This document shows, piece by piece, positions 1 to 6,866 of a stretch of DNA of 6,866 bases. A model generated the notes under the pieces. It was not told where the DNA came from. It saw nothing but the letters and a program-made list of their open reading frames with translations, and made no database searches. Origin of the DNA: a virus. Taxonomy: Duplodnaviria; Heunggongvirae; Uroviricota; Caudoviricetes. The translations under genes and the position numbers were made by a program. How positions within the stretch are numbered: the first letter of the stretch is position 1; each line of letters starts with the position of its first letter. The stretch lies in the IMG/VR virus record IMGVR_UViG_3300000289_000108. One strand, written 5' to 3'.

Positions 1-36
1 CAAAAAGAGGGATAATCTGAAAGAGTTTGAATTTCT

Positions 37-240
37 TCATTGTTTGATTTCCTTGATGTACTTACTGAAAAGGCGAACAACGCCTGCCGGGTACAGCATG
101 GCAATGAAAATGCCCAGCAATACCAGGAAGGAGCTGTCTGATGAAATCATTCGGGGGAGTAGTCCTGCATACAGAATGAGAGAAACGAGGACGCATACCA
201 GCGCCCACATGTATGCGCGAAACCAGGTCTTTTTGTTCAT
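37..240 (-). CDS. small membrane protein, 67 aa, two predicted transmembrane helices
   Basis: ATG at 238-240 with TAAGGGA Shine-Dalgarno about 8 nt upstream; two hydrophobic stretches (WALVCVLVSLILYAGLL and FLVLLGIFIAMLYPAGVV); last gene of the - strand small-gene chain in this window. Confidence 0.5.
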   Translation of the reverse strand: MNKKTWFRAYMWALVCVLVSLILYAGLLPRMISSDSSFLVLLGIFIAMLYPAGVVRLFSKYIKEIKQ

Positions 241-251
241 GCTGCGATCCC

Positions 252-551
252 TTACTGGTTAAGGAAAAAATCAAAAACCTTGTCGATGCGTTGCAGCAGC
301 TCTCGCTGCATTGTTTCCGGTGTTTCCGGTTCGCCAGGTGAACCCAGTGGTGCACAGAAATCAGCGATTTCATGATGGAGCGTCAGGCGAATGGCTGGCG
401 CTGTGGTTCTGGCGTGCTCCAGTTCATCCAGTAGTGCCAACACGGCAGATGGCGAGAGCATTGCGCGAAACGCCAGTAATTTTTGATGCGTTGCCATTCG
501 TTGCAGGTCAGTCGCCAGTTCGCGTAGTTCCTGGTGGTTGATGGTGCTCAT
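252..551 (-). CDS. hypothetical protein, 99 aa, predicted helical
   Basis: ATG 549-551 overlaps the stop of the upstream gene (ATGA at 548-551); AAGGAA Shine-Dalgarno 8 nt upstream; no family recognised. Confidence 0.5.
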   Translation of the reverse strand: MSTINHQELRELATDLQRMATHQKLLAFRAMLSPSAVLALLDELEHARTTAPAIRLTLHHEIADFCAPLGSPGEPETPETMQRELLQRIDKVFDFFLNQ

Positions 552-793
552 GCTCTGGCTTCCTTCAGTAGCTGGTTAAACATGCGGGTGAGTGGGTTGC
601 TGCACCCGAACGGCATCGGGTTTACCTGGTAAGAGAACCGACCGCCTGTTTTGCGTTCTTCTCTGATGACTAAGCCGTCGCGCCAGAGTCGGCGTAACTC
701 CGCATTAATGGTTGTGGTTGGGGTATTCAGTGCTGCGGCGATTTCTCCACCGCTACAACCCGGATTGGCGGCGATGTAGTCCAGAATGGTCAT
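548..793 (-). CDS. small winged-helix DNA-binding protein, 81 aa, PapI/FaeA-like pattern
   Basis: ATG 791-793 overlaps the upstream stop (ATGA at 790-793); GGAG 8 nt upstream; motif ILDYIAANPGCSGGEIAAAL...LRRLWRDGLVIRE resembles small wHTH regulators (recollection, not a search). Confidence 0.5.
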   Translation of the reverse strand: MTILDYIAANPGCSGGEIAAALNTPTTTINAELRRLWRDGLVIREERKTGGRFSYQVNPMPFGCSNPLTRMFNQLLKEARA

Positions 794-993
794 CTGCGTG
801 ACTCCTGTACCTGTCGGATAAGGTTCACCCGCGCCACATTCGTGGCGCAGAAGTAAGTGCCGTCAGTGAGATAGATGTGATGTGCATCTTTTTCTGAACG
901 GTGTTTGTCGATAGTGGTAATCAGGCGTTCGTCGACCTCGTATTCGCGCCCTCTGGAGGTAAAGCGAACGACGGGAAAATGCTTAATTGCCAT
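790..993 (-). CDS. hypothetical protein, 67 aa (MAIKHFPVVRF...)
   Basis: Preferred start ATG 991-993 preceded by AAGAGAG; the ORF track's 1011 start is a TTG extension; stop overlaps the next gene's start. Confidence 0.45.
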   Translation of the reverse strand: MAIKHFPVVRFTSRGREYEVDERLITTIDKHRSEKDAHHIYLTDGTYFCATNVARVNLIRQVQESRR

Positions 994-1016
994 TACGCTC
1001 TCTTTGTCCAATAGCC

Positions 1017-1427
1017 CTATGCGTTAAATACGGCACGTTGCGTGCCATCAATGAATGCGGCCTGAGTGCGTTCTATCAGGCGGAGATTTGTCAGAACTTC
1101 TGACTCTCTTACGGGGTAAGGGGTAATCAGGTATTTGTCCTGCAATTCGGCGATAATGATGTATTGCTGTAGCTCCGAGCCAATAATATGAATAAGGTGT
1201 CCAATGTCAGATAAATTCAGTCTGGTGGTTGGTTGTGTTTTGAGAACCGTTAGTTCAGCATCCTGTTTTTCGATGATTTCGGCTGCTTCGGCGGTTACTC
1301 TTGTTATCATCATGGCCGTGGTGGCAGGCCCAATCATTCCTGCATTTGTTGCATCCTGAATGGCTCTGTTTGCGGTCTCTGATATATTTTTTAGCGCAGT
1401 TACAATGCCTTTTTCTTTTGCGTTCAT
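1017..1427 (-). CDS. hypothetical protein, 136 aa
   Basis: ATG 1425-1427 with GGAGA Shine-Dalgarno 7 nt upstream; clean ORF; preceded by a 93-bp intergenic gap inside the operon; no family recognised. Confidence 0.55.
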   Translation of the reverse strand: MNAKEKGIVTALKNISETANRAIQDATNAGMIGPATTAMMITRVTAEAAEIIEKQDAELTVLKTQPTTRLNLSDIGHLIHIIGSELQQYIIIAELQDKYLITPYPVRESEVLTNLRLIERTQAAFIDGTQRAVFNA

Positions 1428-1520
1428 TTTTGTATCTCCGTTATTTACGTGTGCGAATACCTCCGCTAATGCGGATGGTTTTCACGTTTTCTTGTTTAAT
1501 CTGGTGTTTTGTTTGTGCTG

Positions 1521-1634
1521 TTATTCGTCAGAGAAAAAACGTTCAATCTTTTTCACTGAATGAATAATTCGCATAATCCCAATGGCGCAGGCCACCGAAA
1601 TAATCAGAACAATCCATGACATAAATATACTCAT
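1521..1634 (-). CDS. small hydrophobic peptide, 37 aa, single predicted TM helix (MSIFMSWIVLIISVACAIGIMRIIHSVKKIERFFSDE); not in the supplied ORF track
   Basis: ATG 1632-1634 overlaps the TGA of the upstream 80-aa gene (ATGA); GGGGAA Shine-Dalgarno 6-8 nt upstream; hydrophobic core followed by a basic C-terminal tail. Confidence 0.35.
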   Translation of the reverse strand: MSIFMSWIVLIISVACAIGIMRIIHSVKKIERFFSDE

Positions 1635-1873
1635 GCGATATTCCCCAGCTTATACGGTTCAATATGTTCTCCGCATTCTGCGGCGCAGACGAGTTCGGAA
1701 AGTTCGTTAAGTGCATCCAGATCATCAGCGTAAAAAGCCACGTCATACAGACTCCGGATTGCCCTGGTCAATGAGTCACGGGCTGCGCGTTCAGCATGAG
1801 CGCCTGATGCACTTAAGCGAAAATAAAAACGCTCAAGTGCTTTGTTAATGATAGTTTTATATTCTTTGCCCAT
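1631..1873 (-). CDS. hypothetical protein, 80 aa, predicted helical
   Basis: ATG 1871-1873 with GGGAAAA upstream; stop overlaps the start of the 37-aa peptide gene. Confidence 0.5.
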   Translation of the reverse strand: MGKEYKTIINKALERFYFRLSASGAHAERAARDSLTRAIRSLYDVAFYADDLDALNELSELVCAAECGEHIEPYKLGNIA

Positions 1874-1893
1874 TGCATTTTCCCGGAAAACAA

Positions 1894-2008
1894 TTAAACA
1901 AAATCTCTTAATGGTTTACCTGATTCAATGCGCTCAATTGCATCGTTAATGGCCATGTATGCGGCGTGATCACCTGCATAGCGTGCGCATTCCTGTAGTG
2001 ACTTTAAT
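1894..2008 (-). CDS. C-terminal fragment of a hypothetical protein (...LKSLQECARYAGDHAAYMAINDAIERIESGKPLRDFV*), N-terminus lost in gap 2009-2175
   Basis: Protein-like open frame ending at TAA 1894-1896, 18 nt upstream of the next gene's start; more protein-like than the alternative frame that the ORF track extends to 1970. Confidence 0.4.
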
Positions 2009-2175
2009 NNNNNNNNNNNNNNNNNNNNNNNNNNNNNNNNNNNNNNNNNNNNNNNNNNNNNNNNNNNNNNNNNNNNNNNNNNNNNNNNNNNNNNNNNNNN
2101 NNNNNNNNNNNNNNNNNNNNNNNNNNNNNNNNNNNNNNNNNNNNNNNNNNNNNNNNNNNNNNNNNNNNNNNNNNN

Positions 2176-2221
2176 TGTAGGCCGAGGCTATCTCTACCAT
2201 GTTTTTTGTCGTTGTTGCCAT
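2176..2221 (-). CDS. N-terminal fragment of a hypothetical protein (MATTTKNMVEIASAY...), continues into gap 2009-2175; may be the same gene as 1894-2008
   Basis: ATG 2219-2221 lies 3 nt after the stop of the 116-aa gene, with GGGGGA Shine-Dalgarno about 9 nt upstream. Confidence 0.35.
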
Positions 2222-2224
2222 TGG

Positions 2225-2575
2225 TTAATTCCCCCGTGGATGCTGAAAACTACGTCCTGCAATTAAGCGGTCAACCGTGCGTAGCGCTTCGTACAATGTA
2301 AAATCCTGTCCGAACTGATTGTCGCCGTTGCTCAGTGCAAAAATGCGGTTTCCGGTAAACGGATTGCGTGGGCATTTGTGGACCACAATTCCAGCTTTCT
2401 CAATCAGCCAGGTATGCTCGCCGATTTGTTTTACTGGGTAGCCATCCGGCGTTGCGTGTGTTTCGCTCAGGCTGTAGCGAGAGTTGCTACGTGATGCACT
2501 GGTAGCGAAACGGTTAGCGTGGCGTTCCGCACCGTTGCGGAAGCGCGGCTGTGAAGAATTGCGCTGTAGTTTCAT
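2225..2575 (-). CDS. hypothetical protein, 116 aa, basic Ser/Arg-rich N-terminus
   Basis: Clean ORF with ATG 2573-2575 and a weak Shine-Dalgarno; first gene downstream of a 210-bp partly gapped intergenic region; no family recognised. Confidence 0.5.
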   Translation of the reverse strand: MKLQRNSSQPRFRNGAERHANRFATSASRSNSRYSLSETHATPDGYPVKQIGEHTWLIEKAGIVVHKCPRNPFTGNRIFALSNGDNQFGQDFTLYEALRTVDRLIAGRSFQHPRGN

Positions 2576-2785
2576 ATTAAAACTCTGTACCTTCGGTAAG
2601 GTGTACTCGTGTCACCTTGTATTGATTTGTGGTATTTTTTGTGTGTCTAGGACTTGGACTGGCCGGTTCAGGTCCTGGCTTATGTTTAATTAAATTGNNN
2701 NNNNNNNNNNNNNNNNNNNNNNNNNNNNNNNNNNNNNNNNNNNNNNNNNNNNNNNNNNNNNNNNNNNNNNNNNNNNNAGGTTTTC

Positions 2786-2977
2786 ATGTCAGAAGATAAA
2801 AAAGTTGTTAATTTGTTGAGTGACCTTAGTGCTGCTCTGGATAACATTAACCCTCCTAGGGTAAAAACGACGGGTGATAAAGACGCATTAAACGCAGAGA
2901 TTCATATATTACTGGCGTTAGTAACTGACAAAATTCAGCGTAAATACCCACCTGTCACACAACTGGTTGATTTTTAA
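2786..2977 (+). CDS. hypothetical small protein, 63 aa, low GC (about 37%); the only + strand gene inside the - strand operon region
   Basis: ATG 2786 directly after gap 2698-2777; followed by a GC-rich hairpin; convergent with the low-GC - strand gene starting at 3479. Confidence 0.45.
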   Translation: MSEDKKVVNLLSDLSAALDNINPPRVKTTGDKDALNAEIHILLALVTDKIQRKYPPVTQLVDF

Positions 2978-2985
2978 TTTGATTT

Positions 2986-3006
2986 ATGCCGGGCTGCTCC
3001 CGGCAT
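2986..3006. terminator. 8-bp GC-rich stem-loop (ATGCCGGG-ctgct-CCCGGCAT) between convergent genes; possible bidirectional terminator
   Basis: Perfect inverted repeat read directly; lies 9 nt after the stop of the 63-aa gene and 24 nt below the stop at 3030-3032; the flanking U-run is weak. Confidence 0.35.
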
Positions 3007-3270
3007 CTTCTAGCTGCCATAATGTCTCGTCACCTGATAGAGCAAAACGAAATGNNNNNNNNNNNNNNNNNNNNNNNNNNNNNNNNNNNNNNNNNNNNNN
3101 NNNNNNNNNNNNNNNNNNNNNNNNNNNNNNNNNNNNNNNNNNNNNNNNNNNNNNNNNNNNNNNNNNNNNNNNNNNNNNNNNNNNNNNNNNNNNNNNNNNN
3201 NNNNNNNNNNNNNNNNNNNNNNNNNNNNNNNNNNNNNNNNNNNNNNNNNNNNNNNNNNNNNNNNNNNNNN

Positions 3271-3479
3271 TTGACAACAGAATCTTTGTTTTCCAGTACT
3301 GATTTAGCGATTAGATATAGATGCCAGTAACTGGTTACAATTGTTACTCCTGTGATGTGTCGTAAATTAATTGCAATTCGTCCGTTATTATGTTTTTCCG
3401 CAAGGTATTTCAGGTTATCAATTAATGCTTGGTCATTTTTTGAAATAGTTATTGTGAAATCTGACGTGTTTGTTTTCAT
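3271..3479 (-). CDS. N-terminal fragment of a low-GC (about 33%) hypothetical protein (MKTNTSDFTITISKNDQALIDNLKYLAEKHNNGRIAINLRH...), continues into gap 3055-3270; the ISFCSIR-stop at 3030-3054 may be its C-terminus
   Basis: ATG 3477-3479; 69 visible codons without a stop; strong compositional shift from neighbours; the beta-strand plus helix pattern at the N-terminus loosely resembles ribbon-helix-helix proteins (inference only). Confidence 0.45.
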
Positions 3480-3588
3480 ACGATTNNNNNNNNNNNNNNN
3501 NNNNNNNNNNNNNNNNNNNNNNNNNNNNNNNNNNNNNNNNNNNNNNNNNNNNNNNNNNNNNNNNNNNNNNNNNNNNNNNNNNNNNNNN

Positions 3589-4123
3589 AGTTTTGAGCTT
3601 CTGCCTGTATAAACTCGCTTACCGTTAATGGTCTGGCAGTCTTCTTTATTAGCTGGAGAGAACTTCCTTTTCTGGCGGTCATACGTCCAGTAACTTTTCC
3701 AGTTGTGCCATTCTGGGGGCTCGTGCTCTGGTAGCTCATCAGCCAACTTGTCCCACTCTTTGGCGTTAAACCACCATACTCCGTCTGAGTTTTCATCTTC
3801 CGGGTTTGTGCGCGTCTNNNNNNNNNNNNNNNNNNNNNNNNNNNNNNNNNNNNNNNNNNNNNNNNNNNNNNNNNNNNNNNNNNNNNNNNNNNNNNNNNNN
3901 NNNNNNNNGAATGGCTACGCGCAGTGCAGATTTTGTTAGCCCAATATATGCCGCGCCTTTTTCCAGAGAGCAAAGCCCGGCGATCGGACCATCCAGCCGT
4001 AAAGTCGCTCCTTTTTTGTAGGAACGCTTTTTCTTGTTTTCTTCGTGTTCGTCGTCGTTGGCGGCATCAATGGATCCGCTGAGTGTGTCACTTTCCTGAA
4101 GTGGTTGGTGGTCAGATAACTCT
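3589..4123 (-). CDS. AlpA/Cox-like excisionase-family winged-HTH protein, seen as two fragments (3909-4123 and 3589-3817) split by gap 3818-3908; both ends lie in gaps
   Basis: HTH-like GAAYIGLTKSALRVAI, then across the gap a Trp-rich wing-like motif DGVWWFNAKEWDKL as in AlpA/TorI/Cox-type excisionases; first gene divergent from the repressor, as cox is in P2. Frame across the gap cannot be verified. Confidence 0.45.
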
Positions 4124-4260
4124 NNNNNNNNNNNNNNNNNNNNNNNNNNNNNNNNNNNNNNNNNNNNNNNNNNNNNNNNNNNNNNNNNNNNNNNNNNNNN
4201 NNNNNNNNNNNNNNNNNNNNNNNNNNNNNNNNNNNNNNNNNNNNNTGTTGCGCCTTGTGA

Positions 4261-4300
4261 TGGTTTGTTTTGGTTTGTTTTCTTCACCATGTGGTGAAGA
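4261..4300. promoter_or_regulatory. candidate operator region of the lysis/lysogeny switch: tandem decamer TGGTTTGTTT x2 (4261-4280) followed by an inverted repeat TCTTCACCA-tg-TGGTGAAGA (4281-4300)
   Basis: Both repeats are perfect and lie 23-62 bp upstream of the repressor ATG. P2-type repressors are recalled to bind direct repeats, but which protein binds which element here is not determinable. Confidence 0.3.
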
Positions 4301-4322
4301 GTGAAAAGAGGATACTCATCGT

Positions 4323-4664
4323 ATGGTGAACATGTCAAGAGATTACGCCAAAAAACTAAAGGCGATCAGAAATGCAGAAAAACTTACACAATCTCAGTTT
4401 TCGCAAGTAACGGGGGTTTCTGTAGGGACTATAGGGAATTATGAGTCTGGATATAAACCTGCGCGAATTGAGGTTGTAGAAAAAGTAATCCAAGTCGAGC
4501 GATTCGAAAAATACACTATGTGGATACTTCACGACAAAACATTTCCCGCTGCCGGGCAGGTTGCCCCGGCTCTCTCTCTTGATGGCTCTATTCAGTCGGA
4601 GGGCGATCAGGTTTCAATCGGTATTACCCAAAAATCACCCCGATCAGGCCGCAATGTTGGCTGA
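4323..4664 (+). CDS. phage P2 C-type immunity repressor, 113 aa
   Basis: AAGAGGA Shine-Dalgarno 10 nt upstream of ATG 4323; HTH region KLTQSQFSQVTGVSVGTIGNYESG and motif FEKYTMWILHDK...GQVAPALS match recollected P2 C (YESG, FTKYTLWF, GQIAPALA); immediately upstream of and co-oriented with int. Confidence 0.8.
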   Translation: MVNMSRDYAKKLKAIRNAEKLTQSQFSQVTGVSVGTIGNYESGYKPARIEVVEKVIQVERFEKYTMWILHDKTFPAAGQVAPALSLDGSIQSEGDQVSIGITQKSPRSGRNVG

Positions 4665-4733
4665 CTCTACACATTGAGCGAATTACATATCGCAAGGAGT
4701 GTTTAGTTAATTTATCCGTTGGAGGGGCTAATC

Positions 4734-5801
4734 ATGTCGATTAAGCAACTCAAAGACGGACGTTATCAGGTCGATGTCAGACCGCAGGGGGCGGAAGGAA
4801 AGCGGATTCGAAAAATCTTTGCCCTGAAATCAAAGGCTCAGGAGTTTGAGAAGTATGTGTTACAGAACTTTCATGACAAGCCATGGCAGGCTAAGCCAGC
4901 TGATCAGCGGCGATTATCAGAGCTGCTTGATGCGTGGTGGATGCTTGATGGGCGTAATCAGGCTTACGGGGATAGCTACAGGGTTAGGCTAGGGAAGGTT
5001 GTTCGTGAAATGGGAGATCCTCGCGCCAGTCAGATGACGCGAAAATTTATGCTTGAATATCGGTCAGAGAAATTACAGGCCGGATTAATGCCGTCCAGTA
5101 TTAATCGTGACTTATGCGTACTGTCTACCATGTTCACGGTGCTGATTGAAGCTGAGGTCTTTCACAACGCGAACCCTGTACGCGGTATACGAAAACTGAA
5201 AGTTCAGAACACAGAGATGGCCTTTCTTTCTGATGATGAGATTGAACGGCTTCTTGAGCGACTGGAGGGTGATGCGCGTCGTGTTGCCATTCTGTGTCTT
5301 TCTACTGGTGCCCGATGGAGTGAAGCATCGGAACTACGTGGAGAGCATATCGTTGGCAACCGGGTGACGTTCTTTAACACCAAAAACGGAAAATCCCGTT
5401 CGGTTCCTGTGGCGGATTCGGTCGTGCCTCTGATTAAAACCCGTCGAACGGGGTTATTGTATCAGGTTGATTATCTGAAGTTCCGGGAGATTCTTCAGGA
5501 GGTGAAACCNNNNNNNNNNNNNNNNNNNNNNNNNNNNNNNNNNNNNNNNNNNNNNNNNNNNNNNNNNNNNNNNNNNNNNNNNNNNNNNNNNNNNNNNNNN
5601 NNNNNNACGCATGTCATGCGTCATACATTTGCCACACACTTTATGATGAATGGCGGAAATATTGTTACGTTGCAACGAATCCTGGGGCACGCAACGATTC
5701 AGCAAACAATGACGTACGCTCATTTTTCGCCGGACTTCTTACAGGACGCGATCAACTTTAATCCGCTGGCTGAAAGTGTCCATAAACTGTCCATCGATTA
5801 G
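4734..5801 (+). CDS. int: P2-family tyrosine integrase, about 355 aa with an internal gap at 5510-5606
   Basis: GGAGGGG Shine-Dalgarno 6 nt upstream of ATG 4734 (the track's 4719 start is a TTG extension); MSIKQLKDGRYQVDVRP, PSSINRDL, AILCLSTGARW, HVMRHTFATHFMMNGG, TLQRILGH and QTMTYAHF match recollected P2 Int, including the catalytic R, HxxR, H and Y motifs. Confidence 0.9.
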   Translation: MSIKQLKDGRYQVDVRPQGAEGKRIRKIFALKSKAQEFEKYVLQNFHDKPWQAKPADQRRLSELLDAWWMLDGRNQAYGDSYRVRLGKVVREMGDPRASQMTRKFMLEYRSEKLQAGLMPSSINRDLCVLSTMFTVLIEAEVFHNANPVRGIRKLKVQNTEMAFLSDDEIERLLERLEGDARRVAILCLSTGARWSEASELRGEHIVGNRVTFFNTKNGKSRSVPVADSVVPLIKTRRTGLLYQVDYLKFREILQEVKXXXXXXXXXXXXXXXXXXXXXXXXXXXXXXXXXTHVMRHTFATHFMMNGGNIVTLQRILGHATIQQTMTYAHFSPDFLQDAINFNPLAESVHKLSID

Positions 5802-5822
5802 TTATAATTTGTGTTAATTTGT

Positions 5823-5873
5823 TCCCCCTGTTTTGGCTTATTCGTTGAAAAATAAGTAAATCATCAGGGGGAG
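5823..5873. repeat. nested inverted repeats (TCCCCCTG...CAGGGGGA enclosing CTTATT...AATAAG) just downstream of int; candidate attachment-site/core region
   Basis: Arms read directly from sequence; the enclosed GAAAAATAAG resembles the start of the P2 attP core as recalled (AAAAAATAAG...); position is as expected for a P2-type att site. Confidence 0.3.
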
Positions 5874-5884
5874 CAAGAAACGTT

Positions 5885-5908
5885 AAAGCGCCTGCGGGCG
5901 CTTTTTTT
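5885..5908 (+). terminator. rho-independent terminator (GCGCC-tgcg-GGCGC followed by a 7-T run)
   Basis: Perfect 5-bp GC stem extended by A-U pairs plus a U-tract, downstream of int or at the upstream host gene's 3' end. Confidence 0.7.
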
Positions 5909-5916
5909 GTCTCCCT

Positions 5917-5930
5917 TTGATACCGAACAA
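5917..5930 (+). promoter_or_regulatory. candidate FNR box of the dmsA promoter (TTGAT-accg-AACAA)
   Basis: 9 of 10 matches to the FNR consensus TTGATnnnnATCAA, about 240 bp upstream of the dmsA ATG; dmsABC is a known FNR-activated anaerobic operon. Confidence 0.45.
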
Positions 5931-6169
5931 TAATTACTCCTCACTTACACGTAATACTACTTTCGAGTGAAAATCTACCTATCTCTTTGATTTTCAAATT
6001 ATTCGATGTATACAAGCCTATATAGCGAGCTGCTATANNNNNNNNNNNNNNNNNNNNNNNNNNNNNNNNNNNNNNNNNNNNNNNNNNNNNNNNNNNNNNN
6101 NNNNNNNNNNNNNNNNNNNNNNNNNNNNTGTTACTGGAATCAATCGTGAGCAAGCTTGAGTGAGCCATT

Positions 6170-6866
6170 ATGAAAACGAAAATCCCTGATGCGGTATTGG
6201 CTGCTGAGGTGAGTCGCCGTGGTTTGGTAAAAACGACAGCNNNNNNNNNNNNNNNNNNNNNNNNNNNNNNNNNNNNNNNNNNNNNNNNNNNNNNNNNNNN
6301 NNNNNNNNNNNNNNNNNNNNNNNNNNNNNNNNNNNNNNNNNNNNNNCATTAACATTACCTTTTAGTCGGATTGCGCACGCTGTCGATAGCGCCATTCCAA
6401 CAAAATCAGACGAAAAGGTTATCTGGAGCGCCTGTACAGTTAACTGTGGTAGTCGCTGCCCGCTACGTATGCACGTCGTGGACGGTGAAATCAAATATGT
6501 CGAAACGGACAATACCGGCGATGACAATTACGACGGCCTGCACCAGGTTCGCGCCTGNNNNNNNNNNNNNNNNNNNNNNNNNNNNNNNNNNNNNNNNNNN
6601 NNNNNNNNNNNNNNNNNNNNNNNNNNNNNNNNNNNNNNNNNNNNNNNNNNNNNNNNNGTCTACAATCCGGACCGCCTGAAATATCCGATGAAACGAGTCG
6701 GGGCGCGCGGTGAAGGCAAATTCGAGCGCATTAGCTGGGAAGAAGCCTACGACATCATCGCGACCAATATGCAGCGCCTGATCAAAGAGTACGGCAACGA
6801 GTCTATCTATCTGAACTATGGCACCGGTACGCTGGGCGGCACCATGACCCGCTCGTGGCCGCCGGG
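6170..6866 (+). CDS. dmsA: anaerobic DMSO reductase catalytic subunit DmsA, 5' partial (continues beyond the window); twin-arginine signal peptide; two internal N-gaps
   Basis: [24 protein letters not shown] (Tat motif SRRGLVK); [68 protein letters not shown]; [61 protein letters not shown] all match E. coli DmsA as recalled, including the Cys-cluster motif. Confidence 0.95.

Follow-up and report, generated by a model that had tools for sequence, protein, structure and literature searches.

The int-proximal end of a probable P88-type Escherichia coli prophage has a long accessory early region

Phage P2 (Peduovirus P2; NC_001895) has divergent switch promoters, with int and the repressor gene C on one side and cox, the early operon, and the replication gene A on the other. 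The genes ahead of A take up 2.0 kb in this phage; C and A are 2.1 kb apart, and the end of A lies 4.3 kb from the start of cox. The early operon of coliphage 186 (Eganvirus; NC_001317) is longer and places ten genes before A, which lies 3.6 kb from the start of apl and 3.7 kb from the start of cI. In Escherichia phage P88 (Peduoviridae, Xuanwuvirus P88; NC_026014), A starts 4.4 kb from the start of cox and 4.5 kb from the start of C. The gene order of P88 is int, C, cox, DUF4761, small genes, DUF4754, membrane peptide, winged helix-turn-helix (wHTH), Ea22-like, membrane protein, SPFH, derepression, a 121-aa gene, the 940-aa A, ParM, partition protein, and portal. This phage is inducible with mitomycin C and forms plaques, and its virions have been seen by electron microscopy (PMC5285337).

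The DNA analyzed here (IMG/VR record IMGVR_UViG_3300000289_000108; 6,866 nucleotides, referred to as the window) shares the P2 architecture and, judged by its genes, with high confidence forms the right, int-proximal end of a P88-type E. coli prophage (Peduoviridae, P2-like) that is integrated at the serS terminator, immediately upstream of dmsA. Positions 1 to 4300 would cover the two-thirds of the early lytic operon nearest the switch. The original prediction held that neither an A-like gene nor a large ORF is present between repressor gene C (4323-4664, plus strand) and the left edge, and this was borne out. It offered two explanations, an accessory early region that has expanded, the replication genes then lying further to the left, or a degenerate or satellite-like element that had retained only an integration and immunity module. 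As part of the same reading as a P88-type prophage end, the absence of a replication gene is very probably an effect of the left limit of the window. The question is one of gene content and involves no statistical signal; thus, a test against chance is not applicable.

The position of the replication gene was deduced from L010, an assembly identical to the window over their shared sequence, and from further relatives, the window's own left flank being unseen. L010 matches all unmasked window bases between 1 and 5904, and the only two mismatches are in host DNA. Leftward from the window edge, L010 carries in order genes for a Band_7 (SPFH) protein, a Derepression protein, a 121-aa protein, a 940-aa Phage_GPA replication endonuclease, ParM, the partition protein Plasmid_stab_B, the portal, the terminase, and GPO. 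The 940-aa gene starts 1,834 bases to the left of window position 1. Its product matches Pfam Phage_GPA (E = 5.8e-132), and the catalytic motifs are intact, with the HUH motif and both tyrosines aligned with Y450 and Y454 of P2 A. The GPA-type (HUH, two-tyrosine) initiator typical of Peduoviridae is thus present in L010, at a position outside the window, and the first explanation of the original prediction proved to be the correct one.

The exact Ea22-like protein of the window was used as the query that retrieved seven places (L006 to L012), and all seven have the GPA gene and continue into ParM, portal, and terminase genes. More broadly, 76 of 77 related loci have A after DUF4761. L010 itself shows Q, P, and the beginning of O before the locus ends, the contig being too short to hold a whole prophage. 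An E. coli prophage in JNE082640, which is 99% identical to the window and fills the gap between serS and dmsA, encodes 21 homologs of P2 proteins as identified by tblastn (Q, P, O, N, M, L, X, R, S, V, W, J, I, H, FI, FII, E, T, U, D, and ogr). In place of the P2 lysis genes Y, K, lysA, and lysB and the fiber assembly gene G, this prophage has nonhomologous genes of the same role. As judged on JNE082640 and L010, the P2-type morphogenesis set that characterizes Peduoviridae is therefore present in relatives of the window.

Across the related loci, the distance from C to A ranged from 2.8 to 5.9 kb, with a median of 4.2 kb; at 5.7 kb, the distance here is among the longest of 74 relatives. The original prediction took as its yardstick the P2 early operon, said to run through A within about 3 kb, which is roughly right but only for P2. 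As the C-to-A distance is so variable among P88-type phages, a 4-kb view cannot diagnose the loss of a replication module. A P88-type prophage with a long accessory early region is already known biology, and the missing gene matters little, as its absence would stem from the end of a 6.9-kb window and from the use of P2 as the measure for all P2-like phages.

The window contains 10 blocks of N, six of which are within positions 1 to 4300. Comparison with genomes of 99 to 100% identity revealed that every block is 67 to 77 bases (approximately 73 bases) longer than the DNA it replaces. The six blocks of the early region replace 94, 5, 143, 29, 24, and 49 real bases, with 779 N standing for 344 bases. 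Because the blocks are padded, the region is 3.9 kb in length and not the 4.3 kb originally given. Padding breaks the frame, so reading frames cannot be followed across N blocks, and neither ORF lengths nor distances that span a block can be relied on. Two ORFs on the minus strand, one of 181 aa (3793-4338) and one of 238 aa (3030-3746), were rejected as artifacts of reading through padded blocks.

The minus strand of the early region carries 11 of the 12 small genes to the left of the repressor, and the plus strand carries the remaining one; the total agrees with the count of at least 12 made earlier. Their size range had been put at 37 to 150 aa and is in fact 37 to 173 aa, the largest product being the Cox-family protein discussed below. 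At the left edge, the first 13 codons of the 276-aa SPFH/Band_7 gene (1-40, minus strand), the next early-operon gene, run off the window; the gene maps to L010 10512-11342, its product is 98.9% identical to P88 gp12, and the L001 copy matches Pfam Band_7 (E = 1.8e-30). Its start is overlapped by the stop of the gene for a 67-aa small membrane protein (37-240, minus strand; PHROG 1130 "membrane protein," E = 1.3e-22; 98.5% identical to P88 gp11). This was also the sole PADLOC match among the accessory genes (E = 0.0078) and was rejected as a defense gene, as no stretch of it passed alone; no defense system was assigned to the accessory genes by PADLOC. To its right on the same strand lie genes for a 99-aa Ead/Ea22-like protein (252-551; PHROG 4144, E = 8e-62; 87.5% identical to P88 gp10), for which the Pfam Ead_Ea22 score was under its cutoff, an 81-aa MarR-type winged-helix protein (548-793; Pfam MarR_2, E = 1.6e-8, and HTH_24; 90% identical to P88 gp09), and a 67-aa protein with no assigned function (790-993; PHROG 3459, E = 1.3e-45; 85% identical to P88 gp08).

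These are followed by the gene for a 136-aa protein with no assigned function (1017-1427, minus strand; PHROG 9338, E = 5e-57). This gene is an optional module that has no match in P88 and is found in many related loci at variable identity. A 37-aa predicted membrane peptide (1521-1634, minus strand), without a match in Pfam or PHROG, is 89% identical to P88 gp07, which is annotated as "membrane protein," and the adjacent 80-aa DUF4754 protein (1631-1873, minus strand; Pfam DUF4754, E = 2.8e-54) is 97.5% identical to P88 gp06. The gene for an 84-aa hypothetical protein (1894-2221, minus strand) is split by the N block at 2009-2175, which stands for 94 bases; it is an annotated coding sequence in L001 (21894-22148) and L010 (8404-8658), and its product matched no family in Pfam, PHROG, or PADLOC. 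The 116-aa DUF4761 protein (2225-2575, minus strand; Pfam DUF4761, E = 1.7e-64; 92.7% identical to P88 gp04) is the conserved marker of this early region, with 265 relatives in viral contigs.

Between DUF4761 and cox is a two-gene cassette that is missing from P88. The gene for a 140-aa protein (2984-3479, minus strand; L010 7294-7716; 38.8% GC) lies directly after cox and is split by the N block at 3055-3270, which stands for 143 bases. A 63-aa ORF (2786-2977, plus strand), oriented in the same direction as C and int, converges on it; this ORF is AT rich (37.5% GC) and is annotated in the gene tables of both JNE082640 and L010. The 63-aa ORF was identified in 11 of 83 related loci, in every case together with the 140-aa gene. 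In L009, a different, reverse-oriented gene of 156 aa is found at the post-cox position, which fits a variable slot. Searches of Pfam, PHROG, and PADLOC gave no match for either product, and among 5.8 billion proteins the 140-aa protein had only near-identical counterparts in E. coli, with no detectable relatives elsewhere and no functional lead. There is a slim chance that the cassette is an undescribed moron expressed in the lysogen (with a role in, for example, superinfection exclusion, defense, or a toxin-antitoxin pair) and that the post-cox site is a third cargo slot; if so, this position would join the known tin/old and Z/fun hotspots of P2-like phages.

The first gene of the early operon encodes a 173-aa Cox-family DNA-binding protein (3484-4245, minus strand; L010 6768-7289). 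The gene is interrupted by N blocks at 3486-3588 and 3818-3908, and its start codon lies under the block at 4124-4245. Residues 58 to 129 of the protein match Pfam Phage_Cox (E = 1.9e-7, above the cutoff), and the protein matches PHROG 23196 (E = 4e-116); BLAST returned no match between it and P2 Cox. Divergent from this gene is that for the 113-aa helix-turn-helix repressor of the P2 C type (Pfam HTH_3, E = 5.6e-10; PHROG 147, E = 3e-28), which shares 34.5% identity with P2 C along its full length. A consensus scan identified a leftward candidate early promoter, TTGACA-N18-TATCCT (4309-4338, minus strand), which matches at 10 of 12 positions and is the top-ranking site of the region. The -35 element overlaps with the beginning of C, a geometry as in P2 Pe, where the -35 element is at 25884-25889 and C starts at 25890. 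This assignment reflects a pattern match, and the scan overall was not enriched, giving 12 sites versus 9.4 +/- 3.8 in shuffled sequence.

The 330-aa tyrosine integrase is encoded at 4734-5801 (plus strand), where the N block at 5510-5606 stands for 22 bases (Pfam Int_N, E = 9.9e-28; Phage_integrase, E = 1.1e-18). A tyrosine integrase beside a small helix-turn-helix repressor, divergent from a Cox-type first early gene, is the arrangement of Peduoviridae, and it is contained within the window. The attR core, AAAGCGCCTGCGGGCGCTTT (5885-5904), forms the serS terminator hairpin, which is regenerated by integration. An identical 20-mer core is present at attL beside serS in JNE082640, where hok/gef and ogr are the genes on the prophage side, and the empty site in K-12 equals the attL left flank plus the core plus the attR right flank; the duplication and the empty site together fit an integrated prophage. 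A tRNA was rejected as the attachment site, as the window contains none. ON470599 (vB_EcoM-569R5) was considered as evidence that a phage with this immunity module is viable and was rejected, being a predicted prophage segment with host dmsABC, ycaC, and pflB still inside.

From this arrangement a P2-type switch can be proposed, in which repressor C would be opposed by the Cox-family protein and the leftward promoter overlapping the start of C would serve as the early promoter. Leftward transcription would then proceed through cox and the string of small accessory genes, pass beyond the window edge into the SPFH gene, the small "derepression" gene, and the 121-aa gene, and end in the 940-aa GPA-type rolling-circle initiator, which starts 1.8 kb to the left. 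These leftward genes would form a single transcription unit, and the prophage is presumed to be active. The 5.7 kb that separates A from the switch would be accounted for by the long, modular accessory early gene set of this lineage.

The second explanation of the original prediction covers two possibilities. In one, the element of the source strain would be a degenerate remnant, in which A and the morphogenesis genes were lost through a deletion on the window's left side, with int, C, cox, and the small genes spared. The unseen left flank would allow this, and a precedent exists in L075, the single relative of 77 without A, a deletion remnant in which early genes are joined directly to baseplate genes. 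However, the sequence of the window continues unbroken into the first codons of the SPFH gene at the left edge, L010 is identical over the unmasked prophage bases and continues to A, ParM, portal, and terminase, and so do all the places carrying the exact Ea22 variant; with A also kept in nearly all relatives, such a deletion is very unlikely. In the other, a satellite-like element of the P4 or PICI type, having a P2-type integration and immunity module, would depend on a helper for replication or virions. The window on its own could suggest this, as satellite P4 and PICI-type elements are likewise integrated and carry an integrase and a small immunity region without structural genes; the window also has no replication or structural gene, and its Cox-family protein is unusually long. 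These elements differ, however, from the near-identical copies of the window, which carry their own GPA replicon and a full virion gene set with P2-type head, tail, and lysis genes. The satellite hallmarks (primase, helicase, sid-, psu-, and delta-type genes, and genes that redirect capsid assembly) were absent from the gene tables and from early-region scans with Pfam and PHROG, and the same early genes are owned by an autonomous phage, P88, leaving a satellite exceedingly improbable. The near-identical copies contradict an element reduced to integration and immunity functions: in them, P2-type genes follow immediately to the left as a set, and the small ORFs are 85 to 99% identical to P88 genes, the combination that the original prediction had itself named as the refutation of a degenerate or satellite-like element. 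Lastly, no replication gene is concealed by the N blocks, as 779 of 4,300 positions are N but stand for so few real bases that nothing large can hide there, and unmasked copies contain only the small genes described above.

Coliphage 186 resembles P88 and the window's type in lacking a homolog of P2 B; it too has a longer early operon, and its Int and A are 37% and 35% identical, respectively, to those of the window's type. It has a CI-type repressor of 192 aa, whereas the window encodes a P2 C-type repressor of 113 aa. No homologs of the 186 genes apl, cII, fil, dhr, orf79 to orf84, and tum were found. Relative to P2, Int, C, and A of the window's type share 52%, 35%, and 31% identity, respectively; A is 940 aa rather than 761 aa and is followed by a ParM partition pair, and C-to-A is 5.7 kb rather than 2.1 kb. 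The early set of Peduovirus sensu stricto is absent, as no homologs of P2 orf78, B, or orf80 to orf83 were detected in L010 by tblastn, and P2 B was found in none of the 83 related loci.

P88 has a different int/C/cox allele (Int 50%, C 33%, and Cox 29% identical; Cox of 141 aa versus 173 aa here), and the serS-terminator att core was not found in it. In a megablast comparison with P88, the match was confined to window positions 1-2582 (92.3% identity), amounting to 37% cover for window 1-4700, with int, C, and cox divergent; the ICTV genus level is approximately 70% nucleotide identity over the whole genome. In gene content, the window's type agrees with Xuanwuvirus: gp04, gp06 to gp15, A, ParM, and gp18 are present in P88 order at 85 to 99% protein identity, with the accessory genes at 85 to 99%, A at 96.7%, and ParM at 99.7%. 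The window's type differs from P88 in carrying two additions, the 136-aa gene and, behind cox, the cassette of the 140-aa and 63-aa genes, which together lengthen the distance from C to A from 4.5 kb in P88 to 5.7 kb here.

On the minus strand, with genes cut by N blocks read from unmasked copies, the window opens with the first 13 codons of a 276-amino-acid (aa) SPFH gene (positions 1 to 40), followed by genes for a 67-aa membrane protein (37 to 240), a 99-aa Ead/Ea22-like protein (252 to 551), an 81-aa MarR-type winged-helix protein (548 to 793), a 67-aa protein (790 to 993), a 136-aa protein (1017 to 1427), a 37-aa membrane peptide (1521 to 1634), a DUF4754 protein (1631 to 1873), an 84-aa protein (1894 to 2221), a DUF4761 protein (2225 to 2575), a 140-aa protein (2984 to 3479), and a Cox-family protein of 173 aa (from 3484; the start codon is hidden by the N block at 4124 to 4245). 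A 63-aa ORF (2786 to 2977), the repressor gene C (4323 to 4664), and the integrase gene (4734 to 5801) lie on the plus strand, with the att core at 5885 to 5904 and the host gene dmsA from 6170. The original prediction held on both counts, as the small genes number 12 and a replication gene is absent, although their products reach 173 aa instead of 150 aa and one of them is encoded on the opposite strand.

Ten runs of N, totaling 1,173 bases, interrupt the 6,866-base window: six within positions 1 to 4300 (2009 to 2175, 2698 to 2777, 3055 to 3270, 3486 to 3588, 3818 to 3908, and 4124 to 4245) and four to the right (5510 to 5606, 6038 to 6128, 6241 to 6346, and 6558 to 6657). Their true lengths were obtained by aligning the unmasked pieces to a 99% identical Escherichia coli chromosomal locus (JNE082640; L001) and to a still closer assembly (GCA_043602125.1; L010). 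Relative to these identical or 99% identical genomes, all ten runs exceed the DNA that they replace by 67 to 77 bases; in one example, 80 N stand in place of 5 bases. Within positions 1 to 4300, 779 N represent 344 real bases, and the true length left of the repressor is therefore 3.9 kb, not 4.3 kb. As only 344 bases are masked there, a large gene concealed under the masks was ruled out. The blocks alter distances and reading frames, and thus ORFs read across them are artifacts; this applies to a 181-aa ORF (3793 to 4338) and a 238-aa ORF (3030 to 3746) in a mechanical ORF list, whose frames are not traceable across the blocks.

The 99-aa Ea22-like protein and its JNE082640 counterpart differ at four residues; the exact window version was found on 24 contigs, from which seven distinct places were examined with 10 kb of flanking DNA. 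One (L012) stops within the SPFH gene. All six reaching far enough carry, past the left edge, the SPFH gene, a gene for a 76-aa "derepression" or a 206-aa Phage_ASH protein, a 121-aa gene, and a Phage_GPA gene, the GPA-type replication gene (A). The Phage_GPA product is 940 aa, or 703 aa in L011, whose contig stops within the gene. Contigs that continue carry ParM and a Plasmid_stab_B protein next, then a variable cargo slot and, beyond it, portal and large terminase. L010 matches the window at all unmasked prophage bases (1 to 5904), with two differences at host positions 6029 and 6855, and its GPA gene begins 1,834 bases beyond the left edge (window position 1), at a distance of 5.7 kb from the C start. 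The encoded protein matches Pfam Phage_GPA (E = 5.8e-132) and keeps the HUH motif and both tyrosines aligned to Y450 and Y454 of P2 A, which, with HUH, are its catalytic residues. The lack of a replication gene truly describes the window, yet it results from the point at which the window ends.

Loci with a DUF4761 relative (n = 83) were collected from 80 viral contigs, Salmonella enterica, E. albertii, and one further genome. A co-oriented GPA gene was present in 76 of the 77 loci reaching at least 4.5 kb downstream; in the exception (L075), which looks like a deletion, the early genes are joined to baseplate genes. The distance from the start of C to that of A ranged from 2.8 to 5.9 kb (median, 4.2 kb; n = 74), with the window's type among the four longest, compared with 4.5 kb in P88, 3.7 kb in phage 186, and 2.1 kb in P2. 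The expectation of about 3 kb is therefore valid for P2 itself but not beyond it. Accessory genes are modular, SPFH occurring in 31 of the 83 loci and the 140-aa/63-aa cassette in 11, and none of the 83 carries P2 B. This range and modularity bear out the first of two proposed alternatives, namely, that the accessory early region is expanded and the replication genes lie further left. It is highly improbable that the source strain carries a deletion of its own just left of the window. The second alternative, a degenerate or satellite-like element, was contradicted by the identical and 99% identical copies, in which a P2-like gene set directly adjoins the left edge and the small ORFs are those conserved in known P2-like phages. 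A P88-type early region was also seen in a contig titled Vagococcus sp. WN89Y, a Gram-positive organism (NZ_JBQPOM010000071.1), where the SPFH and portal proteins show 100% identity to those of the E. coli type; the label probably reflects assembly contamination or mislabeling.

In JNE082640, the prophage occupies the serS-dmsA gap (about 37.5 kb) in the order serS, attL, hok/gef, ogr, D, tail genes, invertible fiber region, baseplate, lysis, head genes, terminase and portal, cargo, partition protein, ParM, A, early genes, Cox, C, int, attR, and dmsA. Searches with P2 proteins (tblastn) identified homologs of Q, P, O, N, M, L, X, R, S, V, W, J, I, H, FI, FII, E, T, U, D, and ogr, whereas the P2 lysis and fiber assembly genes are replaced by nonhomologous genes of the same role (holin, M15 peptidase, DUF2570, and LysC). 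The att core, the 20-bp serS terminator hairpin AAAGCGCCTGCGGGCGCTTT, is found at both prophage ends, and in K-12 MG1655 the empty site consists exactly of the left flank of attL, a single core, and the right flank of attR. The element is not a fragment; it is an ordinary integrated prophage. The minus strand of window 5876 to 6010, in the serS-dmsA intergenic region, matched the enterobacterial sRNA STnc130 over its full length (Rfam RF02084; 136 bits versus a gathering score of 55). The att core lies within its 3' end, and thus integration occurs in a terminator hairpin common to serS and the sRNA, which is regenerated at attR. UTI89 has the prophage at the same site, and parts of the early region were present in 1,410 of 5,426 complete E. 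coli genomes, with at least 80% of it in 255. A record titled "Escherichia phage vB_EcoM-569R5, partial genome" (ON470599.1) is a predicted prophage segment in a phage collection; it ends inside phage late genes and retains host genes spanning about 11 kb (ycaO, focA, pflB, pflA, ycaD, ycaC, and dmsCBA), and was rejected as an isolated phage genome. The window's prophage type is common and already annotated.

An AT-rich cassette (window 2786 to 3479; L010 7294 to 7914) directly follows cox, has 38 to 39% GC versus about 50% in its neighbors, and comprises the 140-aa gene and the convergent 63-aa ORF, the latter oriented like C and int. It had no Pfam, PHROG, or PADLOC match; no relatives of the 140-aa protein were detectable outside E. 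coli, and family searches could not place it. P88 lacks the cassette, and L009 has a different, reverse-oriented 156-aa gene in its slot. A hairpin, GCCGGGCTGCTCCCGGC (window 2988 to 3004), sits where the two genes meet and overlaps the last codons of the 140-aa gene. Another, CTAGGACTTGGACTGGCCGGTTCAGGTCCTGG on the plus strand with a 14-bp stem (window 2647 to 2678; L010 7947 to 7978), lies between DUF4761 and the 63-aa ORF, just upstream of the latter; the scan called it terminator-like, although the T tract that follows is weak.

Further features were observed left of the window. In L010, isrK (RF01394; 65.8 bits) and C4 antisense RNA (RF01695; 84.4 bits) lie in tandem at 11456 to 11653 (905 to 1,102 bases counted leftward from window position 1), flanked by the SPFH gene and the 76-aa "Derepression" gene (PF25738 match below the cutoff), a slot that holds the 206-aa Phage_ASH gene in L006, L008, L009, and L011. 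The arrangement resembles that of P1 and P7, where an antirepressor is under antisense-RNA control. P88 is inducible with mitomycin C and P2 is not known to be; these RNAs could explain the difference. Directly after the replication gene (L010 15284 to 16559; L001 13989 to 15264) are a ParM/StbA actin-like segregation protein and its Plasmid_stab_B partner, 97 to 99.7% identical to their P88 counterparts; such a plasmid-type partition pair is unexpected in an integrating P2-like phage. The cargo slot between the partition gene and portal (about 16560 to 18400 in L006 to L010) matches the position of the P2 tin/old hotspot; it holds Fic and a Phd-like antitoxin in L006 and L008, HTH_37 and Gp49 (HigBA-like) in L007, and Rrf2 and an Ogr_Delta protein in L009, and is empty in L010.

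C and Cox are divergently arranged. Of the sigma-70-like matches in the region, the best is TTGACA-N18-TATCCT, which reads leftward from window 4338 to 4309 with its -35 overlapping the C start; it is a pattern match, from a scan that overall showed no enrichment over shuffled sequence, and P2 Pe is annotated with the same geometry. In a lysogen, C would repress this candidate promoter. Upon derepression, leftward transcription would deliver Cox, for excision and switch control, then the accessory genes, and finally A, which would nick the origin and start rolling-circle replication, as its counterparts in P2 and 186 do. Since no B homolog was found, helicases would presumably be loaded via host DnaC, on which helicase loading in 186 depends.

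In tblastn searches, no homologs were found of P2 orf78, B, orf80-83, and orf91 or of 186 apl, cII, fil, dhr, orf79-84, tum, and orf97. P88 (Peduoviridae, Xuanwuvirus) shares its gene order with the window's type, and its gp04, gp06 to gp15, A, ParM, and gp18 are 85 to 99% identical (tblastn), whereas Int, C, and Cox share only 50, 33, and 29% identity, respectively. The window's immunity/integration allele is about as close to that of P2 (Int, 52%; C, 35%). Judged from these identities, the element is therefore a mosaic in which the early and replication module is of P88 type and the immunity/integration allele is a different one. P88 was isolated after induction with mitomycin C; it forms plaques and produces myovirus particles (PMC5285337), and thus the long early-region layout is that of a working phage.

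Follow-up and report, generated by a model that had tools for sequence, protein, structure and literature searches.

A mosaic block of small overlapping genes, probably an accessory segment of the early operon, in a P88-like prophage of the P2 family

In phages P2 and 186, the interval between the early switch genes and replication gene A is occupied by small, densely packed and mostly non-essential accessory genes that are transcribed with the early operon (orf78-orf83 in P2; fil, dhr and the CP ORFs, between apl/cII and A, in 186). Small winged-helix proteins are found in two other well-described settings, namely the fimbrial switches of the pap/fae/daa type, with the stand-alone proteins PapI and FaeA of about 80 aa, and the delayed-early region of lambda, where the gene of the ~96-aa accessory protein Ren overlaps the end of P. 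NfeD and SPFH genes are paired in operons (YqiJ-YqiK, QmcA-YbbJ and PH1510-PH1511), and in these pairs, as in HflK/HflC, the gene of a membrane protein is translationally linked to an SPFH/Band_7 gene. Further accessory genes of lambda belong to its exo-xis and nin regions, with Ea22, orf60a-63 and Ea8.5 among their products. Lysogeny is reported to be favoured by Ea22 (PMC7093339), whose middle domain is a coiled coil (PMC10834534). The reason for an SPFH protein in a phage genome 'remains unclear' according to a 2026 paper (PMC13239085), and our literature searches on SPFH with prophage and on SPFH with N4-like phages returned no functional study.

The window analysed here, a stretch of 6,866 nucleotides from the IMG/VR virus record IMGVR_UViG_3300000289_000108, comes from a P88-like prophage (Xuanwuvirus, P2 family), of which it forms the left arm. 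The DNA is 87-92% identical to that of Xuanwuvirus phages and 97.6% identical to that of E. coli WS1933D, and of 5426 complete E. coli genomes, 1369 contain matching DNA. The genes of the block are already deposited in many complete genomes, annotated as hypothetical, MarR-family, Ead/Ea22-like or SPFH proteins; a literature search found no functional study of the block or of Xuanwuvirus early genes. Every gene of the block lies on the minus strand, and in P88, Shae_phiSM and E. coli WS1933D the block is preceded by int, the C repressor gene and a Cox-family gene and followed by the replication endonuclease gene. The reading that we favour, and regard as fairly probable, is that the block forms an accessory part of the early (lytic) operon, between the cox-type gene and replication gene A. 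After infection or derepression, it would then be read leftwards within one early mRNA. The early promoter was taken from the organisation of the P2 family; a simple scan for the sigma-70 consensus in the C repressor-cox interval did not detect one, and no LexA box occurs in the conserved intergenic DNA that follows the block. The features are listed below by their positions in the window.

1 to 40, minus strand: start of the SPFH/Band_7 lipoprotein gene; the first 13 codons (MKKFKLFQIIPLF) occupy 40-2, base 1 opens the 14th codon, and the remainder of the gene lies beyond the window
37 to 40, minus strand: ATGA junction, the TGA of the 2-TM gene overlapping the ATG of the SPFH lipoprotein gene
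37 to 240, minus strand: first gene of the cassette, for a 67-aa putative two-TM inner-membrane protein, phrog_1130 (E=1e-22), predicted N-in/C-in
241 to 251, minus strand: spacer of exactly 11 nt that separates the 99-aa gene (252-551) from the 67-aa 2-TM gene (37-240)
252 to 551, minus strand: 99-aa acidic two-module protein, phrog_4144, its start overlapping the stop of the winged-helix (wHTH) gene
548 to 551, minus strand (TCAT on the plus strand): ATGA junction, the stop of the 81-aa gene overlapping the start of the 99-aa gene
548 to 793, minus strand: 81-aa winged-helix protein, phrog_1687, predicted to have three helices, a beta wing and a C-terminal helix
790 to 793, minus strand: ATGA junction, the stop of the 67-aa gene overlapping the start of the 81-aa gene
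790 to 993, minus strand: 67-aa basic (pI 9.4), predicted all-beta (beta-barrel) protein, phrog_3459, its stop overlapping the wHTH start
1017 to 1427, minus strand: 136-aa protein, phrog_9338, in an optional slot with a 93-nt spacer before it and a 23-nt spacer after it
1521 to 1634, minus strand: 37-aa single-span hydrophobic peptide (hydrophobic segment 1-28), ATGA-coupled to DUF4754
1631 to 1634, minus strand: ATGA junction, the stop of the 80-aa DUF4754 gene overlapping the start of the 37-aa gene
1631 to 1873, minus strand: 80-aa DUF4754 protein (Pfam DUF4754, E=8e-54), a conserved early gene upstream of the block

The original prediction, made from the letters of the window, had described a chain of four tightly coupled small genes with three consecutive ATGA junctions. 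The sequence bears out all three overlaps (548-551, 790-793 and 1631-1634) and the 11-nt spacer that follows the 99-aa gene, at 241-251. The junctions are not consecutive, since gaps of 93 nt and 23 nt and the whole 136-aa gene (1017-1427) sit between 1631-1634 and 790-793. That gene fell within the range first described and was passed over there, as was the fourth ATGA, at 37-40. The products have the stated lengths of 67, 81, 99 and 67 aa provided that the first gene starts at ATG 993, the start that PHROG and the P88 annotation favour (67 aa), the mechanical open reading frame beginning at TTG 1011 (73 aa). An SD-like motif is located 7-13 nt upstream of every start in the block, and the intergenic gaps of the block contain no terminator-like site on the minus strand. 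Together with the ATGA overlaps, these features make translational coupling a reasonable inference from the sequence. Ribosomes ending one small ORF would re-initiate at the overlapping AUG (AUGA), aided by the SD motif inside the upstream gene, so that neighbouring products would be made together and in similar amounts. Such coupling is a normal property of phage operons, and the arrangement is in this respect ordinary.

It could also be argued that the ATGA overlaps reflect small-genome compaction only, the genes being functionally unrelated passengers for which stoichiometric co-expression is unneeded. In phage P88, 10 of the 42 co-directional junctions are -4 overlaps, those of lysis and baseplate genes included, and units recombine freely between phages. 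The spacing of two junctions also varies (Ea22-like/2-TM: +11 in 11 loci and -4 in one; 2-TM/SPFH: -4 in 12 loci and -10 in 5), so the exact geometry is not fixed. We nevertheless regard compaction as a rather unlikely explanation, because the -4 overlaps of P88, although common across the whole phage genome, are enriched in the block (5/6 junctions versus 5/36 elsewhere; Fisher p = 0.0016), and because two gene pairs hold together: the 67-aa and wHTH genes, adjacent with a -4 overlap in all 85 loci that have the wHTH gene, and the 2-TM and SPFH genes, found side by side in 16/16 loci that carry the former and kept as a pair across phage families as well. Among related loci, the -4 junction is conserved at DUF4754/37-aa in 85/85, at 67/81 in 85/85 and at 81/99 in 75/75, a conservation to which little independent weight can be given since the loci are close relatives.

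When the presence and absence of genes are counted in 78 complete related loci, the chain resolves into separately inherited pieces and is not one functional unit. The core trio consists of the 67-aa beta-barrel protein, the wHTH protein and the Ea22-like coiled-coil protein; the optional units are the 136-aa gene and a cassette of the 2-TM and SPFH lipoprotein genes. The 2-TM gene, present in 16/78 loci, is inherited with the SPFH gene downstream and not with the wHTH trio; one functional chain of four is not supported. All seven genes evolve under purifying selection (dN/dS 0.02-0.45) and are therefore real genes. The upstream DUF4754 gene (dN/dS 0.04-0.22) and the gene of the 37-aa peptide (dN/dS 0.09-0.31; 'membrane protein' in the P88 annotation) are both present in 78/78 loci. 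The 136-aa gene occurs in 43/78 loci, with alleles down to 34% identity and a dN/dS of about 0.45; it is absent from P88 itself and carried by only 4 phage records, and the GC content of its region is 0.39-0.47 as against 0.53-0.57 for the downstream genes. A GTDB genome scan with the wHTH protein yielded 4 loci, of which only that of E. albertii helped to confirm the block. The earlier statement that none of the products besides the winged helix and the two-TM protein is recognisable was too strong, every product belonging to an existing PHROG family.

No other member of the block is as conserved as the 67-aa beta protein, on which purifying selection is very strong (dN/dS 0.02-0.06). A Rosetta-stone link between this protein and the wHTH protein through phrog_19053 (246 aa, matching both) was considered and rejected: the long database proteins concerned (P0067, P0071, P0075, P0105 and P0087) arose by read-through, frameshift or deletion and are no natural fusions. 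The gene upstream of the wHTH homologue in Stx phages was likewise tried as a relative of the 67-aa protein, and has no similarity to it.

Its sequence families and predicted fold mark the 81-aa protein as a minimal winged helix of MarR/ArsR-like type. Pfam assigns residues 2-52 only, to MarR_2 (35.0 bits, cut-off 27) and HTH_24 (32.6 bits, cut-off 21.9), while PF01047 MarR stays below threshold (20.5 vs 24.6). The AlphaFold2 model has an H-H-H-wing topology (pLDDT 83), and its best Foldseek matches are MepR, SlyA, FabT, CzrA and SmtB, with TM-scores of 0.56-0.67 when normalised to the query and about 0.36-0.41 when normalised to the MarR targets. MarR and ArsR/SmtB thus supply the best matches in both sequence family and structure, and the C-terminal helix sits at the position of the ArsR alpha5 dimerisation helix. 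With 81 residues against 140-150 aa in MarR, the protein is devoid of N- and C-terminal dimerisation helices and falls short of the full MarR architecture; no ligand pocket or metal site is evident in it. Its distinguishing feature is the terminal motif PFGCSNPLTRMFNQLLKEAR (residues 61-80), which defines the family and is covered by no Pfam model. In the family alignment obtained by an exhaustive HMMER search, G63 and R80 are invariant and F62, N66, F72, N73 and L76 are at least 90% conserved, whereas the wHTH part is without any invariant column. We propose that the protein would act as a small DNA-binding accessory regulator, helix 26-38 and the wing contacting DNA, and that the conserved C-terminal helix may serve either in dimerisation, as does alpha5 of ArsR/SmtB, or in docking onto a conserved partner.

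The original prediction had likened this protein to PapI/FaeA-type regulators. What stands of the comparison is a stand-alone winged helix of PapI size with a very similar N-terminal helix pattern (a 21-residue stretch compared with TILDYIAANPGCSGGEIAAAL), and an alignment of the family profile to a bona fide FaeA-family PapI (hhalign probability 94%, E=1.6e-7, 28% identity, 53 columns). This similarity, seen between profiles, is of wHTH-clan level. Membership in the FaeA family itself does not stand: the 81-aa protein has no match to Pfam FaeA (PF04703) even at E<=10, whereas the PapI sequence, taken as a control, scores 110 bits against that model (E=6.5e-32), and PapI is not among the best 50 solved-structure matches in Foldseek. 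Moreover, PapI is without the conserved C-terminal motif, and its kind belongs to a fimbrial switch, acting with Lrp at GATC sites, whereas the wHTH gene has its place between cox and A in the early operon of a prophage. Lambda Ren offers a second comparison, as a winged helix that is likewise a small early accessory protein. By hhalign, Ren matches the N-terminal wHTH of tandem members of the wider family alignment with 94% probability and the close family, to which the window type belongs, with 55%; phrog_142 (Ren) matches the 81-aa protein weakly (E=0.042). Ren has no clear copy of the FGCxNxLTxMFN motif, its match to the window-type domain is weak, and its place in the lambdoid pR operon, after the replication genes, differs from that of the wHTH gene upstream of A in a P2-like operon. 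Relatives of the wHTH gene do take up comparable positions in other phages, but the ren place itself is filled only by the distant homologue in Klebsiella phage RothD.

The 99-aa product, also deemed unrecognisable at first, is built of two modules. Its N-terminal ~50 aa form a predicted coiled-coil module common to Ead/Ea22-like proteins of lambdoid and Stx phages, and its C-terminal ~40 aa a module common to another allele ('Chuche72') and to Serratia phages. Identity to the Ead/Ea22-like proteins of Stx, mEp043 and Ss-VASD phages is 45-58% over residues 1-45/76, and BLASTP against a 217-aa Stx-phage protein gives E=7e-15; the Pfam model Ead_Ea22 (PF13935) reaches 23.1 bits, below its cut-off of 27, over profile positions 55-81 of 139 only. 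The gene is found in 67/78 loci, to which are added 7 loci with a variant N-terminus. In Stx phages, a single gene separates the Ea22-like module from the wHTH homologue. A universally conserved order of wHTH then Ea22-like gene was rejected, as only the Stx-phage case holds; the neighbour annotated 'Ead/Ea22-like' in Klebsiella phage RothD has no Pfam match and no BLAST similarity to the 99-aa protein.

The neighbourhood of the trio raises the question of replication. In every locus, the replication endonuclease gene lies downstream of the trio, the wHTH homologue of RothD directly follows and overlaps replication gene P (the ren position), and the 67-aa protein is under very strong constraint; lambda ren has in addition been called 'likely involved in DNA replication' in a preprint (10.1101/2021.04.19.439022). 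One could therefore see the core trio as assisting the rolling-circle replicase A, in a role like that of P2 B or lambda Ren, and not as regulators of the developmental choice. We consider this unlikely, because A is kept in the 2/78 loci that have no wHTH gene (present in the other 76/78) and in five that have no Ea22-like gene, and because other wHTH relatives are placed beside recombination genes (after bet, in Serratia phage Eta) or, as in Stx phages, within the pL arm, not beside replication genes. Furthermore, the 67-, 81-, 99- and 136-aa proteins and the 67-aa 2-TM protein, searched by tblastn against 50,697 phage records, are not similar to P2 B or to any other P2/186 early protein (orf78-83, fil, dhr), no P2 or 186 record matching at E<=1e-3. 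Kinship with well-characterised P2 early proteins, invariant between phages, was what the original prediction had set against its own proposal; what is found is no P2/186 homology and a gene content that varies much between phages. As part of an accessory segment of the early operon, the trio would more broadly tune early development, be it replication or the lysis-lysogeny choice.

The last gene wholly inside the window was rightly predicted to encode a two-TM protein, with hydrophobic spans at about 8-28 and 38-56 and basic ends. Pfam searches of this protein give RseC_MucC and DUF2207_C below threshold only, and no NfeD. Its partner is complete in a 97.6%-identical locus (L003), where the SPFH gene, at 6210-7040, encodes 276 aa with a Band_7 domain (E=1.8e-30) and a lipobox LLVGC followed by Asp; its best NCBIfam matches, which are weak, are HflC and HflK. 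In P1-like, Klebsiella N4-like and Erwinia phages, a homologue of the 2-TM protein (38-48% identity) is encoded immediately ahead of an SPFH lipoprotein gene, which the 2-TM gene overlaps in all three, and the identity of the SPFH protein is 93% in the P1-like, 72.5% in the N4-like Klebsiella and 68% in the Erwinia phages. The pair is thus spread over Peduoviridae, Punavirus and Schitoviridae, and moves between unrelated temperate and virulent enterobacterial phages. Among P1-like phages, it is carried by variants only, in the slot where P1 has tciABC. The cassette is not P1 upl/plp, an identification that was tried and rejected, as the reference P1 plp is of 125 aa, lies on the opposite strand and gives no match. 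The 2-TM protein would sit in the inner membrane, and the SPFH lipoprotein, with Asp at +2, would be tethered to the periplasmic face of the same membrane, where it is likely to build an assembly of the SPFH kind, in analogy with the NfeD-stomatin or HflK/C pairs.

The variability of the 136-aa slot and of the 2-TM + SPFH slot is typical of moron or defence hotspots, and may suggest that some or all of the block benefits the lysogen as a prophage-borne module for anti-phage defence, superinfection exclusion or toxin-antitoxin activity, a reading implied by the phage challenge named in the original prediction. In the same direction point the alternative cargo in the cassette slot of Shae_phiSM, the category of phrog_1130 ('moron, auxiliary metabolic gene and host takeover') and the P1-like slot, where P1 carries upl/plp besides tciABC. 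Such a module seems very unlikely to us, given that ten proteins searched against PADLOC-DB 2.0 had no significant match (the best being generic wHTH matches, E>=1.6e-4) and that the trio is part of the genus core and not a variable element. In addition, the 11-nt spacer or overlap before the cassette leaves no promoter space, so that the cassette would be repressed with the early operon in the lysogen. Strictly virulent N4-like phages carry the same cassette, for which reason we assign it a probable role in lytic growth.

Taken by itself, the block adds little, being an accessory segment of the usual kind in a prophage that is very common in E. coli. Its value is that of a pointer to two clearly selected, uncharacterised phage protein families: the Ren/PapI-like mini winged helix, whose sole invariant part is the C-terminal 20-residue motif, and the 2-TM + SPFH pair. 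It may tentatively be hypothesised, as a doubtful possibility that joins the two, that the pair constitutes a portable phage membrane module and that the wHTH protein docks onto a conserved host protein through its C-terminal FGCxNxLTxMFN helix. The SPFH assembly formed in lytic growth would then act in superinfection exclusion, in control of FtsH/HflKC-type proteolysis or in lysis timing. If true, a portable membrane module would explain the 68-93% conservation across P2-like, P1-like and virulent N4-like phages, and the wHTH family would represent phage co-regulators of a new class, working with their partner as PapI does with Lrp. Working out either family would fill a gap in the understanding of phage action on the host in early infection, and the function of the pair would explain the very presence of SPFH proteins in phages.

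In its position, from the cox/apl switch gene to replication gene A, the block corresponds to the orf78-orf83 region of P2 and the fil, dhr and CP ORFs of 186; in sequence, its proteins match Xuanwuvirus, lambdoid, P1-like and N4-like phages by tblastn, and P2/186 never. The nearest analogues of the core trio are the non-essential lambda genes ren and ea22, with the difference that the 99-aa protein, judged from length alone, appears to be without the C-terminal domain of Ea22 and that the phage is P2-like, not lambdoid. For the cassette, the closest counterparts are the NfeD-SPFH pairs and HflK/C. The phage partner is a bare 67-aa 2-TM protein without an NfeD (PF01957) match, the SPFH protein is predicted to be lipid-anchored rather than TM-anchored, and the pair is phage-borne. 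As in these systems, the gene of a membrane protein is apparently linked in translation to an SPFH/Band_7 gene, and, as in HflK/C, the SPFH domain is predicted to lie on the periplasmic face of the inner membrane.

The best-supported reading of the small genes near the left end of the window is that they are a commonplace accessory part of the early operon of a P2-family prophage, built of separately inherited units. Reading of the sequence places every gene of this block on the minus strand:

1631-1873, minus strand: DUF4754 protein, 80 aa
1521-1634, minus strand: 37-aa peptide
1017-1427, minus strand: 136-aa protein, with a 93-nt spacer before and a 23-nt spacer after it
790-993, minus strand: 67-aa protein
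548-793, minus strand: 81-aa winged-helix (wHTH) protein
252-551, minus strand: 99-aa Ea22-like protein
37-240, minus strand: 67-aa two-TM protein, after an 11-nt spacer
from 40 leftwards, past the window's left end, minus strand: SPFH lipoprotein, joined by an ATGA at 37-40

The predicted stop/start overlaps at 548-551, 790-793 and 1631-1634 are all present (TCAT on the plus strand, ATGA on the coding strand), as is the 11-nt spacer between the 252-551 and 37-240 genes, and the predicted sizes of 67, 81, 99 and 67 aa hold provided that the first gene begins at ATG 993, a start backed by PHROG and by the P88 annotation. The original prediction was right in its observations and supported in part in its interpretation; it had overlooked the fourth ATGA at 37-40 and, within the range that it gave, the 136-aa gene, whose two spacers set the 1631-1634 junction apart from the other two. 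An SD-like motif lies 7-13 nt 5' of each start, and no minus-strand terminator-like site was found in the gaps of the block. We propose that the block would be co-transcribed and translationally coupled. In the Xuanwuvirus-type phage P88, -4 overlaps occupy 10 of 42 co-directional junctions overall, with 5/6 in the block vs 5/36 elsewhere (Fisher p = 0.0016); they are real and enriched locally, yet they are a general habit of the P88 genome, and that the ATGA overlaps reflect mere genome compaction is a less likely alternative.

As a whole, the window represents a prophage's left arm; the prophage is P88-like (genus Xuanwuvirus of the Peduoviridae, P2 family). It has a Cox-family gene after which the early operon reads leftwards, and the following features:

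4323-4664, plus strand: C-type repressor
4719-5801, plus strand: integrase
5876-6010, minus strand: STnc130 sRNA, full length (Rfam, 136 bits), 75 nt past the integrase stop

Since STnc130 follows the integrase, no tRNA was found in the window, and dmsA adjoins the prophage in the 97.6%-identical strain, STnc130 marks the host flank, placing the attachment site in about 5802-5875. Window positions 1-2000 share 87-92% identity with Xuanwuvirus phages and 97.6% with E. coli WS1933D, and complete E. coli genomes with matching DNA number 1369 out of 5426; the block genes are already annotated in many genomes, without assigned function. In WS1933D the SPFH/Band_7 lipoprotein gene, complete there, encodes 276 aa, and next come genes for a 'derepression'-family protein, for a protein of 121 aa and for the replication endonuclease. 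The intergenic region between block and 'derepression' gene, left of the window, is conserved, at about 320-370 nt (5839-6209 in L003, the WS1933D locus; 4903-5091 in the compared locus L001). Within it lie a promoter-like site (L003 6131-6102) and, on the minus strand at L003 6041-6026, a hairpin with a T-run that resembles a terminator, so the block may end its own transcription unit at this point; no LexA box was found in this region, and the reverse-strand 'gp13' ORF of P88 within it is probably not a gene.

Several observations concern the rest of the prophage. N runs mask several stretches of the window at ~1999-6700, and 2176-4700 (2525 nt) aligns as six pieces that span just 2163 nt in the best-matching E. 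coli record. Masking may therefore distort true lengths, or the window may hold extra DNA there. Between the Cox-family gene and DUF4761 (2576-3792, minus strand) gene content is unlike that of P88, Shae_phiSM and WS1933D, one example being the ORF at 3030-3746 (238 aa, masked in part); the early operon seems to have a further variable slot here. Past the replication gene lies another variable region of these prophages, in which WS1933D has three plus-strand hypothetical genes (L003 1-2370, outside the window) in place of the parM and partition genes of P88. A 'Vagococcus sp.' record (L005, NZ_JBQPOM010000071.1) carries the E. coli-type block from DUF4761 through replicase, and a protein labelled 'Enterococcus faecalis' (P0018) likewise comes from such a block; these Gram-positive cocci labels most likely mean that the source assemblies were contaminated or mislabelled.

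Co-conservation across prophages was followed in 80 IMG/VR loci anchored on the 67-aa protein, with block proteins mapped by tblastn.

Presence of block genes in the 78 loci complete from DUF4754 to replicase
67-aa protein: 78/78, median identity 99%
37-aa peptide: 78/78
wHTH protein: 76/78, 64-100% identity, alleles of 79, 81 and 88 aa
Ea22-like protein: 67/78, with a variant keeping only the C-terminal module in 7 further loci
136-aa gene: 43/78, alleles as low as 34% identity
two-TM gene: 16/78, each time with the SPFH gene
SPFH gene: 16/78, each time with the two-TM gene

This pattern makes the chain a mosaic of a core trio (67-aa, wHTH and Ea22-like proteins) and two separately inherited optional units, the 136-aa gene and a cassette of two-TM and SPFH genes, never found apart among the 78 loci. 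Where the cassette is missing, its slot has no gene or, in Shae_phiSM for example, another one. Conservation of the ATGA junctions is complete (DUF4754/37-aa, 85/85 loci; 67/81-aa, 85/85; 81/99-aa, 75/75), and purifying selection acts on all seven genes, at dN/dS 0.02-0.31 for six of them and about 0.45 for the 136-aa gene.

The chief interest of the block lies in this cassette, which crosses phage families, and in a motif conserved at the C-terminus of wHTH family members. The two-TM protein, named as such in the original prediction, is a phrog_1130 member with two hydrophobic spans and basic ends, from which an N-in/C-in topology is predicted. Its partner has a Band_7 domain (E=1.8e-30), weak HflC/HflK similarity and a lipobox, LLVGC, followed by Asp; in Lol sorting, Asp after the lipobox Cys is an inner-membrane retention signal. 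The cassette would probably act at the inner membrane in lytic growth. That the block or part of it is a defence module benefiting the lysogen is quite improbable; PADLOC gave no significant match for any of the ten proteins tested. The two-TM/SPFH pair recurs, as overlapping genes, in other phages:

P1-like phage Ro157c2YLVW: SPFH 93%, two-TM partner 48% identity
N4-like Klebsiella phage Pylas: SPFH 72.5%, two-TM partner 43% identity
Erwinia phage Fifi011: SPFH 68%, two-TM partner 38% identity

Why a phage genome should encode an SPFH protein 'remains unclear' according to a 2026 study of an N4-like phage (PMC13239085). Some P1-like phages carry the cassette between tRNA genes of the ban operon (L096, one such locus, 1777-2821), where reference P1 (L098 14473-15930) has upl/plp and tciABC, so this place is a cargo slot common to unrelated cassettes. 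Identity of the cassette with P1 upl/plp was ruled out by comparison with reference P1.

The wHTH protein matches Pfam MarR_2 (35 bits, cut-off 27) and HTH_24 over residues 2-52 only. AlphaFold2 models it (pLDDT 83) as three helices and a wing followed by a C-terminal helix at 67-80, and Foldseek ranks MarR-family and ArsR/SmtB structures highest in the PDB (E about 5e-4, TM 0.56-0.67), with PapI absent from the top 50. The proposed likeness to PapI/FaeA is fair as a resemblance, since hhalign aligned the family profile to a PapI sequence (itself confirmed in the FaeA family at 110 bits) with 94% probability and 28% identity, but membership fails, as Pfam FaeA gave no match even at E<=10. At E<=1e-3, 569 relatives came out of an exhaustive HMMER search; those of full length consist of one winged helix (80-107 aa) or of two in tandem (150-160 aa). 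Almost all aligned full-length members close with (P)FGCxNxLTxMFNxxLxxxR, in which G63 and R80 are invariant and F62, N66, F72, N73 and L76 at least 90% conserved; the wHTH part, which may bind DNA, holds no invariant column in the family alignment.

In Klebsiella phage RothD a relative comes after P, at the position of ren; in Serratia phage Eta one follows bet, and Stx phages have theirs in the pL arm. A role of the core trio as replication accessory factors is unlikely; we favour early accessory regulators. The Ea22-like protein is made of two modules: its first ~50 residues share 45-58% identity with the N-termini of lambdoid Ead/Ea22-like proteins (the Pfam Ead/Ea22 match being under threshold), and its last ~40 are found again in Serratia phages and in another allele. 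Stx phages encode an Ea22-like protein two genes away from their wHTH homologue, which suggests that lambdoid and P2-like phages have swapped the module. Lysogeny is reportedly favoured by lambda Ea22 (PMC7093339), and lambda Ren aligns by hhalign to the extra domain of tandem wHTH members at 94% and to the window-type protein at 55%; the core trio would probably be regulators of this Ren/Ea22 kind.

Follow-up and report, generated by a model that had tools for sequence, protein, structure and literature searches.

P2-like phages carry morons, self-contained extra genes with a promoter and a terminator of their own; known sites are old/tin between gpA and gpQ, as well as Z/fun and neaT in the tail region. 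In phage lambda, the antisense RNA OOP opposes cII, a gene that follows cro in lambda and apl in phage 186. Morons in antisense orientation were described for P2-like phages (PMC3573123), and hotspot concepts are available for prophage defence (PMC9122126). According to a 2026 survey, the integrase-to-primase interval of P2 represents a minor defence hotspot harbouring 8% of the recognisable defence systems (PMC13586616).

Here, we analyzed two small genes, referred to as X (orf140) and Y (orf63), in a P2-like prophage of the P88/Xuanwuvirus type. The window, i.e. the whole stretch of DNA that was analyzed (6866 nucleotides), represents the left end of this prophage adjoining dmsA. Its early operon is read leftward on the - strand, starts with a Cox-family gene and extends to position 1. 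The following features were located:

about 4719-5801, + strand: integrase gene
4323-4664, + strand: gene of the C-type helix-turn-helix repressor (RefSeq annotation in E. coli JNE082640, locus L001; helix-turn-helix families on the homologue in locus L020)
4309-4338, - strand: Pe-like early promoter TTGACA-18-TATCCT, a consensus match (consensus scan, L001 5752-5723, 10/12 matches)
3484-4245, - strand: Cox-family gene (173 aa in L001; mapped via L001 5112-5633)
2984-3479, - strand: X (orf140), 423 nt in true length, 140 aa, complete ORF in L001 (RefSeq WP_000856386.1)
2986-3006, no strand assigned: GC-rich hairpin ATGCCGGG-ctgct-CCCGGCAT, just past the Y stop and inside the last X codons
2786-2977, + strand: Y (orf63), 63-aa ORF (RefSeq WP_001287827.1)
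2647-2678, + strand: 14-bp stem-loop with which the Y leader begins (terminator/hairpin scan)
2630-2638, + strand: extended -10-like motif TGGTATTTT, a putative Y promoter 81 nt upstream of the Y start codon
2225-2575, - strand: DUF4761 gene (Pfam PF15958, E = 1.7e-64)

The C-type repressor gene defines the immunity type of the prophage, and the Pe-like promoter would, judging from its consensus match, direct the expression of cox, X and the early genes that follow. The Cox-family gene matches Pfam Phage_Cox (E = 1.9e-7) and PHROG 23196 (E = 4e-116). X and Y are located in a slot between this gene, which serves as the conserved proximal anchor, and the DUF4761 gene, the distal anchor and next gene of the early operon past the slot.

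Compared with the morons of P2-like phages, the X-Y cassette is likewise present in some homologous prophages and absent from others, it is likewise lower in GC than its flanks, and its antisense part appears to carry promoter-like and terminator-like signals of its own. It differs from them in consisting of two parts, with X belonging to the early operon itself, and in having no recognised defence domain. The cassette falls within the integrase-to-primase interval, the minor hotspot of P2 (PMC13586616), but not into the main hotspots (gpA-gpQ and Z/fun in the tail region), being placed between cox and DUF4761, upstream of gpA. The likeness to lambda cII/OOP is one of layout: in both cases, the gene that comes next after the cro/cox-type gene is opposed by a convergent unit, which originates beyond that gene and terminates at a hairpin within its 3' end, upstream of the replication genes. 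However, the Y unit codes for a conserved protein of 60-64 aa that is subject to purifying selection, X shows neither resemblance to CII nor a DNA-binding signature, and the X-Y cassette is dispensable and independent of the immunity type.

Linked, co-diverging two-component cassettes of prophages are also represented by defence genes that come with cognate self-immunity, such as P22 sieB/esc and BstA/aba, and by type II toxin-antitoxin systems, and one component of the X-Y pair may plausibly belong to the lysogenic state and the other to the lytic state. In contrast to these systems, X and Y are convergently oriented, and they share no sequence, domain or fold similarity with them. Polymorphic cassette systems resemble this locus in combining a conserved core, here that of X, with a C-terminal tail that changes together with the partner gene. 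In the case of X-Y, however, the partner is convergent and not downstream and co-directional, and the tails of the short forms comprise only ~15 aa without a recognisable toxin domain.

A search of complete E. coli genomes by megablast identified an unmasked copy of the window in E. coli JNE082640 (L001) with 99.7% identity. Mapping of all non-N segments to this genome showed that the visible bases underlying the X-Y finding are 100% identical, and that the N runs are masks which do not preserve length, each exceeding the hidden sequence by 70-78 nt. Thus, the 80 N at 2698-2777 hide 5 nt, the 216 N at 3055-3270 hide 143 nt and the 103 N at 3486-3588 hide 29 nt; the start and stop codons of cox both fall within masked runs of the window. 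Since these runs are masks and not sequencing gaps, there is no need to close those at 2698-2777 and 3055-3270, as had been proposed in an initial annotation of this DNA. That annotation had also considered that the two ORFs might turn out to be truncated or interrupted, but both are intact in L001, which establishes the integrity of the genes.

The gene models themselves agree with those proposed initially. Y was found as the same 63-aa ORF on the + strand (2786-2977), and within this window it is indeed the sole + strand gene that interrupts the otherwise unidirectional - strand operon. X begins with the predicted ATG at position 3479, terminates with a stop codon at 2984-2986 and is uninterrupted over 140 aa in L001. 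The genes are convergent, as had been stated, with 6 nt between their stop codons. As the ATG of X lies only 4 nt past the cox stop and is preceded by AGAGG 9 nt upstream, X represents the second gene of the early operon.

The comparison with related prophages showed that the slot between cox and DUF4761 is variable in its content. It is empty in phage P88 and in E. coli PRO_A-1504, and it holds an unrelated protein of 68 aa or 64 aa in other relatives integrated at dmsA (L004, L005), of which the 68-aa protein looks membrane-like and the 64-aa protein soluble. Further prophages carry other X-Y alleles at this position. For example, L001 and L020 are 91% identical in int, C and cox and 94% identical in DUF4761, but their X-Y alleles are unrelated to each other. 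Regardless of the slot content, DUF4761 is 85-94% conserved among the relatives. Against the empty-slot locus L007, the cassette appears as a clean insertion of ~688 bp (window 2651 to ~3486) with a TAG microrepeat at its bounds; identity to this empty-slot locus ends at window position 2650, and Cox is 12 residues longer where the cassette is lacking, reading into what is here the Y leader.

In addition, the cassette moves between different phage backgrounds. The locus L018 of E. coli and the locus L016 of Yersinia share only X, Y and ~125 nt of the Y leader, at 75% identity. Moreover, one identical X, accompanied by a 98-100% identical Y, is found behind three Int/C/Cox sets at three integration sites, which argues against a function tied to the immunity specificity given by C/Cox. 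The allele of the window is present in 270/5426 complete E. coli genomes (~5%), while this type of cox occurs in 311 genomes; among the carriers are UTI89 and NU14, two reference strains of uropathogenic E. coli, as well as many ST131 isolates. These comparisons identify X-Y as an accessory cassette of two genes that is exchanged horizontally and occupies a variable slot. Presence and absence among homologous prophages, as expected of an accessory cassette, was observed with P88, L007, L004, L005 and L020. The proposal of a separately acquired module is thus supported, and the question whether this position varies among related P2-like prophages has found a positive answer: the slot is empty, filled otherwise or occupied by another allele.

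The base composition of both genes deviates from that of the flanks, which is a further property of accessory cassettes. The GC content is 37.5% for Y and 38.5% for full-length X (32.5% for its visible 209 nt), compared to 49% for cox, 52% for DUF4761 and 49.6% for the remaining early operon. This amounts, by a binomial estimate, to ~3.4 (Y) and 4.6 (X) standard deviations under the flanks. The same picture is seen at third codon positions, with a GC3 of 31% (Y) and 30% (X) versus 52-53% in the neighbours. The low GC of the two genes against ~50% elsewhere, which had first drawn attention to them, is hereby confirmed on the complete sequences.

Both proteins were compared with a broad range of databases. 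Neither X nor Y gave a match above noise in Pfam, PHROGs or NCBIfam, and PADLOC-DB v2 returned no known or candidate defence family at E <= 1. No PDB sequence was retrieved in profile searches with the alignments of X and Y, and no structural or sequence likeness to any function emerged for either protein. This is in agreement with the statement of the initial annotation that neither protein belongs to a recognised family. The alignments contain no conserved catalytic residue and no membrane segment, and Rfam contains no RNA family that matches within the cassette. Word-indexed protein searches with the single sequences retrieved only near-identical copies from E. coli. Using tblastn, the commonest X-Y allele had no match in 50,697 phage records, two plasmid records matched X, both with near-identical copies, and among species-representative genomes with DUF4761 the scan yielded only five loci. 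Within the searchable library, literature searches found no paper naming the X or Y proteins, DUF4761 or a cox-adjacent hotspot.

More distant relatives were obtained with sensitive protein searches. An exhaustive phmmer search with X identified two true distant relatives from Salmonella with 28-32% identity (P0013, E = 1e-7). The same search returned two long matches to repeat proteins (P0015 and P0017), which we rejected as spurious. A profile built from the phmmer relatives and two relatives from neighbouring prophages recovered 43 clusters, all of them enterobacterial (E. coli, Salmonella, Citrobacter and Yersinia), with the query itself among them at E = 1e-43. All 43 clusters are annotated as ‘hypothetical’ and have no Pfam domain of their own; one 184-aa sequence of the family, located on a short contig, carries Phage_Cox. 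The family is encoded just downstream of cox in P2-like prophages, directly after it in most loci, and shares a core of ~115-125 aa with the motifs ALLxxLxxL and (S/T/D)Y..(L/I)(H/Y) and a conserved Gly, which orf140 fits. Only hydrophobic residues and Tyr occupy the invariant positions of X, with the Gly being nearly invariant, so that there is no obvious catalytic site. X is mildly acidic across alleles (pI 5.0-6.4) and in none of them hydrophobic, and is predicted to be a soluble protein.

The AlphaFold model of X comprises a helix (residues 14-29), a beta-hairpin (34-50) and a second helix (51-62), while residues 1-13 are modelled with low confidence. A ribbon-helix-helix-like N-terminus, as had been suggested earlier from the segment FTITIS, does not hold up against these data: the segment is missing from all 29 aligned X homologues, the modelled order of elements is helix, beta-hairpin, helix where strand, helix, helix would be expected, and X has no match to DNA-binding or ribbon-helix-helix families.

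The Y homologues have 60-64 aa and align at 27-44% identity (28-44% when compared to orf63); despite such divergence they keep their N-terminal and KYP motifs, with M1, D4, L11, P24, L42 and K53-Y54-P55 being invariant in the multiple alignment. Family members are characterised by an M-(S/N)-x-D start, a Pro-rich central loop, a C-terminal K-Y-P and a position convergent to X, all of which apply to orf63. As the Y homologue of L006 was missed by BLASTP alone, membership in this family is established by multiple alignment together with the conserved context. The pI of orf63 is 5.6 and its sequence is not hydrophobic; across alleles the pI ranges from 4.9 to 9.1 (mostly 4.9-6.3, with the commonest allele being basic at 8-9), none is hydrophobic, and Y is likewise predicted to be soluble. 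Between the E. coli and Yersinia alleles, dN/dS was 0.14 for Y and 0.15 for X. Both are therefore true coding genes under purifying selection.

We further looked into the genomic contexts of ten X-family members and of relatives found by DNA similarity. Each of the 14 examined loci that encode an X of 131-147 aa also contains, in convergent orientation, a gene for a Y homologue of 60-64 aa, which abuts or overlaps the stop codon of X; X itself follows shortly after cox, in most cases as the very next gene. These 14 loci represent seven alleles from E. coli, Salmonella and Yersinia, and establish the linkage of the two genes as well as their conserved architecture. The pairwise identities of X (21-37%) and Y (27-44%) co-vary, which adjacency by itself might account for. 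Altogether, X and Y appear as small uncharacterised enterobacterial families that travel together, and the pair in this window is, by its homologies, one allele of a conserved two-gene family, an aspect which had escaped the initial annotation. There are also exceptions. In some X lineages an unrelated convergent gene replaces Y, encoding a 78-aa protein, an ECs1072-family protein or a 162-aa protein, and the X of L028 has no convergent partner at all. Therefore, X is able to exist without Y.

With respect to the expression of Y, a consensus sigma-70 scan found no canonical -35/-10 promoter for Y in any allele. However, exactly one TGnTAnnnT motif is present in the 130 nt upstream of Y in 6/6 alleles, at -76 to -81 in five of them and at -43 in one. 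The motif was picked post hoc, after the sequences were inspected, and a random match per 130 nt has a chance of 0.10-0.35; it also occurs in the empty-slot relative L007. Because of this post hoc choice, its occurrence in L007 and the lack of a canonical promoter, it is treated here as a putative Y promoter. In four alleles a strong leader stem-loop follows 0-8 nt after the -10 motif. The leader of the present allele folds with -21.5 kcal/mol (z = -3.3), and the first bases of its stem-loop coincide with the cassette boundary. Comparable leader hairpins were found in L013, L016 and L018, while those of L006 and L015a were not significant.

At the other end of Y, the inverted repeat proposed initially as an 8-bp hairpin separating the two genes is real (2986-3006), but it sits inside the 3' end of X and encodes its final residues (…EDAGSSPA*). 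In this allele it folds with -13.7 kcal/mol (z = -1.5), and 14/200 shuffled sequences fold equally well. A GC-rich hairpin follows ~10-35 nt past the Y stop in all alleles and is significant in L013, L015a, L016 and L018 (z -2.4 to -6.1), though not in this allele or in L006; T-rich tails after the hairpin are restricted to the Y strand and can be clearly recognised in L006 and L015a. The junction hairpin is thus supported by its equivalents in other alleles, and it likely acts as a terminator or 3' stabiliser of the Y transcript. On the strand of the early operon, the scans detected no terminator-like site within the cassette. Transcription from Pe presumably continues across Y in antisense orientation until it reaches DUF4761 and the replication gene.

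From this arrangement, we infer promoter activity, expression timing, an interaction of X and Y and a biological role. The reading that we favour, tentatively and with somewhat less than even confidence, is that of an exchanged cassette in which X is an early lytic gene and Y a lysogen-state unit, with both products forming a cognate, protein-binding pair. X, right behind cox, would be read as the second early lytic gene and consequently be made only upon infection or induction. Y would constitute its own transcription unit in the opposite direction, composed of an extended -10 promoter, a 5' stem-loop and a terminator hairpin in the last codons of X. Since transcription from Pe can arrive at the replication genes only by passing through Y in antisense, this layout favours mutually exclusive expression, with Y possibly expressed in the lysogen and X during lytic growth. 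Both proteins are small, soluble and near neutral with no conserved catalytic residue, and would therefore most likely bind other proteins. Deep co-inheritance and transfer as a unit suggest a cognate relationship, and X and Y may form such a cognate pair. Y could be a lysogen-state factor, for example one that excludes other phages or modulates the host, and X its early lytic counterpart, which would neutralise Y or share its target and in this way spare the prophage’s own lytic growth from hindrance. As a mechanism, we prefer, by inference, a function of the lysogen state that has a counterpart in the lytic phase, for example exclusion with self-immunity.

Several other explanations have to be weighed against this reading. 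X and Y might be functionally independent neighbours, with X serving host takeover or counter-defence as an optional early gene and Y being an unrelated moron. The unrelated genes found instead of Y in several X lineages, the single X without a partner and the fact that the slot also takes single unrelated genes all fit such independence, which we nevertheless consider rather doubtful, given the perfect co-occurrence over a very deep divergence (X 21-37%, Y 27-44% identity) and the joint transfer of both genes between phages of E. coli and Yersinia. It is also conceivable that the cassette works mainly at the RNA level, similar to lambda cII/oop, with antisense pairing and transcriptional interference damping X and the leaky Pe read-through into the replication genes and thereby stabilising lysogeny, whereas the Y peptide is secondary. 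The obligatory passage of early transcription across Y antisense to DUF4761 and gpA would fit this possibility, as would the promoter-like motif, the leader hairpin and the terminator hairpin inside the 3' end of X. However, Y is clearly protein-coding (dN/dS 0.14) and keeps its KYP and N-terminal motifs at 27-44% identity, the overlap with X comprises only ~30 nt, and empty-slot relatives have an intact early region without the cassette; a primarily RNA-based role is therefore unlikely.

Toxin/antitoxin functions had been suggested by the initial annotation, and a fast-diverging, low-GC prophage cassette of two genes is in line with a toxin-antitoxin or abortive-infection pair, consisting of one toxic protein and its antidote. 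Yet the genes are convergent in every locus and do not form a co-directional autoregulated operon, Pfam, NCBIfam and PADLOC gave no toxin, antitoxin or defence domain, and conserved catalytic residues and membrane segments are lacking, all of which renders such a pair very improbable. Even less credible, to a degree that we hardly expect it, is a role of X as a ribbon-helix-helix regulator of lysis and lysogeny or as a CII-like establishment factor. Although X directly follows cox in a position like that of cII, the N-terminal strand proposed for this fold is unconserved, the modelled helix, beta-hairpin and helix would fit neither a ribbon-helix-helix nor a helix-turn-helix protein, X is mildly acidic (pI 5.0-6.4) and has no DNA-binding family match, and an identical X serves three unrelated immunity regions.

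The X and Y families, although they have neither annotation nor structural relatives, are kept together across P2-like prophages of Escherichia, Salmonella and Yersinia. If the pair is truly a cognate system acting in the lysogen and in the lytic cycle, the accessory functions of prophages would gain a new module that is small and non-enzymatic, and P2-like phages would possess a third kind of variable slot, placed within the early operon. If the cassette has no phenotype, it would be another uncharacterised moron. On the sequence data, X-Y is a good candidate for testing, with anti-phage defence, superinfection exclusion and toxin/antitoxin functions, as named in the initial annotation, being putative roles.

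A last aspect concerns the exchange of partners within the X family. The C-terminal tail of X switches along with the identity of the partner, be it Y, the 78-aa protein, the ECs1072-family protein or a 103-aa protein. A separate C-terminal domain accompanied by the convergent 103-aa partner is found joined either to the X core or to another N-terminus, which hints that tail and partner may be exchanged together as modules. A more far-reaching idea, to which we assign a low probability, is that X-Y represents an unrecognised class of prophage ‘state-switch’ pairs, in which the antisense gene would be active in the lysogen and the sense gene of the early operon would be its cognate counterpart. 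Convergent wiring would allow one product at a time, and tail and partner would be exchanged jointly to determine specificity. Phage exclusion that includes self-immunity could be a function of pairs of this type, and the pairs of a 225-aa or 259-aa protein with the 103-aa protein, of X with the 78-aa protein and of X with the ECs1072-family protein would then be further members. Among these convergent partners, the 78-aa protein is weakly BssS-like.

The runs of N in the window are masks. Mapping to a near-identical genome showed that each exceeds the underlying sequence by 70-78 nt, with, for example, only 5 nt concealed by one run of 80 N. Because the masks exceed the hidden sequence in length, window ORF lengths and spacings that span them are wrong. 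The N runs and the Cox-family gene, the latter also placed on L001, the near-identical unmasked copy from E. coli JNE082640, are as follows:

Window 2009-2175, 2698-2777, 3055-3270, 3486-3588 and 3818-3908, N runs
Window 4124-4245, 5510-5606, 6038-6128, 6241-6346 and 6558-6657, further N runs
Window about 3484-4245 (L001 5112-5633), minus strand, Cox-family gene, 173 aa

The Cox-family protein is approximately twice the length of the Pfam model, with the Phage_Cox match limited to residues 58-129, and carries an acidic N-terminal extension (…NDDEHEENKKK…). PADLOC mad1 matched it weakly (E = 0.0016). In the empty-slot relative L007 (E. coli PRO_A-1504), Cox comprises 185 aa compared with the 173 aa found alongside the cassette, and its last 12 codons run through sequence equivalent to the Y leader of the window. 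This comparison of sequences indicates that the present cox stop codon is a product of the cassette insertion. Alignment with L007 (2501-2580) further revealed a TAG microrepeat at both cassette ends, at window 2647-2650 and about 3483-3486. The 14-nt string TTTGTGGTATTTTT (window 2624-2640), which lies towards DUF4761 within this region, also occurs in the Y leaders of L016 (Yersinia) and L018 (E. coli) and in L007, and is common to otherwise unrelated cassette alleles and one empty-slot relative. It may represent either the core of a promoter or a joint at which recombination recurs.

Variants of both cassette genes were found. Two Y variants from public assemblies are rare altered copies of the gene: the 90-aa P0008, frameshifted after residue 54 so that other residues take the place of the conserved KYP motif and C-terminal tail and the frame continues into the X antisense region, and the 72-aa P0007, which has a different N-terminus. 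X variants carry longer or different C-terminal tails and were located at:

L009 2833-4012, X variant
L021 3001-3719, X variant
L026 2501-3225, X variant
L022 3001-3961, X variant
L028 2501-3323, X variant

Across these loci, the type of partner follows the type of X tail. The convergent partners belong to the ECs1072 family (NF033230, E = 1.5e-32) or are a protein of 162 aa or one of 78 aa that is weakly BssS-like. L028 is the exception, with a co-directional 117-aa gene as the neighbour.

A second type of convergent pair was detected in Salmonella P2-like early regions (L013 3766-4804, L015 3001-3937), where a sense protein of 259 or 225 aa is opposed by an antisense gene of 103 aa, and the coding 3' end of the latter shares 53 nt with the sense gene. 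Both sense proteins have in common a domain of about 70 aa at the C-terminus (IRVISSFIPA…FVR(D/E)W), and in L015 an X-family core is joined to this domain.

Elsewhere, the enterobacterial sRNA STnc130 is matched over its full length (window 5876-6010, minus strand; 136 bits, where the gathering score is 55) between the prophage integrase and dmsA, near the prophage-chromosome junction. Upstream of the window but still within this prophage, C4 antisense RNA (78 bits) and the Hfq-binding RNA isrK (66 bits) are matched at adjoining positions in L001 744-944 (minus strand), resembling P1-type immunity/anti-repressor control regions, in which both likewise lie side by side.

Follow-up and report, generated by a model that had tools for sequence, protein, structure and literature searches.

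We consider it likely that the interrupted minus-strand gene described here encodes a single 173-residue protein of the Cox family, acting both at the genetic switch and in excision, and that it is the first early gene of a P2-like prophage of the PhiECO5 type. The gene lies in a 6,866-nucleotide stretch of viral DNA, the whole of which we refer to as the window, and is broken by runs of N. The Cox protein of phage P2 flips the lysis/lysogeny switch and directs prophage excision; P2-type Cox proteins repress Pc, are required for excision, and also activate the late promoter of the satellite P4. The gene itself is already known, having been annotated as Cox family by the NCBI pipeline, and the prophage was catalogued as PhiECO5 in 2011.

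Reconstruction of the gene across the N-runs

Each block of the window between N-runs was mapped onto the matching locus of E. coli UTI89 (locus L001), and the three blocks that carry the cox-like gene are 100% identical to it.

3484..4245, minus strand: whole cox-like gene, 173 amino acids in UTI89, from UTI89 block mapping, annotation and translation

The mapping reveals that the N-runs are not true to length. The 91-N run at 3818–3908 takes the place of 24 bases in UTI89 (L001 positions 4974–4997), the 103-N run at 3486–3588 of 29 bases, and the 122-N run at 4124–4245 of 49 bases; every N-run in the window is about 67–77 bases longer than the UTI89 sequence that it replaces, and reading frames are therefore not transferable across the runs. 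On the minus strand, '...GAAYIGLTKSALRVAI' stops at the N-run 3818–3908 and '...TRTNPEDENSDGVWWFNAKEWDKLADELPEHEPPEWHNWKSYWTYDRQKRK...' picks up beyond it, the encoded stretches reading '...ELSDHQPLQESDTLSGSIDAANDDEHEENKKKRSYKKGATLRLDGPIAGLCSLEKGAAYIGLTKSALRVAI' before the run and '...TRTNPEDENSDGVWWFNAKEWDKLADELPEHEPPEWHNWKSYWTYDRQKRKFSPANKEDCQTINGKRVYTGRSSK' beyond it. With 91 N as printed, the two halves of the gene are out of frame (frames 2 and 0); with a run of 24 bases they are in frame, joined via HRGQMPGH, and form a single open reading frame of 173 amino acids. The join is taken from UTI89, whose flanks are 100% identical to those of the window, and not from the window's own, masked bases. 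In RefSeq the 173-codon reading frame is WP_001204238.1, annotated in UTI89 as a 'Cox family DNA-binding protein', and, judged by sequence, the two fragments are one Cox-family gene of 173 residues. The preliminary description of this DNA had assigned a helix-turn-helix (HTH) and a Trp-rich segment, one on each side of the N-run 3818–3908, to the same protein, and the UTI89 join bears this out, with both on the minus strand; that the two fragments should lie in different frames with a stop between them was named there as the finding that would speak against it, and the 24-base stretch instead gives one reading frame.

The ends of the gene are hidden in part. Its stop codon spans 3484–3485 and the first hidden base, and the ATG together with codons 1–8 is masked by the N-run 4124–4245, which is padded, leaving the start coordinate indefinite. 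In all 10 alleles examined there is a Shine-Dalgarno sequence (SD), GAGGA, 6 nt 5′ of the cox ATG, and in 9 of the 10 an in-frame stop lies two codons upstream of that ATG. The UTI89 allele is the same as the window over the visible parts, and from M1 to the HTH it has no further in-frame start codon (ATG, GTG or TTG).

These observations bear on the view that the fragments are two unrelated genes, or that translation begins at an internal start just before the HTH and the long reading frame is an artefact of annotation. The printed 91-N run does put the fragments out of frame, as two genes would have it, but the 24 bases and identical flanks in UTI89 yield one reading frame; an artefact would not be expected to hold its frame in ten alleles in which the indels of the linker (see below) are always in whole codons; and an internal start sits poorly with the conserved SD and ATG that mark M1, with an allele that offers no alternative start, and with the strong purifying selection on residues 40–57, upstream of the HTH. 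We regard this view, in either form, as hardly credible.

Prophage context and neighboring genes

In UTI89 the cox-like gene is the first of a leftward early operon and is divergent from the repressor gene and the integrase gene, the three lying toward dmsA in a complete P2-like prophage, at one of its ends; the insertion is between serS and dmsA. This prophage encodes a P2-family capsid, scaffold, terminase, sheath, tube, Ogr and replication endonuclease, and its arrangement of int, C and cox is that in the P2 record. The two neighbors lie in the window as follows.

4323..4664, plus strand: C-type immunity repressor gene, 113 amino acids, HTH_3, divergent from cox
4734..5801, plus strand: P2-type tyrosine integrase gene, 330 amino acids in UTI89, with the N-run 5510–5606 inside it

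No other excisionase-like gene adjoins int in the UTI89 prophage. The module of int, 113-residue repressor and long Cox is kept at other integration sites in Salmonella and Serratia. Nilsson et al. (2011, PMC3448106) list the prophage as PhiECO5 (UTI89 911187–948481) and class its regulatory region as P2-type; they also report two groups of Cox proteins, one with larger members, that have only six residues in common. Two phage records, vB_EcoM-705R2 and vB_EcoM-569R5, were considered as evidence of an active phage and set aside, both being PHASTER-predicted prophages.

Family and fold of the protein

The protein matches the Pfam family PF10743 (Phage_Cox) at 31.2 bits, above the gathering score of 27.5, and the match pairs residues 58–129 with positions 11–86 of the 87 in the profile; P2 Cox, as a positive control, scores 161 bits against the same profile. 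The PHROG family phrog_23196 spans the full length of the protein (residues 1–173, E 4e-116). Comparison of an 81-sequence profile with P2 Cox by hhalign pairs residues 60–123 with P2 residues 13–76 (probability 95.8%, E 8.2e-9), and a local profile HMM search against P2 Cox gave 36.4 bits. The preliminary description had proposed an excisionase of the AlpA/TorI/Cox type; of this the Cox part holds, on PF10743, hhalign and the P2 Cox structure 4LHF, and the AlpA/TorI part does not, there being no Phage_AlpA match at E ≤ 1 in Pfam and a score of 13.4 bits for the TIGR01764 'excise' domain, below its cut-off of 28.8. A relationship to MerR-like families, which had been named there for a profile search, finds no support either, as no MerR family appears at E ≤ 1 in the Pfam or NCBIfam results and MerR-type structures occur only far down the Foldseek list, at E > 0.2.

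3693..3975, minus strand: Cox winged-helix core, residues 58–129, from PF10743, hhalign, the structural model and the Foldseek match to 4LHF

Two AlphaFold models were made. The first, from 34 close homologues, was poor (mean pLDDT 48), and conclusions about the fold are drawn from the second, made from the 81-sequence alignment, in which pLDDT is 72–86 in the core, 57–70 in the tail and below 50 in residues 1–40, with a mean of 62. The predicted elements are β1 (58–60), α1 (61–68), a turn and α2 (72–80), which form the HTH, then β2 (86–90), a long wing loop, β3 (100–105), α3 (106–119), and short helical turns at 122–128 in the α4 region; the N-run 3818–3908 masks core residues 80–87 (HRGQMPGH). 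The order published for P2 Cox is β1, α1, turn, α2, β2, long loop, β3, α3, α4 (PMC3936717), and the order in the model, whose confidence is moderate, is the same. The top PDB match of the model in Foldseek is P2 Cox itself (4LHF; E 2.8e-4, probability 1.00, TM 0.69 normalised to the target). As queries against PDB sequences, the plain protein and the 34-sequence profile did not reach P2 Cox, and returned only chance matches, to NDUFA12 via the string PPEWHxW (E 3.2) and to nitrous-oxide reductase (E 1.1), which were discarded.

Other excisionases (Pukovnik Xis, RdfS and 2KVV) rank after 4LHF in the fold search, with weaker scores and weak E-values. Their presence would suit a protein that is only an excisionase of the AlpA/TorI/Xis kind, playing no part in a transcriptional switch, but the Pfam and TIGR01764 results just given argue against such a protein, as does the position of the gene, first in the early operon and facing the repressor gene; moreover, the strongest repeat array of the prophage, with four phased units, lies at the switch and not at att (see below). 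We therefore hold this explanation to be very unlikely and continue with a Cox protein of dual function.

Near the end of the core is a pair of tryptophans, W124-x-x-W127, that is invariant in the 81 sequences. In the pairwise alignment, and by the endpoints of the Pfam match, they correspond to W81 and W84 of P2 Cox, the hhalign and profile alignments ending at residue 123. In P2 Cox, W81 and W84 are oligomerisation residues (PMC3936717). The W-x-x-W at the end of the core is thus probably equivalent, by alignment, to the oligomerisation tryptophans of P2 Cox, and EPPEWHNW is probably part of the canonical Cox oligomerisation motif.

Repeats, putative operator and putative promoter at the switch

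From the start of cox into the repressor gene the window contains three features of a putative switch.

4254..4278, plus strand: phased YTTGT direct repeats, three visible units with exact 10-bp spacing, candidate Cox boxes
4282..4299, no strand assigned: perfect palindrome CTTCACCATGTGGTGAAG, read from the sequence, putative C-type repressor operator
4309..4338, minus strand: sigma-70-like promoter directed toward cox, 10/12 matches in a promoter scan, putative Pe

The YTTGT array is placed between the cox start and the repressor operator, and a fourth unit, partly masked, is at about 4244–4248. The array is highly specific in its location: YTTGT-N5-YTTGT-N5-YTTGT is found in the window at 4254–4278 only (0.00 expected), and in the 48.7-kb UTI89 locus the same triple is found at the switch only, as two overlapping matches that make up four units (0.00 expected). 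Both the array and the cox leader are conserved across ten loci and immunity types. We note that the YTTGT motif is short and T-rich. The palindrome at 4282–4299 behaves differently from the array, being swapped for at least three other palindromes in relatives that retain the YTTGT repeats, as is expected of repressor operators of different immunity types.

The putative Pe has a –35 hexamer TTGACA at 4338–4333 and a –10 hexamer TATCCT at 4314–4309, the –35 being just inside the repressor gene, as in P2. A consensus scan in UTI89 coordinates gave no convincing lysogenic promoter Pc, and the overlap of the YTTGT boxes with Pc is assumed from P2. In our preferred reading the Cox protein would occupy the four phased units of the switch and thereby silence the lysogenic promoter. 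The layout of the sites agrees with the general rule described for Apl/Cox operators (PMC7498355).

The attachment-site end

A second set of candidate sites is found at and beyond the 3′ end of int.

5777..5794, plus strand: tandem TGTCCAT repeats at the int 3′ end, matched nowhere else in the window, putative Int P′ arm-type sites
5808..5822, plus strand: pair of TTTGT units with 10-bp spacing, candidate Cox boxes in excision
5885..5904, plus strand: att core AAAGCGCCTGCGGGCGCTTT, the terminator hairpin of serS, with a second copy at the opposite prophage end in UTI89

The tandem TGTCCAT occurs exactly twice in the UTI89 locus, once at each end of the prophage (0.01 expected), and its placement mirrors that of the Int arm sites in the P2 record, TGTGGACA; in P2 the int gene overlaps one of these sites at its 3′ end. 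An AATTTGT pair following int had been a candidate for the Int arm sites, and was dropped in favor of the TGTCCAT tandem pairs, which are present at either end of the prophage. The TTTGT-N5-TTTGT pair, with the Int P′ arm sites on one side and the att core on the other, is the sole such pair in the prophage outside the switch. By binding these two units in the P′ arm and bending the DNA, the Cox protein would direct Int toward excision.

It could be argued that the protein is a Cro-like regulator of the switch and nothing more, with excision left to another factor or to none, and with the TTTGT pair at att arising by chance or belonging to another protein such as IHF. There are just two units in the P′ arm, the region is AT-rich, and two shuffles of the window also produced two matches to the pair; however, the pair is conserved in relatives that are integrated at other chromosomal sites, and its location, flanked by the core and the Int P′ site, corresponds to that of the Cox site annotated in P2. 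An excision factor other than Cox would also have to be sought away from int, given the lack of any adjoining candidate, and the Cox and Apl proteins that have been characterised are dual-purpose (PMC3448106, PMC7498355). We consider it unlikely that the protein is confined to the switch, and favor a role at both places.

N- and C-terminal extensions

Relative to P2 Cox the protein has about 47 extra residues at the N-terminus and about 40–44 at the C-terminus, the visible parts of which are as follows.

3976..4123, minus strand: N-terminal extension, visible part (residues 9–57), from alignments, dN/dS, charges and pLDDT
3589..3692, minus strand: C-terminal extension, visible part (residues 130–164), YWTYDRQKRKFSPANKEDCQTINGKRVYTGRSSK, from dN/dS, invariant residues and the model

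The N-terminal extension consists of an acidic linker, which differs in length between alleles, followed by a basic patch, KKKRSYKKGATLRLDGPIAG. The C-terminal extension is basic and aromatic (Trp/Tyr-rich), and its last residues, 165–173, are masked by the N-run 3486–3588. Net charges are –8 for residues 1–39, +4 for 40–57, –3 for the core and +8 for 130–173. The preliminary description had noted an acidic N-terminal stretch that the 91-residue P2 Cox lacks, and the charge of residues 1–39 agrees with this. It had also described a C-terminal extension rich in Trp and charged residues; the basic Trp/Tyr-rich tail is indeed present, but the segment EPPEWHNWKS, with which that extension was said to start, falls inside the Phage_Cox match, which runs to residue 129.

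Selection on these segments was compared by pairwise Nei-Gojobori dN/dS; in most pairs the synonymous sites are saturated or nearly so. The ratio is 0.01–0.08 in the basic patch (40–57), 0.02–0.3 in the Cox core (58–129), and 0.02–0.35 in the tail (130–164), the same range as the core; it is 0.27–1.7 in the acidic linker (13–39), and the last nine residues (165–173) are roughly neutral. By this measure purifying selection acts on the basic patch and the C-terminal tail as strongly as on the core, and the acidic linker drifts. Invariant residues of the tail are W131, Y133, R135, F140, K145, C148 and R160, and for this part the model predicts, at low confidence, two β-hairpins at 130–157 and a helix at 163–169. 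Residues 1–40 are left unstructured in the model, and acidic residues 13–39 behave as a disordered, fast-evolving linker.

Taken alone, the extensions match no Pfam family, the sole hit being zf-CCHC_3 with 14.9 bits, below its cut-off of 27. The added interaction or regulatory domains suggested in the preliminary description are thus conjectural, with no known domain matching either extension and low model confidence in both. A zinc knuckle in the tail was rejected on account of this score and the single conserved Cys, and a fusion to a P2 orf78-like gene on account of an hhalign probability of 0.09%.

The basic patch (40–57) and the basic aromatic tail (130–164) may add non-specific contacts to DNA, or contacts to Int, to a Cox filament. 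As a tentative and rather doubtful elaboration, the tails could make the filament a regulated one, in which the patch and the hairpin tail clamp DNA or contact Int, the acidic N-terminal tail competes with DNA for these basic parts and thereby imposes a threshold concentration on filament formation, and an mRNA hairpin that hides the SD (codons 2–12) adds translational control of a protein that commits the phage to lysis; the basic modules would in that case, and with the same reserve, replace the basic residues of P2 Cox α3 and α4.

A possible mRNA hairpin at the 5′ coding end

The conserved beginning of the gene may have a different explanation from that of a peptide motif. Codons 5–12 (ATTGCCGATAAAGAGTTATCTGA) are invariant at synonymous positions even though other synonymous sites of the alleles are saturated; in the pair L001 and L014, which is the UTI89 allele and one diverged from it, 0 of 6.7 synonymous sites differ in codons 5–12, against 38 of 45 in the core. 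In minimum-energy and consensus folds, GGAUAAC of the SD region pairs with GUUAUCU of codons 10–12 in 8/8 alleles, and RNA folding also pairs the codon-2 region with codons 5–6 in all eight. The invariant residues I5, A6, L10 and S11 are encoded by the paired segments, and the loop codons 7–9 vary. The conserved N-terminal 'motif' may thus reflect an mRNA hairpin that hides the SD, and not a peptide motif.

Carried further, this would leave the N-terminal extension without a function as a peptide, its 5′ end being kept as the hairpin and its acidic stretch being a neutral translated spacer. The invariant synonymous positions, the pairing of the SD in every allele folded, and the distribution of the invariant residues among paired and loop codons all favor the hairpin, and the dN/dS of the linker favors the spacer. 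On the other side, the hairpin finds no support in covariation, as not one compensatory double change was seen, and its folding z-score is a modest –1.5; and acidic N-terminal tails recur in distant Cox-like proteins whose sequences are unrelated, suggesting that the acidic character itself is selected. We judge this explanation of the N-terminus to stand somewhat short of an even chance. It covers residues 1–39 only and is compatible with our main conclusion, that the protein is a Cox-family regulator of the switch and of excision.

Distribution and comparison with known systems

A megablast search of complete E. coli genomes finds the region in 315 genomes, eight of them, including UTI89, at 99% identity or more, and the gene is present in 357/5,426 complete E. 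coli genomes (about 6.6%). Human clinical isolates, from urine for instance, account for many of the carriers, among them UTI89, NU14 and O25b:H4 strains. Full-length homologues of 166–192 amino acids are found in Escherichia, Shigella, Yersinia, Salmonella and Serratia. Clustering at 50% defines the long form as a narrow family, with 23 representatives among 1.84 billion proteins. A profile search recovered 222 PF10743 proteins, most of them of 119–182 amino acids and with the same layout, which runs from an MQE-type start through an acidic linker that varies in length, a basic patch and the HTH to an invariant PPEWHxW and, last, a basic tail. The 173-residue form differs from a form of about 135 residues mainly in an insert of about 20 residues and in a YWTYDR motif in the tail. 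A scan of genome contigs gave one locus, in E. albertii, and the diverged alleles come from complete E. coli genomes and contig look-ups. The architecture had been called unusual in the preliminary description, which is an overstatement for a gene found in 357 E. coli genomes, with a full-length PHROG and with long Cox proteins (119–192 amino acids) being abundant; it is P2's 91-residue Cox that is much shorter than the family members recovered here.

The closest characterised protein is P2 Cox (91 residues; 4LHF; PF10743), and the likeness extends from profile and fold homology, with the same order of elements, a long wing loop and W-x-x-W near the end of the domain, to genetic organization, since in both cases cox opens the early operon and diverges from C and int, and direct repeats spaced by one turn occur at the switch and again in the stretch that separates the att core from the Int P′ site. 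In addition to the difference made by the extensions of about 47 and 40–44 residues, identity is 20% in the Foldseek alignment to 4LHF and 24% over 63 aligned columns in hhalign, and the core here is net acidic (–3), with P2 R73 and K75 not kept in the hhalign register. The binding sites differ as well, the cox box of P2 being TTAAA(G/C)NC(A/C) (PMC3936717) and the candidate box here YTTGT. The P2 C repressor has annotated direct repeats, whereas the 113-residue HTH_3 repressor here has a putative palindromic operator.

Enterobacterial Cox-family proteins of about 119–141 residues (for example P0094 and P0104; Hafnia, Serratia, Salmonella and E. coli) share the layout of the protein described here, and all belong to PF10743, but they are 24–31% identical to it and are without the insert of about 20 residues (FSPANKEDCQTINGKRVYTG) and the YWTYDR of the tail.

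The excisionase Xis of phage lambda has a winged-helix core, forms a head-to-tail microfilament on phased sites, and contacts Int with its C-terminal tail. The protein here resembles it in having a winged-helix core and a C-terminal tail outside that core; it differs in that Xis plays no role in the lambda switch, in the lack of detectable sequence similarity, and in its tail, for which structure is predicted and which has a far more basic character.

Coliphage 186 Apl is, like the proposed function here, a dual-purpose recombination directionality factor and switch regulator, and it binds direct repeats with 10–11 bp spacing between face-to-face promoters and at att (PMC7498355). It belongs to a different Cox/Apl subgroup, however, and its partners are a CI-type repressor and cII. 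A sequence match between Apl and the Cox protein here was not obtained.

Significance

To our knowledge, all mechanistic and structural work on Cox has been done on the minimal 91-residue proteins of P2 and W-phi, and in the searchable literature we found no experiment on this protein or on any long Cox. The extensions are genuine, partly conserved, functionally unstudied, and typical of the family members recovered. With the gene annotated and the prophage catalogued beforehand, the value as a discovery is small, and that for phage biology modest; it derives from the observation that most of the enterobacterial Cox members found here are longer than the P2 and W-phi proteins, and from the prospect that the basic tail, the acidic linker and a possible translational hairpin could account for the tuning of excision and of the commitment to lysis in the widespread P2-like prophages that pathogenic E. 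coli and Salmonella carry.

Relationship of the window prophage to PhiECO5

The cox/C/int module, which encodes the Cox-family protein, the immunity repressor and the integrase, is 99.8–100% identical to that of Escherichia coli UTI89, whereas the distal early region (window 1–2008) is only 88% identical and contains numerous indels. This contrast indicates, at the level of sequence comparison, that the window prophage is a mosaic relative of the UTI89 prophage PhiECO5 and not the same phage.

Nine of the ten N-runs in the window can be mapped onto UTI89, and each exceeds the corresponding UTI89 sequence by about 67–77 bases; the comparison omits the first run (2009–2175), which is not mappable. 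The gap lengths therefore cannot be used for carrying reading frames or spacings across, as these examples illustrate.

N-runs of the window and the UTI89 sequence replaced
2698–2777: 80 N, 5 nt in UTI89
3055–3270: 216 N, 143 nt in UTI89
3486–3588: 103 N, 29 nt in UTI89
3818–3908: 91 N, 24 nt in UTI89
4124–4245: 122 N, 49 nt in UTI89

Inside the leftward early operon, on the opposite strand, lies a small open reading frame:

2786–2977, + strand: 63-aa ORF (MSEDKKVVNLLSDL...), a hypothetical protein in the UTI89 annotation

Several relatives lack this ORF or carry something else in its place, so it could be an insertion of the moron type.

The UTI89 prophage also carries cargo that is unusual for P2, outside the window (UTI89 locus L002, 11459–11599 and 37033–38308):

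Hok/Gef toxin gene, in the interval from ogr to the att site
ParM-type segregation gene and partition/stability gene, adjoining the replication endonuclease
SPFH-domain gene, in the early region

Attachment site

L002 11180–11270 and window 5777–5904 together show the complete att layout:

att core: formed by the terminator hairpin of serS, with one copy at each prophage end
Int arm-type sites: tandem TGTCCAT, on both att arms
AT-rich stretch: separates the core from the arm site on the ogr side, in the position of the IHF site in P2

The cox gene and its 5′ end

The 5′ UTR and first 12 codons of cox (UTI89 locus L001, 5200–5260) fall mostly under N-run 4124–4245 in the window, with codons 9–12 visible at 4111–4122. 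Synonymous sites of codons 5–12 are unchanged across the E. coli, Salmonella and Serratia alleles, and in the predicted mRNA fold the Shine-Dalgarno sequence GGAUAAC is paired with GUUAUCU in all eight alleles. Folding of these eight gave no covariation support for the hairpin; the modeled structure may be one that controls translation.

Cox residues 120–131 (window ~3687–3722) include an invariant PPEWHxW string resembling the PPEWHGW of NDUFA12, a mitochondrial complex I subunit; at a phmmer E-value of 3.2, we judge this a chance match.

Variation of the putative operator and possible exchange of immunity

Adjoining the conserved YTTGT array of candidate Cox boxes is a palindrome (window 4282–4299, with equivalents in the related loci L003, L005, L006 and L010–L014) for which the loci show at least four variants unrelated to one another:

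CTTCACCATGTGGTGAAG
AGATAAYC...GGTTATCT
ATGTCGAAAATTCGACAT
Salmonella type

Judged from the sequences, these swaps look like modular exchange of immunity, repressor together with operator, beside a constant Cox module.

Follow-up and report, generated by a model that had tools for sequence, protein, structure and literature searches.

Predicted sites for two opposing regulators in the C/cox switch of a P2-like prophage close to PhiECO5

Introduction

P2-type switches have convergent promoters, with Pe reading into cox and the early operon and Pc reading into the repressor gene C and int (PMC1904268, PMC1904263). The half-sites of the C repressors flank the −10 or the −35 of Pe and measure 8 bp at a distance of 22 bp in P2, 8 bp at 26 bp in P2 Hy dis, and 10 bp at 34 bp in WPhi (PMC1904268, PMC1904263). 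In P2, Cox blocks Pc and directs excision via boxes that start 10–11 bp apart and are found at Pc and at att (PMC3936717). For Apl of phage 186, direct repeats one helical turn apart are located between pR and pL and at att (PMC7498355). C.Esp1396I, whose structure resembles that of P2 C, recognizes a pair of palindromes in direct repeat, with one dimer on each (PMC2995052). The prophage PhiECO5 of Escherichia coli UTI89 has been placed tentatively in immunity class IX (PMC3448106), and a literature search returned no paper mapping its operators.

The DNA analyzed here (hereafter, the window) is a stretch of 6,866 nucleotides from the virus record IMGVR_UViG_3300000289_000108. A sequence-only reading had pointed to tandem decamers and an abutting inverted repeat at 4261–4300, upstream of a repressor gene, as likely operator sites. 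We compared this locus with UTI89, with related prophages and with the experimentally studied switches above.

Results

Positions 3909–5500 of the window corresponded to positions 946644–948162 of E. coli UTI89 with 99.9% identity, a locus at which RefSeq annotates a phage integrase, an HTH protein and a Cox family DNA-binding protein. The window comes from a P2-like prophage approximately 99.9% identical to PhiECO5 and comprises its int-C/cox region. The prophage is inserted between serS and dmsA (upstream of dmsA), and the terminator hairpin of serS forms the att core. This core was identified by eye, and a repeat tool found no direct repeats joining the two prophage ends.

The immunity repressor gene C (4323–4664, plus strand) encodes 113 aa with a Pfam HTH_3 domain. 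Residues 4–89 matched the P2 C structures 2XCJ and 2L49 (E = 7e-15), and the protein was 47% identical to WPhi C. The Shine-Dalgarno sequence of C, AGAGGA (4307–4312, plus strand), is located 10 nt upstream of the ATG and overlaps the predicted Pe −10 on the opposite strand, while int begins 70 bp downstream of C. The visible N-terminal part of cox (residues 9–79 of 173) occupies 3909–4123 on the minus strand, and the gene goes on at 3590–3817. The encoded protein scored 31.2 bits against Pfam Phage_Cox (cut-off 27.5) over residues 58–129 and, at 173 aa, is about twice the usual size of a Cox protein; a search of its sequence against the PDB gave no match. The gene after cox belonged to no Pfam family, and on this ground, together with a repressor of 113 aa that is homologous to P2 C and not to 186 CI, a 186-type CI/Apl/CII switch was rejected.

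The cox start codon and the first eight codons fall inside a gap at 4124–4245. This run of 122 Ns corresponds to only 50 nt in UTI89, so distances across gaps of the window are not to scale. In UTI89, cox and C are actually separated by 103 bp, as they are in all close relatives; P2-type switches have spacers of about 100–150 bp. The left part of the switch, masked in the window, was read from UTI89 instead. Besides the cox start codon, the gap probably hides the lysogenic promoter Pc and the leftmost repeat.

The sequence-only reading had also supposed that a divergent early promoter was hidden in this gap. The top-scoring and only strong promoter-like site in the region was instead a visible minus-strand site of the sigma-70 type, TTGACA-18-TATCCT at 4338–4309, which lies rightward of the repeats and extends into the first codons of C. 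Its −35 hexamer (TTGACA, 4333–4338, minus strand) lies within C codons 4–5 and its −10 hexamer (TATCCT, 4309–4314, minus strand) opposite the C Shine-Dalgarno sequence. Read on the other strand as TGTCAA, the −35 had no mismatch in 24 of 31 related loci (WPhi among them) and a single mismatch in four more (the inexact loci being L023, L025 and L028–L031). Equivalents of the −10 in relatives were TAACCT, TAATCT and TATACT, all with an 18-nt spacer, and the close relatives shared TAnnCT. In the GenBank record of WPhi, the annotated Pe begins at the position equivalent to this −35. The site at 4338–4309, pointing at cox, is the predicted early promoter Pe. A transcript from it would have its 5' end near 4302 and, reading leftward, would cross first the inverted repeat and then the decamers before reaching cox. 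A Pe on the C side that is aimed at cox implies a convergent layout, with the promoters face to face as in P2, WPhi and 186. A divergent Pe in the gap was ruled out, as the best and only conserved cox-directed promoter is the one at 4338–4309 and the gap amounts to 50 nt in UTI89.

Two candidates were found for Pc. The more likely and better conserved one, TCGGCA-18-TGtTATCCT, is hidden in the gap, overlaps the cox start codon and is kept in six relatives; it is a weak candidate by its position weight matrix (PWM) score. A weaker one from the PWM scan, TTGTGA-18-TTTCTT, overlaps the decamers. The GenBank record of WPhi has Pe touching the start codon of C and Pc touching that of cox.

Direct reading of the window placed TGGTTTGTTT at 4261–4270 and again at 4271–4280, and a T at 4281 lengthens the period-10 run to 21 nt. 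Tandem Repeats Finder reported the same tract (4261–4281, period 10, 2.1 copies, 100% match). The inverted repeat consists of TCTTCACCA (4281–4289), the 2-nt spacer tg and TGGTGAAGA (4292–4300). The tandem decamer and the inverted repeat had thus been described correctly from the sequence alone, as had their 62-bp distance from the repressor gene, whose ATG is at 4323. Missed in that description was a third copy of the right arm, TGGTGAACA (4324–4332, plus strand; 8/9 match), which overlaps the start codon of C. Scans of the window found no perfect tandem decamer other than 4261–4280, and no perfect 9-bp-arm inverted repeat with a spacer of up to 6 nt other than 4281–4300. When the unmasked segments were shuffled 2,000 times with dinucleotides preserved, 0.55% of the shuffles contained a perfect tandem decamer, 13% a 9-bp-arm inverted repeat and 0.05% both. 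The inverted repeat alone is thus unremarkable, and the decamer and its pairing with the inverted repeat are remarkable.

The proposal that these repeats are operator sites in a switch region was right in outline, a P2-C-type repressor gene and a Cox-family gene flanking them. It did not stand for the repeats as one operator set, because the inverted repeat co-varies with C and the decamers are kept when C changes while Cox stays 99% identical. The comparative evidence supports protein-binding roles for both repeats, and they are most likely bound by regulators with opposing roles, the repressor C and the excisionase/repressor Cox. We put the probability of the whole model, with C acting on two operators (O1 and O2) at Pe and Cox on phased arrays at the switch and in the att arm, at roughly 0.6.

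Switch regions were aligned among relatives inserted at the same chromosomal site. In group A (UTI89, ETEC1732 and STEC17-183; C 97–100% identical to that of UTI89), the inverted repeat has the form CTTCACC-N4-GGTGAAG and the copy at the C start reads aTGGTGAACa. In group B (705R2, LH50c, B771 and Bongo; C 64–73% identical), the corresponding sequences are AAGATAACC-N4-GGTTATCTT and aTGGTTATCt. Chuche (C 55% identical) carries TTTCTCA/TGAGAAA copies, with a palindrome on the ATG. Cox of group B was 99% identical to that of UTI89 in 705R2 and 72–74% identical in LH50c and Bongo. Both arms and the C-start copy thus switch jointly with C across the relatives. Members of group A differ in the N4 spacer and in the flanks, and STEC17-183 has a compensatory change at the outermost arm position.

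The 23 more distant loci that were collected (C 34–73% identical) were all anchored on TGTCAA. The 18 nt beside this anchor gave far stronger matches to the upstream region of their own lineage than to upstream regions of the others (22 lineages; best 9-mer, Mann-Whitney p = 1.4e-8), with a half-site spacing of 32–34 bp in 12 of the 22 lineages and of 28–34 bp in 14. This cognate versus non-cognate test recovered the mapped half-sites of WPhi at 34 bp. In 13 of 23 lineages, a dyad with at least 7/8 matching positions recurred at one location, −50 to −54 relative to TGTCAA. In the 38-kb prophage, the O1 dyad was unique, with no other full C dyad within three mismatches.

We infer that the inverted repeat at 4281–4300, with its conserved core CTTCACC-N4-GGTGAAG and arm centres 11 bp apart, is the C operator O1, and that TGGTGAACA at 4324–4332, within C codons 1–3 and abutting the Pe −35, is the specific half of O2. 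This assignment is drawn from the co-variation with C, including the compensatory arm changes, and from the spacing: TGGTGAACA is a direct repeat of the right arm of O1 (4292–4300), 32 bp downstream, and the pair brackets the predicted Pe −10, as the half-sites of P2 and WPhi flank theirs.

The inverted repeat could also act mainly as RNA, either as a 5' stem-loop stabilizing the cox transcript or as a structure in the C leader that controls C translation, its left arm pairing with the copy at the start codon. The predicted Pe transcript begins 1–2 nt before the repeat and would carry a 9-bp 5' hairpin; its leader had a minimum free energy of −22.6 kcal/mol (z = −5.2 against shuffles). On the other strand, the left arm is 80% complementary to 4316–4330, which covers the C start codon, but the overall stability of the plus-strand leader was ordinary (z = −1.9). 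The compensatory arm changes in relatives are equally compatible with an RNA stem and with a DNA dyad; the third copy, however, changes along with the arms though no hairpin needs it. At the same position, locus L025, P2 O1 and WPhi O1 have direct repeats without a dyad, and these are proven protein sites in P2 and WPhi (PMC1904268). A hairpin is, moreover, an unavoidable by-product of any transcribed palindromic operator. A mainly RNA-level role is therefore very improbable in our view, and the operator assignment is preferred; a 5' hairpin on the Pe transcript may nevertheless add stability. Other RNA elements were sought in the same region: no intrinsic terminator was found on either strand of locus L001 at 6100–6500, where there was no terminator-like T-run, and no known structured RNA matched in Rfam at E ≤ 1.

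Non-palindromic half-sites are the published hallmark of P2-type operators, and here the predicted O1 is a perfect 9-bp-arm inverted repeat and O2 is only half-conserved. The palindromic O1 is a departure in operator form, not in layout, and it bears on the way in which "direct repeats" are read by P2 C, a symmetric dimer. The dyad form xxxACC-N4-GGTxxx of O1 is also seen in WPhi, where O2 and its flank read GTCACC-AATA-GGTTAC. These two observations allow a broader reading in which P2-type C repressors in general bind 16–20-bp dyads, one symmetric dimer on each, and the direct repeats mapped in P2 and WPhi are dyads with one decayed arm. We regard this as a tentative idea with somewhat less than an even chance of being correct. 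If true, it would explain why the crystal structure of P2 C looks like that of a palindrome binder, and O1 of the PhiECO5 type would be a natural, fully symmetric site and a good substrate for co-crystallization.

The two decamers are the last two, and the best copies, of an array of at least four repeats. In UTI89, the array reads GCGCTTGTTG CGCTTTGTGA TGGTTTGTTT TGGTTTGTTT in strict 10-bp phase, with TTGT/TTTGT cores at 6264, 6274, 6284 and 6294 of locus L001 (a chain of four). In the window, CGCCTTGTGA (4251–4260, plus strand) precedes decamer copy 1 (4261–4270, plus strand) and copy 2 (4271–4280, plus strand) in the same phase, and the next copy to the left lies mostly within the gap, with only TGTTG visible at 4246–4250. 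The decamer region of 705R2 was nearly unchanged from that of UTI89 (TGGTTTGTTT TGGCTTGTAA) with unrelated C half-sites, and copy 1 is kept in heteroimmune relatives sharing Cox; copy 2 is the more variable one and reads TGGCTTGTAA, TGATTTGTTT or TGACTTGTAA in relatives. STEC17-183, which has the same repressor, carries an imperfect tandem (AGGTTTGTTT TGATTTGTTT). Relatives with the same repressor (group A) thus retain the core of the inverted repeat, and of the decamers they conserve the 10-bp phasing of the TTTGT core, not the perfection of the tandem.

The sequence-only reading had proposed a search for the decamer elsewhere in the element. In the UTI89 prophage, the exact decamer occurred at the switch only, and matches with one or two mismatches were at chance level; a further signal was seen only in a search for phased cores. 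Over 38.1 kb and both strands, TTTGT cores chained at 9–11 bp were found at the switch (three copies, or four with TTGT) and after int (two copies), and nowhere else. Block shuffles gave a mean of 0.39 chains of at least two, and a chain of at least three in 0.3%. In the window, the second array, ATAATTTGTG TTAATTTGTT CCCCCTGTTT TGGCTTATTC (5804–5843, plus strand), is 10-bp phased and lies shortly beyond the stop codon of int, in the part of the att arm that separates the Int arm sites from the att core. Its ATTTG cores were invariant in eight relatives. The two Int arm-type sites, TGTCCA-N5-TGTCCA (5777–5793, plus strand), correspond in reverse complement to the consensus tgTGGaCa of P2-type arm sites (PMC3448106).

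Distant relatives showed other 10-bp-phased motifs at the switch that recurred after their own int, namely a TTAGGG-type motif in Salmonella and Enterobacter (L010/L011), GGATT in Pantoea (L015) and AACTGGAAC in Yersinia (L027). Switch arrays also had more k-mers in common with the att arm of the same lineage than with att arms from the others (p ~1e-4), a result that is supportive only, because a reverse-complement control was weaker but also significant and part of the sharing reflects base composition.

A two-site pattern phased at one helical turn defines the targets of Cox and Apl, and on this basis we assign the tandem decamers, with moderate confidence, to Cox as predicted binding boxes, and the array at 5804–5843 as its predicted excision site. 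Four boxes are visible at the switch and about four at att, fewer than for P2 Cox or for Apl, and the cores are short and T-rich, which counts against a Cox array.

Both repeats might instead be operators of C alone, the decamers being extra C sites, for example for autoregulation of Pc. The decamer starts with TGGT, like the C half-site TGGTGAA, and TGGTTTGTTT matches the group B half-site TGGTTATCTT at 7/10 positions; P2 C footprints, too, reach past O1/O2 into four protected patches (PMC1904263). Against the UTI89 half-site, however, the decamer matches at only 4/9 positions. The decamers are also essentially the same in UTI89 and 705R2 though the two C proteins are 73% identical and the three clear half-sites entirely different, and the same core array stands at the att arm, a location for which no function of C is known. 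We consider this explanation quite improbable and retain Cox as the predicted ligand of the decamers.

The decamers could also be no specific array, having arisen by a recent slippage duplication in a T-rich spacer, and would then be at most phased T-tract curved DNA, a part of Pc or an unstructured CA-rich 5' leader of cox. Perfect identity of the copies is confined to the closest relatives, single decamer-like matches elsewhere do not exceed chance, and the weaker Pc candidate overlaps the decamers, which on the cox mRNA read AAACAAACCAAAACAAACCA and are predicted to be unpaired. Yet relatives with diverged sequences keep the core phasing of 10 bp across four repeats, the sole other phased TTTGT chain in 38 kb is exactly where the site of a recombination directionality factor (RDF) is expected, and the two-site pattern occurs with unrelated motifs in distant relatives. 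On balance, a non-specific origin of the decamers is unlikely, and the assignment to Cox is preferred.

Discussion

The element is a P2-type C/Cox switch of an uncharacterized immunity class, and the 40-bp stretch at 4261–4300 would be the transcript-overlap zone of its lysis/lysogeny decision. Binding and regulation by C and Cox are inferred here by analogy with homologous, experimentally studied systems. In a lysogen, C dimers would occupy O1 and O2 on the same helix face, three turns apart, with the symmetric O1 fitted to the symmetric dimer. Bound C would occlude the −10 and the start site of Pe, keeping cox and the early operon off and lysogeny maintained, and the loss of opposing transcription should also favor Pc. 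Upon infection or derepression, Pe would fire and Cox, the first early gene product, would accumulate. Cox would then oligomerize on the phased boxes, which lie approximately 25–45 nt past each of the two start sites; the DNA would be bent there, and Pc would be kept from transcribing C and int. By binding the att-arm array at 5804–5843, it would also promote excision.

WPhi (immunity class III) resembles this locus in its int-C/cox gene order, in a convergent layout of Pe and Pc as predicted here, and in a Pe −35 (TTGACA) that abuts the C start. Its C half-sites likewise flank the Pe −10 at three helical turns (34 bp, versus 32 bp here), and it has a Cox repeat in the Pe-Pc region, with a CCCTTnTAG-type motif there and in the att arm. 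The half-site sequences differ (GTCACCAATA in WPhi versus TGGTGAAGA here), and the repeated part is the left arm plus spacer in WPhi, whereas here it is the right arm of a perfectly palindromic O1. WPhi has a switch spacer of 152 bp rather than 103 bp, and a Cox of 90 aa with a 12-nt direct repeat, compared with a 173-aa Cox and predicted 10-bp-phased TTTGT boxes. The WPhi sites were mapped by experiment, and those described here are predicted from sequence.

P2 shares with this locus the fold family of C, ATGTCAA at the C start and P2-type Int arm sites, and, with the features predicted here, operators flanking the Pe −10 and Cox boxes that start 10–11 bp apart over the Pc region and at attP/attL. 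Its half-sites are 8 bp long (ATCTAAAC in the present orientation) and 22 bp apart, rather than 32 bp. Neither the P2 half-site GTTTAGAT nor the cox-box TTAAA(G/C)NC(A/C) was present in the 103-bp spacer, which contains no TTAAA. With both motifs missing, the immunity and Cox specificity of P2 itself was rejected for this element, and C falls into a class of its own, provisionally class IX. The cox boxes of P2 number at least six, in mixed orientation, and its Cox has 91 aa, whereas four boxes in one orientation are visible here and Cox has 173 aa.

Apl of 186 parallels the predicted Cox here as the first protein of the lytic operon, as an RDF and regulator, and in its one-turn direct-repeat arrays between convergent promoters and at att. 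Seven Apl sites lie at the switch and five more at att, and Apl is not related in sequence to the Cox protein of this element. The 186 repressor is a 192-aa CI that binds inverted repeats and is accompanied by cII, in contrast to the P2-type C of this element. P22 c2 and C.Esp1396I, both structurally similar to P2 C, place a symmetric HTH dimer on two consecutive major grooves of a dyad. The layout of C.Esp1396I resembles the suggested combination of a palindromic O1 and a half-degenerate O2, although its sites are spaced at 15 bp rather than 32 bp. For both proteins, no close sequence relationship is detectable and the biology is different.

The element differs from characterized members in its predicted half-site and box sequences, which are new, in its 173-aa Cox and in the perfectly palindromic O1; the known logic of P2-type switches is unchanged. 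The predicted map (O1, O2, Pe, and Cox boxes at the switch and att) is testable and concerns a class that was named tentatively in 2011. UTI89 and phage 705R2, which share Cox and differ in C and operators, are a natural swap pair that could serve for studying immunity specificity. Close relatives of the prophage occur in uropathogenic and ST131 E. coli.

Layout of the switch and its Cox-family protein

The spacer between the repressor gene C and the Cox-family gene has a mirror layout. TATCCTCTT, which adjoins the cox start (6243–6251 of the UTI89 locus, L001), and AAGAGGATA, which adjoins the C start (L001 6325–6333, window 4306–4314), together form a 9-nt long-range inverted repeat, so that the Shine-Dalgarno sequences of cox and C would each double as the TATCCT −10 hexamer of the promoter for the opposite gene. 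Many distant relatives likewise have hexamers resembling AGGATA/TATCCT on the side of cox.

The Cox-family gene lies on the minus strand (window 3590–3817 and 3909–4123; L001 5717–6238) and encodes a protein of 173 aa, about twice the length of P2 Cox (91 aa) and WPhi Cox (90 aa). The Pfam Cox domain is limited to residues 58–129; an acidic extension precedes it at the N-terminus and a Trp-rich one follows it at the C-terminus, as also in relatives. Comparison of the protein with PDB gave no match at the sequence level.

Two masked stretches affect the scale of the window. The N-run at 4124–4245 has 122 N against 50 nt in UTI89 (L001 6215–6264), and that at 6038–6128 has 91 N against about 21 nt of hidden sequence. 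Because the N-runs exceed the sequence that they hide, window distances spanning them are not to scale.

Phased arrays in relatives and elsewhere in the prophage

At the place of the decamers, approximately 60–110 nt upstream of the C start, ten more distant loci (L010–L016, L019, L026 and L027) carry 10-bp-phased arrays with different cores, including threefold CGGATTY arrays in Photorhabdus, Pantoea, Symbiopectobacterium and Yersinia and TTAGGG-type arrays in Salmonella and Enterobacter. In these relatives the motif of the switch array was found again just downstream of their own int, and such motif pairs offer a ready set of predicted Cox specificities. One further chain, comprising three TTGT cores in 10-bp phase, was seen in an intergenic position after the portal gene of the prophage sequence (L033 24429); its core is weaker than those at the switch or att.

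Among the phages of group B (705R2, an ST131-type prophage), TGGTTTGTTT, the first of the decamers, agrees at 7 of 10 positions with TGGTTATCTT, the C half-site of this group (L002 2455–2475 against 2500–2510). This likeness could be due to chance, or could be a remnant of a shared origin of both kinds of site.

Prophage ends and relation to UTI89

The prophage has serS on one side and dmsA on the other. A copy of the hairpin that terminates serS, AAAGCGCCTGCGGGCGCTTT, lies at each prophage end (window 5885–5904; L033 381–398) and appears to be the att core. Int arm-type sites, GTGTCCATATAACGTCCAT, are present at the other prophage junction (L033 446–463).

The switch of the window differs from that of UTI89 at two bases: position 4254, within the box CGCCTTGTGA, is C instead of T, and position 4301, directly after the predicted C operator O1 and beside the predicted start of the early promoter, is G instead of A. 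The att arm of the window matches the ETEC1732/705R2 version and not that of UTI89; the window therefore represents a mosaic variant distinct from UTI89 itself.

At 312–330 there is a second short tandem repeat that is perfect, TGTTTCCGG in 2.1 copies, within a minus-strand ORF (252–551) annotated in UTI89 as a member of the ead/Ea22-like family.

Follow-up and report, generated by a model that had tools for sequence, protein, structure and literature searches.

A P2-like prophage of Escherichia coli integrated at the serS terminator hairpin: attachment core, strand-exchange segment, and a conserved hairpin beside int

Some temperate elements target dyad-symmetric host sequences, such as the anticodon and T-loop stems of tRNA genes and factor-independent terminators, a principle that has been reviewed by A. 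Campbell. In phage P2, the genes of the recombination module are arranged as a leftward cox followed by a rightward C-int and attP. Its arm-type repeats occupy two places, one at the 3′ end of int and one on the opposite arm. The int side and the core are 78 bp apart, and the P arm carries an A/T-rich IHF region and a terminator. The P2 core, AAAAAATAAGCCCGTGTAAGGGAGATT, is 27 bp long and recombines at locI, and the record of the phage (NC_001895) annotates a Cox-binding region (24399-24472) in the interval that separates the core from the P′ arm. The cox-boxes of P2 attP are spaced 10 to 11 bp apart and occur in both orientations (PMC3936717). The consensus of P2-type arm sites is given as tgTGGaCa in the text of a survey of P2-like prophages (Nilsson, Cardoso-Palacios, and Haggard-Ljungquist 2011, Bacteriophage 1:207, PMC3448106), which also assigns PhiECO5, a prophage of UTI89 with ends at 911187 and 948481, to a new immunity class IX.

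The stretch of DNA analyzed here (the window; 6,866 nucleotides) comprises one prophage end, the right-hand one, and the adjoining host DNA, in the order cox (minus strand), C, int, the dmsA upstream region, and dmsA (Table 1). The interval from 5802 to 5915 is, with high confidence, the attR of a PhiECO5-type P2-like prophage. A junction query of 401 nt, comprising the 3′ end of int and the dmsA flank, matched E. coli JNE082640 at 100%; the 398-nt junction sequence of that genome is identical to the window, and the annotated neighbors of the junction in that genome are a complete P2-family prophage and dmsABC. The Int (WP_000023738.1), Cox (WP_001204238.1), and C (WP_000247830.1) proteins carry the same accessions in JNE082640 and UTI89. 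The end coordinates printed for PhiECO5 in the text of Nilsson et al. correspond to base 10 of the 20-bp core, 911187 at attL and 948481 at attR. Both published coordinates thus fall within the core, and neither the prophage nor the location of its ends is new to the literature. PhiECO5 is identical to the window prophage in its Int, Cox, and C proteins, its location between serS and dmsA, and its 20-bp core, but its 83-bp spacer differs from that of the window at about 10 positions, one compensatory hairpin change among them.

Table 1. Features at and around the prophage-host junction (window positions)
Feature	Position	Strand	Basis or remark
C-type immunity repressor gene (HTH)	4323..4664	+	Pfam HTH_3; product identical to UTI89 WP_000247830.1
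int, P2-type tyrosine integrase gene	4734..5801	+	Pfam and alignment with P2 Int
Predicted P′ arm-type Int sites, direct repeats AAAGTGTCCAT and AAACTGTCCAT	5773..5794	+	repeat family D1
P′ arm spacer, phage DNA from int stop to core, 83 bp	5802..5884	+	not in empty sites
Candidate Cox boxes, AATTTGT twice	5806..5822 (5806-5812, 5816-5822)	+	one helical turn apart
Nested inverted repeat/hairpin	5818..5877	+	outer 5818-5830/5865-5877, inner 5836-5842/5851-5857
Invariant block TTGAAAAATAAGnAAATCA, containing GAAAAATAAG	5845..5863	+	all 10 attR variants and metagenome variants
Rfam RF02084 STnc130 match, putative enterobacterial sRNA upstream of dmsA	5876..6010	-	136.4 bits
att core AAAGCGCCTGCGGGCGCTTT, perfect 8-4-8 palindrome	5885..5904	.	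comparison of empty site, attL, and attR
Predicted strand-exchange segment CCTGCGGGCG	5891..5900	.	sole sequence common to both junctions of variants
Start of host DNA, rest of the serS terminator T tract	5905..5911	+	identical to empty site
Start of dmsA, host gene	6170..6866	+	annotation of identical genomes

The breakpoint was located by comparing the window with the empty site and with the opposite prophage end. Among the complete E. coli genomes, 5425/5426 matched the junction query; those without the prophage match from 5885 rightwards only, and identity with the empty site runs from that position onwards. In total, the empty site was found in 5075/5426 genomes, the window-type attR in 344, the matching attL in 347, and the phage arm in 343 to 354. 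In the empty site of C41(DE3), the TAA stop codon of serS is followed by 22 nt, AAAGCGCCTGCGGGCGCTTT, and then TTTTGTCTCCC, so that the core is flanked as ...tctaa-core-ttttgtctccc. The attL of JNE082640 reads ...TCTAA-AAAGCGCCTGCGGGCGCTTT-AAGTAGAGG... (tctaa-core-aagtagagg), and attL and attR of UTI89 are the same as in JNE082640. AAAGCGCCTGCGGGCGCTTT is therefore identical at attL, attR, and the empty attB. A first-pass annotation of the window, made from its letters alone, had named an empty-site alignment and a direct repeat at the other prophage end as the means of finding the core. The alignment puts the breakpoint at 5885, and the direct repeat is the copy of AAAGCGCCTGCGGGCGCTTT at attL.

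The core consists of AAAGCGCC, the loop TGCG, and GGCGCTTT (inverted repeat I3). It is the stem-loop of the serS terminator, duplicated at the other end of the prophage, and this third inverted repeat, at 5885-5904, was absent from the first-pass annotation. That annotation was borne out in proposing that a P2-like element uses an intergenic att site following the int stop codon (TAG at 5799-5801), given that the junction lies between serS and dmsA. It had also seen neither a tRNA gene nor a duplicated 3′ end of a protein gene, in agreement with a negative tRNA scan and with an intact serS that ends 22 nt before the core. No tRNA or tmRNA is present in the window, and the location of the core between serS and dmsA is unlike the sites of 186/Fels-2-type integrases. 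The dmsA upstream region (5905-6169) is unaltered by the insertion, both serS and dmsA are intact after integration, and in every attR copy found at the serS-dmsA site int adjoins dmsA. As in other elements with dyad-symmetric targets, the core is a hairpin-forming perfect palindrome that offers two inverted Int half-sites. The present site differs from those targets in that a protein gene, serS, shares its terminator with a putative sRNA on the opposite strand, and in that the hairpin is regenerated upon integration, whereas the T tract is not.

A different location of the core had been suggested by the first-pass annotation, within or beside the nested repeats to the left of the junction and marked by GAAAAATAAG (5847-5856) as the start of a P2-like core. 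The nested repeats themselves are present as described, with TCCCCCTG at 5823-5830 and CAGGGGGA at 5865-5872 enclosing CTTATT (5837-5842) and AATAAG (5851-5856). The resemblance to P2 is also real to the extent that GAAAAATAAG and the beginning of AAAAAATAAGCCCGTGTAAGGGAGATT (NC_001895) have a run of 9 bases in common, and GAAAAATAAG is invariant among the variants. However, the 27-bp P2 core is absent from the junction, and the 9-base match, at 5848-5856, lies outside it. The match is weak: when the 83-nt spacer was shuffled with its dinucleotides preserved, 84 of 2000 sequences (4%) matched the P2 core over an equal length on either strand. Its orientation relative to int is opposite to that in P2. 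GAAAAATAAG resembles the far end of the P2 core (int sense), lies on the side of the junction where no core is expected, and is irrelevant to the crossover. The whole of 5802-5884 is missing from the 5075 empty sites and has no repeat at the other prophage end, where the only shared sequence is the core. Both the nested repeats and GAAAAATAAG are phage DNA, located 28 to 67 bp to the left of the core. The comparison with the empty site and attL thus rules out this placement, to which we attach practically no probability. The true resemblance to the P2 core is found in sister phages, whose core reads AAATCTCC-TGCG-GGCGCTTTTTTT and whose left half-site, AAATCTCC, is the int-proximal end of the P2 core, AAATCTCCCTTACACGGGCTTATTTTTT (int sense).

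Natural variants of the junction were used to delimit the strand-exchange region within the core. Across ten aligned attR variants, the left half of the core varies and is phage-derived, reading AAAGCGCC, AAACCTCC (N51), or AAATCTCC (LH50-c, LR-31, and the S19-651 type). The junctions of SCU-106 and JNEC-KY177 read AAAGCG-CCTGCGGGCG-GTTTTTgcatgag at attL and AAATCT-CCTGCGGGCG-CTTTTTTTG at attR, and a query constructed from this attL matched at 100% in both of these and in six other genomes. At the attL of LR-31, host AAAGCGCCTGCGGGCGCTTTT is followed by GCATGG, and both LR-31 and N51 are consistent with CCTGCGGGCG as the shared segment. Since only CCTGCGGGCG is common to attL and attR of the sister phages, we infer from these alignments that the 10 bp surrounding the loop must contain the two strand exchanges. 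Under this model, the two arms of the palindrome would be inverted core-type Int sites and both exchanges would take place around the loop, within CCTGCGGGCG. Because the core arms form a perfect palindrome, only the loop TGCG can set the orientation.

The same phage type was also encountered at other positions and in degraded form. In S19-651, it occupies a secondary site upstream of nadA, at the terminator hairpin AAAGCGCCCTAAAGGCGCTTTTTT, which follows the lysT tRNA operon and an RtT repeat. This junction (extracted regions 3100-3160 and 14480-14440) was found in 1/5426 genomes and contains a heterologous overlap in which one C is unaccounted for. A different Int specificity was considered for S19-651 and rejected, because an identical Int is located at the serS site in SCU-106 and other genomes and the nadA junction is confined to that single genome. 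In the metagenome contig ERZ773208 NODE-10362, the same phage arm is joined at AAATCTCCTGCGGG-TGCCTTTGTCTTTATATATTCC to host DNA other than that of the serS-dmsA and nadA sites. At the serS-dmsA site, LR-31 and B-1109 carry degraded prophage copies. The former is a 13-kb remnant that has kept both att junctions (extracted region 32900-45700). In the latter (extracted region 3800-4080), int, the att site, and approximately 75 bp of the dmsA upstream region have been lost, and tail genes abut dmsA.

The genes next to the junction constitute a P2-type recombination module. The int product matches the Pfam families Int_N (PF24624, 97 bits) and Phage_integrase (PF00589, 68 bits) and is 52% identical to P2 Int, with R194, K217, H268, R271, H294, and Y303 invariant. 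Its length is 330 aa in identical relatives. Masked runs of N alter lengths in the window: 97 N at 5510-5606 stand in place of 22 nt, the int frame appears 25 codons too long, and distances measured across such runs are not real. The C repressor gene is the first gene of the C-int operon, which reads towards the att site, and the product of the Cox-family gene (PF10743, 31.2 bits against a cut-off of 27.5) has 173 aa.

Direct repeats resembling P2-type arm sites are present on both sides of the core. On the P′ side, they have an 11-bp period and lie inside the 3′ end of int, in its last codons, with copies of TGTCCAT at 5777-5783 and 5788-5794. They are invariant in 10/10 attR variants. Their reverse complement, ATGGACA, fits the consensus tgTGGaCa quoted above from the text of the P2 survey, and the P2 equivalent, GTGTCCACAcaGTGTCCACA, lies in the same place and is annotated "Int, P′ arm." By analogy with P2, the TGTCCAT repeats are likely to be arm-type Int sites. 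The P arm at attL carries the repeats GTGTCCATataacGTCCAT, so that at least two direct arm-type repeats are found on each side of the core.

The attP of the phage was reconstructed from 5765-5904 of the window and the attL arm, and its junction would read ...GAAACGTT-AAAGCGCCTGCGGGCGCTTT-AAGTAGAGG... The reconstruction is collinear with the annotated attP of P2 (NC_001895). Past the core, the P arm consists of an A/T-rich stretch, the two arm repeats, and a bidirectional terminator next to ogr/hok. The A/T-rich stretch aligns with the IHF-protected stretch of P2; when compared by eye, TTTCAAATGATTA differs from WATCAANNNNTTR by one mismatch and is a candidate IHF site on the P arm. Which proteins would bind where in attP is predicted here by homology with P2. 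A Hok/Gef toxin gene is located at the ogr end, just inside attL (extracted regions 17667-17807 and 2959-3099), and the S19-651 relative has two Hok/Gef copies.

The element thus shares with P2 the gene order, the placement of arm-type repeats at the end of int and on the opposite arm, the approximately 80-bp spacer to the core (78 bp in P2 and 83 bp here), and, on the P arm, a terminator and an A/T-rich stretch that is IHF-like in the present element. It differs from P2 in its core, a 20-bp palindrome at the serS terminator as opposed to 27 bp at locI, in the length of Cox (173 aa here and 91 aa in P2), and in its spacer, the sequence of which is unrelated. A search of a phage collection for a free phage genome with an intact attP returned none. 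The only near-identical records were ON470599, ON470623, and PV468777, which are deposited as phage genomes, yet int adjoins dmsA in all three; they are prophage predictions that overshoot attR by several kilobases and wrongly include dmsA. The next-closest integrases in the collection are at most 56% identical. Among species-representative genomes, an Int with 100% identity was found at the same site in E. albertii, and the other relatives are at most 59% identical. Given this distance, spacers of relatives other than E. albertii could not be aligned to examine covariation, and these relatives were used for a folding survey only.

Rather than being the core, the nested inverted repeat is a conserved part of the P′ spacer. 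This spacer corresponds in position to the P2 spacer of 78 bp, which bears the Cox footprint. At the DNA level, a repeat search identified the outer repeat as 12-nt arms at 5819-5830 and 5865-5876 that are 92% complementary and extend beyond those given in the first-pass annotation. Folded as RNA, 5818-5877 forms a 13-bp outer and a 7-bp inner stem with a free energy of -25.6 kcal/mol (z = -5.5), and none of 200 dinucleotide shuffles folded as well, which places the inverted repeat far beyond chance. The notion that it is a functionless accident of A/T-rich phage DNA can draw on nothing but the small number of variants, and the hairpin has been kept across variants that differ at 10 to 20% of spacer positions; we regard it as highly improbable.

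The pattern of variation in the hairpin bears on whether it acts as RNA. Across the 10 variants, the outer helix is 95% paired. Two double changes were observed, from C-G to A-U in UTI89 and strain 1190 and from C-G to U-A in N51, LH50-c, S19-651, and LR-31, on a basis of approximately 8 haplotypes. Three more pairs have changed in ways that are G-U-compatible on the int-sense strand. The inner helix is 89% paired and shows 0 compensatory changes. Some common variants have a mismatch in the outer stem, namely JJ1886/ST131, which is the commonest, FDN-11, and LH50-c. A metagenome scan for the invariant arm repeat yielded 15 contigs, mostly of the same haplotypes, with no further compensatory changes. 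At the same position, the P2 spacer contains a 15-bp hairpin of unrelated sequence that includes G-U pairs (z = -2.9). In the folding survey, the 90 nt following int at 80 P2-type int loci had a mean z of -1.23, compared to -0.55 for a control segment, and 33% versus 6% fell below a z of -2.

These observations can be read in terms of a role mainly in RNA, in which the C-int transcript would carry the hairpin in its 3′ untranslated region, immediately ahead of the terminator hairpin, and the hairpin would influence the stability of int mRNA or serve as a target of RNase III or Int. The strong folding of 5818-5877, the well-paired outer stem with its two compensatory and three G-U-compatible changes, the P2 hairpin of different sequence in the same place, and the better folding of the region after P2-type int genes are all consistent with it. 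Yu and colleagues reportedly described, in 1994, post-transcriptional control of P2 int, which would be a further point in its favor. On the other hand, the independent changes are few, the commonest (ST131) variant has mismatches, no Rfam family matches the hairpin, and ordinary terminators could explain the signal of the folding survey. A role confined mainly to RNA is a serious candidate, though we rate its chances as somewhat short of even.

Other features of the spacer may be protein binding sites on DNA. The block TTGAAAAATAAGnAAATCA is unchanged even where the opposing 5′ strand of the inner stem differs between variants, and it resembles TTTGAAAATAAATGG of the P arm, which aligns with the IHF-protected stretch of P2. 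We suspect that it is a protein site. Matches to the IHF consensus within the block require two mismatches, and an IHF site there is a possibility. In the two AATTTGT boxes, A..TTG is conserved and the bases between the boxes are variable. In the cox-C switch region (4262-4281), GGTTTGTTTT occurs twice with a 10-bp period and is similar to the AATTTGT pair. The two pairs may be boxes for the 173-aa Cox.

It is conceivable that the arms of the inverted repeat and the invariant block are Cox and/or IHF sites, the RNA fold being a by-product. Binding there would bend the P′ arm and let Int bridge the arm sites and the core. Consistent with such a purely DNA-level role, the repeat corresponds in position and length to the Cox footprint of P2, the element encodes a Cox-family protein, TTGAAAAATAAGnAAATCA is maintained whether or not its bases can pair, and the AATTTGT boxes recur with a 10-bp period. 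The cox-boxes of P2 attP face two ways at intervals of 10 to 11 bp (PMC3936717). Other points speak against it. In UTI89, which has an identical Cox, both arms have changed at mirror positions (C-G to A-T), as would be expected if pairing were maintained but not if a fixed sequence were recognized. Several single changes are G-U-compatible on the int-sense strand only, and the 173-aa Cox has no known cox-box consensus. Overall, we consider this explanation possible but doubtful. Because the compensatory stem change in UTI89 occurred with an identical Cox, the pairing itself appears to be under selection.

Judged from the sequence features on both levels, the nested hairpin probably has two roles of about the same weight, one in DNA and one in RNA. 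In the former, the nested repeat would be part of a platform for excision and architectural proteins, Cox and possibly IHF; in the latter, it would fold within the C-int transcript, in the 3′ untranslated region of int. The sib element of lambda is similar in being a structured RNA downstream of int and near the att site. Unlike sib, which lies beyond the crossover and is parted from int by integration, the present hairpin is located on the int side of the core and is not parted from int by integration. Only the terminator tail differs between attP and attR.

Integration also alters the sequences that follow the terminator hairpin. The copy at attR, which is now located behind int, retains all 7 T of the tract. 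At attL, the hairpin behind serS retains only 3 to 5 T: it is followed by TTT-AAG in the window type and by TTTT-GCA in the LR-31 type, and in the S19 type the stem contains a mismatch. Reading on from serS, another terminator-like hairpin follows approximately 90 bp into the phage arm; in JNE082640 (extracted region 17991-17962), it has a 12-bp stem and the tail GTTTTTGG. A simple terminator scan was unable to rank the attB, attL, and attR hairpins, as the stem absorbs the T tract and the empty site is left uncalled. Judging by the shortened T tract, the serS terminator may be weakened at attL, with altered termination as a consequence.

On the other strand, the core is part of an Rfam match to STnc130. 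The match covers the full model (positions 1-135) with a score well above the gathering score of 55, and the empty site scores 140.1 bits. The 3′ terminator hairpin of STnc130 is the att core on the minus strand, and in the lysogen its 3′ tail changes from UUUUUAGAUU to UUUAACGUUU, which is phage sequence. In the literature, STnc130 is described only as a "putative sRNA," with approximately 2 reads in EHEC RNA-seq; the biological weight of the tail change is therefore uncertain. A more far-reaching proposal combines these changes with the spacer hairpin. In this proposal, the hairpin would control the integrase message at the RNA level, as a structure shared with P2 without shared sequence, and lysogeny would measurably rewire three 3′ ends. 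If this were true, int would gain the full serS terminator, the serS T tract would be truncated, and STnc130 would lose its U tail. We consider the combined proposal unlikely.

The element is of an ordinary, known kind with a standard P2-type module, a common and already catalogued P2-like E. coli prophage whose site is the serS terminator hairpin between serS and dmsA. A literature search found no paper naming serS/dmsA in connection with a PhiECO5-type prophage. Relative to the text of Nilsson et al., the present analysis adds that the core is the serS terminator and STnc130 hairpin. In addition, the exchange window has been reduced to 10 bp and the conservation of the hairpin has been demonstrated. 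Approximately 6% of complete E. coli genomes are lysogenic at this site, including ST131 (JJ1886), UTI89, and APEC strains, and the exact core is useful for the correct delimitation of these prophages and for the design of excision assays. The current understanding of P2-like site-specific recombination is unchanged by these results. The natural variants provide a free genetic map of the exchange region, to a resolution of 10 bp, and reveal a P2-type integrase that uses a terminator palindrome as its target.
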